In this document: in pieces, positions 1 to 64,000 of the stretch | Layout: each line of letters opens with the position of its first letter | How positions within the stretch are numbered: the first letter of the stretch is position 1 | DNA from: Escherichia phage vB_EcoM-813R1 | Length of the DNA stretch: 64,000 bases | Direction: 5' to 3' (one strand) | Sequence record: ON470617.2 | The notes under the pieces: model-generated | The model's input: only the letters and a program-made list of their open reading frames with translations | Database searches by the model: none | What the model was told of the DNA's origin: nothing | Program-made: the position numbers and the translations under genes

Positions 1-988
1 GTGTACGCTGGCGGAACAGCAAGCACCTGACCGCCACGCCAGAGCTGCTTGTACTCAAGCTGGCGGCGCATTTCATACCAGCCCTGATCCAGTATCGAAC
101 GGTTTAAACCTGATTTTGCCCGGACATTGCGACCCGGATGACTTATCGTTCCCGCCGCTGACTTTGACATGTATTTAACCTTCAAATCCTCAATGACAAT
201 CATTGCGTGGTTTTTGCTGACGGTCGTTGTGACTTTGTGAAGGTAGTCCCTGCGGATATTTGCGATACGGGAATGCAGTCGCTGTATTTTGCGTTTCTGC
301 TTCTGCCAGTTGTTGCTGAATTTGACCTTGCGGCTTAACTGTCGCTGAAGTCTCGCCAGCTTCTTCTGGTTTTTCTGAAAACTATTTACAGGTTCAAAGA
401 CTGTGCCATCTGACAGCGTGGCGAGTTTAGCCACGCCAGCATCCAGTCCGACCATTGATGCTGAAGGGTGAACAGGAGTGGATACCTCTCTTTCTGTCTG
501 AATACTGATGTACCACTTACCGCAGGACTGGCTGACAGTAACATTTTTCACAATACCCGTGACCTGACGGCTATTCCGGTAGCGCATCCAGCCAAGTTTC
601 GGCAGAAAAATACGGCTGTTTTCCTGATCGAGCTTAACACCCTGCGGGTAGCGGAATGCATCATTCTGTCCCCGCTTTTTGAATCGGGGAAAAGCTGCCC
701 GATTCTGGAAGAAGTTTTTGTAAGCCCGCTCAAGGTCTTTCAGTGACTGTTGCAATGGCTGTGAGGGAGAATCTTTAAGCCATTCGGTTTCAGTGTCTTT
801 TTCCACTCAACCAACCAGGAAGCCATTTTCGTGTAAGGGATGTATTTTTTACCGGCCTCATGATTCTCATTCTGAAGCGCCAGAGCACGGTTGAAAACGA
901 AACGACAAGCTCCGGCAAAGCGCCTCATTTGATGCTCCTGTTGACCATCTGGTTTTAACCGGAATTTGAATGACACCTGTTGTTTCAT
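1..988 (-). mobile_element. tnpB: IS200/IS605-family TnpB (OrfB)-like gene, N-terminal ~330 codons; 3' end lies beyond window start; interrupted by in-frame stop at 740-742 and a frame change
   Basis: ORF 740..988 starts MKQQVSFKFRLKPDG...CRFVFNRAL (TnpB N-terminal signature); minus-strand translation of 300-420 in another frame reads ...SDGTVFEPVNSFQKNQKKLARLQRQLSRKVKFSNNWQK, typical TnpB. No tnpA seen. Confidence 0.7.
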
Positions 989-1086
989 GTCACTATTTTA
1001 AGCAAAAATAGCCGGGAGGAAAACTGTGCCTTATATCCCCACTATGAGGAGCGTAGGGGCGGCACATTGGATAAGGCGTAACAGGG

Positions 1087-4073
1087 ATGAGCTTAAGCGA
1101 TCAGGTGGTAATGGCCACCAGCATAGAAACGCTGATCGAGCTGCTAAAGAACCTGCCCGATTATGGGCGGGTTTCGTATGTGGTGACAGCGAAGGGAGAC
1201 GAGGTAAAAACAGCGTTTGATATCGTCGATGCCTCAGCTATTTTGGTATCCAATACTCTGGATGGGAAAATTAATCCTGACTATCCCCGGGAACTTCAGC
1301 CGCGCGACCGGACCCGCGCATCCAGCCTTCTTCAGGTTAACCAGATATCCAAAGATTTGCGGCCTGCTCAGCTTACCGATTCCGGATTATCCAGCCATGG
1401 CGCACCGATAATTGGTGAGGACAATGCAGTTGAGTCAGGTAATGGACGTACCATGGGGATCATTAAAGCCTATCAGGACGGTAATGCGGATCGGTATCGG
1501 GAGTACCTGATTGAACATGCGACCGAATTCGGCATACGTACTGAAAAGGTTGAATCAATGACGGCTCCGGTACTGGTGCGCCGCCGGTTAACGAAGGTTG
1601 ACCGCGTTCAGTTTGCCAAGGACTCAAATATTTCTGATCTTCAGGAAATGGCAGCCAGTGAAAAGGCTTTTGTTGATGCCGACAGCATAACACCGGCGAT
1701 GATGGCGCTGTTTAATCCGTCAGAAAGCGGAGATCTGCTTAGCCGCAGTAATGACGCGTTTATTCGCGGATTCATGACGCAAGTTGGTGCCACACAGGCT
1801 GCTGGCCTTGTAACGGAAGATGGGCGACCAACACGGCAACTTGTTGACCGTATACAAAACGCGATCTTTGCCAAGGCATATAAGGATGCGCGCCTGGTAA
1901 GGATGGTTGCAGAAGAACCTGATCCGGATATGCGTAATGTTCTGACGGCGCTTAATGCGGCAGCCAATGATTTTGTCCAGATGCAGGCTTTATCAGGAGA
2001 AGCGCACAAGCAGGCTGTGACAACTATTGTTGATGGCATTGAGACAGCGGATAGCCTCGATAAAAAGGCGCTGGCGGCATTGAAAGATGCGGTAGACCTG
2101 GTAAGGCAATCGAAGGAGTCAGGCCAGCATATTACCGATGTTATTGCTCAGGGGGATATGTTCAGCGAAACAGCCCCGGAAGTGAAAGCTCTCGCGTTGT
2201 TCATCGTCGCGAATAACCGTAGCGCGAAGCGTATGGCCACCGCCTTTAAATTGATGGCTCAACGTATCAATGATGAGTTACAGCACCAGGGCCAGGCGCT
2301 GGGGGATATGTTTGGCGGTGGTGATGTGTCGTTACAGGATATCCTTCGCCAGGTGTCTCAGGAACTGGAAAACGAAGGCATGCAAGGGATATCCGGCGGT
2401 CTTTTCGAGTCCGTTTCCGGCGGTAGTTACAACGGTGTTGCTCCATATACCAGCTTGCTATTACATCGGGCATCCGGCATCAAAGACATTATTCATCTGA
2501 TCAGGCTGCTTTCCCGTACAGATCCCCAGGATGAACAGCTTGTACAAGTGCTTGCGCATTTTGTTCGAATGCCTGTTGCCGACGTGAATAAATGGTGCCG
2601 ATTATTCGGTATCAGCAATTCGTTACTTCGCGGCTTGTTAAATCACGCATCCTCCCTTGGGCGCGATGGCTTTGACGAGATAGCGCAGGCGATAAAAAAC
2701 GGAGATATGCCACCAGCTATTGACTGGTTTTCCATTCGCCCAACCAGGGTGAAAGCATTCCTTAGCGCGGCGCATTCGGCATCACCATTGGCAGAAATGG
2801 TTCAGAGGTTGTCGCTCATATTCACAGACCATACCGCGTTGGGTGATCTGACTCTGGACGAGATGAAAGAAGCCTCCATTCAGTGGGCCGATCAACAAAA
2901 TGAGGTTAACTCAGACTTCTTGCCAGCATTCAGGAAGGCCGTTAGTAAAGCGGATGATGCCCGTGGAATTCTGAAGGCATTTAAGGCATTGCAAAGTCGT
3001 GTTAATAAACATGTCGGTGATATCGATGGGGTAACGGCGGAAGGCCGGGATATCCTTAAAGAGCACGGCATAACGCCAGAGTTTATTGATGAGATCAGGA
3101 CTGATATGCAGCGTGAGGTCGTATCGTCCCTGCAAATCGTAGCCAGAGCGTTGGCGGATGCTAATCCGAAGAGTGCGGCCATTGTTAACCGGGTTATTGG
3201 TGATATTGAAGCATCGGAGGGCATGGGGGCGCTGAAACTCTTCCTGTCGCGAGCGTTTAATCCTAACGGCAATATTCTCCTGGCATTATTGGTGAGGCTA
3301 AAAAGTATGTCAGTGAAGAAGAACTTGAGCAGCTTGACCAACTACTTAAGCGATTCTCATATAACCCGCAGACACGCTGGCAAATGAATCAGCGAAGTAT
3401 GGGTTCGGTCCACGAGAAAGTGTTATCTGCCATGAACAGTGCGATCGCAAACTCATCCGTATCTGAAGAAAAAGCTCTTGAGTGGGCCGACTCTTTTATC
3501 ACGGAAGAAGTGGAAGAAGCCCGCGCTGGACAGAATGGTGGGATAGACCTGCGCAAGGAACTTGCTGATATTTATCGCCTGACCGGCGGGAAAATATCGA
3601 CCTTATCAAAAGTGGTTCACCACCAGGGAAGGGCATATGCAAATCTAAATGGTGTTGTTGCTGTCAATTTGAACGATGAAAATGCAAGTGCACTGTGGCA
3701 CGAGCTGGGTCATCATCTTGAGTACAGTAACCCTGGTTTGTTAGAGAAAGCCCGGTCATTCCTGAAGGCCAATGTTGAAGGGGATAAGCCATCTTTCGTC
3801 AATATCGGTGGGCGTGGCAAGCCTGAATGGTGCTTCAGATCTCGATTGAGTAATATTTATATGGCGAAGGTATACCCGCCAGCCTCAGTAAGTAACACCG
3901 GGAAAATTCGGCAGAAATCACCGACTATTTCCAAAACGTCAGCAACGGAAGTATTCTCTATGGCTCTTCAGTTGTATCATGACAAAGAGGCCGCTGCCGC
4001 ATCACTGATGAATGGTGACGGATTGCTGGAACTGTTATTAGGTGTGGCAAAGGAGCTAAATAATGCAGATTAA
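1087..4073 (+). CDS. Very large multidomain protein (~995 aa) with N-terminal ParB/Srx-like motif and C-terminal HExxH metallopeptidase-like motif; split by an apparent frameshift near 3270-3390; lies where P1 has the distal darA-operon genes (ddrB region)
   Basis: ORFs 1087..3387 and 3384..4073. N-terminal INPDYPRELQPRDRTRASS resembles the ParB NPxxQPR box; ALWHELGHHLEY in the second ORF; the second ORF's frame reads through upstream as ...YSPGIIGEAKKYVSEEELEQL..., indicating one gene. Confidence 0.6.
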
Positions 4074-4371
4074 AATCGCAGCGCCATTAGGCGGAGATGC
4101 CATTATCGAATTTGATGATAATGAAGAAGTTTCCGGGCGTTTAAGCATTATCTCCGGTGACATTACCGAGGACATGATCGCTGAAGCCATAGCTGGGGCA
4201 AATCCCAATAGCTATATGGGATTCGTTAACACCCTTGATGCTCCCGCAAGTGATGTTCTCCGAACGCTGCATCTTTACGCTGGCTGGTTTGTTGATTGGC
4301 CAGCAGTAGATGGTGGCGATGAGGACGACGACGATGATTTTGGTGATCATGTAGACCAGATCGTATATTGA
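4063..4371 (+). CDS. Small acidic hypothetical protein (102 aa), C-terminus DGGDEDDDDDFGDH
   Basis: ORF overlapping the end of the upstream large gene by 11 nt, same strand (operon-like). Confidence 0.45.
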   Translation: MQIKIAAPLGGDAIIEFDDNEEVSGRLSIISGDITEDMIAEAIAGANPNSYMGFVNTLDAPASDVLRTLHLYAGWFVDWPAVDGGDEDDDDDFGDHVDQIVY

Positions 4372-4425
4372 AGAAATCCCGCCAATCGGCGGGATTTTTA
4401 CCTCACGAGAAGCTTTTTTCTGATG

Positions 4426-5496
4426 TCAGCCAACAGTGCTCGTGCAAATCTCTTGGTGGTTTTTCGACAAATGCCTCTTCAGCCACATCCTGCCAGGGAT
4501 TTGTTTAGCCCATTCAGCTATAGCGTTATGGTTTGCCGAGAATAACGGTATTGTATAGGCCTTCAGCCAGTCTAATGTGCTGGAGTTGTGTTTTTGAGCG
4601 TGATGTTTCGCATGGTGTTTGGCGATCACGATCGTAGGCACTACCCATTTACTACCGTCAGTCATTGTGAAGTGCATATTACGGGGAACAGATGACTTTT
4701 CCATCAACTCCCGAATCCCGGGAAATTTCCCCAAGATCAATCGGCGATATTCATCGCTATTGCGCCCACCAAACTCTTTGGCTTTGAATTCAAGATATGC
4801 TTCAGAAACGAGAGGTGAATCCTCTGTGTTTAGAGTTATCGCCGTGAAAAAACCAGCAGGATTGTTTTTACTATGGGCCAACCGGTGATGCGAATCATAA
4901 AAGTACCCTTTCTCGCGTTCCGATGGTTTCGACAGCAACAGCAGGCGCGAGTCATAATTGGTTAAATTGCCAGTTATCACTGCATGAGCGCGATCGCTGA
5001 TTTCCGCCGAGTTAATAACGATGAAAAGATCGTGCGGTCCAGTAAAACCAGCCAGAGACTCTTCGTTATTCAGACAATAGGTTATATAGACGCATCCCCA
5101 TGTTTCACTGATATGCACCAACCCTTTGTCAGGGTGTATTCTGAAATAATTGCCAAGAAAAGGGTGTTTTTGGGTAACTCGCTCCCAATAACGGAACATA
5201 TAGTCAATTATTGTTTTTCGACTATCGTTAATCGCAGGAGAAACAACCACTGTACGGGAACACGAATACAGTATTGTTTGCAGGATGCTAATCACTGCCA
5301 CAATAGAGGTTTCCCCAATACCATGTGGTGTGGTGGCAGTGACTTTGGCTCCGGTGTTCTTTATCGCGTTAATAATTTTTGCTTGATGAGGTGTTAACTC
5401 AATATCAAGCAACTCTTTTGCTGCCAGTTCCCAATTGTCTTTATACCGTTCTATCAGTGCTAACCAGGCAGATTCATTCTGTATACGATTAATCAC
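4426..5496 (-). CDS. Terminase large subunit (PacB)-like ATPase-domain paralog with degenerate Walker A/B and no nuclease domain
   Basis: Aligns from its N-terminus with the PacB in this window (28397..29881): shared KGYFYDSHHRLA / [12 protein letters not shown] and ITLNTEDSPLV / [12 protein letters not shown]-loop GHGTGKS is replaced by PHGIGETS and Walker B IIDEAS by VINSAE. Confidence 0.7.
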   Translation of the reverse strand: MINRIQNESAWLALIERYKDNWELAAKELLDIELTPHQAKIINAIKNTGAKVTATTPHGIGETSIVAVISILQTILYSCSRTVVVSPAINDSRKTIIDYMFRYWERVTQKHPFLGNYFRIHPDKGLVHISETWGCVYITYCLNNEESLAGFTGPHDLFIVINSAEISDRAHAVITGNLTNYDSRLLLLSKPSEREKGYFYDSHHRLAHSKNNPAGFFTAITLNTEDSPLVSEAYLEFKAKEFGGRNSDEYRRLILGKFPGIRELMEKSSVPRNMHFTMTDGSKWVVPTIVIAKHHAKHHAQKHNSSTLDWLKAYTIPLFSANHNAIAEWAKQIPGRMWLKRHLSKNHQEICTSTVG

Positions 5497-6397
5497 TTTC
5501 CACCTCTTCCGTGGTGTTTTCTTGCAGTTCTGTTAATGCAGCACGACATAGGTTCCGGGCATTGGCTATAGCCACACTTTTGACTTCATCCGTCATCGTG
5601 CAGGTAATGTACTGATCGAGTTCTTCAGCGCGGATGATGCTTTTGCCAATCAGAAACTGTATTTGCCATAGCAGATCGGCATCCATAATCAGAATTTCTG
5701 CCGGGCCTTCAGGGCCAGCCGGGAAGGAAACATAAGACTGTTTGCCCAGGCCGACAACTCGACAACTTGCTTCAAGAATTGCGCGCTTGAGGTCTGACTT
5801 TATAACGGAAACAGGTTGATTTTCACCAGTGATTACGCCGTTGACATGGAAAGGCATGTAGCTTGAAATACGCTCCACTTTCCACACGCCAGCAAGCGAT
5901 CCTTCATGCAGCACAATGGGGGTAACCGCGAGTTTCATCTCACCATATAACTGCTGGCAGATAGCTGGATTGCTGAATACATCTAAAGGCTCACATTCAA
6001 ACAGCGGCGCAATCTGCATGAGGTCCATCATGGTCATCCCTGGGGTACGAGCAGTAATGAATTTGCGCATACCAGTATCCATTGCGCTCCAGATTGCTAC
6101 ACCATGCTTTTTGCTCACTTCTTCAGTAAAGCCAAGGTGGCACATGATGGTTTTTTCGATAGCCAGATCGGAGATAGAAACCTTTTCGCCAGGTACACCA
6201 TCATTATTGATGGTCACTTCGACACTCTGGCCATTACGCAGGCGGTATTGAATTGTTTTAGTATTTTGTGCTGCCATAGTCTTTTCTCTGCTTAAAAACT
6301 GATGTATTGCGCCTTCAGGTGGGTCAGGAATGTTTTCCCACCAGCGAAAGCAATATCTCGGGGTGTTCTGTTCGTTAAAAACGCGTTCCATTGCCAA
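5489..6397 (-). CDS. Hypothetical protein (302 aa) translationally coupled to the terminase-like paralog
   Basis: Long ORF overlapping the downstream gene start by 8 nt; no recognisable motif; start may be the internal Met (MAAQNTK) at about 6280. Confidence 0.5.
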   Translation of the reverse strand: MAMERVFNEQNTPRYCFRWWENIPDPPEGAIHQFLSREKTMAAQNTKTIQYRLRNGQSVEVTINNDGVPGEKVSISDLAIEKTIMCHLGFTEEVSKKHGVAIWSAMDTGMRKFITARTPGMTMMDLMQIAPLFECEPLDVFSNPAICQQLYGEMKLAVTPIVLHEGSLAGVWKVERISSYMPFHVNGVITGENQPVSVIKSDLKRAILEASCRVVGLGKQSYVSFPAGPEGPAEILIMDADLLWQIQFLIGKSIIRAEELDQYITCTMTDEVKSVAIANARNLCRAALTELQENTTEEVESD

Positions 6398-6474
6398 CTT
6401 TGGCGTTTTTTAGCGAGTTCGTGCTTTTGTTGGCGTTTGGACCACCGCTTTTCTTTCAGTCGTTTTTTACTCAT
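6292..6474 (-). CDS. Possible small basic protein (60 aa), uncertain
   Basis: ORF MSKKRLKEKRWSKRQQKHELAKKRQ... directly downstream of ssb; overlaps the annotated start of the 302-aa gene, so one of the two starts is wrong. Confidence 0.3.
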   Translation of the reverse strand: MSKKRLKEKRWSKRQQKHELAKKRQSWQWNAFLTNRTPRDIAFAGGKTFLTHLKAQYISF

Positions 6475-6479
6475 AAACT

Positions 6480-6968
6480 CTAAAACGGAATATCGTCTTC
6501 AAAGTCCATTGGAGGTTCGTTATTGGCGCTGCTCTGAGGTTTGCCACCACCGCTGTATTGCTGGTGGTTTTGAGGTTGGTTTGACTGCCCCCAGCCATTT
6601 GAGGACTGTGAATCGTCGCGGCGAGCGCCGATCATTTGCATGGTGCCGCCCTGGCTGACGATAATTTCCGTCGTGTAACGTTCTACACCGGCGTCATCTG
6701 CCCACTTACGGGTTTTAAGTTTCCCTTCGATGTAGACCTGAGAACCTTTTCGTAAATACTCACTCGCAATTTCAGCAAGTTTTCCGAACAAAACGACTTT
6801 ATGCCATTCTGTTTGCTCTTTCTGTTGGCCCGTTTGCTTGTCGCGCCATGATTCATTCGTTGCGATGCTGAGTCTTCCGACCGCGCCGCCATTTGGTATA
6901 TACCTGATCTCCGGGTCTTGCCCCAGGGTGCCAATCAGGATGACTTTGTTTACACCGCGTTGTGCCAC
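6480..6968 (-). CDS. ssb: Single-stranded DNA-binding protein
   Basis: 162 aa, OB-fold SSB sequence with Gly/Gln-rich linker and acidic tail ending MDFEDDIPF. Confidence 0.95.
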
Positions 6969-6988
6969 TTATCTTACCTAATAAAATA

Positions 6989-7005
6989 AATTAATTAGAG
7001 CAATA
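6989..7005. promoter_or_regulatory. C1 repressor operator-like site between divergent ssb and lyz
   Basis: AAATTAATTAGAGCAAT; reverse complement ATTGCTCTAATTAATTT, one mismatch to the P1 operator consensus ATTGCTCTAATAAATTT. Confidence 0.6.
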
Positions 7006-7137
7006 ATGTATATCTTTGAAACGTAGCTAACAAGTGATTTGCATTATCCTGTGCCTTCTAAAGGGATCGAGTCAGTCGGTATTGGCTGTGAATGGGTGTT
7101 TGTCCTGGAGCGTAAAAAATTCGCTTATGAGGTCTTT

Positions 7138-7695
7138 ATGAAGGGAAAAACAGCCGCAGGAGGCGGTGCAATTTGCGCTATCGCGGTGATGATTACCATC
7201 GTGATGGGTAATGGCAATGTGCGAACCAACCAGGCGGGGCTTGAGCTGATTGGTAACGCTGAAGGTTGCCGACGTGATCCATACATGTGCCCGGCGGGGG
7301 TATGGACTGACGGGATCGGTAATACACACGGAGTAACGCCGGGTGTGCGAAAAACCGACCAGCAAATCGCCGCTGATTGGGAAAAGAATATCCTGATCGC
7401 TGAACGCTGTATTAATCAGCACTTTCGGGGCAAAGACATGCCCGATAATGCCTTTAGCGCAATGACAAGCGCGGCATTCAATATGGGATGCAATAGTTTA
7501 CGGACCTACTACAGCAAAGCGCGAGGCATGCGAGTAGAAACGTCCATCCACAAGTGGGCGCAGAAAGGAGAATGGGTGAATATGTGTAACCATCTCCCTG
7601 ATTTCGTGAACAGTAACGGCGTGCCCCTGCGAGGTTTAAAGATTCGCCGTGAAAAAGAACGCCAGCTTTGCCTGACGGGACTGGTCAATGAATAA
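7138..7695 (+). CDS. lyz: SAR endolysin (P1 Lyz-type lysozyme)
   Basis: 185 codons from ATG 7138; N-terminal signal-anchor-release segment MKGKTAAGGGAICAIAVMITIVMG with Cys13, Cys44, Cys51 as in P1 Lyz; lysozyme-like catalytic region follows. Confidence 0.9.
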   Translation: MKGKTAAGGGAICAIAVMITIVMGNGNVRTNQAGLELIGNAEGCRRDPYMCPAGVWTDGIGNTHGVTPGVRKTDQQIAADWEKNILIAERCINQHFRGKDMPDNAFSAMTSAAFNMGCNSLRTYYSKARGMRVETSIHKWAQKGEWVNMCNHLPDFVNSNGVPLRGLKIRREKERQLCLTGLVNE

Positions 7696-7942
7696 ACTCC
7701 GGCAGCTCCGCCGACTTTCGACAATGAAGTTATCGCTGGCGGCGATAGTTTTCGACTCGATTTTCATGGCGGTATATGTGCTCAATGAGACGTGGCCACT
7801 GGAACCGCTATTATATGCCGGGCTTCGGCTGTGCCTGACATTTTTGAGCATGGCTGCAAGATTGATGCAGCAGAAAGAAACCGCTTCAGATTGCCCACGT
7901 CGCGCGGTGCGAAAATATATGGCACGCAGACGAAGGCGATAA
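7688..7942 (+). CDS. Hypothetical small membrane protein (84 aa) overlapping lyz stop
   Basis: ORF with hydrophobic segment LSLAAIVFDSIFMAVYVL and Arg-rich C-terminus; 8-nt overlap with lyz. Confidence 0.35.
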   Translation: MNKLRQLRRLSTMKLSLAAIVFDSIFMAVYVLNETWPLEPLLYAGLRLCLTFLSMAARLMQQKETASDCPRRAVRKYMARRRRR

Positions 7943-7986
7943 TAGTTAACGAGAACCCCGGCAGCCGCCGGGGTTATTTTTGATGG

Positions 7987-10717
<2,731 letters not shown>

Positions 10718-10783
10718 TTAATTAGAATAATTCGCATCGTGTTTGAACGGAATTTAACACTAGTCACTTGTTAAGGATTACCA

Positions 10784-13700
10784 ATGAACAAGCTATCTAT
10801 GGGGGTGTTTCGCTGTTCAAGTGTCAGCGAAATATTGAAATACATTAGGGCAATAACATCTCACCGAGCGCCGATTAGATACGGCGTGGAAAAGGTGGAA
10901 GGCAAAAGCTATGACCGACTACGCCGGGAGGCGAATCAGAAGGCGATTGATTTGCTTAATTCGCTGGTGGACGGCGCGACACTGACAGATGAACAGCGCC
11001 AGATCCTGGCTGGGTACACCGGTGAAGGCGGCATTGGCGGGTCCGTCTCCGAATATTACACACCAAAGCCGATCGCTGAAGGTGTCTGGGAGATCATGAA
11101 GCTCTACGGCGCGGACGTAGGTAACACTCTGGAACCATCGGCGGGAACCGGCGTTTTTAATGAGACAAAACCGGTTGGTACGGTGATGACCGCGACTGAG
11201 ATCAGCAGTGTTTCCGGTCGTATAAACCAGCTGTTACATCCGGAAGACAGCGTACAGATTTCCCCGTTCGAACAACTGGCTGTAAGCACGCCTAACGATT
11301 CATTCGACCATGTGGTGGGTAACGTTCCGTTCGGTGGTCGTGATAACACACGCAACATCGATAAACCTTACGCAGAAGAAACGGACATGGGGTCTTACTT
11401 CATGCTCCGCATGTTGGACAAGATAAAGCCTGGCGGATTCATGTGCGTGATTGTGCCGCCGTCCATTGTTTCAGGTTCAAACATGAAGCGGTTACGCCTG
11501 CGTCTATCCCGTAAAGCTAAATTTCTTGGCGCTCACCGCTTGCCTACCGGTACTTTTGACGCAAACGGGACCAGTACGGTCGTTGATGTGGTGCTGATGC
11601 GTAAACATCCGGCAGAGATGGCTGAGAAAATCCCCTGGTGGATGAAGGCACTCTTGAATCGGCAAATGTGCTTTGGCCAACGTTTATTTCTGGCAAGTGG
11701 TTTGAAAAGGACGGCCGCCGGTTTGTTCATGGTACTCAGGAGAAGGGATTCCAGGGCGTATTGAGGTTCGTGCCGACGGGCAGATTGATAACCTGGCTCT
11801 TAAAGCGAAGCTGATTCATCGTTTCGAAAGTCGTATCGACTGGTCTTTGCTCGATATGGCTGAACCGTCACCGACCGCAGATGTTGTTGATGAAGGGGAA
11901 ATGCGCCTGATTAATGGCGTATGGCAAAAATATGCTGGTGGTCGCTGGATTGAAGCTGATGCCGGGAAGGAGCTGAAGATTGATGTTGCCAGTTATGGCG
12001 CGGATAGCTGGGAGGCTCTTCAGCGTAACCTGACTACCACAGAAGGTCGTCTCGGCATGACATTTACCCAGATGGCAAATGTCCGCGATAAGTACACCAC
12101 ATCAATCAGCGACGATATGGTGCAACTGGTGGACTGGATTAACAGCCAGCCTGAAAAATACCGTGAACGCTTGTATCGCGGGGCGATGATTGGCCGGATG
12201 TTAATTGAATATCAGGATATGAAGGCCGCCGGGCATAGTGCTGAACAAATCGAACAGCAGCGCCTTTCTCTGGTATCCCGTTTGCAGGCAGAGATTGACC
12301 GCTTTGGTAATCCTGGTCGCGGTCCTATAGCGAAATTGTCGGGGAGCGGTGCGCGCGCCTGGTTTGCTTTCCGTGGTGCGATTAAGCTGGATGGCACTAT
12401 TTCAGACGAGCTGACAGGAAAGCTGGTTACGCATGACTCCAGCGCCAGTTATGACTCCACCAGCTATCAGGACACCCTGCGTTATCTCTATAGCGATCTT
12501 ACCCGCGATCCAATCCAGCTCGATGATTTCCGCCTTGCGTTTACCGGCGAACTGCCAGCCAGTGATGACGAGTTGCTTAATTTATTGGCCAGCACCCTGG
12601 TATTGCGGTTTCACCGTATGGCGGGATTGTTCCGTTTGCCCGCGCCACCAGCGGCGACATTAACGAGATAGTGGCTCCAAAACAGGAATTCCTCGCCACG
12701 CTCCCCGACGGTCCAGTAAAGAACAACGTCCTTAATCAGCTGGCAGCGATCGAAGAGAAGCGCATCAAGACGCCAGCAGAGAATATCCGGTTTAAGCTCA
12801 ATAGCCGTTGGTTCGACCGTTCCGTCATTCTGGAATTTTTGCAGGAAAACGGCTATCCGGATCTGCGCTATGTGCAGTCAGTGCAGCTGGAAGGCGACGA
12901 AATGGTTTCTGACACCTATCACGGTGGTGATGGCCTGTTCGTAGGACACCGATACGGTGTCGTCCAGCGCAAGGATAAAGAAACAGGCGAGATCCGCTAC
13001 GAGTGGGACCGTAAATCAGGTGAAAACGCGACCGGGTTCCCGGCACAGCTGGAAAAGTATCTCAATGGTGCGCGTATCGGTGGCAAAGATAGCGCGACGG
13101 CGAACGGCTACCGCGAGCAGATGGCACTGCTTGAGGACCAGTTCAATAAGTGGATCAAGACGCACGATCGCTACGATGAGTTGGTTGCCAAATACAACGA
13201 TGTGTTCAATAGCAATATCCCGTATGAACACTCTGGCGATCCGCTTGGGTTGAAGGGATTAAGCGGTAAGCGCCAGCCATTTGATTACCAGAATAGCGAG
13301 GTGCGCCGACTGTCCGAAGATGGGCGCGGCATCCTGGGCTTCGGCACCGGGCTGGGTAAAACGACGACCGCGCTGGCGCTTGAGGCGTTCAACTATGAGA
13401 ACGGTCGCTCCACCCGTACTGCTTATGTAGTGCCTAAAGCAGTGCTGGAAAACTGGTATTACGAAGCAAAAGAGTTCCTGAGTGAAGAGGCATTCAGTAA
13501 CTACCTGTTCGTCGGTCTTGATGTGCTGATGGATGGCGATCAGATTCGCCAGGTGCCGGTGCTCGATGAGAACGGTAAACCTGTTCTTGGTACTGATGGC
13601 ACTCCAGTTATGCGCGATGCTCTTAAGCTGGCAGATGAAGCCACTATCACGGCGCGGATGAACGCGATCCCGCACTCAAATTACCGTGCAGTCGTGTTTA

Positions 13701-16700
13701 CCAAAGAACAATACGCCCGCATTCCGCTACGTGATGACACCGTAGATGAGCATGCACAGGATATGCTTTATGACTTCGTTGCCGCTGGGCGCGTAGCCAG
13801 CGCAATGGATTCCGATTCCCATCGCAAAGAGGCGGCGCGTCGCCGGGTATTGTCGGAGTATTCAGATACCGGCACCGAAAAAGCAGAGAAGTATCCGTAC
13901 TTTGAGGATATGGGCTTCGATAGTGTGATCGCTGACGAAGGTCACAACTACCGCAATAGCTATAAAAATGGTCGCGAAGCGTCACAACTGGCCTATCTGC
14001 CCACCAGCGCGGTGGCGCAATCGGCGCGGGATATGGCAATTAAAAACGCGTACCTGATGAAAAAGAATGGTGGGCGCGGACCGGTTCTCCTGACTGCAAC
14101 GCCAGTCGTTAACACCCCGATCGATGCATACAACATGCTTTCTCATGTTCTGCCGAAGGAATACTGGCAGAAGATGGGGATCTACGGTCCTGATGACTTC
14201 GTTAAATTCTTCGGCAAGACCAGGCTGGAAACGGTACAGAAAATCAGCGGTGAAGTTGAAGAAAAATGGCACTGGTGGGCTTTGAAAACCTTGATGCGCT
14301 GCGCGGTATATTCCATCGCTGGGTAACGCTTAAAACGGCGGAAGACGTTAAGGATACCGTGGAGATCCCGGAACTGGACGAACACCAGCAGGATGCACCA
14401 CTTACTGAAGAACAACTGGCGGCGTATGAAGAATTGCGTCAGCAGGCGGAAGCGGCGGCCAAAGCCAACAATGGCGTAACGACCTCGGTCAATGAAGACG
14501 GCGTGATTGAGCACGAGAAGGCCCGTCCGATCTTCTCAATAATCAGGGATATGGACCGCGTATGTACTGACATGGACCTGTACTATCGCCGGATCACCTA
14601 TCGTTTCCTGCCGGAGTACGCCGATGCGGTGCAGCAGCTGGCGGACAGTTTGCCTAAACAAGCCACCAGCGAAGACGACGACAGTGATGATTCAATCACG
14701 CAGCAATCGCAATACTCCCTGATAGATAAGGGCGAGTTTATTCAGTTACAGGTTCCGGAAGCGTTCGAGCAGGAAGTGAATAAGCGCCTGGCCAGGTTTG
14801 GCATTGACGAACAGACCGTAACTCACCCCGTTACGCCCAAATACGCGAAGCTGATTGCCACGCTGAAGGAGTTTTTCCCGGAAGGTAAGCAAATCATCTT
14901 CACCGATGAAAAAACGCAGCACCAGAAGCTCAAGCGCATTATCTGCAATGCTCTTAACCTTGAACCTTCAAAGGTGGGGATACTGAATGCTCAGACGGTT
15001 GCCGAGGCAGGTAAAACCGGTAAGAAACTGAAAGCGGTTAAACCGCCGAAAGAGTTACCGGATGAACCAACAGATGCACAGATAGCGAAATACAACGAGC
15101 AAATGGCTCTGTATGACGCCTATATCGCGCAGCAAAATGAAATGTCGTTGGGCGGTCTGGAAAAGATTGCAGCCGACTTCCAGGAGGGCCGGACTCCGAT
15201 CATCATCTGCAACAAAAAGGCAGAGGTGGGTATCAACCTGCATCGAGGAACGACTGACATCCATCATCTGACGTTGCCATGGACTCCAGCCAGTATTGCG
15301 CAACGAAACGGTCGCGGTGCCCGAGTTGGCTCCAACCGTGCAAGCGTTCGCGTTCACTACTACTGCGGCAAGGGTTCTTTCGATGAATACCGACTGAAGA
15401 CGCTGAAGCGTAAAGCAGGCTGGATCTCCGATATCCTCCGTTCAGATAAGTCAGAAATGGAGAACGCCGACGCCAACGATATGATCGAAATGCAGATGTA
15501 TACCGCTAAGGATGATGGCGAACGTCTGGCAATGATGCAGGTTCAAATGGATAAGGCGAAAGCTGCGAAACGCGCTCGCCAGAAAGAACAGGCTACTATC
15601 GACCTTCAGAACTACATCAAGGTGCAGCACGCAGCTGGTGAGGATGTGGAGGTACTTACCGCTGAATTGGAGCGAAGCAAAGCGGAACTTGAAAAGACCA
15701 CCGCCGACGTCGCCAAATTCAAACAGGCGGTAATGGCCAAAGCAGCTGATAACGCAGACTGGAAAGCCCGCTGGGGTAGCGTCCATCACACAGACCGTAT
15801 GTTGTTAGCACAGTATCGCGCGTCGTTGAAAAGCGCCATTCAGCGCAAGGCTAATATCTCTCAGGCCATCTCCCGCTATGAGAAATTATTGAACCGTACT
15901 CAGAAGGCCGCGACGGATATCAAACGCCTGCGCCCGCAGGTGGAGGATGCAATAAATAAAGGCATTCTGGATGTTGATCCTGATCTGGTTAACCATGCGA
16001 ATGAGTTCCTTGTTATCGGCGATCGCTCATGGCGTGTAGGCCAATACTACGATTGTGCCGGTGATATCGTTCGCATTAAGTCGCTGGACTTCGACAGCCA
16101 GCGCGCAGACGTGGAGATCATCTTTACCTTCAAAGGCACCAAATCGGGTAACTGGGATGTGAAGACGCTGGATAAACAGGTTGATGTAACTCCCGATGAA
16201 GATGCTGTTATGCAGAAAATCAGTGGTGGCGTCTCCATCGCCGGGATTAACGACATCATTTCCTGTGACGATTTCTACCGTTTCCAGCAGCGCGGCATGA
16301 TCAAAATAACTGACTCGTACGGCGTTCAGACTACAGAGTCAGGCTATAGCATTGATTTTGTTGGTACCTATACGGACCCACTGAAGCATGCGGTTTACCC
16401 GGATCGCCGTGACGGCGCGCTGAAGTCGTCAATTGCAAAATGGGTGCTTGGTATGATGTCGGAAGGGAATAACCGCCAGGTCCGTTTGGCAGAAGTATTC
16501 CTGACTGAACTGTTTGGCTCCAATTATGGCGAGGTAATCGCGTCATACGGAGATACTCTATCCCCTGAAGCACTTCAGGAGAAAATAGCGGATTCGATCG
16601 CCAAAATGCCGGAGAAAACAAGCCAGGGGCTACTCGTAACGGGGATTCTGAACTTGAGGTCACCAATGCTATTTTCGGTACCCATGAGTTCCGGGCGTCA

Positions 16701-17546
16701 GATTATGAGATCACCACAGCACAGTTTGGCACCATTGGCATTTACAGCAATAAAGACGAGATCAAGCAGGCAATGGACGCAGCAAGTGCGCGCATTGCAG
16801 CAGAACGGAAAGCCAATCTGAATCATGCAGTCGCCGCGCTGACTCAATCGTGGGTAACAGCAATCAGGGAGGCCGCCACCACAGGAAAAATCACACCGGC
16901 AATTGCGGATGTCGTAAACGACGGCTCTAAATTTATGGATGCCTATAAAATGGATGCGGTGCAGTTGCCATCAGCCTATGGCCAACTCAGCTATCGCATA
17001 ACCTACAACCTGGTATCAATGTTTACTGACCTTGCCATCCTTGGGCTGGTGGACCTTAACGAGGTTACGCCGGAATTACTCAGCATGCGCAAGAATCATG
17101 TGGAGATATTGCAGAGAATTAACACGGTTCTTGCCGGGCGCACCGATGAAGAGAAACAGGCCGACGCTGATCGGATAAACCTGGCCCTTGGCAACATCAC
17201 GGAGGAAGAAATTGCCGCCAGAAACGAGAAACAAGAAGAGTTATCATCAATACAGGGTGATGCCACCAGCATAGCTCAGTCTCTTGGTCTGAATTATCGC
17301 GTATCCACCGCCGATCTGAAGATGATGTACGCACCAAAATTCGCCGCTGGCGAGGTATTTGGGCTTCAGGAAGCCTCAGGCATGAAAGGCGTTCTTTTCC
17401 GTGCGAAAGACGCAATCAAGGCGAAATTCGGCGCTCGCTGGCTGCCAGCGAAGGCGAAGAACAGCGATTTCCCGGGTAACTGGTGGATTATCGAGACAAA
17501 ACACAACGTGGCGGACGTTCTGGCCGTCATCCAACAATACGCATAA
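10784..17546 (+). CDS. darB: DarB-like antirestriction methyltransferase-helicase (~2254 codons), split into five ORFs by apparent frame changes
   Basis: N6-adenine MTase motifs LEPSAGTGVF and VVGNVPFGG; SNF2-type helicase motifs GFGTGLGKTT, VIADEGHNY, LLTATPVVN. Frames change near 11700-11850, 12590-12600 (at CCTGG), 14270-14320 and 16770-16820; total length matches P1 DarB. Confidence 0.85.
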
Positions 17547-17579
17547 CAGGAGCGCCCGGTTCGCCGGGCGTCGCATAAT

Positions 17580-18020
17580 ATGGCCACACTATCTGATACA
17601 ATAAAACCGAATAAAACATATCTTGAGGCGGTACTGCGTACAGCGTTGTTAGGAAAGACAGAAGACGAATACGTTGATTTCTTCCTGTCAGGGCTACGCG
17701 GGCGATTACTGAAAAATCCCCGCCTGTACCGCAGCTATGGTCCATACTGGCCGGAAATTAAAAAATTATTACTGGAGCGCGGTTATGGTAATTTCGGTCG
17801 TCTCGTTGACCGTGACGTTCGCAAAATTTACCGTTATGACCGCCCGGCGCTAACACTCATAGCCGCGACGCTCTACAGCCAGGAGCGTTTTGATAATGGT
17901 CAGATATACTCAGCCTGGCATTTACTGCCAGTGCCTGAAGAAGTTGACGACCAGGACTATGAGTTTGAGTCTTACGATTTGGAAGTTGAAGCCTTGGCAC
18001 AGGCTGGAGAGAAAACTTGA
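17580..18020 (+). CDS. Hypothetical protein (146 aa); position of P1 ulx
   Basis: ORF directly downstream of darB; positional assignment only. Confidence 0.5.
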   Translation: MATLSDTIKPNKTYLEAVLRTALLGKTEDEYVDFFLSGLRGRLLKNPRLYRSYGPYWPEIKKLLLERGYGNFGRLVDRDVRKIYRYDRPALTLIAATLYSQERFDNGQIYSAWHLLPVPEEVDDQDYEFESYDLEVEALAQAGEKT

Positions 18021-18235
18021 AAAAGCGATACTACACAGTAAAGCATGGGACGCTACGAGCATTACAAGAGTTTGCTGACAAGCATAACGTTGAGGTGCGC
18101 AGGGAAGGGGGAAGTAAAGCTCTGCGCATGTACCGTCCGGACGGGAAATGGCGTACGGTCGTCGATTTCAAAACTAACAGCGTTCCCAGGGCGTCCGTGA
18201 CCGGGCATTCGAAGAATGGGAGCAGATCATCATAG
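18017..18235 (+). CDS. Small protein (72 aa); position of P1 lxc (bof, C1 co-repressor)
   Basis: Short ORF between the ulx position and mod; TTG start; positional assignment only. Confidence 0.4.
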   Translation: MKKRYYTVKHGTLRALQEFADKHNVEVRREGGSKALRMYRPDGKWRTVVDFKTNSVPRASVTGHSKNGSRSS

Positions 18236-18394
18236 ATAATGCATTGCTTCTCAATGCGGATTAAACTTCCCCAAATTATGGCTGTTTGCTCACCGAGCAT
18301 CGCTCAAAGAAGCACGATTCTTCAAACATATAGATAGTGATAGTGCCACAACTTCTGGCTCTAACGGGCTGGGGAGGCGGCGCTTTGTTGCTAA

Positions 18395-20355
18395 ATGATC
18401 TGGTTTAAAATGGATATGAAAAAAGAAACGATTTTTTCCGAAGTAGAAACGGCTAACAGCAAGCAACTGGCTGTGTTGAAAGCTAATTTCCCACAGTGTT
18501 TTGATAAAAACGGAGCCTTCATTCAAGAAAAATTGCTTGAGATTATTAGAGCATCGGAGGTTGAACTCTCTAAAGAATCATACAGTTTAAACTGGCTGGG
18601 TAAATCTTATGCCCGTTTGTTGGCCAATCTACCACCGAAAACGTTGTTGGCAGAAGATAAAACACATAACCAACAAGAAGAGAACAAGAACAGTCAAAAC
18701 CTGTTAATCAAAGGGGATAACCTCGAAGTATTGAAGCATATGGTTAATGCTTATGCTGAAAAGGTGAATATGATTTACATTGACCCACCATACAATACGG
18801 GTAAAGATGGATTCGTCTATAACGATGATCGCAAGTTTACACCAGAACAGCTTTCTGAACTGGCAGGTATCGAGCTTGATGAGGCTAACCGCATACTTGA
18901 ATTTACCACCAAGGGTTCAAGCAGTCATAGTGCATGGCTGACATTCATTTATCCTCGTCTTTATATTGCACGTGAACTTTTAAAAGAGGATGGAGTAATA
19001 TTCATCTCCATAGACGATAACGAAGATAAACAGTTGGGATTATTATGCGACGAAGTATTTGGGCAAGGTAATTTTGTTGCAAAACTCCCTACAATCATGA
19101 ATCTCAAAGGCAATCATGATAACTTTGGCTTTTCAGATACGCATGAATATATATATGTATACGCTAAAAACAAAGATGTTTGTAGTTTGGGGCAATTCGA
19201 TATTGATGAAAGTGAAGTTGAAAAAGAGTGGGATGAAGATGAATATGGGCTATTTAAAAGAGCTGATACATTAAAGCGTACTGGCCAAGATGCTTTTAGA
19301 AAATCAAGACCAAAAGGTTGGTTTCCGGTATTCATCAATTCAGAAAATAAGGTTTATGTAACAGATGATGATAAACCTCTTAACGAAGATGACTATGTAC
19401 TTTACCCAGTAAGCCCTACGGGTGAAGAGCTTTCATGGTCGTGGGGAAAGAAAAAATAAATGATGAGTTTTATAATCTAATAGTAATAGATATAAAAGAT
19501 GGTAAAAATATCTATAAAAAACAGCGGCCTGCTCTTGGAGAGCTACCAACTAAAAAGCCAAAATCAATTTGGTATAAACCTGAATATAGTACAAGCACGG
19601 CGACAACTGAGCTTAAAAATCTTTTAGGTGCAAAATTATTTGAAGGACCAAAACCTGTTCCTCTTATAACCGATCTTGTAAAAATAGGAACAAAAAAGGA
19701 TTCATTAGTTCTTGACTTTTTTGCTGGCTCTGGTACGACAGCAGAAGCTGTTGCATATTTAAATGAAAAAGATTCAGGCTGTAGGAATTTTATATGCATA
19801 CAAAAAGATGAAGTTATAAATAAAACAAAGAATGCCTATTCTCTTGGCTATAGATCTATTTTTGAAATAACAAAAAAAAGGATACAGGAGGTATTTAAAA
19901 AAAGCACAACCACAAGTGATAATGCGGCTAAAATAGGTTTCAAAGTGATTCATACTATTGATGACTTTAGAGCAAAAGTTGAGTCTGAACTTACGCTCAC
20001 TAATCATACATTCTTTGATGATGCGGTATTAACGCCTGAACAGTATGATGCCCTATTGACTACATGGTGTGTATATGATGGTAGCTTGTTAACAACACCT
20101 ATTGAAGATGTTGATCTTAGTGGCTATACAGCACACTTTTGCAATGGCCGTCTGTATTTGATTGCACCTAATTTTACTAGCGAAGCATTGAAAGCGTTGC
20201 TCCAAAAGCTGGATTCAGATGAAGATTTTGCCCCAAACAAAGTCGTGTTTTATGGTTGTAACTTTGAAAGTGCAAAACAAAGGGAGCTTAATGAGGCGCT
20301 AAAAAGTTATGCTAACAAAAAATCTATTGAGTTAGATTTAGTGGTAAGGAACTAA
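18395..20355 (+). CDS. mod: Type III restriction-modification methyltransferase subunit (EcoP1I Mod-like), one apparent frameshift
   Basis: IYIDPPYNTG (motif IV) precedes DFFAGSGTT (motif I), the beta-class order of type III Mod. ORFs 18395..19459 and 19435..20355 differ by one base in the A6 run 19451-19456. True start probably ATG 18410 or 18416 (MKKETIF). Confidence 0.9.
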
Positions 20356-20357
20356 TC

Positions 20358-23266
20358 ATGTCAAAAGGGTTCACATTCGAAAAGAACTTACCGCATCAGA
20401 AAGCAGGTGTCGATGCGGTGATGAACGTTTTTGTTTCCGCGACATCTCATCAGGAGGATAATGTTTCTATTCGCCTGTTAGTTAATCCAGAATTACGGCT
20501 TACTGAACAGCAATACTATAAAAATATAAAAAAGTTCAGGAACTCAATGGTATTGAACATGTAAAAAATAATTACGATGCTGGAAGCAACGTAATCGATG
20601 TTTCTATGGAGACAGGTACAGGTAAAACGTATACCTACACTAAAACAATTTTTGATCTGAACAAATCATTTGGCATTAATAAGTTTATCATTATTGTTCC
20701 TACTCTATCGATCAAAGCTGGAACAGTGAACTTTTTGAAAAGCGATGCGTTAAAAGAACACTTTAGAGATGATTATGAGCGTGAAATAAAGACTTACGTT
20801 GTTGAAAGTCAGAAAAATGCCGGTAAAAGCACAAAATCGTATATGCCTCAAGCTATACATGATTTTGTTGAAGCTAGTAATTTCAATAAGAAATATATAC
20901 ACGTTCTTGTTATTAACACGGGAATGATTCACTCTAAGAATTTAAATTCCACTTATGATGTTGGCTTGCTTGACAATCATTTTGATTCTCCCTTTTCAGC
21001 TCTTGGTGCGGTAAAACCATTCATTATCATTGATGAACCACATAAATTTCCTACTGGTAAAAAGACATGGGAAAATATAGAGAAGTTTAATGCTCAATAT
21101 ATTATCCGCTACGGTGCGACCTTTAGTGAAGGCTATAAGAATTTAGTTTATCGACTTACAGCAGTGGATGCATTTAATGAAGACCTTGTTAAAGGTATTG
21201 ATGCGTACATTGAGGATATTGTTGGTGATGGTGACGCCAACCTAAAGTTCATTAAATCTGATGGGGAAGAAGTTACATTTGAGCTAAATGAAAATAACAA
21301 GAAAACTTTATTTAAGTTAACAAAAGGTGAATCTCTATCTAAGACACATAGTGCTATTCACGATTTAACTCTTGATGCCTTAGGCAAGAATACAGTAGTG
21401 TTGAGTAATGGTATTGAGCTAAAAATTGGTTGCTCAATAAACCCCTATTCTTACGATCAGACACTTGCTGACAGCATGATGAGGAAAGCTATCAAAGAAC
21501 ACTTTAAGTTAGAAAAAGAGTTTCTGACACAAAGGCCACGCATAAAGCCTCTTACTCTTTTCTTTATTGATGATATTGAAGGTTATCGTGACGGTAATAA
21601 TATTGCCGGAAGTTTGAAAGCTAAGTTCGAAGAATATGTTTTGGCAGAAGCTAATGAACTGTTAAAAATAGAAAAAGATGAGTTTTATAGTAACTATCTT
21701 GAAAAAACAGTTAAAGATATATCTTCCGTTCATGGCGGTTATTTTTCAAAAGATAACAGTGATAAGGATGATAAAATCGAGAAGGAAATCAACGAAATCC
21801 TTCATGACAAAGAGCTTTTGCTGTCTTTAGATAATCCACGTCGTTTCATTTTCTCCAAATGGACGTTGCGTGAGGGATGGGATAATCCTAATGTCTTTCA
21901 GATCTGTAAGCTCCGTTCGAGCGGTAGTACCACATCCAAGCTTCAAGAGGTAGGGCGCGGTTTGCGTCTTCCTGTGAATGAATACATGTGTCGAGTGAAA
22001 GACCGCAATTTTACCCTTAAATATTATGTCGATTTTACAGAAAAGGATTTTGTTGACTCACTTGTTAAAGAGGTCAATGAGAGTTCTTTCAAAGAAAGGG
22101 TTCCAAGTAAGTTTACTCAAGAGCTTAAGGAACAAATCAGGGCTCAGTATCCTGAGCTTTCATCCAGAGCACTAATGAATGAACTTTTCAATGATGAAAT
22201 CATTGATGAAAATGATAATTTCAAAGATTCAGATGCCTACAGCCGCTTAAAATCCAAATATCCAGCAGCATTCCCTATAGGAGTGAAACCAGGTAAAATC
22301 AAAAAAGCTACTGATGGAAAAAGACGCACTAAAATGCGTGTTGGTAAGTTCAGTGAGCTGAAAGAACTATGGGAATTAATCAATCAAAAAGCGGTGATTG
22401 AGTACAAAATAAACAGTGAAAATGAGTTTTTATCCATTTTCAAGTCATTCATGCTCGAAGAAACAGAACGATTTACCAAATCAGGCGTTCATACTCGCAT
22501 TGATAAAATTTACATCCACAATGATATGGCAATGTCGAAAAGCATTGTTAGTGATGACGATGACTTTGCTAAGCTAAACACAATGAGTTATCGAGAGTTT
22601 CTCGATAACTTATCACAGACTATTTTTGTTAAACATGATACTTTACATAAAGTTTTTTGTGATATAAAAGACACTATTAATATCACTGAATACCTGAATA
22701 TTCAAACAATCAGAAAAATTAAATCTGGTTTTAGTAAGTATTTGTTGAACAATTCGTTTAACAAATTCAGCCTCGGATATAATTTGATTTCGGGTTCAAT
22801 TCATCCCACAAAGTTCACAAATGCTGATGGTAAGCCTCTAGACGAGGTATTATCAAGTGATCTTGGTGTATTACAGGATAATTCAAAAGCACCATTAGAT
22901 ACTTATCTTTTGAAGAGGTTTTTTATGATTCAGAGCTTGAAAGGCGTAATATAACAGATAGAGAGATCCAGTCTGTTGTTGTTTTTTCAAAGATACCGAA
23001 GAATTCTATTAAGATCCCGGTAGCTGGTGGATACACTTACTCACCCGATTTTGCTTATGTTGTAAAAACAGCAGAAGGTGATTATCTTAACTTTATCATT
23101 GAAACAAAAAACGTAGATAGTAAGGATAGTTTACGGCTTGAAGAAAAAAGAAAATTGAACATGCCAGGCGCTTTTCAATCAAATAAGTCAGTCTGTTAAA
23201 GTTGAATTCAAAACGCAGTTTGCTAATGATGATATTTATCAGTTAATCAAGAGCGCATTACCATAA
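20358..23266 (+). CDS. res: Type III restriction enzyme subunit (EcoP1I Res-like), several apparent frameshifts
   Basis: Helicase motifs METGTGKTYT and IIIDEPHKF; C-terminal nuclease-like FIIETK; frame changes at A6 run 20528-20533, near 22950 and near 23170; span equals ~969 codons as expected for Res. Confidence 0.85.
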
Positions 23267-23276
23267 TTCCAGTTTA

Positions 23277-23300
23277 AAAGGAGGTGAAAACCTCCTTTTT
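23277..23300. terminator. Rho-independent terminator between convergent res and the mat-position gene
   Basis: AAAGGAGG-TGAAAA-CCTCCTTT stem-loop followed by T-run. Confidence 0.6.
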
Positions 23301-23341
23301 ATGACATCCAACACGACCTGAAAGAAGTGGCGCTCAGGTCG

Positions 23342-23983
23342 TTAAAAATAGTTTCCCTTTCCAGTTAAGATTCCATGTGGAACGCTTTTTTCCGCAAGTC
23401 TCTGTGTGCCGCGAATTATGTTAATCAGTGGGCTTAGTAACGATGGTTCCTGGCGTGGCTCAACTTCTCCAGCCATTGCCCTGATGTAGTCGGAGTTTGC
23501 AACGTTGTTGTATTCCGTTGCGAAGCAGCATAACAACGTCAGAACGTGCTCTGTCGTTATTTCGCTCCAGTTGATGTTGAAAAATTCATCGCCTTTTTTG
23601 TCATGTTCGGAATCGAAGATGCTTTGGTGGAGGATGTATTTGCCGGATTCCTTGCGCGGTAACTTGATCGCTTTCTGGCGTTCCAATTCCTTGTAAATCT
23701 GCATTGCTTCAATCAGTACCGGTCTACCGTTCATGAAGGGATCACGCAACCTTACACGCTGGCCAACTCGACCGGTAATAAAGCTGTTTTCCTCTTCCAC
23801 CAGCACGATAAAACCCTTTTCCTCTTTTTCTCGCAATTCGCGCAGCAGCTGGAGTTCCATATCGCGGCGGCGTTCAGGGTAGCTGGTCCGCTCAGCCATT
23901 ATCAGCTCATTGTTGATCCATGCAGCAGTCATTGACGCCGGTTTGCCGACGCTCATTGAAACAACGCATATTTTCTTATCCAT
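23342..23983 (-). CDS. Hypothetical protein (213 aa); position of P1 mat
   Basis: ORF convergent with res; positional assignment only. Confidence 0.5.
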   Translation of the reverse strand: MDKKICVVSMSVGKPASMTAAWINNELIMAERTSYPERRRDMELQLLRELREKEEKGFIVLVEEENSFITGRVGQRVRLRDPFMNGRPVLIEAMQIYKELERQKAIKLPRKESGKYILHQSIFDSEHDKKGDEFFNINWSEITTEHVLTLLCCFATEYNNVANSDYIRAMAGEVEPRQEPSLLSPLINIIRGTQRLAEKSVPHGILTGKGNYF

Positions 23984-24162
23984 AGCGCCCCTACAAAAAG
24001 AAAAGCCACCAGCGGCGGCTTAGCAATACAACAGAAGGTAGCGCCCGGTACTCAGACTGTGCCGTCCATGGAATATTTGAAAAGGGATCCATCCGTACCG
24101 GGCGTGTGATGATTCTGACTCAAGTCACTTGTCAGTTGTCAATCATTTAAGATTAAAAATAA

Positions 24163-24179
24163 TATATTTATTAGTGCAT
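24163..24179. promoter_or_regulatory. C1 operator-like site upstream of the mat-position gene
   Basis: AATATATTTATTAGTGCAT, degenerate match to the operator consensus. Confidence 0.4.
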
Positions 24180-24229
24180 GATGTTTGCCATTTCATAGGC
24201 GTCAGCCAGCAACTCCATCTCTGACTTGT

Positions 24230-24730
24230 TCAGCAAGGTGAATTCTTTCTTGCCTCCAACCACACCATCGGCATGAACAGGGACCAGCCAGGGTATTTTT
24301 CTCTTACTTCAGCCGGTGCTGCATGCTGGTGGTGCCATCTACAAAGTGGCAATTGCTTTTTGTGACAACCAGGCGCGGTACGACCGGAGATATGGTGCAG
24401 AGACACCTCTTCAGATATTACTCCATGCATATAGCAGGCAATGCAGGGGAGAGCGCCAAGAGCATTGGCTATGCGCCGTTCCTCCGCCGTCGGTGTTCGT
24501 CCCTTCAAGTCACGAGATTTTATTTTTACCGCGCTTTTCCGCGTTTTGCTGGCTGGTGGGCGCTCTTTCTGTTTAGCGATACGGCGATCGATAGTATTCC
24601 GCATTTTCTGATATTGAGATTCTCGCCAGGCCGGATCAGCCAACTTCTCCCGTTGCCGAGCGATCGCTCGTTCTCTGGCTGCCTTCTGCCACTTGCGGCA
24701 CTGTTCAATTTTTTGTTCGATTGTTTTCAT
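24230..24730 (-). CDS. ref: Ref-like HNH endonuclease (recombination enhancement function)
   Basis: HNH signature CIACYMHGVISEEVSLHHISGRTAPGCHKKQLPLCRWHH; basic N-terminal region; C1 operators upstream. Confidence 0.8.
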   Translation of the reverse strand: MKTIEQKIEQCRKWQKAARERAIARQREKLADPAWRESQYQKMRNTIDRRIAKQKERPPASKTRKSAVKIKSRDLKGRTPTAEERRIANALGALPCIACYMHGVISEEVSLHHISGRTAPGCHKKQLPLCRWHHQHAAPAEVREKYPGWSLFMPMVWLEARKNSPC

Positions 24731-24815
24731 ATGGCAAAAAAAGCGGCCTAATGGCCGCCAATGATGTCAAGGAGTGAAGTAATGGCAACGTCTTCGTAGT
24801 TGACAAAAACTGCGG

Positions 24816-24843
24816 CTCAATTATAGCAATCAATTAGAGCAAT
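24816..24843. promoter_or_regulatory. Tandem C1 operator-like sites upstream of ref
   Basis: CTCAATTATAGCAAT followed by CAATTAGAGCAATG. Confidence 0.55.
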
Positions 24844-24975
24844 GATAGATATTTTGTTAATCGCGAATCACATTTTTTCACTTCAGTACCTGTGTGCTAT
24901 ACTCCTTCTTGATTGATTGGATGCGGAATACAAACCCGCTCTTTTGTGCAGCCTGGCTCCTTGCCAGGCTTTTTT

Positions 24976-25287
24976 TTATTTCAGCATGGAAGCTGTTAAC
25001 GCTTTGGACCTTGCTGAACTGATTGAGAGGGCTTTGTCAACGTGCCCCAAAAATTCGCCAAACTCAGACATCACTTTGGCAAAACCGCGCCGTGCTTCTT
25101 CCTCGGTGGCATTCATCACGAAATGTTCAGCACTACGAATACTTTTGACAGGGAACGCAACAGATATTGAGTCAATATCAGCCATTCTATCGCTTAACTT
25201 TACAGTGACAATGACGGCTGGCGACTGAATATTAGTGCTTACAGACAGCACTACATATTTTCCGCCGATGTCGAAATCCTTTCTCAT
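24976..25287 (-). CDS. Small protein (103 aa); position of P1 cra
   Basis: ORF between ref and cre with an operator-like site (25304-25320) just upstream. Confidence 0.4.
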   Translation of the reverse strand: MRKDFDIGGKYVVLSVSTNIQSPAVIVTVKLSDRMADIDSISVAFPVKSIRSAEHFVMNATEEEARRGFAKVMSEFGEFLGHVDKALSISSARSKALTASMLK

Positions 25288-25303
25288 ATGTCACCATAAA
25301 TAT

Positions 25304-25320
25304 CAAATAATTATAGCAAT
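25304..25320. promoter_or_regulatory. C1 operator-like site upstream of the cra-position gene
   Basis: AAATAATTATAGCAAT. Confidence 0.4.
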
Positions 25321-25337
25321 TTCTTATATATTGACGG

Positions 25338-26369
25338 CTAATCACCATCTTCCAGCAGGCGCACCATTGCCCCCGTTTCACTATCCAGATTACGGATATA
25401 GTTCATGACAATATTTACGTTGGTCCAGCCACCAGCTTGCATGATCTCCGGTATTGAAACTCCGGCGCGGGCCATATCTCGCGCGGCTCCGACACGGGCA
25501 CTGTGTCCAGACCAGGCAAGGTACCTCTGGCCAGAGTCATCCTTAGCCCCGTAAATCAATCGGTGAGTTGCTTCAAAAATCCCTTCCAGGGCGCGAGTTG
25601 ATAGCTGGCTGGTGGCAGATGGCGCGGCAACACCATTTTTTCTGACACGGCAAAACAAGTAGTTATTCGGATCATCAGCCACACCAGAGACAGTAATCCA
25701 TCGCTCAACCAGTTTAGTTACCCCCAGACTAAGTGCCTTCTCTACACCAGCGGTGCTAACCAGCGTTTTCGTTCTGCCAATATGGATTAACATTCTCCCA
25801 CCGTCAGTACGTGAGATATCTTTAACTCTGATCCTAGAAATTTCGGCTATACGTAACAGGGTGTTATAAGCAATCCCCAGAAATGCCAGATTACGTATAT
25901 CCTGGCAGCGATCGCTATTTTCCATGAGTGAACGAACCTGGTCGAAATCAGTGCGTTCGAACGCCAGCGCCTGTTTTGCACGCTCACCGGCATCAACGTT
26001 TTCTTTTCGGATCCGTCGCATGACCAGTGAAACAGCATTGCTGTCACTTGGTCGTGGCAGCCCGGACCGACGATGAAGCATATTTAGCTGGCCCAAATGT
26101 TGCTGGATAGTTTTCACTGCCAGACCGCGCGCCTGAAGATATAGAAGATAATCGCGAACATCTTCAGGTTCTGCGGGAAACCACTTCCGGTTATTCAACT
26201 TGCACCATGCCGCCCACGACCGGCAAACGGACAGAAGCATTTTTCAGGTATGCTCAGAAAACGCCTGGCGATCCCTGAACATGTCCATCAGGTTCTTGCG
26301 AACCTCATCACTCGTTGCATCGACCGGTAATGCAGGCAAATTTTGGTGTACGGTCAGTAAATTGGACAT
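25338..26369 (-). CDS. cre: Cre site-specific tyrosine recombinase, with in-frame TGA at codon 42 in this assembly
   Basis: ATG at 26369 gives MSNLLTVHQNLPALPVDATSDEVRKNLMDMFRDRQAFSEHT, then TGA at 26244-26246 where Cre has Trp42, then KMLLSVCRSW... to the Cre C-terminus ...MVRLLEDGD; the ORF track starts at Met44. Confidence 0.9.
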
Positions 26370-26787
26370 TTAACACTCAGATAATGGTTTTAAGTAAAGT
26401 GTACAGGATCGGCTCTGCCTTTACCTGTTTATGGTTCTCGTCATAGAAACGCCAGCGACCGCGCGTGCGTTCTATTTTCTCTTCACCGCGCGATAATGAC
26501 AGTTGACAACTATCACGATCAAACCCTTTTGCCCGCCAGTAACCACGGTTTTTCTCAAGCTCAAGATGAGTGGACACTTTAGCAACTGAATATCCCATTT
26601 TTCACCTCTGATTGATTGGTGGTGCTAAGTGCGCTACGCGAAATCTGGAGCACTAACACTGCCAACTTTTCACAGATTTTACGTAGCGCAACCTTGATCA
26701 AATGATCAAGTGATCACTATTTGACCTGATAAGGTATTGAACTGTATGGATTTACAGGTAAATTGATCATGTTCAATAACCCTTAAG

Positions 26788-26821
26788 ATAACTTCGTATA
26801 ATGTATGCTATACGAAGTTAT
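26788..26821. other. loxP: loxP recombination site
   Basis: Exact 34-bp ATAACTTCGTATA-ATGTATGC-TATACGAAGTTAT, about 420 bp upstream of cre. Confidence 0.95.
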
Positions 26822-26866
26822 TAGGCCCGAAGAGGAGTTTACGTCCAGCTGCGCATAAAAATCAAG

Positions 26867-26881
26867 AATTATTAGAGCAAT
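26867..26881. promoter_or_regulatory. C1 operator (immC region)
   Basis: AATTATTAGAGCAAT. Confidence 0.6.
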
Positions 26882-26941
26882 AAATTTTGAGAGAAAAATC
26901 CCACTCCACCAGCCAAAAACTGGATTGTTTTTCATAGTTGT

Positions 26942-26963
26942 TTGACAATTGCTCTAATAAATT
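26942..26963. promoter_or_regulatory. Promoter -35 TTGACA overlapping a near-consensus C1 operator upstream of coi-c1
   Basis: TTGACAATTGCTCTAATAAATT; operator ATTGCTCTAATAAATT at 26948-26963. Confidence 0.7.
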
Positions 26964-27202
26964 ATAGTTTTGCCGCCGTTTCGTAATACGACTTTGGATT
27001 CACTATTTAATGTGTCTTCAGCGTTGTAGAGCGGCTCAGAAGGAAATGAGCAAACAGGGAAACCTTATACAACGGCATTACAGCTATGCATTGCTCATCT
27101 TACACACAGCGCAATGTTGTTAGATTACCCCAGCATGGATCATGGGTGAAACAGTAGGTCAGAGCTTCAGGCTCTGTGTTGTCAATACAGTGAGGCATAA
27201 TT

Positions 27203-27412
27203 ATGGCTTTCATTCCACCAACCATCGACGACGTTAGACATTGCTCTAACGCTTTATCTGTAGACCCTGCCGAAACCGACGCTGCCCGCGCCATTGCTGA
27301 ACACTACTCAAAGATATCCAATCAGGAGTACCGCATCACCCAAGACGACCTGGATGATCTCACTGACACAATCGAATATCTCATGGCCACTAACCAGCCA
27401 GACTCACAATAA
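27203..27412 (+). CDS. coi: Coi (C1 inactivator)
   Basis: 69-aa ORF MAFIPPTIDDVRHCSNALS... directly upstream of c1, same strand. Confidence 0.8.
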   Translation: MAFIPPTIDDVRHCSNALSVDPAETDAARAIAEHYSKISNQEYRITQDDLDDLTDTIEYLMATNQPDSQ

Positions 27413-27522
27413 ATGCACTAATAAATCTATTATTTTCGTTGGATCCTTCTATAATGGTGGCCAACAACTCCCAGTGTAATCCGCTGTGAGTTGTTGGCCA
27501 TGTCAATTCTGGAGGAGGATCA

Positions 27523-28346
27523 ATGATAAATTATGTCTACGGCGAACAACTGTACCAGGAGTTCGTCAGCTTCAGGGATCTCTTTCTAAAAAAGCTGTTG
27601 CACGCGCCCAACACGTTGATGCCGCCAGCGACGGTCGTCCTGTACGCCCGGTTGTCGTTCTACCGTTCAAAGAAACGGACAGCATTCAGGCTGAAATTGA
27701 TAAATGGACTTTAATGGCGCGGGAACTGGAACAGTACCCAGACCTCAATATCCCAAAGACTATTTTATATCCTGTGCCTAACATCCTTCGCGGTGTGCGT
27801 AAGGTTACGACTTATCAGACAGAAGCTGTGAACAGCGTCAACATGACCGCTGGCCGCATTATTCATCTGATTGATAAGGACATTCGCATCCAGAAAAGCG
27901 CGGGGATCAATGAGCACAGTGCGAAATACATAGAGAACCTGGAAGCAACAAAAGAGCTAATGAAGCAGTACCCGGAGGATGAAAAATTCCGTATGCGTGT
28001 ACACGGCTTTAGCGAAACAATGCTGCGCGTCCACTACATTTCCAGTAGCCCTAACTACAATGATGGTAAATCAGTTAGTTACCATGTGCCGCTGTGTGGT
28101 GTGTTTATCTGCGATGAAACTCTCCGTGATGGAATCATCATCAACGGTGAATTCGAGAAAGCAAAATTTAGCCTTTATGACTCTATAGAACCGATCATCT
28201 GCGACCGCTGGCCGCAGGCAAAAATATATCGCCTGGCAGATATTGAAAATGTAAAAAACAAATTGCCATCACTCGCGAAGAGAAAAAGGTCAAATCAGCC
28301 GCATCAGTTACGCGCAGCCGTAAAACTAAGAAGGGGCAGCCAGTAA
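27523..28346 (+). CDS. c1: C1 immunity repressor, apparent frameshift in an A6 run
   Basis: ATG 27523 with RBS GGAGGAGG gives MINYVYGEQLYQEFVSFRDLFLKK, then the frame shifts at A-run 27588-27593; the other frame continues AVARAQHVDAASDGRPVRPVVVLPF... to 28346. Confidence 0.85.
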
Positions 28347-28396
28347 ACGACAACCCCGAAAGCGCGCAATAGTTTCTATCCGGCATGGTCAATGAG

Positions 28397-29881
28397 TTAT
28401 TCATTAAGCCATGCCAGAGCTTCATCAACCTGCGCTTCGTCTTCGACGCTAAGCACTTCATCCTGGGGAACATAATCAGCCAGCATAGCGAAACAATATG
28501 TATCCCAATGGTCTGGTGAGTGCAGGTTGAGTTTTTTCTTCATATCCTCCTTACTCATCACCTTCCATTGACCTGCGGAGTTAATCCCTACAGGGATTTT
28601 CGACGCTTCCTCAATAGTTTCATTACCCTTATCCAGTCTCATACGACCAGATTTTACGGCCTCTGCGGCTTGAACGTTGGCATAAGCACGTTTATCAAAG
28701 TACAGGCTCTTATCTTCACGGCTATGCATCTTTTTACCCCAGCGTATACGCTGTACGGTAATACCATAATACTCGTACATCAGATCCGCCGTTGCTTTAC
28801 CCAGGCCATCGCCGTCTATCGCTATGGTGATATTTGGGAATCGCTCAGGATTACATTCTGCGAAAATTTTGGCGGCAAGCTGCGTTTCTGTAACGTCTGT
28901 GTATTCCAGCATTCGATAGTTGATTACACGGCGTTTATTTCGCTGGCCGGACACCATCATGATATTGATAACGGACTTATCCCGTCCCGTACCACCAGCA
29001 ACGTCCACACATGCAAGCCAGCCCCATCCTTTTGCAATCTTGACTTTCCGCCGCGTTGCACGTTCAACCTCATCACGTCCAAGAAGGAAGCCATCCTGTG
29101 ATTTAGGGAATAGGCCGCGTACCTTAATCATGTACATAGGGTTATCACGCCCGCCGTACTCCGCCAGCTTCATTTTGATAAATGCTGGCGTTACCAACGG
29201 TGATTCCTCACTGTTAAGCGTGATCGCCGTATAAACGCCATCAGGGTTACCAGGACGCTTGGCCAGTTTATGGTGTGTATCGTAGAAATAGCCGCTTGGG
29301 CGTGTAGGCTGTGACAGCAATAAGATGCGGTTATCCTGTCCGGTAAGAGCACCGGTGATGATACCGAAAGCTCTATCACTGACACCGGAGGCTTCATCGA
29401 TAATATACAGAAGATGATCTGCGTGTTCACCGGCGAGAGCTTCTTCACTTCCCAGACGAAAGCCCTTCGGTACTACAGTCCATACACCTTTACCAGTAAT
29501 CTCATAGAAAGCGGTTTCTGTCAGAACAAAATAATCAGCAAGCCATGGGAAACGGCTGGTGGCAGTAGCCCAGTTTATCTTGATGTACTTGAATATACCG
29601 GTCATTACCTGCTGAATTTTGTTCGCAACGATAATGGCACGGGCACCTGGATACATGATTATGAACAACATGATCATGATAGAAGTCATGTCTGATTTCC
29701 CGGTACCGTGACCAGACGAAACAGATGTCTTGCTACCCTGTTCCTGCACAGACTCAATAATCAGATCCTGCTGCCAGGTAGGTGTTTTGCCGAACAAAAC
29801 ATCAGCGGCCGCAATCCAGTCATAACGATATAGCGCCACCAGCTCGCGCCAACGTGGATCCGTTACGCAACTTCTGGCCAT
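28397..29881 (-). CDS. pacB: Terminase large subunit PacB
   Basis: 494 aa; Walker [13 protein letters not shown], Walker [12 protein letters not shown]-terminal nuclease-like domain; immediately downstream of pacA. Confidence 0.85.
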
Positions 29882-31072
29882 TAATCATCATCCCCGTATA
29901 GCTTGCGGGTAACTTCTTCGTCTTCCTCCTCGTCTTCGTCCGGTCTTGTTCCAGCCATGGGTCGTTTGATACACCTTCAGTATCAACATCTCCATAACCG
30001 CCTGTATCAACGATATCGGCGATTTCTTCCCTACGCTGCTCAATCCACAATGCGGCATCGGCGCGGCGGTTGGCGGCCCGTTCTCGCGCAACTTTGTCCA
30101 GATCTTCAAGAGAAGGGCCACCGACGGCTGTTTGCCTTTCCTCATCATCGGTATTGGTCTTAGGAGCACGCAGATCGGCTTTGATTTGCTCCAGCATCAG
30201 GGGCGGCACTTTCCCGCCATGCGCCTCGATGAATTCAGCTGCTTCCAGCACTGACCAGTTATTTTCACGCTTTCGTTCGTATGCCAGCTTAACAATGCCA
30301 GCTTGCCCCATAGACAAAGCGTGCTTTTCCGCCTCCCGGCTTTCTTTTCGATAGTTATTCCGGATGCTGTAAATGGTGTTGATCAGGCTGCTTATCTGCG
30401 CGGAACAGCTGTTTAGCATGCTCGCGATACGGTATTCAGGCGGAGTACCTTCATCATCGTCTTTTTGCTGATCGCGCATTTCCTGCACCAGGCGAATACA
30501 CGTATCCTGGCGTTCTCCAGCATAAGGAGATGAGAAAGAGACTTTTCCAGAAGAGTGGTTTCCAGAACATCGGCCCCGGACCGACGCAACATAGCGCGCG
30601 CGGCCTTCCGCGCTTCAACGTTATCTATCAGGTAATCGCCAGCTTCGAATTCAAAGCGTTCACCATCATCATCCAGGGTGTCGCGTTCCAGGCGATCACG
30701 TAAGGTCCGGTGGGCGCGGGTGATCACGTCATGATCATCAGAACGATCATTTATGCGCTTATTCTGGCGCTTCGCGTTCTCGACTGCGGCACTGACAACA
30801 GCATTAACTCTTTGTTTTTCAGCCATTTCAGCCACAATGTGATCACCTGCACGTTGATCATTAGCGTGATCAATGATCATGCTTTTTAGTGGTTTTCTGA
30901 CAGGCTTATTTGGCTTACGGCTGTCCGCTGTTCCGGTGTCTTCTTTGAATGCACGGAGATAACGACGTGCGGTGTTTGGGTTGAGATTAAACTCGGCGGC
31001 ATATTGTGCGATGGTGTAACCACCATCTCGCGCCAGGCGAGCAAAATTCTTCTTGTGATCGTCCCAGGTCAC
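29820..31072 (-). CDS. pacA: Terminase small subunit PacA, apparent frameshift between two ORFs
   Basis: ORFs 30413..31072 ([28 protein letters not shown]..., HTH-like N-terminus) and 29820..30488 overlap in different frames; contains the pac hexamer cluster. Confidence 0.75.
30701..30880. other. pac: pac packaging site: two clusters of TGATCA(N) hexamers with Dam GATC sites inside pacA
   Basis: GATCAC, TGATCAC, TGATCAT, CGATCAT at 30701-30751 and TGATCAC, TGATCAT, TGATCAA, TGATCAT at 30839-30880. Confidence 0.7.
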
Positions 31073-31158
31073 TTATGCTTCCTTTCGTATAAAACTCTTT
31101 TTGACGCGAGGGTAACGAAAGTCACATGTCAAAAGGCCCGGAACGGGCAAGCAATCAA

Positions 31159-31611
31159 TCAGATACGTGCGGATGTGGCATTACCGTAATGACGGTGCTG
31201 ACGGACCACCTTATTGAAAAGTTGACGCGCCATCACCCAAGGCTGGTGCTCCCGGCGTTCCTTTTCGTCCTGCGTCATATAGAGTTCGTTCTGGAGTTTT
31301 TCATCAAACCGGCGCGGAGCGCGGCTGCGGCGAAAGAATTCAGGATTCAGAGAGTGGATCTGAAATCTACGTGGGCGTGTACTGTCATCAATCAAAACAG
31401 ACGAATACTTAGACACAGCGATAGCCTTTAAGCGCAGATAAACATCGCGCTTATCGACATCCAGATGCGGGTATTCCTTTTCAAGAATTGCTGCGAGATC
31501 TTTCGCTGATAGAAGAGATTTAGTGCGGATCATGTAATCCGCAATCTCGTACGATGTTATTCGTGAGTGATTTATTTCCATGAAGTGGCGTCCCTGCCAG
31601 TTAAGTAACAT
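31159..31611 (-). CDS. lpa: Late promoter activator Lpa (gene 10)-like protein
   Basis: 150-aa ORF upstream of pacA with C1 operator immediately upstream; size and position as P1 lpa. Confidence 0.65.
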   Translation of the reverse strand: MLLNWQGRHFMEINHSRITSYEIADYMIRTKSLLSAKDLAAILEKEYPHLDVDKRDVYLRLKAIAVSKYSSVLIDDSTRPRRFQIHSLNPEFFRRSRAPRRFDEKLQNELYMTQDEKERREHQPWVMARQLFNKVVRQHRHYGNATSARI

Positions 31612-31682
31612 CCTGTCACCTACTGATTAGCCCATGTCAACTAATCAACGTCGAATATAATACCCTCGATTAAAGAAATAGC

Positions 31683-31698
31683 AATACATTAGAGCAAT
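31683..31698. promoter_or_regulatory. C1 operator upstream of lpa (with weaker copy at 31673-31686)
   Basis: AATACATTAGAGCAAT. Confidence 0.6.
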
Positions 31699-31699
31699 T

Positions 31700-32742
31700 T
31701 TATCTAACGCTCGACGAATGACTTGTGATAGCGCCGACTCCAAGCGCGTAATCAAAGAACAATCGTTGATGCATCGCCAGCCTACCGTGCGTCTTCTCCC
31801 AATTATCGCGGTCACGCTCAATATCACGCTGGCATGACTGGCACAGAGGAACAGCATAAATGTCATGCGCGCATAATCGACTATGACGAACGATATAAGG
31901 CGTAATGTGAGCGCCAGCTCCCGCAGCTCCACAGCCACAGCATGGACGGGAAGCCACAAAATCCATGTACTCGGGCAATTTTAGCGATTGAAGTTTTGGT
32001 ATTTTGAAATGCGCCATGCCAGGGTCGGCGTCAACATCCACAGGGCATACTTTTGCACGCATCGGCGCGGCGCGTTCTTCCATCATCTGAACATATGCTG
32101 TAGCGCGATCGTCATACGGGCGAATATCCGCCTCTTTCAGAGGTCCGCTATCCTGCGGAGTAGCCTTCATCTTATTTATTGATATGCGGCAGACTTCTTC
32201 CGGCATCAGGTGCATCATGTTGCGCATGAAAGCCCACCAGCACAGCTCCTGAATACTTAAATCATGGCTATTTGAAAGGCCCATTTCCTGACGGGCGACA
32301 TCCAGTATCCAGTTAACGCGATTATTGTGCAGCGTTTCTTTCAGCTCATTAAAACCACGCATCCGGTAATGGTTATCGTGATGCCAGCACAACAACACCG
32401 CGCTATTGTCTCGTTCAGCGTGGACAATATGGTTGTCACACCAACTACGATCTGCGGCCTGGCATTGACCCTCTTTCCTACGCAACCACGCCACCAGCGC
32501 GTCAATTCCACCAATACGGCGAAACAGTTCATCGCTGTTAAAAACGGCTGCAACGCCTCATTTGTTGCCATGGTTTGCTCGGTAACAACGAGGCCGTCTT
32601 CCATGTGCTCGATTAACTCACGCGGCACCGGCTCCATAATAAATTTACGGCCAGCCTCCACCAGCTTTCTGACCTCCTGATCCACTTTGAACGTGGCGAG
32701 GCCAAGCTCTTTCTGTACAAAGGGAGTAATTACGGCTTTCAC
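31700..32742 (-). CDS. Cys-rich hypothetical protein (~390 aa; P1 pdcB position), apparent frameshift
   Basis: ORFs 32341..32742 and 31700..32494 overlap in different frames; CxxC-rich C-terminal part (PCCGCGAAG..., LCQSCQ). Confidence 0.5.
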
Positions 32743-32769
32743 ATCACACCTTTAATCACTGATTGGGCT

Positions 32770-32970
32770 TTATCTGCTGCCCGGCATTCTCTGTTTAAGC
32801 ACAACCATTTCCTGACGGCATAACACAGCAATAGCGGTCCTGACTCCAATTTGCTTACCAACCAGGTATTGCTTTACCTTGCGGCGACTCGCGCCATCAA
32901 GAAGCATCTTTAACGCTTCACGGGACAATTTGTTGTATTTGCGTGCCATTAATCTACTCCGCAGAACCAT
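32770..32970 (-). CDS. Small basic protein (66 aa; P1 pdcA position)
   Basis: ORF immediately downstream of doc on the same strand. Confidence 0.4.
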
Positions 32971-33334
32971 ACAATCTACGTAACGTGTCGGCGACAGAAG
33001 ATACAGATATCTCGCCAGTCGCAGCGCCTACAGTAAGGTCTGCCAGTTCAGGTGAATCAAATACCTGCACCCCGTTACGGCGTAGAAATAGCAGCGCACT
33101 GTTTAGCGCGGTACGCTTATTGGCATCATTGAATATATGCCCTCTCGCTGTAGCCACCAGGTAGGTGGCGGAGACTTCGAAAAGGTCGGTGATCTCTTCG
33201 TAGGCAACTCTGGCCTGAACTCTCCCGATAATGGCCTCTGCCCTACCCGGATCAGACATTCCCGGCAGGCCGCCGTAGCGGCTTATATTCGCATCATGAA
33301 GCGCAATAAGTTCTTCCGGTGATATATGCCTCAT
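32954..33334 (-). CDS. doc: Doc toxin (death on curing, Fic-fold kinase)
   Basis: 126 aa [25 protein letters not shown]...; overlaps phd stop. Confidence 0.9.
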
Positions 33335-33561
33335 TATCGGTTAACCAGTTCCTTGTTGGTGGAGTCCAGGGTGTCAAACAGGGATGCAAATTCAGCATCC
33401 AGCGCCGCTTTTTTGTAGGCTTCGAAAGTAGCCTTGCTGACAATTACTGCTGGCTCACGGCCTCTGCGGGTGATTTCAACCTCTTCCCCGGCTTCAACAT
33501 TGTTGAGCACTTCAGAAAGGTTGCCACGCGCGGTACGGAAGTTAATGGATTGCATAAACAC
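33334..33561 (-). CDS. phd: Phd antitoxin (prevents host death)
   Basis: 75 aa [41 protein letters not shown]...; directly upstream of doc. Confidence 0.9.
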
Positions 33562-33627
33562 CTCGTGTACTCGTTATGTGTACACAATTATAAACTTCAC
33601 AGGCATAAAGCACCAGCACTTTGCAGC

Positions 33628-34017
33628 TTAAATAACCGGACAATCATCAAATTCCCCACTTCGGGCATCATTGATGACATGAGTGATCACACCAAAAACA
33701 GCATTACTGCCCGTGTATCCATCGTCATCTACTGGTAACGCCTCTTTCTTCCCGGTGCTTAAATCCTCCAGGTGCTGGCGCGGATACTTCCTGTATCTCT
33801 TTATGCGATATTCACCCTCCATAGCGCACACAAGCAGAGAACCATCAACCGGAGTAAGCGAGGAATCAACCACCAGCAAAGCACCCTGCAATATTCCCTC
33901 ACGGTGATGGCTATCAGCTGCCCGCATGAAGTAGGTCGCTGAAGGATGTCTAATTATCTGCTGATCAAGAGAAATTCGGCTTTCAACATAATCCGCCGCA
34001 GGAGAAGGGAAGCCCAT
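33628..34017 (-). CDS. humD: HumD (UmuD-like SOS mutagenesis protein)
   Basis: 129 aa with the UmuD/LexA peptidase S24 fold pattern; LexA box just upstream. Confidence 0.85.
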   Translation of the reverse strand: MGFPSPAADYVESRISLDQQIIRHPSATYFMRAADSHHREGILQGALLVVDSSLTPVDGSLLVCAMEGEYRIKRYRKYPRQHLEDLSTGKKEALPVDDDGYTGSNAVFGVITHVINDARSGEFDDCPVI

Positions 34018-34035
34018 AGCGTTTTACCTCAATGA

Positions 34036-34055
34036 TACTGTTTATTCATACAGTA
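34036..34055. promoter_or_regulatory. LexA (SOS) box upstream of humD
   Basis: TACTGTTTATTCATACAGTA = CTGT-N8-ACAG palindrome, 19-38 bp upstream of the humD start. Confidence 0.75.
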
Positions 34056-34112
34056 TACATTGAAAAGGCATAGTTTGTGAAAGCGGGGTTTGTAGGCGCG
34101 CCACGCTGGGGG

Positions 34113-34412
34113 CTAATCACATTTCTCCCCCATCTTGCCGTTATTTTTTGGTGCATCCTCGTTCTGATACACCGGATCGCTCCCTTTTGGCAACTGGAGG
34201 CTTAACTGCCGATAGTGCCGTAACCGTTCCATGAAATAGGTGCGCAGATTCTCTGGTTGCTCGCGGGCTACCTGTTCAGCTATGACAGGTATGTTCAATC
34301 GCTCTTTGTACGCCACACCGCTGGCAGCCAGATCAACGTTAACCTTATCCCGTTCTTCCTGACTTTTAGCTGCAATATTCCAATCGTGCATATCAAATCC
34401 CATCCAGAACAA
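34113..34412 (-). CDS. hot: Hot (homolog of DNA polymerase III theta subunit)
   Basis: [36 protein letters not shown] matches the HolE/theta core. Confidence 0.7.
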
Positions 34413-35051
34413 TTGCGTAACGACTATTATTTAACCAGCAAAGTAACTTTTAATTTTTTTTCTTTTCCCATTGATTTTTGTGCACAGCTTATCTGCCTTG
34501 CCGTGCGCAGAATCAACTTTTTTCTTCCTGATTTATCCACAAAGTTATGCACTTGCAAGAGGGCCATTTTCTAAATATTGTGATGTTTCACAAATGAAAT
34601 GAATTTTGATTAATGAAGATAAGGAGAAAATTTGAGATGCAATCATGACGTTAATAGATAGGGTCTGCATTACAGACCCCATCCGCATCAAGGAATTAGC
34701 CGTTCCCTGATGTTGTTCCGAAAACATGTGCCGTAAGCTCACGTTAACGACTTTCTTTCACCGAATCCAACTATATAGGGGTTGGGTTTCTACGTCAACG
34801 TGAGCAAGTGCTCCTTTACATTTGACAAGGAACCACCTTAATGACTGCTTTTTTCAGTTCCTGAGTGCATTTTTAGATGCGCCTGTTATTAGCCAGATTC
34901 TGGCGATCATCCTCATCATCGTTTTGATTTTGCTTTTAAGGTCAGTAAAAAATGGAATTATGCACTGGCTTACTTAATGTTCAGTGAAACATTAAAATCT
35001 CCTTGATGTGGAAACAATCATTTTCTGTATGTGCTGGTGGGTACCTGTAGT

Positions 35052-35414
35052 TCAGCTTTCGTTGGCATTTAACTTCGTCTTTGCTTTCTCCACCAGCAAC
35101 TTCCAGATGCCTATTTCATTAGCAGCCGCCTTGATGGCGGCATAAAAAGCATCTTGCTGATCGTAACGCTGAATCTGTTTTTTCAGTTTTGCCTCCACCA
35201 ATTTAATTTCATTACGTGCTTTCTGAAGCCGCAGCGCCGCCCGGTTACGTCTGTTCTTGTATAGCGCGTTAATCTCTGATAATTGCTTTAATTTACCAGC
35301 CTGACTGCGGATTATCGCCTCTCTGACTTCTGCCGTGCGTCTCATCTGATCTCTTAAGAGTTCACCGTTTTCGATAATTCTTTCAAGGTGTTTGATGTGA
35401 TCTGCAACTCTCAT
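35052..35414 (-). CDS. Hypothetical coiled-coil protein (120 aa)
   Basis: ORF, heptad-rich; first gene of a long minus-strand accessory block. Confidence 0.4.
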   Translation of the reverse strand: MRVADHIKHLERIIENGELLRDQMRRTAEVREAIIRSQAGKLKQLSEINALYKNRRNRAALRLQKARNEIKLVEAKLKKQIQRYDQQDAFYAAIKAAANEIGIWKLLVEKAKTKLNANES

Positions 35415-36190
35415 ACTTCACCCTCGCTTGTATCGCCAGCATCCACCAGCGGCAATAAAGCCCTGGCCATCTTATGAACCAATAGTGCATCAATAATGCC
35501 AAGCGTATGCCCCGGCTTAATGTTTAATGCCGCCTCAAGGTGACACCTTTCCAGGCCACTTTTCTCGGCTTGTTTATGATGATCTGGTGTAATAACGTCG
35601 CCCAAAACACGGCTAATTCTTTCTCGTAATTGCTGGGTGCCAGCACACTTGATCGCTGTATCGTGGAGACGGTTAACCAGTTCGCGATAAACATGCGGCT
35701 TAATTCGGATACGTTCACCGGTGACGCCCTTTCCTGGTGCTGGCACCGAACTATCCGGAATATCCGGATAGTTGCCAGCCTCGTAAGCTACCCGCAGCCA
35801 GTGCATGAATGTTTCAGTGGACACACAACCACAGTCCACATCGATTTTCCCGCGTTGCTGTTCCAGCCATTGCCCAAAATCCAACCTGTAAGTCTTACTT
35901 TCAAGTTCATCACCATTGAACTCGACTTTCTGCGACGCTATGAGAGCTGATTCGTATTGTTCGCGAGTGACAACTGACTGGTATTCATCGCTATCAAGGT
36001 CACCAATTGGAAGCTCAATCTCACAACAAAAATTGCGCCCAAAGAAAGTGTCTTTTTTGTGGTCTGAGCCAAAAGCAAAAGTCGCGCATGGTGCCATTAA
36101 ATTGACACTGGGTAGGTAACAATAACTCATTCCATCAGGCCACCCGCCGCACTTAGGCAGTTCCTTCACTAACAAGTCGATAAACTTCAT
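35411..36190 (-). CDS. Hypothetical protein (259 aa), Cys-rich N-terminus
   Basis: ORF overlapping the downstream gene by 4 nt. Confidence 0.5.
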   Translation of the reverse strand: MKFIDLLVKELPKCGGWPDGMSYCYLPSVNLMAPCATFAFGSDHKKDTFFGRNFCCEIELPIGDLDSDEYQSVVTREQYESALIASQKVEFNGDELESKTYRLDFGQWLEQQRGKIDVDCGCVSTETFMHWLRVAYEAGNYPDIPDSSVPAPGKGVTGERIRIKPHVYRELVNRLHDTAIKCAGTQQLRERISRVLGDVITPDHHKQAEKSGLERCHLEAALNIKPGHTLGIIDALLVHKMARALLPLVDAGDTSEGEV

Positions 36191-36323
36191 TTTTTATCAT
36201 CTTTGCAAGCCGCCAAAGCCATTTGGGCAAGTGCCAATACTTCATCTGCCGTATATCCAGCACCGTGACCATACATTTCGATACGGGAAATAATCTCTGA
36301 TATACGCTCTTCAGTGATTCTGG

Positions 36324-36698
36324 TCATTTCTTTTTGCGCCATTTCTTTTCACATTCCTTAGTCCATTTTTCAATGTTCATTTTGGCAATATCAGTCATTC
36401 CATCACCTAAGAAATACTTTCTCCGGTACGTCTTGCACTTAAACCACACTACAACAGCCACCAGCCAGAAAATAAAAGGCCATACAGCAATACCAACTCC
36501 AGCCGCGATAAAGCCCAATAGCCATAAATGAAGCTCTCCAACTTCTGTTTGCGGCAATATTCTTAAAGAATTAAGCAGCAGACTGAAGGAATAGTCGTAT
36601 GCATTGGCGGTATAAGACATGCAATCCATATAATTAAAGTCATAGCCTGCGGCTGCCGCCCATAATGGGCGGTCAAGAAAATGTTTTAGTGTCATCAT
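36324..36698 (-). CDS. Hypothetical membrane protein (124 aa)
   Basis: Two hydrophobic segments (LWLLGFIAAGVGIAVWPFIFWLVAVVVWF), basic C-terminus. Confidence 0.45.
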   Translation of the reverse strand: MMTLKHFLDRPLWAAAAGYDFNYMDCMSYTANAYDYSFSLLLNSLRILPQTEVGELHLWLLGFIAAGVGIAVWPFIFWLVAVVVWFKCKTYRRKYFLGDGMTDIAKMNIEKWTKECEKKWRKKK

Positions 36699-36704
36699 AT
36701 AAAT

Positions 36705-37094
36705 TTAAGGTTCAGACCAGTTATCTTCAATAGCAATGCTTAATCTTTGTAGCCATTCTGCTAATTTCAGCATTGCTTCTCTTTCGCTTAAACCACGAGG
36801 AAAATCATCAAGCGAAATTGTTGGCTTGAAGCCCCCGTAATTATCTATTTCAACAGTCAGATTTTGCTCCAGCACGGTATTCCTTACGCGGCTATTGTGC
36901 CGAAGCAAATATACTGAACGTGATTTATTGGTTTTATGGTCAAACTGATATTCGGTAAGTATCATCTGGCTTTTGCCATGACTATTACCTCTCCACATAC
37001 TTACCTCACTTAATAAAACAACTCCATGCGTAGTTGATGATTTTTTCCCACGTAATATAAATCTGCACTCCGGCAGTAAAACCAAAGCCAACAA
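36705..37094 (-). CDS. Hypothetical protein (129 aa)
   Basis: ORF in operon-like array. Confidence 0.4.
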   Translation of the reverse strand: MLALVLLPECRFILRGKKSSTTHGVVLLSEVSMWRGNSHGKSQMILTEYQFDHKTNKSRSVYLLRHNSRVRNTVLEQNLTVEIDNYGGFKPTISLDDFPRGLSEREAMLKLAEWLQRLSIAIEDNWSEP

Positions 37095-37176
37095 TTGCTG
37101 AAAAAATCAAAACATTTACTTTTGACATTATAAATTTTCTCTCGGTGTCGTAGGTGATAGCACCATAATTGATAAT

Positions 37177-37428
37177 TTAGTGAGTTAGCAGTTCCATTTT
37201 TTGGATGATTTCCGCATGAGCATCATCGTTATCAACACTTAACTCGTTTAATGCCTCTCGCACTACATCAACTTCTTCTGGTTGGAAGAAGTCATCTCGG
37301 TAGTCACCAAATAGAACCGAAACAAGCCTGCCACCAGCAACATCAAGATTGGCGCTAACAGGTGGCTCTTTGCCATCCTCAAATTCGACTACAAAAGTTA
37401 TTTTTCCCATCGTTACCACCAGCGACAA
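37177..37428 (-). CDS. Hypothetical acidic protein (83 aa)
   Basis: ORF in operon-like array. Confidence 0.4.
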   Translation of the reverse strand: MSLVVTMGKITFVVEFEDGKEPPVSANLDVAGGRLVSVLFGDYRDDFFQPEEVDVVREALNELSVDNDDAHAEIIQKMELLTH

Positions 37429-37492
37429 ATTGAATACAAACCCAGTGCTGCCGCCATCACAATTCCTACCGTGGTGAATGCTTCAGGCCAGC

Positions 37493-38380
37493 TCATTGAT
37501 TCACCTCCTGCGGCGGTTCTGGTAGCGGCATCCAGAACAAGGCGTTCCCTAACCACGATAAAGTGCCGTCGCTCAACTCCACGTATTCCCCTTGCACCTG
37601 GCCTGCCATATACTCGCCGTGCTTTGAATAAATTAAAATCCAATCATCTTGAGCGGGCATTCGCTCACTACAGCTTATCCAACTATCCGGAGTTACCGGA
37701 GAGTTGCCAGCCAGTCTACGCAAAACAGCCTTAACAGCCTCAATACGGTCATCATCGCAATTTTCCAGCGTATCTATGCGGTCGAGCATGATGATGGCGT
37801 TATCAATATCAGGATTGCCAGTCCACTCATTACCGCGATTGGATTCGGCAGCCTGGTTGCCAGATGCTGGCTGATTGTCGGCTTGGCTATAGCTAACAGC
37901 ACGGCAGGCATCCTCTACGTTCTTCACTGCATCTGCGCAGTAGTTATAGCGATTGCATTCCACTAACTTCTGCTTGAGATTTTCAATTGCTTGCGCGACA
38001 TCAGCCTGTATTGGCGGAACGGCTGTTTGCTCTCGAACGTCATTAGTCGCTATCGGTTCTGCTGCCAACTGACTGGCATATTTGTTAATGGTAACGATAA
38101 GCTCTTGCTCGGCCTCATCCAGACAATCACCGATACCTCGCCTGTCACCGTCAAAATCATCGAAATCGGCACGAATCCTGGCAACCTCCCGGATTGCGGA
38201 CAACACTTCACCAGGAATAAGCGGAGAGTTGCCCGATAGTACATTCTGCTCCAGCGATGCCAGAGCAATTCGTGCCAGTTCTTCCGCTTCTTCTGCTGGC
38301 AGTACAACGTTGCTACCAGGTCCGTATGTTTCGCGCCACTGCCTGATTGTCAGCAGTCGCTCTTTGGTAATAGTGGTCAT
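37493..38380 (-). CDS. Ea22/DUF551-like protein (295 aa)
   Basis: C-terminal DUF551-like signature ...WISCSERMPAQDDWILIYS...LFWMPLPEPP. Confidence 0.5.
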   Translation of the reverse strand: MTTITKERLLTIRQWRETYGPGSNVVLPAEEAEELARIALASLEQNVLSGNSPLIPGEVLSAIREVARIRADFDDFDGDRRGIGDCLDEAEQELIVTINKYASQLAAEPIATNDVREQTAVPPIQADVAQAIENLKQKLVECNRYNYCADAVKNVEDACRAVSYSQADNQPASGNQAAESNRGNEWTGNPDIDNAIIMLDRIDTLENCDDDRIEAVKAVLRRLAGNSPVTPDSWISCSERMPAQDDWILIYSKHGEYMAGQVQGEYVELSDGTLSWLGNALFWMPLPEPPQEVNQ

Positions 38381-38653
38381 GTGTTAGTCCTTATCCTGCT
38401 GTACTTTCAACTGATGAGGGGAATAAAATCTTTTCATCAAATCCGGCATTCATATCATGAACAGCAACACACCAATCCATTGACGAACGATTATCAAGAG
38501 CCTCCATGATTTCATCCATGCGGCGCAGGTCATACAGGTAAATGCTTTTATCGCCAATGGTGTAAAAACCAATTTTTTCGGTGATGGGCAGCGATCAAGA
38601 ACGTCCTGTAATTCGCTCAACCATGCTTGTTCTTTTTTGTCAAAGTTGCCATA

Positions 38654-39211
38654 TCACTCTCCTTTGATGCCAATGCCAGCGGCGCGGGAATCATCCCATC
38701 GCTTTACTTCTTCACGAATTACGTCAATGCATTCTTTCGAATCCATTAGGTAATCTTCATCAAAAAGACGTTCCTGTTCGTTTTCTATCGCAACAATGAT
38801 TGCTTCAACTAACTTTTGTGCCTGAGAACCACTTTCTAACTCTGCTATGCGCTTACTCCCATCAGAGATAACACCTTCGTAATACTCACGCTGCTCGTTG
38901 AGTTTTGATTTTGCTGCTTCCAGCTCAACGCGCAACTTCCCTACCGTTAGTGCAATATCCTCGTTCTCCTGGTCGCGGGATTTGATGTATTGCTGGTTCC
39001 TTTCCCGTTCATCCAGTAGTGCCAAAGCAATCTTTGGATTAAAGGCAGCAATAAATTCAGCGTTGTTTTTCAGAACGTGTTGCGCAATGGCCTGACTACT
39101 TAGTCGGACCTCATAACCACGTGCGCCACGGTGTGGTTTATATGAGTCCCAGTCTCCCCACGTTGCCTTCTCTGCCGCCTCACGCAGTGCCTGATAGTCA
39201 ATCTTGTTCAT
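38654..39211 (-). CDS. Ead/Ea22-like protein (185 aa)
   Basis: N-terminus MNKIDYQALREAAEKATWGDW typical of lambdoid Ead/Ea22 proteins; coiled coil. Confidence 0.5.
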   Translation of the reverse strand: MNKIDYQALREAAEKATWGDWDSYKPHRGARGYEVRLSSQAIAQHVLKNNAEFIAAFNPKIALALLDERERNQQYIKSRDQENEDIALTVGKLRVELEAAKSKLNEQREYYEGVISDGSKRIAELESGSQAQKLVEAIIVAIENEQERLFDEDYLMDSKECIDVIREEVKRWDDSRAAGIGIKGE

Positions 39212-39212
39212 G

Positions 39213-39545
39213 TCACATCACCCTGAATCCGTTGCATTTACGTAAGAAATCGCAGATATAGCCCTTCATTTTTTCATGCCAATCTCGATCATTCCCATTG
39301 CACCAACCATCAGGTGGAGTCCAGTTTTCTATCAGAGCAGCCATTTTCTTTGCTTTCGCCGGAGTAGCTGTTGCGGTATCGCAGTAATGACGAGTGTCAA
39401 CCAACGCATCCATACCATCGATATCAAGTACGCAAAACCATGTGTGATTCGGAATTCCTACAGGTGGTATTTGTTGCCCACGTCGACGTTTATCAATAAG
39501 ATATACACTCACTGCTTGCCTCCTTTGCGAATCTGTTCCGCCCAT
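39213..39545 (-). CDS. Hypothetical protein (110 aa)
   Basis: ORF between two Ead/Ea22-like genes. Confidence 0.4.
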   Translation of the reverse strand: MGGTDSQRRQAVSVYLIDKRRRGQQIPPVGIPNHTWFCVLDIDGMDALVDTRHYCDTATATPAKAKKMAALIENWTPPDGWCNGNDRDWHEKMKGYICDFLRKCNGFRVM

Positions 39546-40234
39546 TCTTCAAGGGATTTCTCCGCATATTCACCGGACAGGCCATCAATCGGATGCGGTT
39601 CATTAGCCAACTCTTCTTTCGCTGACAAAATCATGCGTGTAACGTCGAAAACTTCACGCAAAGATTTATTGATAAATCCGTGATTGAACGCAGCAGCAAG
39701 ACGGCTGGCGGTATAGTTAATCCCCTCGTTGCGTGCTTCCGCACGAATTTCAGCCAGAAAAGCATCGGTGGCTGAAATATTTCCTGTTGCCTTCATGGCC
39801 CCCAAAATAACCAGAACGCCATCTCGCCCAACCTCCTCAGCGATAACCTCGGTGTTGTCGCCAACAACATCGCAGAATGCCTGAACTGCCTTACGAGCCA
39901 GCTCATTCTCCGCCGCCAGCGCCGCGCACTTGGCCTCAAGAGCGGCAACCACTTCCTGATGGTCTTTGTACTTAACGTATGAGCCGGAGATGTCATCACC
40001 TTCGGTGTTTAGCCATGCGTCATTGCAATTCACTGCGTAGGTTCTGATGCTCATGTTGATGCTCTCCCGCCCCTGACAGACGCTAGGCCAGTCAATAAAG
40101 TATCCGCAATGCCTACCCTCAGACGTGCGCGCAGGATAAATGCCGTTATGACCCGGCAAAATATATGCTACCCATTCATCTTGCGTTGCCTGTTTCGCCG
40201 CCTCGCGCAGTTCTTTATAGTTAATTTCGCTCAC
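39509..40234 (-). CDS. Ead/Ea22-like protein (241 aa)
   Basis: N-terminus MSEINYKELREAAKQATQDEW, paralogous to 38654..39211. Confidence 0.5.
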   Translation of the reverse strand: MSEINYKELREAAKQATQDEWVAYILPGHNGIYPARTSEGRHCGYFIDWPSVCQGRESINMSIRTYAVNCNDAWLNTEGDDISGSYVKYKDHQEVVAALEAKCAALAAENELARKAVQAFCDVVGDNTEVIAEEVGRDGVLVILGAMKATGNISATDAFLAEIRAEARNEGINYTASRLAAAFNHGFINKSLREVFDVTRMILSAKEELANEPHPIDGLSGEYAEKSLEEWAEQIRKGGKQ

Positions 40235-40459
40235 TGGTTGCCTCCTTTACGGATCTGCGCTGCGATGCGCGAAAAAAGACTCCCGCGTATGACTGTTAAG
40301 AGCTGGCGCGAACGCTGCGTTAAGAACAGCAGCATCACAGCCGTCATCAATATAGAGCGCAATTTTTTCTCCAGGCGCGCTTTGGCTTCCTGCAACTGCA
40401 TACCCCGGCACGCACGCGGGATATAATCAGCAATTTGAGCGATAGCCTTTTCGTTCTGT

Positions 40460-40663
40460 TTAAACATGCTTCACCTCGATAGGCTTGATGGTGTCTAACA
40501 GCAGTCGGCGGCGCGTATTTTCTGCAAAATGGCGGCGTCCAGTTTCTTTGTGGTAAAACTCGTTTTTGCCGACGACCCACATCCGCTCTGTTTGGTGCAG
40601 TTTTTTTACCTGCGGACCGTCTTTGGTGATCACGGTGCCGGTATGGGTTTTTACGATTGTCAT
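40460..40663 (-). CDS. Hypothetical small protein (67 aa)
   Basis: ORF only. Confidence 0.3.
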   Translation of the reverse strand: MTIVKTHTGTVITKDGPQVKKLHQTERMWVVGKNEFYHKETGRRHFAENTRRRLLLDTIKPIEVKHV

Positions 40664-40746
40664 GCCACTACCTATTCGAACAGATGAACGAGACAGGCCG
40701 ATGCTCGTCCACCTGAAAAACTGACGATTTGATGCATACTCACGGT

Positions 40747-41475
40747 TTATTCCTGAATGCGCTTAAACTCGATTACCCACACCCAGGGATTAGCGTTCCA
40801 GCTTTCTTCACCATAGATGGATTCCCACAGACGCTGGAACGCAACCTTGGCCATTGCGAAATCCCCCTTGGGAGTAAGGAATGTTCCCGGGTGATCAGGA
40901 AGCAAACTTCCAGCAGGCGGAACGCCCTCATCCCTTGCATCGCATTCGCTGATATCGTTCAACCGCTCAACGCGCACGTTGGTAATTTCCAACAGGATGC
41001 GTGATGCCCATCGCGGCATGTGAATTGATGGACGCCACCCACCATCAAACTTTTCATTCACAGTGTGAGGTTTCCAGTCGGCATCATCGGGTATCGACCA
41101 TAAACCGTAATCACCAGGCTTTTGCTCACAACTGGCCCGATAAATCCTTGCTGCGTTCTTCTCATCGCCACGACAAAGGTTGTCGTTCCAGTCCACACTG
41201 CAACCATCTTCATTGCCTAATATCGCCCATGTTTCACGAACCCAAATTCGATCGCCGACGATACCAAAGGGGCAATTGAAAACACTGCTTACACCATCAG
41301 CCCCGTACCACTGAAAACCTGCACCAATTTCCCTAACCATCACTGGTGCTTCTGGACCAACTTCCGCAGGCTGATTTTTCATTATCCGCCGCGTCTGCGT
41401 TTTCCTTCCTTCGAGGATGGCTCGGACCATCTCATCGTTGAAAATCATGCCGCGCTCTTTCACTTCGCCTTTCAT
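40747..41475 (-). CDS. Hypothetical protein (242 aa)
   Basis: ORF starting MKGEVKERGMIFNDEMVRAILEGRKTQTRR; operator-like site upstream at 41652-41669. Confidence 0.5.
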   Translation of the reverse strand: MKGEVKERGMIFNDEMVRAILEGRKTQTRRIMKNQPAEVGPEAPVMVREIGAGFQWYGADGVSSVFNCPFGIVGDRIWVRETWAILGNEDGCSVDWNDNLCRGDEKNAARIYRASCEQKPGDYGLWSIPDDADWKPHTVNEKFDGGWRPSIHMPRWASRILLEITNVRVERLNDISECDARDEGVPPAGSLLPDHPGTFLTPKGDFAMAKVAFQRLWESIYGEESWNANPWVWVIEFKRIQE

Positions 41476-41651
41476 GCATCCCCTTACCCATGCGCGACGA
41501 TGCCGCCAAAAGTGATAGAGAACAGCCAGAAATAGATCGCGGCCATAATGATTTTGAATGCCGTGTTCATATTTTCAGCTCCTGTGATTGATTGGATACA
41601 TGCCGCGCCTTGCGGCATGTTTTTATTTTCACTTTCTCTGTTTTAAAAATC

Positions 41652-41669
41652 AATATTTATTAGAGCAAT
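41652..41669. promoter_or_regulatory. C1 operator
   Basis: AATATTTATTAGAGCAAT. Confidence 0.6.
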
Positions 41670-42175
41670 TATTGTTGGTGGAGAAGCGCGTTTTCATACT
41701 CCCTGACCATTAACGTAAGTACGCCGTGACTCCTGAAAACACGCGCCACTTCAATCTTATCTTCCAGCGCGAACGCAATTTTACTTAGACCAATTTTCTT
41801 CAGGAGATCAATCTTTGCTGGACCGTCATTTCTGTCATCGGTGGCAGGACGCATAGATAGCAAAGGCTCAGCCCCGTTTGTTACGTACTTCCGCAGCCAG
41901 GCTCGTGTTTTATCCCTTGCGATCTCACAGCGCCCGGTTACAAACCAGACCGTGTAAACGTTAAATAACTGGCGCACCATATCAATAACCGGAGTGATGG
42001 GAGTATCGGTGTCACAGGCGAGATTAAACTCGTTCCAGTCCTTTGTTAATGCACCTTTACCTGGTGGCGGAAGCAAATGCAGTCTGTCTTCAGTTGCCTC
42101 TGATATTGTTCCATCAATATCGACTATGACGATATACGGACGTTCCTGGTGTGCGTGTTTATTGAAAATACTCAA
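41669..42175 (-). CDS. HAD-superfamily phosphatase-like protein (168 aa)
   Basis: N-terminal motif I IVIVDIDGTI (DxDGT); resembles polynucleotide 3'-phosphatase / nucleotidase HAD domains. Confidence 0.55.
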   Translation of the reverse strand: MSIFNKHAHQERPYIVIVDIDGTISEATEDRLHLLPPPGKGALTKDWNEFNLACDTDTPITPVIDMVRQLFNVYTVWFVTGRCEIARDKTRAWLRKYVTNGAEPLLSMRPATDDRNDGPAKIDLLKKIGLSKIAFALEDKIEVARVFRSHGVLTLMVREYENALLHQQ

Positions 42176-42247
42176 ATGCCCTCCTCATTGGACGAAAAAA
42201 ATGCTGGTGGGCGCACTCCACCAGCATTAAAAGTGACGCTGTAACTA

Positions 42248-43450
42248 TCAGCGGACGTAAATAGTGCCGCCGTTCTCTTTTTCCCATGCATCGCTACGTG
42301 CATAGCAAACATCGAGAAGTCTTCTTGCCGCTGTTTCCTCTAAACCCAATTCGACAACCAACTGCTCATGACGGCGGGTAACCACATCAAACAGGGTATG
42401 CAACCCTTTAGTTGCCAGATCATCAATGAATTCCGGTTCGAACGGCAGCTCTGCATCTGCCAACATAACCTCTTGCGCCCACTCAACTCGACGGACCAAT
42501 TCCGGGCGGCGGCTTTCCATCTCTTTACAGATCAATTCATGGAAGAACTCTACCCAACCTTCCGGCTGGAACTCGCGGAAAATTGCCAACGGCTGGAAGT
42601 TTGGCATCAACCATTCGTTGATTCGGATATCAATGGCATAGCCCATGTCGCAGCAGAACTGATAAGCAAAGTCCAGCTTAGAAACGATATAAGGACGCTC
42701 GTTATTGAACTCTTTAGGCGATGAGATCCCATAAGCCAGGAGGCGCGGGAAGAAGGAGATTTGCCCTAACGTCGGATGAAGTTTGCTTGCAGGGAAACGG
42801 CGCTCAGTAATGCCATACATTTCCTTCTTGAGCGTCGCAAATTTGGCATTCTCATTAACCAGCGCGGTAACCTCTGCTTTTTTATTAGCAAATGCCACGC
42901 GCGCTTCGCTTGCATCTTTAATAGTTTTTTTGAGCTGTTGGTTAAGGTCGGCGACCTGCTTACGCAGTTCCTGTCGCTCGCTTTTAGCTTTGTTATAGCG
43001 TTTCTCAAGGTTAAAAGGATCAAGTTTCATGATCTCTTTATATTGAGATTTTAGCGTTGAAATCTGTGAGTTCCGCAGTTCAACCATCGCGGTCATTTCA
43101 TTGAGTTTTGTTTCCAGCTCAATGCTTATACGTTCGGCATTATCAGCACGCTGGTTGGCGTCATGCGTCGCATTGTCGATCGCGTCCTGTTGCTGGCGTT
43201 TCAAATGTTCAATTTGTAGCTGAAGCTCTTCAATTTCTTTACCCTTCAGACCGAGATCCAACTGCATATTTTCAGCTGCATCTACCAGGGAGTTATGGCT
43301 ATCAGCTTCTGCGTTATAAACATCAATAAGCTGTGCGTGAAGCATCTCCGCTGACTGAACCGCATTATCAAAAACGCGCTGTGAGGTCATCACAACTAAC
43401 GCGGCGTTGCGCGGCCCGGATGTTCTGGATAATGGCCGGGATACCGGCAT
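42248..43450 (-). CDS. Hypothetical protein (400 aa) with N-terminal coiled coil
   Basis: Long ORF upstream of the HAD gene; no catalytic motif recognised. Confidence 0.5.
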   Translation of the reverse strand: MPVSRPLSRTSGPRNAALVVMTSQRVFDNAVQSAEMLHAQLIDVYNAEADSHNSLVDAAENMQLDLGLKGKEIEELQLQIEHLKRQQQDAIDNATHDANQRADNAERISIELETKLNEMTAMVELRNSQISTLKSQYKEIMKLDPFNLEKRYNKAKSERQELRKQVADLNQQLKKTIKDASEARVAFANKKAEVTALVNENAKFATLKKEMYGITERRFPASKLHPTLGQISFFPRLLAYGISSPKEFNNERPYIVSKLDFAYQFCCDMGYAIDIRINEWLMPNFQPLAIFREFQPEGWVEFFHELICKEMESRRPELVRRVEWAQEVMLADAELPFEPEFIDDLATKGLHTLFDVVTRRHEQLVVELGLEETAARRLLDVCYARSDAWEKENGGTIYVR

Positions 43451-43509
43451 TCAGGACGTCAGGGATAGATACATTTTCGATTGATTGGTTTTGTGCTGAA
43501 GTGATCATT

Positions 43510-43728
43510 TCAAAGTTCCGTATTAGCTTGTGCTTCGGTCATTTTTCCTAAGTATGAAGGAGGAAGGACTACGCAATTTGTATCCAGTCCCTCACCTATG
43601 GCAGCCTGTAAAATTCTGGCTAAGGTGAGTCTCTTGTTGCGATACCTGGTGATGACATGCCTGATACCGCCGGTCGGCGTAACAAAGGCGATCAGCCAGT
43701 AGTGATATTTCCGTCGGAATGGCCACAT
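43510..43728 (-). CDS. Hypothetical small protein (72 aa)
   Basis: ORF preceded by an operator pair. Confidence 0.35.
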   Translation of the reverse strand: MWPFRRKYHYWLIAFVTPTGGIRHVITRYRNKRLTLARILQAAIGEGLDTNCVVLPPSYLGKMTEAQANTEL

Positions 43729-43742
43729 AGTGCACCTTGTAG

Positions 43743-43807
43743 ATTGCTCTAATAAAAACGTGATGAGTGTACATCACGTTTTAAAAATATGGAATTATTA
43801 GAGCAAT
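43743..43807. promoter_or_regulatory. Inverted pair of C1 operators flanking a 20-bp palindrome
   Basis: ATTGCTCTAATAAAAAC (43743-43759), palindrome CGTGATGAGTGTACATCACG (43759-43778), AATTATTAGAGCAAT (43793-43807). Confidence 0.6.
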
Positions 43808-43897
43808 ATTATTCTGATTCTCGCTCAAAAAATGAGCTGATAAGGGGGAGCCAATCCTCTGACACTTCGCGAGGTCGCGGTTTGCCGTGGAAAAAGA

Positions 43898-44509
43898 TTA
43901 TTCGGCAGTCTTTTGGTAATGCCCCATTCCCCTGGAGTAACGCGCGCTCGCATATTTTGAACCAGGTTCCACAACATCGGCCTTGTAACTTACAAACCAT
44001 CCTGGATACAGATCCTGAAATGCTGGTGTATCATCGCCCATAACCTTTCGTAAGAACCCCTGGTCACCCCAGCACTCAGTAGTGACACAACGAGAAATCC
44101 AACCTTCCGGATCTTGCCAGAATGAACTCCAGATATGCGCTTTAACACTATTTGGTATCCACAGGGCACCGCTACCACGATATTGTGGATGGTAAAAATC
44201 CCTAAGCATGGTGAAGCTGGTTGGTGGATGCTCTAGGATTGGGCGTATATCACCGGCAATAACCGTGTCCAAATCCAGATAGAACAGATCATCGGTTATA
44301 TCCGGTCGGAACAACTCGATTTTCGCCCACCAGCCACGGCACTTTTGCCACTGGTTGATCAATGGGATAACTTTGACGCCAGGTACATGTAAACACTTCA
44401 GGTCTGTCAGGCAAATAATTTCATAGTCTTTTGGCAGTTGATTAACCAGCCACTGCACATCGGAAGCGTTATAGTCACCACCAGAGCGAAGAACTAAAGC
44501 AATCTTCAT
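43898..44509 (-). CDS. Putative GT-A-fold glycosyltransferase-like protein (203 aa)
   Basis: DxD-type motif in [13 protein letters not shown]; overlaps ppp stop by 4 nt. Confidence 0.45.
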
Positions 44510-45198
44510 GCTGCACCATCACCTTTCACTTTCATCAATGTCAGGTTTCCGCAAAATACGGCACCAGTGTCGATATACTGCTGATTCCAGAATGTCTTCG
44601 GGCTTTTCACCGGAGTGTGACCAAAGATAAAACGATCTGCGCCCGAAATTTCGCCACCAATATCATCCATCGAATCACTGATACGCTCGCGCGCCCAGAC
44701 AACGTTGAAAAGCGGCACCTCCTTACCGAATTGGTATTCATTATCCGGATAGTCGGCATGGGCTATAACGATAGTTTCTTGCCCGGTGTTCAACTCAATG
44801 ATATAGGGCAGACGCTTTACCAGCTCCACCAGCGCCCTGGCTAATATTTCCTGATCAGTGTCCAGCATGAAGAACCATTGTCCGCCATTCATTAGCCAGT
44901 TATTCACGTTGCCATCAGGACTTAACGCATCGAGCATCAACCGCTCATGGTTCCCCATCACTGCCCTGAACCAGGGCATCTGCAATAGTTCCAGACATTC
45001 GACATTTTCAGTACCGCGATCGATAAGGTCGCCGACCGATATCAGTAAATCCTGCGCCGGGTCAAAATCCACACGATGGAGTTCGGACATCAGTCTGGTG
45101 TAGCAACCATGCAGATCACCAACAACCCAGACATTCCTGTATTTGGTACCGTCGATACGGTGATAAATTGTGGGTGCCATCATGTATTCTTCAGCCAT
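44506..45198 (-). CDS. ppp: Ser/Thr protein phosphatase (calcineurin-like metallophosphatase)
   Basis: Motifs GDLHG, GDLIDRG, GNHE as in lambda PPase; 230 aa. Confidence 0.85.
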
Positions 45199-45806
45199 TC
45201 TTTAAGAGTCATCTGCGGAATACCTCCCATTTTCCCGCATGAAACAACGTCAATCTGTTCACGCGCAGACTGGAATAACAAAGGCAGGTGACTTAGATTT
45301 TTTGGCGTGCCGCCGGAGTGAACGCGTAGTTCTTGCGTAGCGTCAACGCCCACCAGAGCTACATGTTTGAATCCGATATGGAAAGCCAGGTTCAGAGCAC
45401 CATATGCACTATTGCCGCTGGCAATTTCATTCTCATCTTCGCAAAGGCCGAAATGTGCGGACCAGCGCCACGCCCACCACTCGGGAGAATTCGTATTTTT
45501 TGGCTCCATGCCGCGTTCAGCCACACGACGGAAGCACAGAACGCCATCTCTGACTTCACGTTCTTTAACATCGGGTAGTGCCATGCAATAACAAACACCA
45601 CGGCGACGGCGGCCACGACCAACGCGCCGCATATTGTCTGGGGATGGATCAAGGGTGAAAAAATAAGAAGCGCGGTTCAGCCAGTCGATGGCCCCATTGA
45701 CCGCTATAATCGGCACTCCGCGCGGCGCAACAAAGTTTGCGGCGCTTGGGCCACTGCCGACGATAATAACGCGATCACTGCCTCTAAATTTATTCTTGGG
45801 AAACAT
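45180..45806 (-). CDS. GT42/DUF115-fold (sialyltransferase-like) protein, paralog 2
   Basis: VIIVGSGPS...[11 protein letters not shown]...[26 protein letters not shown] matches the Cst-II / MptE-like pattern (GNGPS, CNQF, SG..A..A..G..L.G.D). Confidence 0.5.
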
Positions 45807-46366
45807 TGAATTGCACTGCTCCTACTTGCATTCAAAATATGTAAATCTGCGTGTTTTTTGCGGGTATCCAGGAACTGCTGTTGCCATTTTGAAATAGACA
45901 CCTGCGTTGGATTCCGTAGGGCTTGAGGGTGCGCGCCATGCCAATGAAGGCCGTTTTGCAGAGAACAGTCATAGCCGACTAATACCACTACTTCAGCCCC
46001 TGATTCAGCAGCCAGACTGATAGCCTGCGCGCCGCTATTTACCCCTTCCGCCGGTCCACAATATCGCCTGTACTCCAACGAAAATGATTTCGCCGCCGCC
46101 AGGTTGGCTGTCACTTTGCGGAACCTCCCTCCCGGTATGGTGGAACCGTATTGCTTCCACCATGACAAATCACCGGCGTATAAGGCATAAATGTCATCGA
46201 ACATCTGCCAGGAATTGTTAACCGCGATGATTGAACAGCCAGTTTTTTCTATAGCAGCACAGTCCTCACGAGTGAGTGACGGACCGCTACCGACACAAAA
46301 AACAGTCCTAGTCGCCCTGGGTGGTATGTTCATTCTCAGCTGCAAATTCAGCCTCCAGGCGAGCAT
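45704..46366 (-). CDS. GT42/DUF115-fold (sialyltransferase-like) protein, paralog 1
   Basis: VFCVGSGPS...IIAVNNSWQ...VNSGAQAISLAAESGAEVVVLVGYD; ORF tail overlaps paralog 2 by ~100 nt, so its true stop is probably obscured by an indel. Confidence 0.5.
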   Translation of the reverse strand: MLAWRLNLQLRMNIPPRATRTVFCVGSGPSLTREDCAAIEKTGCSIIAVNNSWQMFDDIYALYAGDLSWWKQYGSTIPGGRFRKVTANLAAAKSFSLEYRRYCGPAEGVNSGAQAISLAAESGAEVVVLVGYDCSLQNGLHWHGAHPQALRNPTQVSISKWQQQFLDTRKKHADLHILNASRSSAIQCFPRINLEAVIALLSSAVAQAPQTLLRRAECRL

Positions 46367-46529
46367 TCATTTCAGCGATTACAGGGTCCACTACAGCATC
46401 TGTTTCCTGTTCATTACGCGGCATGACCGATGCCAGCGACTCATAATTAACCTTGGATGACACGATTATTCTCCCGATGTTAAAGTGCACTACCACAAAG
46501 AGCGCACATGCACTAATTAATTTATTATT

Positions 46530-47108
46530 TTAAGCAGCATGCAACCACTTATCGCCGTTCAATACATGCTCAATAGCCTCACCCTTTTTAAGACTTATGT
46601 ATTCCAGGATGGCGGTAATCGCTTGTTCTGCACCGTACGCAAGAACGACGTAGTAACCTTCCTCTCTAAGCCTGCGCATCCAGGCGATCTGCTCTTTCGT
46701 CGGGGCTTTACCATTTGGTTCTTTAAGCTCAATTCGCATGCCGTGATAAATACCGCATGCTTTATCGAGACTCATGTCCGGATAACCTTTTTTCTGCCCT
46801 TCAGCCTTCATTTTCCCGGCGGTTGCTTTTGAACGTTTCCCTCCGTTAGGCGTTGCATGCAACAGCTCATAGATGTCAGGGTGCTTGCGTTCGAAGTAAT
46901 CAAAAATGAAAACCTGCTCGAAGTGCTCGCAATTTCCGTCGCGCAGGTCTGGGTTCTTTGCAAGTGCTGCAAGTGCCTTCGCATGTGGAGAAACTTCTTT
47001 TACCGGCGCAAGCGATAAGAATGGATCCTTTTTGGTTTTTGGCCTGGACCGCCCCTTATTTCGACGCTCACTAAAAGCCTGAAACTCTTCCTCAGTAAAG
47101 CGCAACAT
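46530..47108 (-). CDS. VRR-NUC domain nuclease-like protein (192 aa)
   Basis: PD-(D/E)xK-type region ...GYPDMSL...RIELKEPNGKAPTKEQIAWMRRL. Confidence 0.55.
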   Translation of the reverse strand: MLRFTEEEFQAFSERRNKGRSRPKTKKDPFLSLAPVKEVSPHAKALAALAKNPDLRDGNCEHFEQVFIFDYFERKHPDIYELLHATPNGGKRSKATAGKMKAEGQKKGYPDMSLDKACGIYHGMRIELKEPNGKAPTKEQIAWMRRLREEGYYVVLAYGAEQAITAILEYISLKKGEAIEHVLNGDKWLHAA

Positions 47109-47110
47109 AA

Positions 47111-47356
47111 TCAGTCAAATCCTGCCGGTCGCATGCCATATTTACGCTGTTTTGCGGCCTGCTCTTCCCTGTGCCATTGCGCACATTCAGCGTCACAATA
47201 AATGCCTGATTCAATCGATTCATTGCAGTAACGACACTTCCCTGTAAATACCTGGCTCACGACCTGTGCCTGCTTTCTGATGTTATCGATGGCCATGTCT
47301 TTGAGAGCTTCTAACTGATTCATGCTCAGCTCTGCATCATCAACACGTTCTGCCAA
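47111..47356 (-). CDS. TraR/DksA-like C4 zinc-finger protein (81 aa)
   Basis: CRYCNESIESGIYCDAEC with a coiled N-terminus. Confidence 0.5.
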   Translation of the reverse strand: MAERVDDAELSMNQLEALKDMAIDNIRKQAQVVSQVFTGKCRYCNESIESGIYCDAECAQWHREEQAAKQRKYGMRPAGFD

Positions 47357-47413
47357 TTTTGTTTCCTCGTGAAGAACCTACTTAAGGGCAGAATGATACA
47401 TTTCACAATCAAA

Positions 47414-47430
47414 ATTGCACTAATAATTTT
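47414..47430. promoter_or_regulatory. C1 operator between divergent gene blocks
   Basis: ATTGCACTAATAATTTT. Confidence 0.55.
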
Positions 47431-47502
47431 CTTTTATTGAGTTAAATATTCAACAAATGACTAGCGGTAGAATCACCATCATCTATTTCTGGCAGGCTGA
47501 CT

Positions 47503-61740: not shown

Positions 61741-62529
61741 ATGCTGGAAAAAGACTACCAGTTATCCGCATATAAAAAATTGGCCGCCGCCGGTGGGATG
61801 AAAACACCTGGTGCCATAACATCGGCACGAAACAGTGCTAACACAGCAAAACTGCTTGCAGAAGAATTGACCGGATTAATTCTGGATACAATTGTCTATC
61901 CCGACACTATTACCAGCTATGTTTCAACGATCAGAACAACCGCAACCGGTTTAACGAATATTGGAGGGCTGGCAACTCAGCACGCGGACCTGTTGGCTGG
62001 TTATGCTGATCTGTCAATGCTCCTTCAACTCGATATTGGTTGGGATGTTTACTGTCGTGCTAATGAGCGAGAAGTTTCAGAACTGCCGATCTCTATTGCC
62101 ATTGGTGACGCGACTACAACGAAATCGCTTGAGGACGCTGTAAATGCGCTTAATACGTCGAGTTTAGTCGCTGCTATGGAGGACATTAACCAGACCCTTA
62201 ACACAGGCTCAGGAAGCTCGTCAGGCTCTGATTCAGGTGGCGGCGCAGTCACTCCCCCACCAGCACTGACAGAACAACAAGTTGAAGCACTGAAGGAAGC
62301 TACTGAACAATTTGGTGCTTTTTTCGACCAGACAACAGTACCGGTAGCAGCATTGCAACAGCAGTATGAACGAGCGAAGGAAAGCGCCAGCGTAGCCATA
62401 ACTGCTTATAACCATGCTATCGGTACCGCGCTTGCGGAAGCATCAGCAAATAAGGCCAGCACAGCCAGCGCAGTTGCCGCTTTGGTTCCTGATTCTGTTC
62501 TTGATGAATTAAACAAAGCGGCACAGTAA
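61741..62529 (+). CDS. Hypothetical protein (~262 aa) with Ser/Gly-rich linker
   Basis: ATG 61741 with RBS AGGAGA; internal GSGSSSGSDSGGG linker. Confidence 0.5.
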   Translation: MLEKDYQLSAYKKLAAAGGMKTPGAITSARNSANTAKLLAEELTGLILDTIVYPDTITSYVSTIRTTATGLTNIGGLATQHADLLAGYADLSMLLQLDIGWDVYCRANEREVSELPISIAIGDATTTKSLEDAVNALNTSSLVAAMEDINQTLNTGSGSSSGSDSGGGAVTPPPALTEQQVEALKEATEQFGAFFDQTTVPVAALQQQYERAKESASVAITAYNHAIGTALAEASANKASTASAVAALVPDSVLDELNKAAQ

Positions 62530-62568
62530 CAAAGGACTTCATTGATAATTTTTCTTCAGGAGGAAGAC

Positions 62569-62991
62569 ATGTCATTCTTTTCTACGTTAAAAACAGCTTT
62601 GTCTTTGAAGGAGAAACTTGCTGCTACTGGTGTTCTTGTTCTGATTTGCGCACTTGTTGGTGCTGGGTTTGCATGGGAACGTCATCAGCTAAAGCAAGCC
62701 ATAGAGAAAATTGGCAGTCTTGATCAGGCTGTTAAGGAACGTGATAAGTCAATAATGGATCTTAACCAGACCATTGAGACGATGAACAAAGCAGAGCAAC
62801 ATTTTCACAGCCAGGAAGTGAAAAATGAATCAGAACAAGCCAAGTATGCTGACAGGCAAATGGAACGAAAAGCTGAAGTTCAGAAACAACTGGTTGCGGC
62901 GGGTAATGTTCGCCAGCGCATTCCTGCTGACACTCAGCGGTTGCTCCGGGAGTCGATCAGCGAATTTAACGCCGACGCCGACAAAGGTTAA
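62569..62991 (+). CDS. i-spanin (Rz-like) candidate
   Basis: ATG 62569 with RBS AGGAGG; N-terminal TM (TGVLVLICALVGAGFAW) then periplasmic coiled coil; an out-of-frame lipoprotein gene is embedded in its 3' part. Confidence 0.5.
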   Translation: MSFFSTLKTALSLKEKLAATGVLVLICALVGAGFAWERHQLKQAIEKIGSLDQAVKERDKSIMDLNQTIETMNKAEQHFHSQEVKNESEQAKYADRQMERKAEVQKQLVAAGNVRQRIPADTQRLLRESISEFNADADKG

Positions 62992-63157
62992 CCACCCTGC
63001 CCCCAAAAGTGCATTTATGTGCAGAATGCCAGAGTTTAGCAGTGAATATTTTGATGATCTGCCAGCGTATATCCTCGATACAGAAACGATGCTGAAGGGG
63101 ATTAACAGGAAGAATCGCAACGTTAATGATTACAACCGTGCTATCAGCGGTAACTAA
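62825..63157 (+). CDS. o-spanin (Rz1-like) lipoprotein candidate, overlapping the i-spanin gene in another frame
   Basis: Lipobox ...AFLLTLSGC followed by Pro-rich TPTPTKVNHPAP and a later Cys; start codon uncertain (62825, 62846 or 62906). Confidence 0.45.
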   Translation: MNQNKPSMLTGKWNEKLKFRNNWLRRVMFASAFLLTLSGCSGSRSANLTPTPTKVNHPAPKSAFMCRMPEFSSEYFDDLPAYILDTETMLKGINRKNRNVNDYNRAISGN

Positions 63158-63168
63158 AAGGAAAAACT

Positions 63169-63528
63169 ATGTCCGATATGGAAATTGAAAAAGAGATTCT
63201 GGCCAAAGGCAAAACAGCACCACGCCTGACTCCTGATCACATCGAGAGTGTGATTGCCGAAGAGCATTATTTCACAGCTTTTGACGGCATTCGCGCTGCG
63301 CACGAAGGCGTTCGTGAGGTGCTGTCTGTTCATCCCTCTACGCGTAGCCTGACCATCTGTGTCTTGGTGCTGTGCAATGGATTCATTGTTACCGGGGAAA
63401 GCGCCTGTGCCAGCCCTGAAAATTTCGACGCGGAGATTGGCCGTAAGGTGGCCCGTAAGAACGCCATTGAGAAAATCTGGCCGCTGGAAGGTTATCTGCT
63501 GAAGCAAAAGCTCAGCGAGCAGATTTAA
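63169..63528 (+). CDS. Hypothetical protein (119 aa)
   Basis: ORF with RBS; no motif recognised. Confidence 0.45.
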   Translation: MSDMEIEKEILAKGKTAPRLTPDHIESVIAEEHYFTAFDGIRAAHEGVREVLSVHPSTRSLTICVLVLCNGFIVTGESACASPENFDAEIGRKVARKNAIEKIWPLEGYLLKQKLSEQI

Positions 63529-63598
63529 TCAACTGTAGAAATCGTAATATCAACACTCATGACTTTACTTTGGCAGGAAGCCACTAAGGACAAACAAC

Positions 63599-64000
63599 AT
63601 GTTTGCGGTTAAACAAGAAATAAACAACGCTACTTCTTTGTTCGAAATTGAGAGTATTACCGTTGGATATCCTGGGTCAGATCAATTTAAACAGGCGTTC
63701 GAGATTGCTGAAGAACTGGGTATCAAAACGCCTGATGCGATTGAATATATCCCTGTTGCGTACGAAGATGAGGAGATGACAAAGGCAATCGGGGAAGAGC
63801 AAACTTTGAGTACAGAGCGTAAGGATGTACAGCGGGATGACTGTATCGCCGTGATTTGCTCTGGGGTTGCTTCTGAAATGTTCCCCGACCTCCCTGCCAT
63901 AGGAGGTGTTGGTTATCAATTCCTCTACAAAGGTGATACGTTACGCATCTATACAAGTAGTTTGTTGATCGAAGAAGTAGGTACGGAAAACGACAACTAA
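63599..64000 (+). CDS. Hypothetical protein (133 aa); stop coincides with window end
   Basis: ORF ending TAA at 63998-64000. Confidence 0.45.
   Translation: MFAVKQEINNATSLFEIESITVGYPGSDQFKQAFEIAEELGIKTPDAIEYIPVAYEDEEMTKAIGEEQTLSTERKDVQRDDCIAVICSGVASEMFPDLPAIGGVGYQFLYKGDTLRIYTSSLLIEEVGTENDN

Follow-up and report, generated by a model that had tools for sequence, protein, structure and literature searches.

The 64,000-nucleotide stretch analysed here (the window) belongs to a P1-like IncY phage-plasmid, and its left edge holds most of an IS609-type insertion of the IS200/IS605 family that bears tnpB and lacks tnpA. The complete insertion measured 1,335 bp, and window positions 1-1070 (minus strand) represented its left four fifths. 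It was situated antisense, exactly between ddrA and ddrB, within the operon lydA-lydB-hdf-darA-ddrA-ddrB. We consider it highly probable that the insertion is a tnpA-less IS609 derivative which entered this site once, that it encodes an intact TnpB with a guide directed against empty junctions, and that the frameshift present in the window copy is artefactual. The finding is real but ordinary, as the element was already known and is nothing new in kind. The features located in the window are listed in Table 1.

Table 1. Features of the IS609-type insertion and its flank, in window coordinates
Feature	Position	Strand	Basis
tnpB CDS, residues 1-329 of 402	1..988	-	ATG 988-986; translations, Pfam, ISDra2 TnpB alignment
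T5 homopolymer (A5 on coding strand)	798..802	.	T6 in RCS47, pCREC-629_2, pEC-16-35-3 and SJ46
Left end (LE) and tnpB 5' leader	989..1070	-	compared with complete IS609 copies
TTAT target site / transposon-adjacent motif (TAM)	1071..1074	-	directly 5' of LE; empty versus occupied site
ddrB, flanking host gene, 995 aa in relatives	1087..4073	+	ORF list; RCS47 and pCREC-629_2 annotation; alignment

Boundaries, end defects and distribution of the tnpA-less element

Window positions 1-1086 were 99.7-99.8% identical to genes annotated as insQ or RNA-guided endonuclease TnpB (the RefSeq name of the protein) in RCS47 and many E. coli plasmids. The copy of RCS47 was 99.7% identical to the window, and that of the Salmonella phage SJ46 96.8%. 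The insertion is by no means unusual in the phage group. Dozens of RefSeq plasmids, like RCS47 and SJ46, have an annotated insQ/TnpB; the copies of both phages and of the E. coli plasmids occupy the ddrA/ddrB site in the orientation seen here, and IS609 was described in plasmids of the P1-like type in 2019 (PMC6906374). The remarks of the preliminary description of this DNA on the genomic context were borne out. A tnpB gene of the IS200/IS605 family does adjoin the darA operon, as indicated by the Pfam domains, the match to ISDra2 TnpB and the ddrA/ddrB context; reference P1 does not carry the element, its site, like that of P7, being empty; and the junction is variable, as it was found to be polymorphic among P1-like plasmids.

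When the occupied site was compared with the empty site of P1/P7, the sole difference between the sequences was the 1,335-bp element inserted after TTAT. In the empty site, GAGGCAGC was followed directly by ATAAGGCGTAACAGGGATG, and the flank to the right of the junction began with ATAAGGCG. In the occupied site, GAGGCAGC was followed by the element, running from GTGACATCC to CACATTGG, and then by ATAAGGCG. Read in the orientation of the element, the order was TTAT, the LE starting with CCAATGTG, tnpB, the terminal GGAGGATGTCAC and the flank GCTGCC. Consistently, the alignment of IS-less plasmids to the window began at position 1071. The element therefore reached beyond positions 1-988, to which the preliminary description had confined it, with the LE tip at 1070, TTAT at 1071-1074 and ddrB starting from 1087. 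The search for a target-site signature that had been advised there thus yielded TTAT and no duplication. The absence of a target-site duplication and of terminal inverted repeats, together with insertion 3' of a fixed TTAT, agreed with membership in the IS609 group of the IS200/IS605 family. Among 23 distinct insertions of the IS609 family, 17 were flanked by TTAT and four by TTAC; TTAT is the target of this family.

As had also been advised, the sequence was extended leftward via sister plasmids, which recovered the 3' end of tnpB together with the right end (RE); both boundaries of the element were sharply defined. The RE boundary is solid because the homology of 36 non-identical relatives (spanning Escherichia, Citrobacter, Serratia, Morganella, Photorhabdus, Xenorhabdus, Brenneria and others) stopped at GTCAA (...GGAGGATGTCAA), beyond which unrelated flanking DNA followed. 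The absence of IS ends, which would have spoken against an insertion of this kind, was thus not observed, though the ends deviated from the family consensus. Only 82 nt separated the LE tip from the tnpB ATG, and the recommended search for tnpA (tblastn with IS609 TnpA) returned no match in the window, i.e., no Y1 (HUH) transposase. In a sampled 50 kb of a sister plasmid, the same protein matched only marginally, with 36% identity along 44 residues (E = 0.001). Members of the IS200/IS605 family that possess tnpB only are known (the IS1341 group).

The outer stem of LE (GTGCC...GGCAC) was kept. The canonical inner TnpA-binding hairpin of the IS609 LE, CCCCGTCC TTCA GGGCGGGG, was replaced by a weak and irregular hairpin with a DNA folding energy of -6.9 kcal/mol (z -0.3), versus -15.1 kcal/mol (z -2.1) for the IS609 LE. 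The RE hairpin, CCACGCCC-TTCG-GGGCGTGG, was strong (-12.4 kcal/mol, z -2.6). The tip of RE read TCAC in RCS47, pEC-16-35-3 and SJ46 versus TCAA in all 36 relatives, the terminal C being specific to P1-like copies among those compared. Because TnpA is absent, transposition in cis is probably no longer possible, and transposition in trans appears doubtful, given the degraded hairpin of LE and the change of the RE cleavage site to TCAC.

In the reference P1 and P7, which lack the element, ddrA and ddrB were spaced by 12 nt. The insertion split the final Ala codon of ddrA; RE supplied a new G followed by TGA, so that the DdrA protein was unchanged. A 56-nt query representing the empty junction was contiguous in 383 of the 459 P1-like plasmids of PLSDB and split in 76, and a 612-nt query was contiguous in 355 of 469. 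Most of these non-contiguous sites (approximately 17-24%) were occupied, a few being merely partial matches, and approximately 17% of P1-like plasmids in PLSDB carried the element.

The first 103 nt of the P1-like element (LE and the first five codons of tnpB) constituted a diverged variant, unlike the corresponding part of IS609, and were just 77-81% similar to other plasmid-borne members of the family. This LE variant was present in 64 of 5,426 complete E. coli genomes at an identity of at least 95%, and all of its matches taken together were located in 111 places on plasmids and two on chromosomes. The distribution is consistent with one insertion inherited in one plasmid lineage, not with an actively hopping element. 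According to the scheme that we favour, a single insertion in the ancestor of one P1-like IncY phage-plasmid lineage would have placed the element 3' of TTAT, in the interval from the last codon of ddrA to the ddrB ribosome-binding site. Independent insertions in RCS47 and SJ46 were considered and rejected, as both copies lack tnpA, carry the unusual variant of LE and end in TCAC.

Between RCS47 and pEC-16-35-3, the element differed at one to two positions per 1,335 nt and the flanks at 4-13 positions per 500 nt. Such low divergence of the IS relative to its flanks fits spread of the IS allele among backbones and, equally well, flanks made mosaic by recombination with relatives that lack the IS. 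It was therefore rejected as proof of drive, since mosaic flank recombination gives the same pattern.

TnpB, its predicted guide RNA and the retention of the element

The tnpB gene was cut by the edge of the window, leaving the C-terminal 73 residues to the left of it. The codons of the RuvC residues D183 (443-441) and E267 (191-189) were inside the window; the third RuvC Asp (D363) and the CxxC...CxxC zinc finger were encoded outside it, to its left. In the intact 402-aa homologue, Pfam searches identified OrfB_IS605 (1.5e-34), Cas12f1-like TNB (2.4e-24) and HTH_OrfB_IS605 (1.6e-16), all three exceeding the curated cut-offs, which placed the protein among TnpB proteins. The structures of ISDra2 TnpB (8EXA, 8H1J) were matched over the full length with E = 9e-52. 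Residues D191/E278/D361 of ISDra2 aligned to D183/E267/D363, and both CxxC pairs were present. The RuvC Asp-Glu-Asp triad and the zinc finger that characterize RNA-guided nucleases were thus both found, D363 and the finger by way of the intact homologue. The kept triad and zinc finger predict that the TnpB of this element is catalytically intact.

The tnpB gene was intact in RCS47, SJ46, pCREC-629_2 and pEC-16-35-3. RCS47 and SJ46 differed at approximately 24 synonymous and 18 non-synonymous positions of the gene (dS 0.098). The resulting dN/dS of approximately 0.2 suggests purifying selection on tnpB without a resident transposase, although gene conversion from functional IS609 copies on chromosomes may account for part of the low value, by importing variation that had already been filtered.

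The preliminary description had rightly placed the guide RNA just outside the window. The guide-RNA region took up the final ~215 nt of the element, ending ~50 nt left of window position 1. None of the structured RNA was inside the window, and it was analysed on the extended sequence of sister plasmids. A search of the extended locus against Rfam at E ≤ 1 gave no match above the gathering score. Three sub-threshold matches on the tnpB-sense strand, namely RAGATH-18 (28.1 bits, E 0.012), HgcC (22.6) and sot0042 (17.8 bits), were stacked over its terminal ~180 nt. HgcC and sot RNAs overlap the 3' ends of tnpB genes in archaea. RAGATH-18 RNAs have been identified as guide RNAs of TnpB nucleases (PMC11061315).

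The structure was evaluated on an alignment of the last 215 nt of the 36 relatives. The RNAalifold consensus comprised 46 pairs in eight helices, with 97.3% of the cells paired. Compensatory double changes occurred at 10 pairs and involved 62 cells, versus 19.5 +/- 5.7 in column shuffles; when the partners were slid by 1-3 columns as a control, 3-12 compensatory cells were counted. Several of the covarying positions fell on synonymous sites in the codons for the C-terminus of TnpB. All RNA helices were retained in the P1-like copy. The covariation argues for an RNA structure that is shared by the family, and in the sister plasmids the sense-strand scaffold overlapped RE and the 3' end of tnpB. 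The check by RNA models that the preliminary description had called for was thus answered in two ways: a covariation-supported structure was obtained from the relatives, and every match in Rfam itself was below threshold.

Guide RNAs of TnpB are read out of RE into the flanking DNA (Meers et al., 10.1101/2023.03.14.532601). The DNA flanking RE, and thus the predicted guide, was GCTGCCTCTTTAATGT, antisense to the 3' end of ddrA. The 22-nt flank GCTGCCTCTTTAATGTTGGCGG directly followed TTAT in P1 and P7 and directly followed the RE tip in RCS47 and pEC-16-35-3. The predicted guide therefore matched a TAM-flanked site in the IS-free homologues, and in the occupied plasmids TTAT was 1.3 kb away from the guide-matching flank. 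This geometry of guide and target, read from the aligned sites, is what the activity proposed below would require. Promoter and terminator scans gave counts that were not above those of shuffles. A terminator-like hairpin was noted directly after the predicted guide.

In the mechanism that we propose, the omega/reRNA scaffold would be formed by the tnpB 3' end and RE, and its transcript would run on into the flank to acquire the guide. The terminal C of RE, which is A in the relatives, lies where scaffold and guide would join and may affect this step. TnpB and this RNA would cut P1-like genomes in which TTAT and GCTGCCTCTTTAATGT are uninterrupted (P1, P7 and approximately 80% of P1-like plasmids), the predicted target with its TAM being TTAT followed by GCTGCCTCTTTAATGTTGGC. 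The occupied locus would be immune because LE lies between the TAM and the target. Cleavage would favour the IS-bearing copies, either by homing or by plasmid drive. RNA-guided cleavage of IS-free P1-like genomes is, in our analysis, the most likely activity of the system, and we infer that both TnpB and the guide RNA are expressed. There is precedent for both routes with other TnpB elements: TnpB-guided cleavage of empty sites followed by homing, in chromosomes (Meers et al., 10.1101/2023.03.14.532601), and a TnpB-dependent drive by which plasmids bearing the IS are favoured (Mears et al., PMC11870625).

TnpB and its guide RNA could further be directed, as a weapon or as a drive, at P1-like relatives that lack the IS, which would explain why the element has been retained. 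An incoming or co-resident genome of the P1/P7 type would then be cut at the ddrA/ddrB junction and either destroyed or recombined to the IS-bearing allele. We put this forward tentatively and would not expect it to be the true explanation. Most of the empty sites kept a perfect or near-perfect target. Speaking against a strong drive, the element has apparently resided in this group for long, yet only ~17% of P1-like plasmids are occupied and the targets have not been eroded.

A different explanation of the retention would be that the insertion is an inert passenger, the dead and harmless relic of one old transposition, with TnpB and its RNA idle in P1-like plasmids. We judge this rather unlikely. 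A relic would be expected to look much as the element does in its transposition functions (tnpA absent, LE hairpin degraded, RE cleavage site mutated), and the minority of occupied sites, the perfect targets at most empty ones and the LE variant essentially confined to one site all agree with it. The coding and RNA parts have a different appearance: none of the polished relatives examined had a broken tnpB ORF, the catalytic residues and the zinc finger were kept, the RNA helices were all preserved in the P1-like copy, and dN/dS was low over a dS of approximately 0.1 between the SJ46 and RCS47 lineages.

Domestication into a regulator, with a TnpB-RNA complex or an antisense RNA modulating ddrA/ddrB in the manner of TldR, which is nuclease-dead, is very unlikely. 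The element is fixed at one site in the operon, antisense and without a transposase, its predicted guide could pair with the 3' end of ddrA, and domestication of TnpB into RNA-guided transcription factors is documented (PMC10705468). However, the RuvC D-E-D triad is intact, unlike that of TldR, the DNA target of the guide on the resident plasmid lacks a TAM, and the protein has the length and domain set of an ordinary IS609 TnpB, to which it is ~92% identical. Membership in the TldR group itself was rejected, as the triad was intact and the protein was of full length (402 aa), with no C-terminal truncation.

The apparent frameshift in the window copy

As written, the reading frame of the window copy was broken at the T5 run at 798-802, which led to a frame change and a downstream stop at 740-742, tnpB continuing in another frame from approximately residue 64. 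The interruption noted in the preliminary description is thus present in the sequence as given, and the comparison with pEC-16-35-3 speaks against its being a real one. In tblastn, residues 63-329 were 99.6% identical to RCS47 TnpB at the protein level, and window positions 1-988 differed from the copies of pEC-16-35-3 and pCREC-629_2 by only one missing T. Relative to RCS47 and pCREC-629_2, the first 4.1 kb contained three one-base deletions, all of them homopolymeric. The G run of LE at 1056-1059 was G4 versus G5 in relatives, and the reduction of CCC to CC near 3278 split ddrB into ORFs of 766 and 229 aa.

The whole 64-kb window was collinear with pEC-16-35-3, with six mismatches, three insertions and 56 one-base deletions. 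Of the deletions, 55 were located in runs of at least three nucleotides and 41 in runs of at least five, where only 2.5% of the bases lie; the density of homopolymer deletions in the assembly was approximately one per 1.1 kb. One-directional homopolymer deletions with nearly no substitutions are what errors in an uncorrected long-read assembly typically look like. In tnpB, both the frameshift and the stop are almost certainly a sequencing or assembly artefact, because the missing T is one of 56 homopolymer deletions set against six mismatches. That a real slippage deletion in the A6 run made the tnpB of this plasmid a true pseudogene is extremely unlikely: the frameshift and the stop do stand in the given sequence, and homopolymer slippage is also a genuine mutational route, but deletions of the same kind (55 of 56 homopolymeric, versus three insertions and six substitutions) likewise break ddrB and other genes, a spectrum that is typical of an uncorrected long-read assembly and not of evolution. 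Taken at face value, the frameshift would mislabel tnpB, and also ddrB, as pseudogenes.

Comparison with known systems

Copies 90-96% identical to element positions 104-1338 were present in 5,015 of 5,426 complete E. coli genomes. Three of these copies were inspected and proved to be IS609, with a divergently transcribed 143-aa tnpA between LE and tnpB, TTAT directly 5' of LE and an RE ending in ...GGAGGATGTCAA. The P1-like element resembled IS609 in its tnpB and RE (~95% DNA identity), in its TnpB protein (91-93%), in the TTAT target, in the RE hairpin, in the ...GGAGGATGTCA terminus and in the lack of target duplication. In contrast to IS609, it had no tnpA, its LE hairpin was degraded and the last base of RE was C instead of A.

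Among P1-like plasmids, Venturini et al. 2019 (PMC6906374) reported IS609 of ~1,340 bp in pJIE250-3, with the cleavage sites TTAT/TCAA, and an IS609-like sequence in pSvP1. Compared by published description, the element of pJIE250-3 agreed with ours in its length of ~1,340 bp and in the left cleavage site TTAT, and differed in its right cleavage site, TCAA in the report versus TCAC in RCS47, SJ46 and pEC-16-35-3. Relative to RCS47 and SJ46, only the window copy showed a frameshift, which we judged to be an artefact.

The TnpB of ISDra2 (Deinococcus radiodurans), which has been characterized both structurally and biochemically, agrees with the present one in the order of its domains, the RuvC triad and the zinc finger, and its guide RNA (reRNA) is likewise encoded at the tnpB 3' end and RE. 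In contrast to ISDra2, the protein studied here contained an insertion of ~15 residues after the RuvC Glu, and TnpA was absent from the element. The TAM of ISDra2 is TTGAT, versus TTAT here.

Literature searches returned nothing specific on TnpB function in P1-like or other phage-plasmids. The TnpB of 'IS609' was purified in one paper, which gave no details bearing on the P1-like element. The arrangement is a neat case, found in nature, of a TnpB element in which the intact nuclease ORF and the guide-RNA scaffold have outlasted the transposase, and whose guide points at the allele borne by most relatives.

The likeness to TnpB homing and plasmid drive lies in the guide, which corresponds to the RE-flanking DNA, in the IS-free homologues, which carry both TAM and target, and in the carrier, a plasmid that encounters related plasmids and phages free of the IS. 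Unlike in the work on TnpB homing, TnpA is absent here, so that a role in retention after excision is not applicable. P1 prophages are maintained at low copy number. The published advantage of plasmid drive mattered most at high copy number (PMC11870625). Should TnpB indeed serve as a weapon, the phage-plasmid would carry a means of RNA-guided exclusion between phages; if active, the element would be a natural counterpart of the laboratory plasmid gene drive, operating between temperate phage-plasmids by which resistance genes are spread.

The insertion sequence and its flanks in related backbones

The 1,335-bp tnpA-less IS609-type element between ddrA and ddrB was compared between the RCS47 (L001 2034-10405) and pEC-16-35-3 (L005) backbones, and differed at only 1-2 of its 1,335 nt, against a divergence of 1-2.6% in the flanking darA, ddrA and ddrB. 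Such a near-identical IS in diverged flanks points to either mosaic recombination of the flanks or a recent spread of the IS allele. The loop of the hairpin in the right end (RE) was inverted between SJ46 and RCS47 (CCACGCCC-TTCG-GGGCGTGG against CCACACCC-CGAA-GGGCGTGG in element orientation). The stem was retained, and the change resembles an inversion caused by template switching at a palindromic sequence. A terminator-like hairpin was located in RCS47 directly after the predicted 16-nt guide, approximately 280 nt to the left of window position 1 and within the ddrA antisense sequence. The number of terminator-like sites in the region was not above that in shuffles, and this hairpin may therefore be a chance occurrence.

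Coordinates of the features
Feature	Location	Strand	Remark
tnpA-less IS609-family tnpB copy	L009 (NZ_CP028585.2 p1_000533) 2463-3804		E. coli plasmid
tnpA-less IS609-family tnpB copy	L010 (NZ_CP018112.1) 2501-3802		E. coli plasmid
RE hairpin	SJ46 (L091) 1240-1265; RCS47 (L001) 5745-5770		pairwise comparison
Terminator-like hairpin with T-rich tail	RCS47 (L001) 5721-5701	minus	TGGCGGCTATCCATGCCGCCG TGTGCTGTTT
Deletion sites (examples)	window 798-802, 1056-1059, ~3278, 4495, 11631, 19450, 24735, 40271		versus pEC-16-35-3
tRNA genes	window 54939-55014, 57014-57089, 57092-57167	minus	anticodons CAT (called Met), TGT (Thr), GTT (Asn)

Single-base differences and tRNA genes in the window

Compared with pEC-16-35-3, the window as a whole lacks one base at each of 56 positions, almost always within a homopolymer, but shows only 6 mismatches and 3 inserted bases. 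We suspect assembly error behind frameshifts and split genes anywhere in the window, e.g., ddrB, which is present as two pieces (1087-3387 and 3384-4073). The inserted bases were confined to an additional C within a C run at 53016 and a CA dinucleotide at 51187-51188, the latter not being a homopolymer error and possibly representing a real difference. P1 likewise has a small set of tRNA genes, and the three encoded in the window thus look like ordinary content of a P1-like backbone.

Related tnpB copies in phages and plasmids

Copies of tnpB were also present in other phage records. The 8.4-kb record of the filamentous phage If1 (U02303.1 / NC_001954.1) contains a fragment with 95-96% identity (6409-7055), annotated as ORF348, and Morganella phage IME1369_01 (KY653118.1) carries a nearly full-length copy at 34971-36205, annotated as 'putative virulence protein'. 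The insertion sites of the two tnpA-less plasmid copies (L009 and L010) differ from that of the ddrA/ddrB element, and one of these copies has a canonical left end and a 66-bp remnant of tnpA. These plasmids bear phage-type genes (ead/Ea22-like, DUF968 and metallophosphoesterase). Phage-plasmids may thus repeatedly have come to carry TnpB elements that lack a transposase.

Follow-up and report, generated by a model that had tools for sequence, protein, structure and literature searches.

The region between positions 1087 and 4371 of the 64,000-nt stretch of DNA analysed here (Escherichia phage vB_EcoM-813R1, record ON470617.2; the whole stretch is called the window) carries the orthologues of phage P1 ddrB and, after it, hxr, with which the late darA (defence against restriction) operon ends. 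The best joint explanation of this region is very probably a P1 ddrB–hxr orthologue in which DdrB is a polyvalent, virion-packaged protein with a peptidase domain, the interruption of ddrB is an artefact, and Hxr is not detectably of the Xre type. Both are already described genes of a P1-like phage-plasmid. DdrB has a ParB/Srx domain at its N-terminus, and its C-terminal domain is a predicted gluzincin-type zinc metallopeptidase with a HExxH motif, a distal Glu and a conserved Tyr. The original prediction held this combination to be unusual, but DdrB, with its N-terminal ParB and C-terminal metallopeptidase (MPTase) domains, is the very prototype of the published polyvalent proteins (Iyer, Burroughs, Anand, de Souza and Aravind 2017, PMC5512222), and the P1 record itself annotates DdrB as a "possible metallopeptidase". 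Homologues in this analysis carry fusions to ParB, MuF and InPase domains as described for polyvalent proteins of the phage type, and nothing essential differs.

Comparison with P1, SJ46 and RCS47 has shown that the region is syntenic with these phages, with 97–98.6% DNA identity, and P1 positions 24246–27545 are 98.2% identical to the ddrB–hxr region of the window. P1 DdrB (YP_006491.1, P1_gp022) and Hxr (YP_006490.1, P1_gp021) are found at the corresponding place, between ddrA and the isaB/isaA–ssb region, and the P1-like neighbours hxr, ssb, lyz, pro, prt and darB are kept in the window. DNA identity and gene order thus agree with the predicted placement at the distal end of the darA operon. 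The start codon of ddrB lies at 1087 and its stop codon at 4071–4073 on the plus strand, and similarity to P1 begins at position 1071. Positions 1–1070, between ddrA and ddrB, hold part of an IS605-family element on the minus strand, with an insQ/tnpB-type transposase whose N-terminal HTH_OrfB_IS605 domain is recognised in the ORF at 740–988 (PF12323 of Pfam, E = 2e-17); the loss of 1 nt from a run of T at 797 cuts this insQ ORF short. SJ46 and RCS47 likewise carry an IS605-family element between ddrA and ddrB, and the SJ46 annotation names insQ there. The window differs from P1 in having this element, in lacking IS1 at the isaA/isaB locus, and in a frame-breaking 1-nt deletion in ddrB that is probably artefactual. 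At the other end of the region, a GC-rich hairpin with a 12-bp stem flanked by T and A runs (4372–4399) lies between the convergent hxr (plus strand) and an ORF at 4426–5496 (minus strand). A simple terminator scan missed this hairpin, which direct folding of the RNA detected at -19.3 kcal/mol (z = -5.2), none of 200 shuffled sequences being equally stable. It is probably a bidirectional intrinsic terminator that closes the operon.

The ParB/Srx-like motif that had been noticed at the N-terminus belongs to a DdrB-like domain of the ParB/Srx superfamily (PF18763), which covers residues 36–167 (positions 1192–1587, plus strand) with E = 8.3e-39 and 132.9 bits against a cut-off of 27.6. The motifs NPDYPR, QPR and GNGR begin at residue 63 and occupy residues 71–73 and 118–121, respectively. 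LQPRDRT (residues 70–76) and VESGNGR (residues 115–121, including Arg-121) are invariant in all 21 aligned ParB domains of homologues, and a conserved Arg in a GxxR-type box has been described for the DdrB-ParB domain (PMC5512222). We infer that the domain has a putative activity in NTP binding or hydrolysis, or in DNA nicking or binding. A search of PDB sequences with the N-terminal 250 residues returned only noise, and the long middle region of DdrB matches no profile.

That DdrB is a packaged Dar protein of the virion, as had been suspected, is in agreement with two reports (PMC9024508, PMC12810830). In the P1 virion proteome, the protein is represented by 39 peptides with 59.5% coverage and is said to aid "DarB addition to capsid" (PMC9024508), and according to PMC12810830 the packaging of Dar proteins is ordered and depends on DarA and Hdf. 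Both ddrB and hxr are non-essential (PMC10695390). PMC5512222 reports a virion form of about 76 kDa (about 700 residues) and hypothesises autoproteolysis. Packaging and this processing are documented for P1 only, and for the experimental statements on DdrB the papers are secondary sources that cite earlier work. The full-length protein of 995 residues has a calculated mass of 108.7 kDa, and residues 1–700 account for 76.4 kDa. The most likely mechanism, part of which is shown in the literature and part of which we infer, is as follows. DdrB would be made late in infection, and its C-terminal peptidase would cut DdrB itself to yield the form of about 76 kDa, probably the N-terminal part that contains the ParB domain. 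This form would then enter the prohead in the DarA- and Hdf-dependent order, where it may help to load DarB, and it would be ejected together with the DNA to contribute to protection against EcoB and EcoK type I restriction. The prohead protease Pro could make the cut in place of autoproteolysis. A comparable protein is ArdC of plasmid R388 (PDB 6SNA), which likewise serves antirestriction for a mobile element, has a C-terminal zincin domain and is transferred to the recipient cell.

The original prediction saw in DdrB an injected effector with protease activity, whereas the favoured published role is self-processing before packaging, not an attack on host proteins. It is unlikely that the metallopeptidase works chiefly as an effector, injected to cut a host target such as a subunit of a restriction enzyme or some other defence protein, and not DdrB itself. 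Among solved folds, the nearest belong to endopeptidases of toxin type that are secreted or injected (lethal factor and PPEP), and MPTase domains of polyvalent proteins can be effectors in other systems (Iyer et al., PMC5512222). If the virion form of about 76 kDa (about 700 residues, as reported in PMC5512222) is the N-terminal part as predicted, however, the peptidase would not be delivered. Furthermore, Dar proteins act in cis only on the DNA packaged with them, which is easier to reconcile with a stoichiometric role than with an enzyme that diffuses, and no target is known. The context of the DdrB peptidase, in comparison with M34- and M90-type enzymes, is intracellular and virion-associated, not that of a secreted toxin. 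Anthrax lethal factor and Pro-Pro endopeptidase (M34) and MtfA (M90) share only 9–14% sequence identity with it and give no profile match, and its family signature, HExxHHxE(F/Y)SNP together with TEVxSMG, is its own, unlike those of the M34 and M90 gluzincins.

The predicted protein of about 995 residues has exact coordinates and contains both motifs, but an uninterrupted ORF of 995 codons is absent from the sequence as written; the single ORF of the original prediction ran through a frameshift. The 2987 nt from 1087 to 4073 are not divisible by three. A 1-nt deletion at about 3278–3280, in which CCC is reduced to CC within a CCCTGG that contains a CCWGG site, changes the TCTCCCTGG of P1 to TCTCCTGG and splits ddrB into two ORFs of 766 and 229 residues. 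The first (1087–3387, plus strand) has 731 native codons followed by 35 that are out of frame, and the C-terminal frame (3267–4073, plus strand) encodes native residues 732–995 and the stop codon, its first ORF with an ATG being that of 229 residues at 3384–4073, which contains HELGH. Consistently, tblastn with P1 DdrB aligns residues 1–754 in frame 1 and residues 732–995 in frame 3. When the missing C is put back, a protein of 995 residues is obtained that differs from P1 DdrB by 14 substitutions.

The split of ddrB is judged to be a very probable sequencing or assembly (basecalling) artefact and not biology, because the window has short deletions of this kind in other places too. Over the approximately 26 kb aligned with P1, the window has about 16 further short deletions, 15 of them of 1 nt and one of 2 nt, nearly all in homopolymer runs and seven at CCWGG sites, with 11635, 11756, 12597, 14266 and 16629 among the positions affected; the only other gaps are two short indel clusters at 5851–5852 and 6475–6481 and one extra A at 7119. 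Five 1-nt deletions break darB into six frame segments that are 97–99% identical to P1 DarB, except for one piece of 58 residues with 74% identity that is flanked by two closely spaced deletions, and res, mat and insQ are broken by deletions as well. A programmed frameshift at 3278 was weighed but discarded, since all the remaining P1-like records keep the frame there and many equivalent deletions are spread across the window.

It is very unlikely that the frameshift is real, making ddrB a pseudogene or dividing it into a ParB protein of 766 residues without a peptidase and possibly a separate peptidase of 229 residues. In favour of this stand the deletion itself, which the sequence does contain, the overlap of the ATG at 3384 with the stop codon of the first ORF as ATGA, and the fact that ddrB is non-essential, as noted above. 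The variant with CC is found in none of 476 RefSeq E. coli records and in one of 480 PLSDB plasmids. This sole other carrier, CP121349.1, differs from the window by 38 SNPs over 3.3 kb, so that sharing the deletion could mean a real allele, whereas a systematic long-read error at methylated CCWGG sites would recur independently. CP121349.1 is an unannotated record present only in GenBank. The rarity of the variant among these records and the nature of its only other carrier argue against a real allele, and so do the roughly 16 deletions of the same kind, since the darB segments, apart from the 58-residue piece, retain an identity to P1 DarB that is unexpected under real decay.

The small acidic partner that had been predicted downstream, with its DGGDEDDDDD tail, is Hxr (4063–4371, plus strand; phrog_2292), a protein of 102 residues with 98% identity to P1 Hxr, which is likewise 102 residues long. 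The start of its gene shares 11 nt with the end of ddrB, and an AAGGAG precedes the ATG by 8 nt. Small and very acidic, Hxr is coupled to ddrB in translation; its pI is 4.05, and it has 23 acidic residues (Asp and Glu) against three basic ones (Lys and Arg). The poly-Asp tail varies from five to eight Asp residues among P1-like phages. One homologue with 60% identity lies on a 2.7-kb contig without a ddrB-like ORF upstream, and this single case weakens, without refuting, the idea of an obligate coupling of Hxr with DdrB. Hxr is not among the detected P1 virion proteins (PMC9024508). A structural model of low confidence (pLDDT 67) shows a beta-beta-beta-alpha-alpha-beta arrangement and a disordered acidic tail, and a Foldseek search of the PDB with this weak model returned nothing at E < 1. 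Strong acidity of this kind is a trait expected of DNA mimics of the Ocr/ArdA type. It is a tentative and rather improbable idea, in line with the chaperone or DNA mimic of the original prediction, that Hxr is a Dar partner, either as a DNA mimic or decoy that acts against restriction or defence proteins or as an inhibitor or chaperone that would restrain the DdrB metallopeptidase until head assembly.

It is still less probable, and very unlikely, that Hxr acts as a transcriptional repressor of the Xre type, the label given to it in the P1 record on the basis of 28% identity to Xre over about 58 residues. Hxr matches no HTH or other functional family in Pfam, NCBIfam or PHROGs, its predicted structure is beta-rich and not a five-helix bundle, albeit at low confidence, its acidity and mere three basic residues are ill-suited to DNA binding, and its gene closes a late structural operon.

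The core of the zincin-like MPTase domain of DdrB (3573–4070, plus strand) contains HELGHHLE at 3699–3722, with HELGH at residue 872 (3699–3713), an invariant Tyr at 3858–3860 and the invariant Glu of TEVFS at 3948–3950. This Glu lies 82 residues past the first His in the sequence columns, with the invariant Tyr between them, and is likely to be the third metal ligand, as predicted from the alignment. The peptidase domain has 231 representative homologues at 50% identity. As anticipated, the HExxH motif is conserved: all 74 homologues, the most distant at about 16% identity, keep it, with its H, E and H columns invariant, and the residues invariant in the alignment are R, H, E, H, E, Y, E and S. 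Among these 74 homologues, 15 are fused to ddrB-ParB, 10 to Phage_Mu_F and two to InPase, as is typical of phage polyvalent proteins. An AF2 model of the domain (pLDDT 91.7, pTM 0.88) matches zincins almost exclusively and has the zincin fold, the nearest solved folds being the lethal-factor, PPEP and MtfA gluzincins.

Profile searches bore out the original prediction for the ParB domain but gave no match to a curated zincin profile. The C-terminal domain of the window protein has no Pfam match at E <= 10 and no match in NCBIfam or among functional PHROGs, no MPTase model for polyvalent proteins in Pfam or NCBIfam covers it, and the C-terminal protein and its 33-sequence profile, searched against PDB sequences, gave only noise. 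Family members have Pfam matches below the threshold, most of them to families of zincins (Reprolysin, Zincin_1, M90 and ATLF), with Reprolysin_4 at 4.6e-4. Since 0.026 HExxH motifs are expected in DdrB by composition alone, the significance of the motif rests on its conservation and on the fold, not on its mere occurrence. The reading of HExxH as a chance pentapeptide in a region that is no peptidase, to which this expectation and the lack of curated profile and PDB sequence matches might be credited, is effectively refuted by its invariance together with the distal Glu and Tyr and by the high-confidence model with its nearly exclusive zincin matches.

The discovery value of the locus is small, as the architecture of DdrB and its place in the P1 Dar system are already published. 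Because the deletions break ddrB, darB, res, mat and insQ, gene calls from this assembly are untrustworthy without polishing. The label of Xre homologue on Hxr is unsupported and goes back to thin annotation evidence. Undetected by the Pfam models in the library used, the DdrB-type peptidase is nevertheless a well-defined family.

The window belongs to a P1-like (Punavirus) phage-plasmid according to megablast against phage genomes; across 1071-4369 it shares 98.2% identity with ddrB plus hxr of P1, and over 1-6500 the closest full-length matches are SJ46 and RCS47 (97.9-98.6%). In P1, hdf-darA-ddrA precede ddrB under the late promoter LPdar, hxr overlaps the end of ddrB, and ddrB is one 2988-nt gene encoding 995 amino acids and labelled 'possible metallopeptidase' in its record. 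Unlike P1, the window, SJ46 and RCS47 carry an IS605-family element between ddrA and ddrB. Since insQ lies between these genes here as in SJ46, the window starts inside this insQ/tnpB-type element (1-1070, minus strand), in which ORF 740-988 (minus) matches HTH_OrfB_IS605 (E=2e-17). The element parts ddrB-hxr from the remaining darA operon and its late promoter, and copies matching the first 455-970 nt of the window occur in phage If1 and a Morganella phage as well.

The original prediction placed a giant protein of about 995 residues at this locus, followed by a small acidic protein, and its feature ends coincide exactly with ORF boundaries (ATG 1087, stop 4071-4073, ORF 4063-4371). An ORF reading of 1087-4073 finds no single 995-codon ORF in the window sequence; the span measures 2987 nt and would need one more to divide evenly by 3. 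As written, ddrB is split into an N-terminal ORF of 766 amino acids (1087-3387, plus strand; ATG at 1087, stop 3385-3387) and a C-terminal ORF of 229 amino acids in another frame (3384-4073, plus), which contains HELGHH. The prediction is confirmed in part: its motifs and its acidic ORF exist, but the one giant ORF is missing as written.

Global alignment with P1 ddrB reveals a single indel alongside 52 substitutions: one C is absent from TCTCCCTGG at about 3278-3280. With this C restored, the gene encodes 995 amino acids, 14 of which differ from P1 DdrB. With a 61-nt probe spanning this position, the deleted form turns up in none of 476 complete E. coli records in RefSeq and in one of 480 PLSDB plasmids. 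The carrier of this same CCCTGG to CCTGG deletion, at 3092, is E. coli plasmid pH1998-p0111 (CP121349.1), an unannotated GenBank record with 38 SNPs relative to the window over 3.3 kb. The decisive evidence on the origin of the frameshift comes from about 26 kb of alignment between the window and P1. The window has about 16 short deletions (15 of 1 nt, one of 2 nt), nearly all in homopolymer runs, and the only gaps of other kinds are indel clusters at 5851-5852 and 6475-6481 and an extra A at 7119. The deletion sites relative to P1/SJ46 are 797, 3278-3280, 11635, 11756, 12597, 14266, 16629, 18187, 19456, 20533, 22911, 23149, 23165, 23991, 23994, 24290 and 24742, with seven at CCWGG sites (3280, 11635, 11756, 12597, 16629, 18187 and 23165). 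Five deletions divide darB into six frame segments, each 97-99% identical to P1 DarB except a 58-aa piece (74% identical) caught between two deletions that lie close together; the frames of res and mat are broken too, as is that of insQ at a T-run (797). One-directional deletions at homopolymers and Dcm motifs are typical of long-read assemblies that have not been polished. Because true decay is not expected to leave protein identity almost complete between one frameshift and the next, the ddrB split is very probably an artefact and the true gene intact. That the divergent CP121349.1 has the deletion too points to a basecalling error that recurs at the motif, not to common ancestry. Given this deletion pattern, gene calls over the entire window are unreliable.

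The N-terminal part of DdrB (residues 36-167) matches the ddrB-like ParB superfamily domain PF18763 with 132.9 bits (E=8.3e-39; gathering score 27.6 bits), and the predicted ParB/Srx-like motif, NPxx...QPR, belongs to this domain. LQPRDRT (residues 70-76) and VESGNGR (115-121), the latter holding the conserved arginine of the ParB superfamily, are invariant in 21 aligned homologue domains; this domain has no PDB sequence match. Antisense within ddrB lies a 132-aa ORF (1641-2039, minus), a putative gene that is annotated in P1 as iddB ('unknown protein function').

Pfam, NCBIfam and PDB sequences give no match for the C-terminal region. When 1.84 billion cluster representatives were searched exhaustively with a profile, 231 proteins passed the threshold of E<=1e-3, 32 of them at E<=1e-10; the domain is mostly C-terminal within proteins of 200-2400 amino acids. 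HExxH, whose conservation had been posed as a check, occurs in 74/74 diverse members, down to about 16% identity over full length; the family signature is HExxHHxE(F/Y)SNP, and besides H-E-x-x-H itself the invariant positions comprise an Arg upstream of it, a Glu three residues on, a Tyr, and both Glu and Ser within TEVxS. Modelled by AlphaFold2 from a 50-sequence alignment, the 229-aa ORF reaches a mean pLDDT of 91.7 and a pTM of 0.88, and Foldseek against viral models matches it to five large phage proteins (E<=2e-5). Below the Pfam threshold, family members mostly hit zincins (Reprolysin, Zincin_1, Peptidase_M90, ATLF), and fusion partners among the 74 proteins include ddrB-ParB (15), Phage_Mu_F (10) and InPase (2). 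Conservation, model and fold, Pfam and fusion context together therefore mark a real gluzincin-like domain, conserved across the family, with HExxH as its predicted active-site motif. Neither of the outcomes named beforehand as refuting the original prediction was observed. Among the homologues, a natural 1009-aa DdrB variant (P0025), 99% identical to DdrB from residue 201 to the end, has an unrelated, highly charged N-terminus of about 214 residues in place of the ParB domain, and a 1378-aa protein (P0043) has two ParB domains ahead of the same peptidase; both illustrate domain shuffling within DdrB-type proteins.

The acidic ORF anticipated after ddrB is hxr (4063-4371, plus), encoding 102 amino acids with a pI of 4.05 and 23 acidic versus 3 basic residues; its ATG lies within the ddrB end, with AAGGAG 8 nt upstream. 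Its homologues are nearly confined to P1-like elements, among which the poly-Asp run (4312-4335) varies from 5 to 8 residues, as would be expected from slippage in the GAC/GAT repeat; the SJ46 tail has one GAC repeat more than the window's. A 60%-identical homologue adjoins dinI on a 2.7-kb contig (L005, 2024-2326) with no ddrB-like ORF upstream on that contig, and so Hxr-like genes may exist independently of ddrB. Hxr matches no family of known function in Pfam, NCBIfam or PHROGs, and its mediocre AlphaFold2 model (pLDDT 67; a disordered acidic tail follows three strands, two helices and a further strand) gives no PDB fold match, leaving the 'Xre homologue/repressor' label of the P1 record unsupported. 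Hxr, which is absent from the reported virion proteins (PMC9024508), may be a chaperone or DNA mimic, as originally proposed. The probable terminator of the operon is a 12-bp hairpin (4372-4399; -19.3 kcal/mol, z=-5.2) in the gap that separates hxr from the convergent ORF 4426-5496. P1 has isaB, IS1 and isaA beyond this point, whereas the window has ORFs of 356 (4426-5496, minus) and 302 amino acids (5489-6397, minus) without IS1. Weak similarity links the 356-aa ORF to the ATPase portion of terminase large subunits (phrog_2, E=3e-9), and some P1 records call its counterpart 'terminase large subunit'.

The domain combination, predicted to be unusual, had already been published: the DdrB-like ParB domain was defined from DdrB itself and the C-terminal metallopeptidase domain identified by Iyer et al. 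in 2017 (PMC5512222), and some phage records already read 'putative metallopeptidase' or 'DdrB-ParB domain-containing protein'. As the prediction otherwise largely matches published views, the finding is already known. PMC5512222 notes that a processed DdrB of 76 kDa (~700 aa) is what gets packaged, and its authors proposed that the metallopeptidase does the cleavage and the N-terminal fragment is packaged; residues 1-700 have a computed mass of 76.4 kDa. The virion contains six Dar (defence-against-restriction) proteins; DdrB, one of them, was detected with 39 peptides and 59.5% coverage (PMC9024508), and that paper describes it as helping DarB join the capsid. PMC12810830 places its incorporation after Hdf and DarA and links DdrB, DarB and Ulx to the EcoB/EcoK phenotype. 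Dar works in cis on packaged DNA (PMC12707154), and ddrB and hxr are non-essential (PMC10695390). In the most likely mechanism, DdrB is a late-expressed polyvalent protein whose C-terminal gluzincin domain probably cleaves DdrB itself; the ParB-containing part of about 76 kDa would, in line with the literature, be loaded into the head by a DarA/Hdf-dependent pathway, be ejected with the DNA and support DarB-dependent escape from type I restriction.

Follow-up and report, generated by a model that had tools for sequence, protein, structure and literature searches.

Few phage proteins are as well conserved as the large terminases, which are also recognised by bacterial immune receptors. In the 64,000-nt stretch of Escherichia phage vB_EcoM-813R1 analysed here (ON470617.2; the window), a gene located between isaA and hxr encodes a relative of the phage's own large terminase, PacB, in which the catalytic motifs appear to be lost. 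Is this gene the debris of a duplication (or of sequencing errors), and, if not, what does a phage-plasmid do with a terminase that has no catalytic residues? We conclude that the product of 4403-5496 is almost certainly a noncatalytic PacB paralog under selection, having the fold of the terminase large subunit (TerL) and a C-terminal domain of its own (the X domain), belonging to an old dead clade, accessory in its distribution, coupled to isaA and probably expressed early. Its function can be proposed with much less confidence.

Extent of the gene

The window and plasmid NZ_CP095126 are collinear along 49.9 kb, with 99.87% identity, and each of the 41 indel differences between them is a single-base deletion on the window side. 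One of these, at position 4496 (G4 to G3), shifts the frame of the last ~30 codons of the PacB paralog. Both ORFs of the original prediction are found on the minus strand as read in the window, at 4426-5496 (356 aa, GTG start) and 5489-6397 (302 aa); the 356-aa length, however, is an artefact of the deletion, and the true protein has 364 aa and ends at 4403. Among the matches listed, the extra base is present in nearly all of the 120 plasmid copies and in all copies from E. coli genomes (spanning 1118 nt versus 1117 nt in the window, or 1095 versus 1094 nt). The gene, its parts and its nearest active relative are as follows:

4403-5496, minus strand: PacB paralog gene ("pseudo-terminase"), real product 364 aa (WP_023352832.1)
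4711-5496, minus strand: TerL ATPase fold domain, residues 1-262, homologous to the N-terminal domain of PacB
5305-5334, minus strand: degenerate Walker A, TTPHGIGETS (P-loop Lys to Glu)
5002-5031, minus strand: degenerate Walker B, DLFIVINSAE (Asp-Glu to Ile-Asn)
4403-4689, minus strand: X domain, ~95 aa, in place of the nuclease domain (frameshifted in the window from 4496 on)
28397-29881, minus strand: pacB, the active large terminase, nearest active relative of the paralog in the window

A terminase fold without the catalytic residues

The predicted kinship to the window's PacB across the ATPase domain was borne out by BLASTP (36% identity over 266 residues, starting at residue 11, E 4e-55). 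The AlphaFold2 model has pLDDT >90 for residues 10-260, and its top PDB matches in Foldseek are the TerL ATPase domains of Sf6, P74-26, HK97, D6E, and T4; the list also includes, at rank 34, the terminase chain of PDB 8dgc (Avs3 bound to a terminase). Profile searches matched the paralog to phrog_2 (terminase large subunit, TerL; E 3e-9) and placed it in phrog_5902, proposed here as the family of the dead PacB paralogs (E 6e-171); Pfam, NCBIfam, PADLOC, and PDB sequences gave no match. The model, the Foldseek matches, phrog_2 and the identity to PacB thus all indicate an ASCE P-loop ATPase fold of the TerL type. The paralog shares fold and sequence homology over ~260 N-terminal residues with PacB and with the TerL ATPase domains of Sf6 gp2, P74-26, HK97, and T4 gp17, and it retains the PacB-family signatures (Q motif, ESLAG, GYFYDSHH, EDSPLV, and YGGR), but it has neither the Lys of Walker A nor the Asp-Glu of Walker B, and both the Q-P-T coupling motif and the nuclease domain are missing.

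We compared these motifs among 12 dead and 23 active relatives, and the conserved columns in a separate table. In Walker A, GTGKSD of PacB reads GIGETS in the paralog, so that the catalytic lysine of GxxxxGK[ST] is lost, as predicted (GTGKS to GIGET); this position is K in 98% of 50 active relatives (alignment A2) and E, R, H, T, M, C, or I across the dead clade, where the canonical motif is never present. In Walker B, IIDEAS of PacB corresponds to VINSAE, and neither the paralog (IVIN) nor its D6-type ortholog (IIVD) has hhhhDE, compared with D in 98% and E in 100% of the active relatives of alignment A2. The acidic pair is therefore gone, as had been claimed, although not by replacement with NS: the aligned residues are IN, a shift of one residue. 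Similarly, the coupling (C) motif is K-P-S instead of the Q/N-P-T of the PacB-like family, and no member of the dead clade keeps the Q/N. The RNase H-like nuclease domain, also predicted to be missing, is indeed absent: the paralog stops ~100 residues past the ATPase domain, with an unrelated tail, and most of the conserved nuclease-domain columns are missing or substituted. Restoring the base at 4496 does not bring back the GKS or DE motifs, and they are missing from 34 out of 34 independent copies as well as from a 52%-identical ortholog, so their loss is not a basecall artefact; the description of this protein as a catalytically dead, nuclease-less relative of PacB holds.

The X domain that takes the place of the nuclease is retained in the D6-type ortholog and has a match in the C-terminal part of phrog_17928; it also occurs N-terminal to a dead ATPase in another family member (P0160) and as a stand-alone protein of 106-123 aa in unrelated phages. 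It had no match in Pfam and no significant match among PDB sequences (best E 1.2), and this part of the AlphaFold2 model is of low confidence. Stand-alone X-domain proteins were seen in early regions, one of them beside an ORF read by eye as a Mu Gam-like nuclease inhibitor. We also considered a 177-aa ORF behind the dead ATPase of one locus (L054) as a degenerate nuclease domain because of a likeness seen by eye, and rejected it (BLASTP against PacB, E 10).

An accessory gene maintained by selection

The paralog is found in 120 PLSDB plasmids (nearly full-length in 119), versus 336 with isaA, and 100 of the 5,426 E. coli genomes have it as well. Among P1-like plasmids the share of carriers is roughly a quarter to a third; P1, P7, SJ46, RCS47, and D6 lack it. 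Its presence is independent of the PacB allele (the 100% or the 88.5% type), with all four combinations seen. The paralog is an accessory gene. It is also maintained by selection and not decaying: it is intact in all 34 copies fetched, with dN/dS values of 0.15-0.3 among P1-type and 0.07-0.1 among D6-type genes. A decaying duplicate, a pseudogene or a sequencing artefact could be suspected from the many 1-nt deletions in the window, one of them within this very gene, but the same degenerate motifs recur in every one of the intact copies, the gene is nearly full-length on plasmids and present in the E. coli genomes counted above, and the 52%-identical ortholog retains its full length together with the C-terminal domain. 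We regard this explanation as ruled out for practical purposes by the intact copies, dN/dS values far below 1, the motif table, and the genome counts.

The ortholog, from D6-like phages, is likewise motif-dead and coupled to an IsaA homolog. The divergence between the P1- and D6-type paralogs (52% identity) is about equal to that between the PacB proteins of P1 and D6 (56%), and the paralogs share 33-38% identity with PacB in every P1/D6 pairing, the PacB of their own lineage being no closer. The duplication that separated the paralog from PacB is older than the P1/D6 split. In a neighbour-joining tree, built without bootstrap and possibly affected by long-branch attraction, 12 dead ATPase-only sequences form one clade among the PacB-like terminases. 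A search of viral contigs for the contexts of two sequences, P0142 and P0144, returned no loci.

Coupling to isaA within an ssb-headed unit

The paralog is the last gene of a unit whose other elements are as follows:

6988-7004, minus strand: C1 repressor operator, equivalent of Ossb/Op21, 20 nt upstream of ssb, one mismatch to the consensus
6480-6968, minus strand: ssb, first gene of the unit
6292-6474, minus strand: orf60, a small 60-aa ORF between ssb and isaA (PGAP annotation of a near-identical plasmid)
5489-6277, minus strand: isaA (ortholog of P1 IsaA), 262 aa from the ATG at 6277 (PGAP start in a near-identical plasmid)
5489-5496, minus strand: stop/start overlap of isaA and the paralog, 8 nt, GTGATTAA, with a GAGG Shine-Dalgarno just upstream
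4374-4397, unstranded: GC-rich hairpin where hxr and the paralog converge (stops at 4371 and 4403), -20.7 kcal/mol, z -4.9

The 302-aa upstream partner had been described as unrecognisable, but it can be identified as IsaA, a protein whose gene is intact in P1: the ORF shares about 95% identity with P1 IsaA and matches phrog_2326 (E 8e-149), P1 DNA homology covers all of isaA, and its position downstream of ssb is the same. The ORF caller extends the gene to a TTG at 6397, which yields the 302 aa; the ATG at 6277 is the likely true start. AlphaFold2 returned a pLDDT of only 37 for IsaA, and profile searches found neither a Pfam family nor a significant PDB match (best E 0.19). We also considered DNA mimicry, and rejected the idea since charge and pI are unremarkable (pI 5.1 for IsaA, 7.3 for the paralog). 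A candidate distant homolog of IsaA (P0020) turned out to be an error-ridden contig of a normal P1-type isaA; it reveals a locus with nothing between isaA and the hairpin.

The 8-nt overlap, together with the GAGG ribosome-binding site that sits within the end of isaA, suggests that isaA and the paralog are translationally coupled. The predicted overlap and link of the two genes are real: each of the 30 loci of P1 or D6 type that include upstream DNA has the paralog immediately after isaA, the stop of one gene overlapping the start of the other (in one locus, L016, isaA is interrupted by an IS21-family element). The pair is conserved in related elements, across two phage lineages (47% identity between P1- and D6-type IsaA, 52% between the paralogs). 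About two thirds of the isaA-bearing plasmids have isaA without the paralog, so the dependence is one-way.

The pair had been predicted to form a two-gene operon. The pairing stands, but the operon is not free-standing: the two genes are the tail of a longer unit in the order C1 operator, ssb, orf60, isaA, paralog, hairpin terminator. The window contains 8 matches to the C1 operator where 0.02 are expected, the P1 annotation places Ossb and the ssb promoters at ssb, and no sigma-70-like promoter was found on the minus strand between ssb and the paralog. The hairpin is probably a bidirectional terminator, judging from its position and predicted stability; where the slot is empty, as seen in one element, this hairpin comes straight after isaA. 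The C1 operator upstream of ssb implies repression of the unit in the lysogen and early expression once induction has occurred. Located behind this region, the paralog is probably made early after induction or infection, ahead of the late PacA and PacB, as the P1 annotation and the operator match would have it. It lies ~23 kb away from pacA-pacB, outside the late packaging operon and with no small terminase as its neighbour.

A hypervariable cargo slot

P1 homology ends exactly at the isaA stop and picks up again at hxr, indicating that the slot in P1 holds different cargo (IS1 and isaB) and not a disrupted paralog. In P1, isaA is followed by IS1 and the unrelated isaB; here, isaA, in the same position downstream of ssb, is followed by the PacB paralog. 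The suggestion that the IS1-free state shows the ancestral genes therefore cannot be upheld. We tested P1 IsaB as a remnant of the paralog and as a carrier of the X domain, and rejected both: there is no DNA homology, the BLASTP hint (E 0.08) covers 57 residues only, the two proteins fall in different PHROGs (30162 for IsaB, 5902 for the paralog), and hhalign of the X-domain profile against IsaB gave a probability of 0.5%. Across the elements the slot is empty or contains the paralog, a HipA-family YjjJ toxin, or IS1 with isaB; in some plasmids ompC takes the place of both isaA and the slot. P1, with its isaA-IS1-isaB region, thus shows one variant of a cargo slot. The region is a recognised hypervariable cargo hotspot (PMC9603915; PMC6906374), and the P1 genes of this interval are non-essential by CRISPRi (PMC10695390).

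Some of the neighbours are linked to anti-defence. A gene similar to Tad2 (Thoeris anti-defence 2, PF11195, E 1e-20) lies directly upstream of isaA in 11 of 12 D6-type and 3 of 19 P1-type loci, and none was found within the window; Tad2 (DUF2829) is a neighbour of the isaA-paralog module, not a homolog of the paralog. On the other side of the paralog, just past hxr, is ddrB of the dar operon, which is listed as antirestriction (PMC10695390). PADLOC defence-system models had no match to the paralog, IsaA, or orf60, and neither homology searches nor a literature search revealed any similarity of the paralog to a known anti-defence protein.

Possible functions

Our tentative proposal is that the paralog is purely a binder, a molecular mimic of the terminase ATPase domain, which together with IsaA would form an early accessory anti-host (counter-defence) module. 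The mimic would occupy or blunt a factor of the host, or of a rival element, that recognises the large terminase; it would not itself support packaging, because ATP binding and the nuclease half are gone. The homology and fold shared with PacB, the loss of catalysis, the selection on the gene, its accessory status, the C1-operator region, the Tad2-like and ddrB neighbours, the stand-alone X-domain proteins of early regions, and the cargo hotspot count for this proposal, and the context favours an accessory anti-host role over that of a core packaging regulator. Guilt by association is weak here, since the same slot also holds HipA-like YjjJ, OmpC, and IS1, which have no link to anti-defence. 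Further points against the proposal are that the window has no Tad2-like gene and that the paralog resembles no known anti-defence protein.

Candidate targets are the Avs-type terminase-sensing immune receptors. These STAND receptors recognise the TerL fold, of which the paralog retains the ATPase half; unlike the terminases that they recognise, it has neither the nuclease domain nor the nucleotide site, and its binding to Avs is hypothetical. A more specific and rather speculative version is that the pseudo-terminase, made early, would act with IsaA to saturate or jam terminase sensors (Avs-type or other) before PacB appears. An Avs-type sensor bound by a decoy could as easily be triggered as blocked.

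The main rival to the counter-defence mimic is a packaging regulator or poison subunit, which has a real but lesser chance of being correct. Here the paralog would bind its own PacA or PacB and modulate when or how specifically pac is cleaved and headfuls are packaged; joining the terminase ring and sequestering PacA are example routes. Pseudoenzymes often regulate their active paralogs, and this one aligns with PacB from the very N-terminus and is apparently expressed ahead of the late pacAB operon. In addition, the stretch best shared with PacB (residues 176-225, 60-68% identity) runs from the coupling motif into GYFYDSHH and the EDSPLV segment, which is compatible with a retained protein-protein interface. 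A regulator of packaging, however, is hard to reconcile with the absence of the paralog from P1, P7, D6, and ~two thirds of the isaA-bearing plasmids, all of them normal packagers, or with a presence unlinked to the PacB allele and a location in a cargo hotspot far from pacAB. Moreover, the duplication came before P1 and D6 diverged, and identity to PacB is 33-38% in every pairing, with no preference for the PacB of the same lineage; there is thus no sign of co-evolution. Unlike PacB, the paralog is encoded in an early accessory operon away from pacA and is dispensable and patchy in distribution.

An unlikely but not negligible explanation is that the paralog and IsaA are DNA-metabolism factors, binding or scaffolding replication or recombination intermediates with Ssb or a Ref-type nuclease. 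The paralog shares an operon with ssb, and at locus L042 a 263-aa family member shows translational coupling with a RecA-dependent nuclease similar to Ref (PF16786, E 2e-34); this partner, and the other partners found in divergent members, point toward DNA metabolism and against counter-defence. X-domain proteins also have DnaB among their neighbours, as well as ORFs that by eye look Gam-like and RdgC-like, and in the D6 lineage the module lies behind an ORF read by eye as dUTPase. On the other hand, the D6-lineage module has no ssb beside it, and the paralog, which is dispensable and patchily distributed, has no ATP-binding motifs and no recognisable DNA-binding domain.

Mobile elements are known to interfere with packaging by binding terminase subunits, for example SaPI Ppi and PICI Rpp. 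The paralog might, with low probability, be such a weapon, poisoning the terminase of co-resident or superinfecting P1- or D6-like phages, or of satellites that use a PacB-like terminase. Its accessory distribution within the hotspot and the hosts that P1-like and D6-like plasmids have in common would fit this, but with a C1 operator in the promoter region ahead of it the gene is expected to be off in the lysogen, the very state in which exclusion would be needed, and the element's own closely related PacB would be poisoned too. As with Ppi and Rpp, the action proposed for the paralog on the packaging machinery would be by binding and not by catalysis. Those proteins and the TerS-like ones are satellite-encoded, have unrelated folds, and target or replace the small terminase; the paralog, in contrast, descends from the large terminase and is a product of the phage-plasmid itself.

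Significance

A literature search on dead, pseudo or decoy terminases and on pacB paralogs found no relevant description, and a terminase paralog that is catalytically dead and yet maintained under selection seems to have gone undescribed. About 2% of complete E. coli genomes carry this pseudo-terminase; a second phage-plasmid lineage has orthologs of it, and further dead relatives make up the broader clade to which it belongs. As a decoy, or as an inhibitor of terminase sensing, the paralog would represent a new class of counter-defence; saturation of terminase sensors by it would be the first decoy-of-self counter-defence made from a packaging enzyme, and the wider dead-PacB clade, including the X-domain fusions in either order, would then be a decoy family. 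If it is instead a regulator, it would offer a natural dominant-negative tool for studying the assembly of the P1 pacase. Either way, it provides a testable partner for the long-unexplained isaA of P1.

A PacB-Like Protein without Catalytic Motifs

As the original prediction had it, the 356-aa protein encoded between isaA and hxr resembles PacB, the window's active large terminase (TerL; 28397-29881, reverse strand), sharing 36% identity with it over 266 residues from residue 11 (E 4e-55). The P-loop lysine is lost, Walker A being GTGKSD in PacB and GIGETS in this paralog. The Walker B acidic pair is lost too (IIDEAS in PacB versus VINSAE in the paralog), but its proposed replacement by NS was one residue off: Asp-Glu aligns with Ile-Asn. 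In alignment A2 (fifty active relatives and the two dead proteins), the Lys, Asp, and Glu of the Walker motifs occur in 98-100% of the active relatives and in neither dead protein; a His (column 237), an Arg (column 223), and the coupling-motif Asn/Gln are also family-conserved and absent from both. The nuclease domain is absent, as predicted, and about 95 unrelated residues (the X domain) come after the ATPase domain. AlphaFold2, run with the terminase alignment, models residues 10-260 at pLDDT >90 and gives low confidence beyond residue 265; in the PDB, the model comes closest to the ATPase domains of the Sf6, P74-26, HK97, D6E, and T4 terminases. With the paralog as query, searches of Pfam, NCBIfam, PADLOC, and PDB sequences gave no match; in PHROGs it belongs to phrog_5902 (function not annotated; E 6e-171), and it matches phrog_2, the terminase large-subunit family, more weakly (E 3e-9).

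The ssb Transcription Unit

The paralog lies among these features:

6988-7004, reverse strand: C1-repressor operator, one mismatch to the consensus
6480-6968, reverse strand: ssb
6292-6474, reverse strand: 60-aa ORF between ssb and isaA
5489-6397, reverse strand: 302-aa ORF (isaA)
4426-5496, reverse strand: 356-aa ORF (paralog as read in the window)
4372-5488: slot between isaA and hxr
4374-4397: strong hairpin (-20.7 kcal/mol, z -4.9)

The upstream partner, at first thought unrecognisable, is P1 IsaA (about 95% identical; phrog_2326, E 8e-149), with its start probably the ATG at 6277. In relatives, PGAP calls the lysine/arginine-rich 60-aa ORF as a gene (WP_032163662.1); the original P1 annotation instead takes isaA through this region, in another frame, as a 320-aa product that starts at a GTG. 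The paralog ORF overlaps the isaA stop by 8 nt (GTGATTAA), and its GAGG ribosome-binding site lies inside the 3' end of isaA. Since no sigma-70-like promoter was found on the minus strand from ssb to the paralog, the pair is best interpreted as the downstream end of the ssb transcription unit, for which the P1 annotation gives ssb promoters and the C1 operator Ossb; the hairpin divides this unit from the convergent hxr. Eight sites of this kind occur in the window, where chance would give 0.02.

Single-Base Deletions in the Window

The window comes from a P1-like phage-plasmid: P1-type phages match window 4000-7000 at 96-99% identity (megablast), and the E. coli plasmid pIso00270_01 (NZ_CP095126) is collinear with the window over 49.9 kb at 99.87% identity, with 23 substitutions and 41 indels. 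Every one of these indels is a single-base deletion on the window side (for example at 3279, 4496, 11632, 14262, 29942, and 30506), so a frameshifted or "split" gene anywhere in the window is probably a sequencing artefact. The deletion at 4496 (GGGG to GGG) shifts the frame of the paralog's last ~30 codons; among the matches listed, the extra base is present in nearly all plasmid copies and all E. coli-genome copies. The real product is thus 364 aa long (WP_023352832.1; gene end 4403) rather than 356, with a conserved C-terminus confirmed by a 52%-identical D6-type ortholog, and restoring the base brings back no catalytic motif. The same process splits other genes, including:

1087-3387 and 3384-4073: ddrB, split by the deletion at 3279
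29820-30488 and 30413-31072: pacA, split
10784-17546: darB, split into several ORFs

In the near-identical plasmid, a transposase gene lies directly upstream of ddrB (window 1-1040; locus L048, 1-1042). The dar operon of the window's element may have been truncated by an insertion sequence, because P1 has ddrA and darA at this position.

A Cargo Slot in P1-Like Plasmids

Homology to P1 DNA extends from ssb precisely up to the isaA stop (window 5488) and picks up again at 4369 in hxr; P1 replaces the intervening 1.1 kb by 95 nt, IS1, and isaB, where the window has the paralog. IsaB was considered as a relative of the paralog and rejected, the comparisons showing no kinship. P1 therefore holds different cargo, not a broken copy of the paralog. 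What this cargo slot, the hxr-ssb interval, contains varies among related plasmids:

L008: nothing in the slot (L004 also has an empty slot)
L005: HipA-family YjjJ toxin in the slot
L006: ompC, a plasmid-borne porin, in place of slot and isaA
L007, 2091-2768: DUF2829 gene between ssb and isaA

The isaA-hxr interval is the published hypervariable region "isaA-IS1-isaB" or RD-2 of P1-like plasmids (PMC9603915, PMC6906374), and a CRISPRi screen found P1 isaA and isaB non-essential (PMC10695390).

Distribution and Selection

PLSDB has 336 plasmids with isaA and 120 with the paralog, 119 of the latter at 80% query coverage or more; 100 of 5,426 complete E. coli genomes carry the paralog (99 plasmid and 2 chromosomal sites). 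IMG/VR adds 19 P1-type loci and 13 D6-like phage loci; phage D6 itself has isaA and no paralog. The D6-like paralog is 52% identical, is dead too (GIGRPQ, IIVDSA), and keeps the C-terminal domain; D6-type IsaA is 47% identical to the P1 type. In 30/30 loci that have upstream DNA, the paralog follows isaA with a stop/start overlap, and the paralog is conserved, being intact in 34/34 fetched copies. In L016 (68-1869), an IS21-family element (IstA/IstB) has left only the last 48 isaA codons beside an intact paralog.

The dN/dS of the paralog is 0.15-0.3 in the P1 type and 0.07-0.1 in the D6 type. A pseudogene or sequencing artefact is excluded: all fetched copies are intact, dN/dS is low, and the motifs stay dead after correction. 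Because PacB is 56% and the paralog 52% identical between P1 and D6, while identity between a paralog and a PacB is 33-38% in every pairing, the duplication is older than the P1/D6 split, and since then the paralog has evolved under a constraint similar to the enzyme's.

Other Dead Relatives and the X Domain

Searched exhaustively with phmmer, 1.84 billion representatives yielded 623 relatives. The nearest full-length ones examined (~500 aa) all keep GKS/T, DEAS, and QPT. The motifs are degenerate in all of a set of eight ATPase-only proteins of 230-270 aa (P0141, P0142, P0144, P0148, P0149, P0178, P0195, and P0262), as they are in P0145, whose C-terminal extension differs from the X domain, and in P0160, which carries the X domain at its N-terminus (permuted domain order). 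A neighbour-joining tree places 12 dead sequences in one clade among PacB-like terminases, with no support values and with long-branch attraction possible.

The phage contigs that carry these relatives measure 33-86 kb and hold them in early or accessory regions. In L042 (5330-6792; ~86-kb contig), the coding sequence of a 263-aa dead PacB-like protein overlaps the stop codon of the gene for a Ref-like RecA-dependent nuclease (PF16786, E 2e-34), a translationally coupled partner other than IsaA. Located 3 kb upstream, and following an ORF that by eye resembles dUTPase, is an IsaA-like gene (phrog_2326, E 2e-25). L044 and L054 have other neighbours. The window, too, has a Ref family gene (annotated at ~24.2-24.8 kb in the near-identical plasmid).

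The X domain, for which there is neither a Pfam family nor a known structure, is also found on its own in unrelated phages, as proteins of 106-123 aa close to DnaB and to ORFs read by eye as Gam-like and RdgC-like; it is a small mobile domain. Occurrences include P0160, P0267, L051 (4977-5297), and L053 (4971-5303).

Possible Function

Lacking the P-loop lysine, the Walker B acids, and the nuclease domain, the paralog is predicted neither to power nor to cut; since catalysis is lost and selection is purifying, it would have to act by binding. Binding to the element's own PacA/PacB, as a regulator or poison subunit, would fit residues 176-225, which are 60-68% identical to PacB. However, P1, P7, D6, and most relatives lack the paralog, its location is a cargo hotspot, and it occurs independently of the PacB allele (W39/SJ46 type and P1 type each with and without it), which argues against a core packaging role and leaves this reading rather unlikely. 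The two PacB alleles of P1-like elements (phiW39/SJ46/RCS47 type, the window's, and P1/P7 type) are 88.5% identical; PacA diverges less (96% between the near-identical plasmid and P1).

The neighbourhood points instead to an early anti-host role, because a C1 operator stands upstream of ssb, a Tad2-like gene is found nearby, and ddrB, listed under antirestriction in PMC10695390, adjoins the far side of hxr, opposite the paralog. In 11/12 D6-type and 3/19 P1-type loci, the gene directly upstream of isaA is of the Tad2-like Thoeris anti-defence family (PF11195, E 1e-20). This is the DUF2829 gene (Pfam Tad2-like, E 1e-20, in L027, 6527-7213, and in L007), which shows strong mosaicism across D6-type loci, at 58-100% identity; P1/D6-like phage-plasmids may thus possess a sponge that counters Thoeris. 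Given these neighbours, the operator, and the non-core distribution, we tentatively propose that the paralog acts purely by binding, mimicking the ATPase domain of terminase, and works with IsaA in an early counter-defence role; terminase-sensing receptors would be the foremost candidate target. A DNA-metabolism accessory acting with Ssb or Ref-like nucleases, as the coupling in L042 might suggest, seems doubtful, and a weapon against competing elements quite improbable.

In the literature that could be searched, neither this gene nor any dead paralog or decoy of a terminase is described, and public annotation calls it "hypothetical protein" (the only name in the E. coli-genome records listed) or, wrongly, "terminase large subunit." It shares the ATPase fold of the TerL family but lacks the catalytic motifs and nuclease domain, and is a pseudoenzyme branch of that well-known family rather than a new kind of system.

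Follow-up and report, generated by a model that had tools for sequence, protein, structure and literature searches.

The cre locus and its in-frame stop

Has a P7-like phage-plasmid lost the full-length form of its Cre recombinase, or was the gene broken only on paper, when the sequence was called? A single base in the record of Escherichia phage vB_EcoM-813R1 (ON470617.2) raises this question. The analysis covered 64,000 nt of that record, a stretch referred to here as the window. Its cre gene is of the P7 type and, at full length (343 codons plus the stop), occupies 25338..26369 on the minus strand with its ATG start at 26369. The minus strand around codon 42 reads GCG TTT TCT GAG CAT ACC TGA AAA ATG CTT CTG TCC. 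The TGA in this reading (26244..26246, read 26246..26244) is codon 42 itself, which is TGG (Trp42) in the relatives of the gene. The original prediction of an in-frame TGA at a position that is tryptophan in wild-type Cre was therefore borne out in the sequence. As written, the window does not contain an uninterrupted 343-codon cre reading frame, and this interruption is judged to be an artefact for the reasons given below.

Two open reading frames were listed at the locus, both on the minus strand. One is the N-terminal part of cre, with 41 aa (26244..26369), and the other begins at Met44 and encodes 300 aa (25338..26240). The 300-aa frame had also been foreseen; with a real TGA, no other long product could be made. 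It keeps the C-terminal Cre motifs LLRIAEI, GHSARVGAARD, GGW, and NYI, which we take to hold R173, H289 and R292, W315, and Y324, respectively. The TGA ends 3 nt ahead of the Met44 ATG (TGA-AAA-ATG), and no Shine-Dalgarno-like sequence was found upstream of Met44 (GGCGTTTTCTGAGCATACCTGAAAA-ATG). Directly upstream of cre lies an intact gene for the Cre-associated protein Cra (73 aa; 26377..26598, minus strand). The adjoining loxP site (26788..26821, minus strand) is an exact match to canonical loxP at 34 of 34 positions, and cra and cre stand in their usual order.

The changed base in the closest relatives

The cre region is also carried by about 700 plasmid records, almost all of them from E. 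coli. The closest records were pEC-16-35-3 (NZ_CP093228.1) and pIso00270_01 (NZ_CP095126.1), and the annotation of both gives cre as an intact gene for a site-specific integrase of 343 aa (WP_047615711.1). This protein is identical to the crystallised P1 Cre (PDB) at 341 of 343 residues. Residue 42 is Trp both in it, encoded by TGG in the nearest relatives, and in the solved Cre structures. The cre DNA of the window is the same as the gene for WP_047615711.1 in pEC-16-35-3 except for base 26244, and this base is the sole difference between the two sequences across 1,501 bp around cre.

On the plus strand, base 26244 is T in the window and C in the relatives, which corresponds to G to A on the cre strand. 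The relatives carry the motif ACCTGGAAA on the cre strand, or TTTTCCAGG on the plus strand, and this confirmed the CCTGG context that had been proposed for the base. The plus strand reads TTTT-C-CAGG-TATG in the relatives and TTTT-T-CAGG-TATG in the window. The change therefore falls on the outer C of a Dcm site (26244..26248, plus-strand reading), which is CCAGG in the two close relatives and TCAGG in the window. Four T's stand immediately before this base, so that the T4 run of the relatives is a T5 run in the window.

The allele was then sought in public records with a 41-mer centred on the variant, which forces the megablast seed across the changed base. The TGA version had no match in 5,426 complete E. 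coli genomes and 72,556 plasmids, whereas the TGG control matched 630 plasmid records, of which 617 had at least 99% identity. An exact 34-mer with the TGA likewise had no match in genome, viral, and metagenome contig collections. Over the cre region, no 100%-identical record was found in INPHARED, PLSDB, or the RefSeq complete E. coli genomes, where the best match was 99.9%. Two further versions of the cre site were searched in PLSDB: CCCGG, the canonical Nanopore miscall, and TAG, the product of 5-methylcytosine (5mC) deamination. Neither had a match there, so that neither repeated miscalling of the cre site elsewhere nor natural amber alleles were seen in that collection. In a gene-position index, no products of the 300-aa Met44 frame or of the frameshifted 166-aa Ref frame were on record.

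Private differences across the window

Along its whole length, the window is collinear with positions 35341-99393 of the pEC-16-35-3 record, and the alignment contains 6 substitutions and 56 gap openings. With pIso00270_01 as a third sequence, a difference was counted as window-specific when the two relatives agreed against the window. There were 63 such differences: 4 substitutions and 59 indel columns, nearly all of the latter being deletions of 1 nt. A CCWGG motif is touched by 20 of the 63, homopolymers of at least 5 bases account for 37, and 6 are of other kinds; within this last group, the extra C at 53016 is also next to a CCCTGG. Only about 1.5% of the bases belong to runs touching CCWGG, where chance alone would place about 1 event, compared to the 20 observed.

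The deletion rate depended on both run length and motif. Outside Dcm motifs, it was 1 in about 46,000 for runs of 4 bases or fewer, and 2.6%, 20%, 68%, and 2 of 5 for runs of 5, 6, 7, and 8 bases, respectively. In runs touching Dcm motifs, it was 13.6% at 3 bases, 50% at 4 bases, and 100% (4 of 4) at 5 bases. Plain CCWGG motifs lacking extended C or G runs had an error in only 1 of 115 cases (about 1%), with the cre site left out of the count. Between pEC-16-35-3 and pIso00270_01, the same 64 kb contain 224 substitutions but only 4 gaps. Judged from this pair, natural divergence of the element is dominated by substitutions, the opposite of the window's private spectrum.

Of 68 genes with an intact reading frame in the relatives, 25 are disrupted in the window. 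Among these are the genes for the c1 repressor, PacA, the type III Mod and Res proteins, Dam, Ref, and a darB-like methylase. The c1 frame (27523-28372, plus strand) has two 1-nt deletions relative to both relatives, at 27587 and 28252, each in an A7 run. A P1 or P7 prophage that lacks functional c1 cannot be stably maintained. For this reason, the c1 deletions are almost certainly assembly errors, and the lesions of the window cannot all be real. Nor is it credible that a plasmid prophage which is being maintained would carry 25 broken genes out of 68.

Several other features of the window were observed during this comparison. Between 10784 and 23266 on the plus strand, three genes are frameshifted in the window but intact in both pEC-16-35-3 and pIso00270_01: that of the darB-like N6-methylase, with 5 indels plus E246K, and type III mod and res, with 1 and 4 indels, respectively. 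At 51184-51188, an A6 run lacks one A and a CA insertion follows 2 nt on (window TGCAGCAAAC, relatives TGGCAAAC). Neither the simple homopolymer class nor the Dcm class accommodates this difference, which may come from a consensus error at this spot or from a genuine small indel. A gene for an RNA-guided endonuclease of the InsQ/TnpB family (IS200/IS605-type) is truncated at the left edge of the window (1 to about 990, minus strand); in the relatives, its insertion point is immediately downstream of the darA-region genes. The window also has three phage-borne tRNA genes on the minus strand (54939-55014, 57014-57089, and 57092-57167), all confirmed by Rfam. For the first of these, ARAGORN gave tRNA-Met (CAT), while its homologue in the relatives is labelled tRNA-Ile by RefSeq, a label that presumably reflects a lysidine-modified CAT anticodon.

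Three private substitutions remain besides the one in cre. The substitution at 1289 turns CCAGG into CCGGG (Q68R in a 995-aa protein) and is a canonical Nanopore miscall of the central A of a Dcm site as G. The other two lie outside any Dcm motif or long homopolymer: a G-to-A change at 11519, which is the E246K of the darB-like gene, and a synonymous change at 53472 in a dnaB-like helicase gene. These two may be the only real private SNPs of the plasmid.

The TGA as a probable base-calling artefact

The reading that best fits these observations is that the cre TGA is a base-calling artefact and not the mark of a truncated Cre. We assign this reading a probability of roughly 0.9, and on it the TGA is one among some 60 Nanopore-type consensus errors of the window. 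In the actual plasmid, codon 42 is most likely TGG (Trp42) and cre an intact, ordinary gene of the P7 type beside loxP. The methylation-related miscall that the original prediction had offered as an alternative is now favored, given the Dcm context of the base and the way in which errors in the window follow homopolymer length and Dcm motifs.

The consensus error would have arisen in a long-read assembly of the Oxford Nanopore type that was polished poorly or not at all, and the E. coli DNA behind it would have been natively methylated by Dcm. That Oxford Nanopore was the platform is inferred from the error spectrum. 5mC at the inner C of CCAGG or CCTGG would shift the pore current of the surrounding k-mers, and a basecaller model trained without Dcm-methylated DNA would then make miscalls in and beside the motif. 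In cre, the outer C after the T4 run would have been called as T, turning TTTT-CCAGG into TTTTT-CAGG. The changed base would be among the few bases whose signal is disturbed by 5mC, and it is placed at the edge of a T run.

The profile matches the one published for Oxford Nanopore assemblies of Dcm-positive enterobacteria that were left unpolished. Default Nanopore basecaller models were found to perform poorly at Dcm sites, and about 70% of the consensus errors in an enterobacterial genome were in CCAGG or CCTGG, with homopolymer-length errors accounting for most of the rest (Wick et al. 2019; PMC6591954). In E. coli, about 95% of the positions that were discrepant between Nanopore and Illumina data were at CC(A/T)GG (Greig et al. 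2019; PMC6703438). The commonest Dcm miscall reported is at the central base, A to G or T to C, and most often an A is called as G (PMC6703438). Current models for R10.4.1 reach about 99% accuracy at CCWGG, a figure reported with no breakdown of error types by position (PMC11610603). The outer-C-to-T change in cre differs from the commonest reported miscall, which affects the central base. The call of an artefact is therefore based on the sequence context and on the error profile of the whole assembly, and not on a signature described for this substitution.

A real W42* mutation as a possible alternative

Another possible explanation is that a real G-to-A nonsense mutation (C to T on the plus strand), W42*, arose recently and happens to be found inside an otherwise error-laden assembly. 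The plasmid would then be Cre-null, or termination and reinitiation at the ATG 3 nt past the stop would yield small amounts of a Cre without residues 1-43. We consider this unlikely. The TGA is present in the sequence as given, C to T is a common spontaneous transition, and the two private substitutions outside motifs, if real, would mean that the lineage has some real private changes. The TGA-AAA-ATG layout would also permit reinitiation. On the other hand, the rest of cre is identical to that of the relatives and has no sign of decay. The original prediction of a real W42* allele, with only a 300-aa Cre left to be made from Met44, found no support, as the allele is unique among the roughly 700 public records that carry cre and is accompanied in the window by 59 other private indel columns and by the 25 broken genes.

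The odds can be put roughly in numbers. The error rate of about 1% per plain CCWGG was compared to about 1.6e-4 real SNPs per given 5-bp motif, which was obtained from the 2 likely real SNPs (11519 and 53472) per 64 kb. This would give a likelihood ratio in the order of 50 to 1 for an error, before any selection against a cre nonsense mutation is considered.

The position of the change within the motif also counts against a real mutation. Dcm methylates the inner C of CCWGG, and deamination of 5mC at Dcm sites is a classical mutational hotspot, as with the amber hotspots of lacI. A change at the inner C would turn TGG into TAG and not into TGA. Thus, the TGA cannot be attributed to this hotspot, and 5mC deamination was rejected as its origin because the changed base is the outer, unmethylated C.

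Cre residues 1-19 are disordered and dispensable, and the crystal and cryo-EM models begin at residue 20 (PMC8860596). Residues 20-43 include helix alphaA with D33 and A36, of which the A36V mutant is defective in synapsis; in the Cre tetramer, alphaA docks on alphaC and alphaE of the neighbouring protomer, and helix alphaB sits in the major groove of loxP (PMC8860596). If the TGA is real, the Met44 product would very probably fail in synapsis because residues 20-43 hold helix alphaA. The start of helix alphaB is taken here to be near residue 42. The spacing in TGA-AAA-ATG could allow weak termination-reinitiation. It had been predicted that loss of helix A impairs synapsis. That part is reasonable on the condition of a real stop, since residues 1-43 include helix alphaA, D33, and A36 (PMC8860596), and a product lacking the helix would be defective in both synapsis and dimer resolution; the stop on which it depends is the part that is unsupported. 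Slightly less probable again is the complete scenario, in which a P7-like phage-plasmid has just lost full-length Cre and survives either with no Cre-mediated dimer resolution and cyclisation or with low-level Cre minus residues 1-43.

Read-through and mutator decay as remote possibilities

Two more exotic readings were weighed, and even together they are very improbable. In the first, a genuine UGA is bypassed by read-through or recoding, as by insertion of Trp, and the cell still obtains full-length Cre. Among the stop codons of E. coli, UGA is the leakiest, near-cognate tRNA-Trp can read it at low frequency, as is textbook knowledge, and the wild-type residue is indeed Trp. Even so, this explanation presupposes that the base is real, TGA is found here in none of at least 630 relatives, and the next base is A, a context (UGA-A) that is not known to be strongly leaky. 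We give it hardly any weight.

In the second, all of the lesions in the window are real and W42* is one among many in a decaying P7-like prophage, carried by a mutator host deficient in mismatch repair. Loss of mismatch repair is known to raise homopolymer frameshifts in a length-dependent manner, and 25 of 68 broken genes would agree with decay. A mutator spectrum should include many transitions, yet there are only 4 substitutions beside deletions in 68% of the 7-base runs and in 4 of 4 Dcm-adjacent 5-base runs. Nearly all of the indels are deletions, the enrichment at Dcm-adjacent runs of 3-4 bases is a signature of sequencing and not of replication, and a c1-null P1 or P7 prophage is not stably maintained. 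This origin was rejected, as neither the ratio of substitutions to indels nor the Dcm dependence fits it, and its chances are as slight as those of read-through.

Implications for the use of this sequence

The main import of these findings is one of quality control. Pseudogenes, frameshifts, and nonsense codons in the window are suspect as assembly errors, and the suspects include c1, pacA, res, mod, dam, ref, and cre. Conclusions about gene content, or about a "defective prophage," are unsafe if they are drawn from this sequence. If the stop were true, it would be a modestly interesting natural allele, cre-null or N-truncated, in a P7-like plasmid. It would provide a natural test of whether helix alphaA, or Cre itself, is dispensable for maintenance of the plasmid prophage. 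Even then, it would amount to one point mutation with loss of function, in a gene about which a great deal is known.

Comparison with known systems

The change resembles the 5mC hotspots of lacI in that a one-strand C-to-T change within CCWGG makes a nonsense codon from TGG. It differs from them in the base that is hit, which at the hotspots is the inner methylated C (TGG to TAG) and here is the outer C (giving TGA).

Compared to the Cre-loxP systems of P1 and P7, the locus is ordinary in most respects. About 1.5 kb around cre is 99.3% identical to P7 and 96.8% identical to P1, loxP matches at all 34 positions, and the cra-cre order is the usual one. The difference is that cre as written has a stop at codon 42, which is found in no other public record.

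The closest parallel is with the Dcm and homopolymer errors of Nanopore assemblies. The cre change departs from these in being at the outer C, C to T beside a T4 run, and not at the central base. In the other respects, the window behaves as such assemblies do: its errors cluster in CCAGG/CCTGG and in homopolymers with a bias toward deletions, the host is a Dcm-positive enterobacterium, false SNPs and frameshifted genes result, and the change at 1289 is the canonical central A-to-G miscall.

Follow-up and report, generated by a model that had tools for sequence, protein, structure and literature searches.

The window analysed here, a 64-kb stretch of DNA, comes from a P1-like phage. Its segment 41400-43800 is 98.3% identical to P1 (AF234172) and 98.6% identical to P7, and every full-length match to this segment is a P1-like phage, from Escherichia and Salmonella hosts. 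According to the P1 record, the two open reading frames (ORFs) at stake are pap and pmgS, preceded by pmgR. That record labels Pap a "putative P1 acid phosphatase" and gives PmgS, with its coiled-coil domain, a "putative morphogenetic function"; the P7 counterparts carry the names pap, shtB (PmgS) and shtA.

All three genes lie on the reverse strand, in a unit bounded by operators of the C1 repressor, as seen both in the P1 annotation and by pattern match in the window, where the operator pattern occurs 14 times against 0.34 expected. Upstream, one operator (P1 OpmgRa, 43791-43807, reverse strand) covers the pmgR promoter and, in the P1 annotation, "controls expression of pmgR and pmgS"; a second (P1 OpmgRb, 43743-43759, forward strand) was also recovered by pattern match and is annotated in P1. 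The first gene, pmgR (43510-43728), encodes a 72-aa protein that is 100% identical to PmgR of P1 and P7 and is a conserved upstream neighbour of pmgS; it is essential for head completion (PMC9024508). The in-frame part of pmgS (42248-43369) is followed by a 72-bp spacer and then by pap (41669-42175), an ORF of 168 aa with a TTG start and a strong GAGGAGGG Shine-Dalgarno sequence. The spacer holds an intrinsic-terminator-like hairpin and U-run (42190-42228, reverse strand): an 11-bp stem with six GC pairs, then a T-run in the DNA, present in both the minimum free energy and the centroid fold. Abutting the pap stop codon is a further C1 operator (P1 OpmgT/Op88, 41653-41669, reverse strand), ATTGCTCTAATAAATAT, with one mismatch to the consensus and annotated in both P1 and P7. 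P1 and P7 share with the window the gene order, the C1 operators and the intergenic terminator; the downstream gene pmgT differs in length, with 242 aa here and 309 aa in P1. An Rfam search of 40000-45000 returned just a sub-threshold GcvB match (E = 0.25), which we take as chance. Since the P1 and P7 records carry both genes and the operators are present in the window, neither pap nor pmgS is new: both have been on record since the P1 genome was annotated, and the phage too is known.

This copy of pmgS is interrupted. Native PmgS has 420 aa in P1 and P7, and the window splits it into a 46-aa ORF (43368-43508, reverse strand), whose residues 1-46 match P1 PmgS and represent the true N-terminus, and a 400-aa ORF (42248-43450), whose in-frame part covers approximately residues 47-420 of the native protein. 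A three-way DNA alignment and a direct read of the sequence place the cause in a homopolymer at 43370-43374 (reverse strand), which is T5 in the window and T7 in P1 and P7. Because this two-base change splits pmgS, the 400-aa ORF begins with some 26 residues read out of frame, and no ribosome-binding site is visible in front of them. The frameshift aside, the protein is 99% identical to P1 PmgS. The sequence-only reading had described "a 400-aa coiled-coil protein": the coiled coil holds, being modelled as long helices, and the 400-aa length is an artefact of the frameshift. The 46-aa sequence is exactly WMM35475.1 of Escherichia phage vB_EcoM-813R1. E. coli contigs carry similar fragments of 46-55 aa, and a single 47-aa variant accounts for 129 of these contigs. 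An exact search of viral contigs gave no match to the T5 frameshift variant, and the 400-aa ORF is absent from a collection of 15 billion proteins. In a survey of 77 P1-like phage-plasmids, pmgS is among the 21 genes that match 100% of the P1 gene length (PMC9603915). The T5 run is either a homopolymer sequencing error or a recent inactivation.

The same reading had found no recognisable catalytic motif in PmgS. Single-sequence comparisons are uninformative: NCBIfam, PADLOC (SMC, Rad50 and LmuB hits) and the PDB return coiled-coil noise only, and a fold search of BFVD gave nothing at E < 0.1. PmgS does match PHROG 1660 over the full length of the family (E = 1e-182, residues 22-400), and in its model long helices span residues 42-160 and 166-232, a small beta domain is present, and the helical C-terminus is confidently predicted. 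A profile built from 58 family members matches the RAD51 N-terminal domain (8e-8) and the RNA polymerase alpha C-terminal domain (2e-6); among these members, 17 of the 58 reach Pfam HHH_5 and 12 reach RNA_pol_A_CTD. P1 PmgS taken alone has a degenerate second hairpin (LGLEE) and falls below Pfam significance. On the strength of the family profile and of the Pfam matches of its members, the PmgS C-terminus is an (HhH)2 domain, i.e., two helix-hairpin-helix motifs in a five-helix domain, so the protein is not featureless. The N-terminal domain of RAD51/RadA and the C-terminal domain of RNA polymerase alpha are of the same type; unlike those proteins, PmgS has no recombinase or polymerase core and carries its (HhH)2 domain on a coiled coil of about 190 residues and a small beta domain.

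The combination of a coiled coil with an (HhH)2 domain makes PmgS a probable DNA-binding protein, and the (HhH)2 domain points to DNA binding (or protein docking) over a structural role. Relevant to this, 24 mutants show no plaquing defect, and the in-frame deletion of pmgS is among them; the same virion proteome paper (PMC9024508) does not name PmgS anywhere in its main text or its tables; pmgS was also non-essential by CRISPRi (PMC10695390). In phiARM81mr, the PmgS homologue is found amid integrase, RecT, exonuclease and Dam genes. The normal plaquing, the absence from the proteome paper and the phiARM81mr context are all consistent with a non-structural protein. We considered the prohead scaffold function given as the GenBank label in phage D6 and rejected it: the D6 gene lies between pmgR and the tRNA genes, away from the capsid genes, and the phiARM81mr neighbourhood is the one just described. 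Given the (HhH)2 domain and the dispensability for plaque formation, the labels "head morphogenesis" and "sheath contraction" attached to PmgS are probably wrong.

Pap and PmgS had also been described as paired. What we observe is adjacency, and it is only in P1, P7 and Cronobacter phage JK004 that Pap comes after PmgS; the JK004 PmgS and Pap are 69.5% and 74% identical, respectively. In the JK004 spacer, a hairpin of different sequence followed by U8 occupies the same place, which indicates that the terminator between the two genes is conserved as a structure. It would be tempting to see in this arrangement two components of one machine, with Pap recruited to DNA by the (HhH)2 domain of PmgS: P1, P7 and the 70%-identical JK004 share the order pmgR-pmgS-pap, the domain in PmgS is of a DNA-binding type, and pmgS and pap transcripts shift together in an hfq mutant (bioRxiv 10.64898/2025.12.28.696737). 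We nevertheless regard this as very improbable indeed. The conserved terminator separates the genes; all of the more distant PmgS homologues examined, in D6, phiARM81mr and about six metagenomic loci (L007, L009-L014), have no Pap in their flanks; and more than 1,100 phages have Pap-like genes without PmgS (1,174 against 26 records). PmgS-like proteins are rare, with those 26 phage records and 118 clusters among 1.84 billion representatives. Their recurrent neighbour is a PmgR-like gene of 68-77 aa in P1/D6-type elements, and a PmgR homologue precedes the PmgS homologue in JK004, L007 and L010-L012. The pairing of Pap with PmgS reflects gene order inside one lineage, and PmgS would have a separate, probably DNA-binding, function with PmgR, not Pap, as its conserved companion.

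Pap itself was correctly recognised as a HAD-type phosphatase with a DxDGT motif, D19-I-D21-G-T23, and as resembling polynucleotide 3'-phosphatase domains. It is 97.6-98.2% identical to Pap of P1 and P7. Its sole Pfam match is PF25109, HAD_PNKP, at 46 bits (gathering cut-off 27.6; E = 7.8e-12), and NCBIfam and PADLOC gave no match. It belongs to PHROG 415 (E = 3e-57) and to PHROG 505, both named "polynucleotide kinase". Within the latter, a family of bifunctional length (295 positions), Pap aligns to positions 156-292 only, which are the phosphatase half. A single-sequence search of the PDB yielded a marginal Pnkp1 match together with spurious matches to designed TIM barrels, and a family profile was required. 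Built from Pap and relatives 57-99% identical to it, and searched against all PDB sequences, this profile placed bacterial Pnkp1 first (4xrp, 3e-6) and the T4 Pnkp phosphatase next (5uj0 and 1ltq, 9e-6 and 7e-5), with no other phosphatase at E < 1. Foldseek agrees, with Pnkp1 (2e-5) and T4 Pnkp taking ranks 1-7, and with identities of about 21-23% in the structural alignments; the AlphaFold2 model of Pap is mediocre (pLDDT 63.7) and the fold search therefore has limited weight. These comparisons support the assignment of Pap to the Pnkp-type 3'-phosphatase clade, which NCBI naming ("3'-phosphatase") already reflects.

A placement among sugar phosphatases or housekeeping HAD enzymes would speak against a nucleic-acid role, and neither Pfam, nor the PDB profile, nor Foldseek puts Pap there. 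Two versions of a role outside nucleic acids can be imagined. Pap might be a phosphoprotein phosphatase similar to Fcp1/Scp1, and the capless HAD site could equally well accept a phosphoprotein, or it might act for the glycosyltransferase-like PmgO, PmgP and PmgQ encoded nearby, as a sugar-phosphate or "acid" phosphatase. The original GenBank label leans that way, PmgQ matches a glycosyltransferase PHROG, PmgO and PmgP match sialyltransferase or MptE-like families, and the lower Foldseek ranks hold HisB-N, class C acid phosphatases, lipins, CTDNEP1 and Scp1/CTD phosphatases. These structural matches are, however, 10 to 1000 times weaker than those to Pnkp1 and T4 Pnkp, sequence searches of Pfam, NCBIfam and the PDB brought up no such family, and pap and pmgO/P/Q belong to different C1-controlled units. 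We think it decidedly unlikely that Pap is anything other than a nucleic-acid enzyme.

The HAD motifs of Pap are D19-I-D21-G-T23 (I), T80-G-R82 (II), K121 (III) and E138-D139 (IV). Inside the Pap cluster T80, R82, K121 and D139 never vary, and D19, D21 and T23 hardly do; among stand-alone phage members 29-74% identical to Pap, D19, D21, T23, T80, G81, R82, K121 and D139 are all invariant, and position 138 is E or D. R31, R82, R109 and D117 are likewise invariant in these stand-alone homologues, and correspond to other essential residues of T4 Pnkp (R176, R213, R246 and D254). The HMMER alignment brings D19, D21, T80, K121 and D139 onto D165, D167, S211, K258 and D278 of T4 Pnkp, so that each cited catalytic residue has a counterpart: in T4, D165 is the nucleophile, D167 the general acid/base, S211 and K258 contact the phosphate and D278 is a Mg2+ ligand (PMC3592404). 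By homology, Pap would then be a stand-alone Mg2+-dependent DxDxT acyl-phosphatase of the clade formed by the T4 Pnkp C-terminal domain and bacterial Pnkp1. Asp19 would attack the terminal phosphate to give an aspartyl-phosphate intermediate, Asp21 would be the general acid/base, the phosphate would be gripped by Thr80 and Lys121 and probably also by Arg82, and Asp139, probably with Glu138, would bind the metal.

The C-terminal 3'-phosphatase domain of T4 Pnkp (pseT; 1ltq, 5uj0) has the DxDxT fold and the CDTD motif in common with Pap. T4 Pnkp has in addition an N-terminal P-loop kinase domain that Pap lacks, and its motif IV reads D-D where that of Pap reads E-D. Between motif I and CDTD, Pap has a longer stretch, which bears RLHLLP and W47, the signatures of the subfamily of stand-alone phage proteins. 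The best solved match by both sequence and fold, Pnkp1 (4xrp), belongs to the bacterial Pnkp1-Rnl-Hen1 RNA repair complex, where it is a kinase-phosphatase fusion acting with a dedicated ligase and Hen1 (PMC4411300). At the level of a motif scan, none of the Pnkp1 partners is encoded in the window. In eukaryotes, yeast Tpp1 and plant ZDP are stand-alone DNA 3'-phosphatases, HAD enzymes of the PNKP branch with no kinase domain. Their likeness to Pap is a functional analogy only, namely the proposed freeing of a 3' end for use by a cellular polymerase or ligase.

Pap-like genes of about 160 aa are present in 1,174 of 50,697 phage records, mostly from Klebsiella and Escherichia phages. We inspected their context in four genomes. 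In KpV48, the Pap-like gene comes after those for an exonuclease and endonuclease VII; in GH-K3, it stands between DNA repair exonuclease and dNMP kinase; and in JSE, it follows nrdA and nrdB, while in tonnikala (Drexlerviridae) all neighbours are hypothetical proteins. The JSE genome also has a second, separate Pap-like match elsewhere. In the three informative contexts, Pap-like genes sit amid DNA and nucleotide metabolism. Such neighbours raise the idea that Pap serves the nucleotide pool, as a 3'-(deoxy)nucleotidase that salvages the 3'-mononucleotides set free by nucleases, and does not repair ends: Pap overlaps the end of nrdB in JSE and immediately precedes the dNMP kinase gene in GH-K3, and the T4 phosphatase has been assayed with 3'-TMP (PMC3592404). 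We find this rather unlikely. The neighbours of pap in P1 are not genes of nucleotide metabolism. Capless HAD enzymes, moreover, generally prefer macromolecular substrates.

The sequence-only reading had placed Pap near the phage tRNA genes and proposed an RNA or DNA end-healing pathway that counters host anticodon nucleases. The vicinity fails, because the three tRNA genes (54939-57167) are 12.8-15.5 kb from pap. The pathway is not supported either, as its expected partners are missing. With 168 aa and no Walker-A motif, Pap does not have the P-loop 5'-kinase domain of a bifunctional Pnkp. A motif-level scan of all ORFs of at least 70 aa in the 64-kb window found Walker-A only in a PacB-like ORF (28397-29881) and a Ban-like ORF (53289-54659), with no convincing ligase KxDG context and no small P-loop or polynucleotide kinase candidate. 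At this level, the kinase and RNA ligase that a T4-type RNA heal-and-seal system draws from the same phage were not seen in the window.

Pap could still provide the healing step of tRNA repair as in T4, with the phage tRNAs taking part and the host, or genes we did not recognise, supplying kinase and ligase; this would protect P1 from host anticodon nucleases. The T4 Pnkp phosphatase, of the same clade, removes the 2',3'-cyclic phosphate from cleaved tRNA, the pmgR-pmgS module of phage D6 adjoins a tRNA cluster, and pap is non-essential in laboratory strains, as a counter-defence gene would be. The D6 example is, however, one of tRNA adjacency without pap, and the missing kinase domain, the lack of small kinase or ligase candidates in the window and the roughly 13 kb between pap and the tRNAs count against this proposal, as do the contexts of Pap elsewhere in DNA and nucleotide metabolism. 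A host route through RtcB would gain nothing either. E. coli RtcB joins 3'-phosphate or 2',3'-cyclic phosphate ends directly to 5'-OH, and for this reason the removal of a 3'-phosphate is of no use to it. Taken with these points, a role of Pap in tRNA repair seems quite improbable to us.

The dispensability of pap rests on CRISPRi knock-down (PMC10695390) and on an in-frame deletion (PMC9024508), both in laboratory E. coli; it fits an accessory role without identifying that role. One could imagine that Pap is a counter-defence enzyme, stripping the 3'-phosphate or cyclic phosphate ends left by a defence nuclease, and, separately, that PmgR-PmgS is an early DNA-binding module misfiled under morphogenesis. 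If true, Pap would act on phage DNA or on host or phage RNA, with host polymerase or ligase completing the repair, and the upkeep of a dispensable gene by P1-like elements and by over 1,100 further phage genomes would be explained. We consider this reading unlikely.

The explanation that we favour, with moderate confidence, is that Pap is a stand-alone, Pnkp-clade accessory phosphatase that unblocks 3' ends and that PmgS is separate from it. The most likely substrate of Pap would be a DNA or RNA end that carries a 3'-phosphate or a 2',3'-cyclic phosphate, and removal of the phosphate would leave a 3'-OH usable by host polymerase or ligase. Such logic would resemble that of the kinase-less eukaryotic DNA 3'-phosphatases, unlike the full T4 heal-and-seal pathway, and DNA appears somewhat more likely than tRNA as the substrate. 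In the literature searched, we found no biochemical report on Pap, nor one that characterises a stand-alone Pnkp-type phage phosphatase, and the substrate is proposed from homology. As for expression, pap would be the last gene of the early, C1-repressed pmgR-pmgS unit, probably reached only by read-through of the conserved terminator, and would act as an accessory gene that laboratory hosts can do without.

The additions made here are small, namely the pmgS frameshift in this copy and the (HhH)2 domain of PmgS. The practical outcome is a corrected annotation of Pap as a Pnkp-clade 3'-phosphatase, as public databases already state. The label "polynucleotide kinase", copied to hundreds of its phage homologues of about 160 aa, is wrong because these proteins have no kinase domain. 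Stand-alone Pnkp-type phosphatases are widespread in phages, and P1, for which a pap deletion exists, would be a convenient system in which to study them.

An intrinsic terminator lies between the coiled-coil protein gene pmgS and the downstream gene of the stand-alone HAD phosphatase, pap (42190-42228, minus strand), and does not appear among the P1 features listed over that stretch. It has a counterpart in Cronobacter phage JK004 (locus L005, about 5285-5316), where the structure is kept and the sequence differs. Expression of pap must depend on read-through or on an unseen promoter. Within pmgS itself, the T-run at 43370-43374 has two bases fewer than in P1 and P7, which shifts the reading frame. 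Because truncated N-terminal PmgS fragments of 46-55 aa recur on E. coli contigs, a 47-aa variant being present on 129 of them, this homopolymer is either a real mutational hot spot or a tract prone to sequencing error.

The pmgT homologue (40747-41475) encodes 242 aa, compared with 309 aa in P1, and the downstream region counts among those that vary between P1-like elements (PMC9603915). The pap-pmgT spacer holds a GC-rich hairpin with a T-run (41598-41620, plus strand), oriented opposite to the genes and overlapping the start of a 44-aa ORF; a match to GcvB in the same spacer region is sub-threshold (E=0.25). In phage D6 (locus L003, 4558-8119), clustered genes for tRNA-Asn, tRNA-Thr and tRNA-Ser lie about 1.2 kb beyond pmgR-pmgS, and no pap is present at this locus. 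Elsewhere in the window, GC content is 0.36-0.39 in the block 18001-24000 and about 0.48 outside it, which suggests a foreign or variable insert.

A second phosphoesterase, Ppp, is encoded 2.3 kb from Pap (44506-45198) and is of the lambda calcineurin-like type. Calcineurin-like enzymes are the other phosphoesterase type used in RNA end healing, in the bacterial Pnkp of Clostridium thermocellum, and cyclic phosphodiesterase activity is known for lambda phosphatase. The closeness of Ppp to Pap is probably a coincidence, though P1 has enzymes of both types.

Hundreds of Pap-like phage genes of about 160 aa are labelled "polynucleotide kinase" or "3'-phosphatase, 5'-polynucleotide kinase"; they hold the phosphatase domain only, and the kinase labels are propagated misannotation. 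As for the neighbouring "morphogenetic" genes, PmgQ (43898-44509) matches a glycosyltransferase PHROG, while for PmgP (45180-45806) and PmgO (45704-46366) the hits are to sialyltransferase-like PHROGs, with the Pfam MptE-like family as a further, weak match. A CTP_transf_3 cytidylyltransferase is also found on a distant P1/D6-like contig (L007, 10588-11352). These three genes may form a glycan-modification module. PmgM (46530-47108), which matches VRR-NUC and Holliday-junction-resolvase-type PHROGs and falls slightly below the cut-off for Pfam VRR_NUC, looks like a case of DNA metabolism behind another "morphogenetic" label.

Follow-up and report, generated by a model that had tools for sequence, protein, structure and literature searches.

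Phage-encoded transferases place glycans on the major capsid proteins of mycobacteriophages, as described for Che8 and its relatives (Freeman et al. 2023, cited in PMC11256854); PMC11256854 also puts the transferase genes of the F1-cluster phage Maravista near the 3′ end of the genome and not beside the capsid gene. The P1 locus described here resembles this system in its predicted phage-encoded glycosyltransferases and differs from it in host, since mycobacteriophages infect Actinobacteria, unlike P1. The mycobacteriophage transferases of the 2023 study reportedly act on the tail tube as well and are not needed for plaques to form, and they are not known to consist of a DUF115 pair and a minimal GT8 enzyme.

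Several single enzymes are related to the proteins of the P1 locus. The flagellin glycosyltransferase Maf (PDB 5mu5) has 632 residues in three domains and is encoded in flagellar loci, whereas PmgO and PmgP have about 200–220 residues, lack the Maf flanking domains and are encoded in phage structural or late regions; they fall outside the Maf family. Further relatives by fold are the GT42 sialyltransferases CstI and CstII (PDB 2p56 and 1ro7); a PDB sequence search with the PmgO and PmgP profiles gave nothing significant and reached CstII only at an E-value of 0.36–0.72 over 36 residues. E. coli K-12 is not known to make sialic acid, pseudaminic acid or CMP-Neu5Ac, so the donor of PmgO and PmgP must differ from those of Maf and the GT42 enzymes. 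WaaZ, the Kdo III transferase of the E. coli LPS core, weakly matches the MptE-like model of Pfam (E 6.9e-7), and its similarity to the PmgO and PmgP profiles is marginal (E 2–3e-4, hhalign probability 40–48%). It is chromosomal, acts on the lipid-linked core and uses CMP-Kdo, whereas PmgO and PmgP are phage-borne; CMP-Kdo is, as far as we know, made by every diderm host. This lead, which came from a faint precomputed match, holds weakly and suggests a possible donor, not a classification.

Like the GT8 enzymes LgtC, glycogenin, GlyE and WaaJ, PmgQ has DxD, DQ and H-x-x-G-x-x-K/R-P motifs, and it shares their fold over ~200 of its 233 residues, but it is smaller and has no Pfam or NCBIfam score. 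Phages with gtrABC-type serotype conversion also carry sugar transferases and alter a surface glycan. Such systems rely on membrane proteins and operate in lysogens, whereas the P1 cassette consists of soluble enzymes only and is C1-repressed in the deposited annotation.

Gene layout and control of the pmgL–pmgQ block

The window analysed here, a stretch of 64,000 nucleotides from Escherichia phage vB_EcoM-813R1 (ON470617.2), carries the pmgL–pmgQ gene block of phage P1, which has long been without explanation. A 5-kb query (region 43000–48000) is 99.6% identical to P1, whose deposited annotation labels the genes with the placeholder "putative morphogenetic function". Our literature search for functional studies of pmgO, pmgP, pmgQ or phage DUF115 proteins found none, and an NCBIfam search with PmgO, PmgP, PmgQ, PmgL and PmgN gave no match.

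The sequence-only reading had listed six minus-strand genes, and the ORF list contains all of them. These are pmgL (47111–47356), encoding an 81-residue putative zinc-finger protein with four cysteines (C41-x2-C44-x9-C54-x3-C58); pmgM (46530–47108), encoding a VRR-NUC nuclease; pmgO (45704–46366), encoding a DUF115/MptE-like enzyme of Maf/GT42 fold; its paralog pmgP (45180–45806), encoding a second DUF115-fold enzyme; ppp (44506–45198), encoding a lambda-type Ser/Thr metallophosphatase; and pmgQ (43809–44509), encoding a compact GT8-like, putatively retaining GT-A glycosyltransferase, frameshifted here so that the translated ORF ends at 43898. The inventory had missed a seventh gene between pmgM and pmgO, pmgN (46308–46463, minus strand), a 51-residue ORF with a GTG start and an upstream GGGAG, which is supported by the P1 annotation, the sequence and HMM mapping. 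The overlap of pmgO and pmgP is 103 nt.

The block had also been described as operon-like, but it is not one operon. In the deposited P1 annotation, pmgM and pmgN are separated by a C1 operator, Oppp/Op83 (46507–46523, plus strand; annotated in AF234173), and by a predicted promoter, so that the block comprises two transcription units, pmgL–pmgM and pmgN–pmgQ, with pmgN as the first gene past the operator. The window has the same sequence as P1 at Op83 and on either side of it; our pattern search missed the site because it has four mismatches to the operator consensus used. A simple promoter scan of the sequence did not recover the annotated PpmgN promoter. Three further C1 operators were found by both the pattern search and the P1 annotation: Op86a (43791–43807, minus strand), which lies directly after the pmgQ stop and controls pmgR–pmgS; Op86b (43743–43759, plus strand); and O26/Op82 (47414–47430, plus strand), in the divergent control region of pmgL and gene 26, where the P1 annotation also places the late promoter LPpmgL. 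According to the deposited annotation, the block is C1-repressed, that is, expressed only in lytic growth and silent in lysogens. This control disfavours superinfection exclusion by lysogens, a function that had been suggested for the locus.

A cassette of PmgO, PmgP and PmgQ

PmgO (220 residues) and PmgP (208 residues) comprise the catalytic domain only. They share the DUF115 fold with Maf, MptE and CstI, and the best fold match of PmgO is the Maf glycosyltransferase. The DUF115 superfamily includes the CMP-sugar transferases Maf and CstI/II, with WaaZ joining at a weaker, sequence level of support. Against PF01973 the two proteins score 23.4 and 20.9 bits, below the curated Pfam cutoff of 34.6; many close relatives carry a precomputed PF01973 match, and a fused homolog (P0051) scores 44.6 bits. 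A BFVD structure search returned mostly unnamed phage proteins. PmgO residues H141 and H143 are invariant, both in a low-confidence loop; the catalytic histidine in the lid region of GT42 sialyltransferases is His188.

The tandem genes are paralogs, as the sequence-only reading held (hhalign probability 98.2%, E 3.4e-14), but they are not a recent duplication of the arms-race kind. PmgO and PmgP are ancient paralogs, 23% identical, that belong to two old orthologous families, each conserved separately (mean column identity 45% and 59%) and sometimes fused in one protein. PmgP matches PHROG 2111 (E 3e-132), and its family comprises 564 clusters at 50% identity.

PmgQ has a GT-A fold, as had been proposed, with its closest structural neighbours in GT8 and the motifs DxD, GDQ and FHGxPRP. 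Across its family D79-L80-D81 is invariant and H208, G209, P211 and P213 are near-invariant; LYLDADVV and HYTGATKPW of E. coli WaaJ align with the DxD and C-terminal motifs. No Pfam family was matched at E ≤ 0.1 by the window protein or at E ≤ 0.01 by the intact homolog P0172, the curated GT8 model Glyco_transf_8 does not recognise PmgQ, and the protein forms a phage family of its own, PHROG 1962. By fold and motifs PmgQ is a GT8-type enzyme, and retaining transfer from a UDP-sugar is predicted. In the window, a run of four G on the minus strand (43929–43932) replaces the five found in P1 and P7, and this 1-nt deletion frameshifts pmgQ. The resulting ORF of 203 residues is a truncation that loses the conserved C-terminal motif, whereas the intact frame would reach 43809. 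The exact 203-residue product is recorded on 4 contigs, compared with a cluster of 2479 members that mostly have 230–233 residues. Going by this sequence change, the cassette is probably crippled in the window.

We collected loci with PmgP profiles; a scan of viral contigs with the PmgO profile gave P1 copies only. The 40 loci with flanks around PmgP, 13 P1-like and 27 non-P1, span Gamma-, Beta- and Alphaproteobacteria, Bacteroidota and Gemmatimonadota. PmgQ lies within 6 kb in all 40 and PmgO as well in 35. The three proteins are also joined in nature: we found fusions of PmgO to PmgP (P0051), PmgP to PmgQ (P0342 and P0407) and PmgQ to PmgP (P0426), a three-part PmgQ–PmgP–methyltransferase fusion (P0392), and a TylF-type O-methyltransferase fused to PmgQ in Xanthomonas phage XacN1. 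Between pmgP and pmgQ is a variable slot that may be empty or hold sugar O-methyltransferases, extra transferases or, in some P1 relatives only, ppp. The methyltransferases of the slot are of four unrelated types (class I SAM, FkbM, Methyltransf_24 and TylF), and weak GT1 and GT2-like matches occur there too. The annotated neighbours included no genes for the synthesis of sugar nucleotides. A 213-residue gene that follows the cassette in a Citrobacter prophage (PHROG "minor tail protein") was rejected as a further member, being unrelated to PmgQ and not recurrent in neighbour clustering. The linkage across phyla and the repeated fusions bear out the idea that the three proteins with sugar-transferase folds form a modification module. 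Only PmgO–PmgP–PmgQ is the functional unit, and the cassette is common to many phages of Gram-negative bacteria.

The other genes of the block are what the sequence-only reading took them for, with one partial exception, but they are not parts of this module. Ppp is a lambda-type phosphatase (PDB 1g5b, E 5.8e-95, residues 11–229; Pfam Metallophos, 59.4 bits). It is missing from all 27 non-P1 loci and from 5 of the 13 P1-like loci, and phage D6 has ppp without the trio in an unrelated context; ppp is independently mobile. PmgM matches a solved VRR-NUC structure (PDB 4qbl, E 3.5e-17), although its Pfam VRR_NUC score of 21.3 bits falls just below the cutoff of 23.8. For PmgL, the TraR-like zinc finger is supported by the four cysteines and a match to PHROG 54, "DksA-like zinc-finger" (E 1.6e-12), but not by Pfam, where no TraR/DksA match was obtained and the best match is a different treble-clef family (E 0.009). 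HMM mapping of the loci places pmgM, pmgL and pmgN in P1-like elements only. Ppp, PmgM, PmgL and PmgN are P1-lineage neighbours and unrelated passengers of the cassette.

Target of the cassette

We tentatively propose, at somewhat less than an even chance, that PmgO, PmgP and PmgQ form a three-enzyme cytoplasmic glycosylation cassette that works on host sugar nucleotides and probably decorates virion proteins. PmgO and PmgP would act as a pair, and this pair and PmgQ would assemble a short glycan on one acceptor, which in other phages may be methylated. The donors would be made by the host: PmgQ would take a UDP-hexose, and the DUF115 pair possibly CMP-Kdo. The acceptor would most likely be a virion structural protein, and progeny particles would bear a coat of glycans that laboratory plaque formation does not require.

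Gene context favours the virion over the host surface as the target. The cassette lies directly after the TerL–portal–protease–major capsid protein genes and before the head-tail connectors in 8 of 24 non-P1 viral or genomic loci, and two further prophages have the same capsid-adjacent placement. This synteny may reflect one HK97-like lineage instead of independent insertions. In a Brevundimonas locus the cassette is flanked by the genes for the tail terminator and the major tail protein. Non-structural contexts also occur, in the interval from the lysis cassette to terS of lambdoid prophages and beside ribonucleotide reductase. It is the capsid-adjacent loci, the Brevundimonas tail position, the C1-repressed lytic expression and the structural matches, the best of which are protein-directed transferases (Maf, GlaT1, GlyE and glycogenin), that lead us to favour a virion target. 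The in-frame deletions made in P1 for pmgL, pmgM, pmgN, pmgO, pmgP, pmgQ and ppp, published in 2022, give normal plaques (PMC9024508), and this is no argument against a virion target. The P1 virion proteome paper reports no glycan, though glycans were not its aim.

The main rival to a virion target is the LPS core. The cassette would then modify an envelope glycolipid of the host on the cytoplasmic side of the inner membrane, and thereby block adsorption of progeny or superinfecting phage to infected cells and debris. The LPS core is the P1 receptor, GT8 is the family of the LPS outer-core transferases, and enzymes like WaaZ are well known from the LPS core too. PmgQ and E. coli WaaJ can be aligned on the DxD, DQ and HxxGxxKPW motifs, WaaZ belongs weakly to the PmgO/PmgP superfamily, all named hosts are diderm, and the position in lambdoid prophages is typical of a moron. 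However, WaaZ and WaaJ are only weakly similar (hhalign probability 33–48%), none of the cassettes examined has a membrane or periplasmic component, the genes sit inside head or tail clusters in many phages, and the P1 block is annotated as silent in lysogens. We consider an LPS target unlikely.

Protein-directed structural matches would also suit an enzyme set that glycosylates a cytoplasmic protein of the host for takeover or anti-defence, much as bacterial GT-A toxins glucosylate proteins of their hosts; the more distant GT-A matches include SetA and the glucosyltransferase domains of TcdA/TcdB. The annotated sigma-70 promoter under C1 control is compatible with early expression. Such a role is improbable, as it needs a host target conserved from Bacteroidota to Enterobacteria, fits poorly with positions in late structural operons and leaves the lack of a growth phenotype on standard hosts against it; the variable slot with its methyltransferases and transferases points to a glycan that is tailored, not to a single inactivating sugar. 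The same slot bears on the very improbable case that PmgO and PmgP are MptE-like or thiamine-pyrophosphokinase-like pyrophosphokinases whose substrate is a small molecule or a nucleotide and whose product is used by PmgQ in a metabolic or anti-defence pathway. Its four methyltransferase types and weak GT1 and GT2-like matches indicate glycan chemistry and not kinase chemistry, the recurrent partners (a GT8-type transferase, sugar-type TylF and FkbM O-methyltransferases and extra transferase-like proteins) fit glycan assembly, and the best fold match is a glycosyltransferase.

Scarcely credible is the sequence-only reading in full, in which six genes jointly modify DNA, virion or surface, for example by antirestriction DNA glycosylation with paralogs in an arms race: the genes are co-oriented and tightly packed, with stop and start codons overlapping at pmgP/ppp and ppp/pmgQ, but Ppp, PmgM and PmgL are limited to P1-like elements and the paralogs are ancient. 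DNA glycosylation was rejected on two grounds. Table S3 of PMC9024508 gives "normal restriction" on EcoA, EcoB and EcoK hosts for the P1 deletion mutants in the rows consulted, pmgQ included, and no hydroxymethyl-pyrimidine or other base-modification genes were found alongside the cassette in the annotated loci. The normal plaques of the deletion mutants likewise speak against it. For type I restriction, the listed mutants already largely refute a DNA-modifying role.

Implications for phage glycosylation

The conserved three-gene cassette, the natural fusions and the variable tailoring slot turn an earlier idea into a defined hypothesis for P1, which is among the phages most heavily used in bacterial genetics. 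Its broadest form is doubtful: that a short glycan covers the capsids or tails of P1 and of hundreds of further phage lineages with Gram-negative hosts, is assembled by a dedicated Maf-like pair and a GT8-like enzyme out of the sugar nucleotides of the host, Kdo perhaps among them, and is methyl-capped in many lineages. Virion glycosylation would then be a widespread phage feature outside Actinobacteria. Should LPS be the target, the cassette would be a new receptor-masking mechanism built solely from soluble enzymes. Should the virion be the target, as we favour, phages with glycan coats would not be limited to mycobacteriophages, with consequences for how the immune system recognises therapeutic phages and for P1-based delivery vehicles.

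Organization and control of the gene block

At the nucleotide level, the region 43000–48000 shares 99.6% identity with bacteriophage P1 and about 98% with P7. The six minus-strand ORFs that a sequence-only reading had placed at 43898–47356 are present and correspond to P1 pmgL, pmgM, pmgO, pmgP, ppp, and pmgQ (upf81.0, upf81.2, hdmB, hdmC, ppp, and hdmD in P7); a seventh gene, pmgN (51 aa, 46308–46463), had been overlooked. In the deposited P1 annotation, the gap between pmgM and pmgN holds a predicted promoter together with Op83, an operator for the C1 repressor, and a late promoter and operator lie upstream of pmgL. The window is identical to P1 across Op83 (46507–46523) and its flanks, and it holds far more C1 operator-like sites than expected (14 versus 0.34). 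Because annotated operators and promoters precede both pmgL and pmgN, we read the block as two transcription units; the proposed operon-like cluster holds as a set of co-located genes but not as a single operon.

Two overlaps are unusually long, pmgO/pmgP (103 nt, 45704–45806) and pmgN/pmgO (59 nt, 46308–46366). Family profiles span both overlapping ends. PmgO residues 1–13 have low model confidence, and the true start may be the internal Met12.

The window pmgQ lacks one G of the G5 run present in P1 and P7 (43929–43932), and the product stops at 43898 after 203 aa rather than 233 aa, whereas the intact frame runs on to 43809. The frameshift removes the C-terminal tail, in which the family has a near-invariant H-G-x-P-x-P motif. 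The exact 203-aa protein is recorded on four contigs, including one named Escherichia phage vB_EcoM-813R1, and almost all remaining members of the 2479-member PmgQ cluster have 230–233 aa. The base loss may be genuine or may reflect a sequencing error in the homopolymer. One public copy of the 203-aa product is misnamed ‘Ppp’ (URC10419.2).

Elsewhere in the window, pap (41669–42175), annotated as a classical acid phosphatase, matches Pfam HAD_PNKP (E 7.8e-12), the HAD phosphatase domain of polynucleotide kinase-phosphatase, and pmgS (42248–43450) encodes a coiled-coil protein of the PHROG ‘PmgS-like head morphogenesis’. The low-GC island at 18300–23600 (0.34–0.36 versus about 0.48) coincides with res and mod, the type III restriction-modification genes of P1/P7, together with mat, and is ordinary for P1.

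The PmgO–PmgP–PmgQ cassette and its variable slot

The DUF115-fold proteins PmgO and PmgP align by profile with 98.2% probability (E 3.4e-14) but share just 23% identity; about 35 residues are inserted in PmgP. Ppp resembles lambda phosphatase (1g5b, E 5.8e-95), PmgM is a nuclease of the VRR-NUC type (4qbl, E 3.5e-17), and PmgL, a small protein with four Cys, has a DksA-like match in PHROG only. At 50% identity the PmgP family falls into 564 clusters, of which 104 are at E <= 1e-30. Among PmgO/PmgP homologs, the misspelled product name ‘norphogenetic protein’ recurs in hundreds of records at NCBI and UniRef.

PmgP profiles were run against viral contigs and genomes dereplicated by species, and the P1 proteins at each locus were mapped by HMMs. 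The GT8-like PmgQ lay within 6 kb of PmgP in all 40 loci with enough flank, and PmgO was also present in 35 of these, most commonly in the order O-P-[slot]-Q. Hosts include Enterobacterales, Zhongshania, Microbulbifer, Methylophilaceae, Brevundimonas, Sinomicrobium (Bacteroidota), and Longimicrobiales. The linkage is confirmed by natural fusions, which join PmgO–PmgP (P0051), PmgP–PmgQ (P0342, P0407), PmgQ–PmgP (P0426), and PmgQ–PmgP–methyltransferase (P0392), and jumbo phage XacN1 joins a TylF-type O-methyltransferase to a PmgQ-like domain. The three enzymes are thus shown to be linked. Ppp, PmgL, PmgM, and PmgN were confined to P1-like elements among the mapped loci; ppp was missing from 5 of 13 P1-like loci and from all 27 non-P1 loci, and phage D6 carries it at 90% nucleotide identity without the trio, in unrelated surroundings.

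Two other arrangements were seen. On a Serratia plymuthica chromosome (L004, 2513–15785), two PmgO-like copies and a PmgP/PmgQ pair are scattered across 13 kb, interspersed with Big_1 (Ig-like) proteins, a lipoxygenase, and a lipase; the arrangement resembles a prophage that has been rearranged or has decayed. In Pseudescherichia MAGs (L089–L093), PmgP and PmgQ converge, with PmgO on the opposite strand at a distance of about 4 kb.

In P1, P7, and close kin, ppp occupies the slot between pmgP and pmgQ. In other phages it holds a class I SAM methyltransferase, an FkbM-type methyltransferase, a Methyltransf_24 protein, or a weak GT1-like or GT2-like protein, or is empty; a sugar O-methyltransferase type found fused to a GT8-like domain is among the recurring families. 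Unrelated methyltransferases recurring at one position are expected of a glycan-building pathway, and it is mainly this pattern that leads us to read PmgO and PmgP as glycosyltransferases. PmgO–PmgP–PmgQ is probably a glycan-building cassette.

Genomic position and the likely acceptor

In 8 of 24 non-P1 loci, the cassette immediately follows the genes for TerL, portal, protease, and an HK97-type major capsid protein and is itself followed by head-tail connector and tail-tube genes. Two more prophages have a capsid-adjacent cassette (TerL-portal-protease-major capsid protein, then cassette), and in Brevundimonas it is flanked by the tail terminator and major tail protein. Citrobacter rodentium prophage phiNP-like loci have lysis genes on one side and terS on the other, and in Sinomicrobium and XacN1 the cassette adjoins ribonucleotide reductase. 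No membrane protein or sugar-nucleotide synthesis gene was seen in the annotated neighbourhoods.

Given the capsid- and tail-adjacent positions, the protein-directed best structural matches, and the lytic-only control in P1, we tentatively favour virion proteins as the target. The strongest rival, modification of the LPS core, gains from that core being the receptor of P1 and from GT8 and WaaZ-like enzymes being LPS-core enzymes; it is nonetheless unlikely, as the block is repressed in lysogens and the cassette lacks envelope components and in many phages sits within structural operons. Glycosylation of a host protein is improbable, and a kinase-based small-molecule pathway slightly more so, the slot methyltransferases being a poor fit to a pterin or thiamine kinase.

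The six-gene DNA-modification operon first envisaged is very improbable. Its anti-restriction role was to be judged by deletion mutants, and the published ones are negative. Gonzales et al. 2022 (PMC9024508) deleted pmgL, M, N, O, P, Q, and ppp in frame; only pmgA, B, C, G, and R were essential, and the remaining knockouts gave normal plaques and the parental restriction phenotype on EcoA, EcoB, and EcoK hosts, the Table S3 entries covered, pmgQ explicitly among them, reading ‘normal restriction’. In a genome-wide CRISPRi screen (PMC10695390), pmgL, M, O, P, ppp, and pmgQ were likewise non-essential. The same screen scored pmgN as essential (EOP 1.4e-2), yet its in-frame deletion is viable; the genes downstream of pmgN were all non-essential. 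The absent plaque phenotype is no argument against a virion acceptor, for which mycobacteriophage capsid glycosylation (Freeman et al. 2023, as cited in PMC11256854) is a precedent.

Proposed mechanism and relation to known systems

As a glycan-building cassette, the DUF115 pair and the GT8-like enzyme would assemble a short glycan on a shared acceptor, with sugar nucleotides supplied by the host. PmgQ would use a UDP-hexose, which GT8-type enzymes naturally take as donor; CMP-Kdo is our speculative candidate for the DUF115 pair. This donor is attractive because to our knowledge every diderm host makes it, the named hosts of the cassette are all diderm, and WaaZ falls weakly in the same superfamily. 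WaaZ (Kdo III transferase) of E. coli K-12 (L187:5346–6197) matches Pfam MptE-like over residues 1–195 below cutoff (E 6.9e-7), which suggests a shared DUF115/sialyltransferase-like fold; it also aligns weakly with the PmgO and PmgP profiles (hhalign E 2–3e-4).

The genes themselves are already known, and two carry the labels ‘glycosyltransferase’ and ‘alpha-2,3-sialyltransferase’ from automated pipelines. Our literature search found no paper that treats the three genes as a unit or describes their fusions, the tailoring slot, or the capsid-adjacent distribution. The trio probably belongs with the phage-encoded glycosylation systems.
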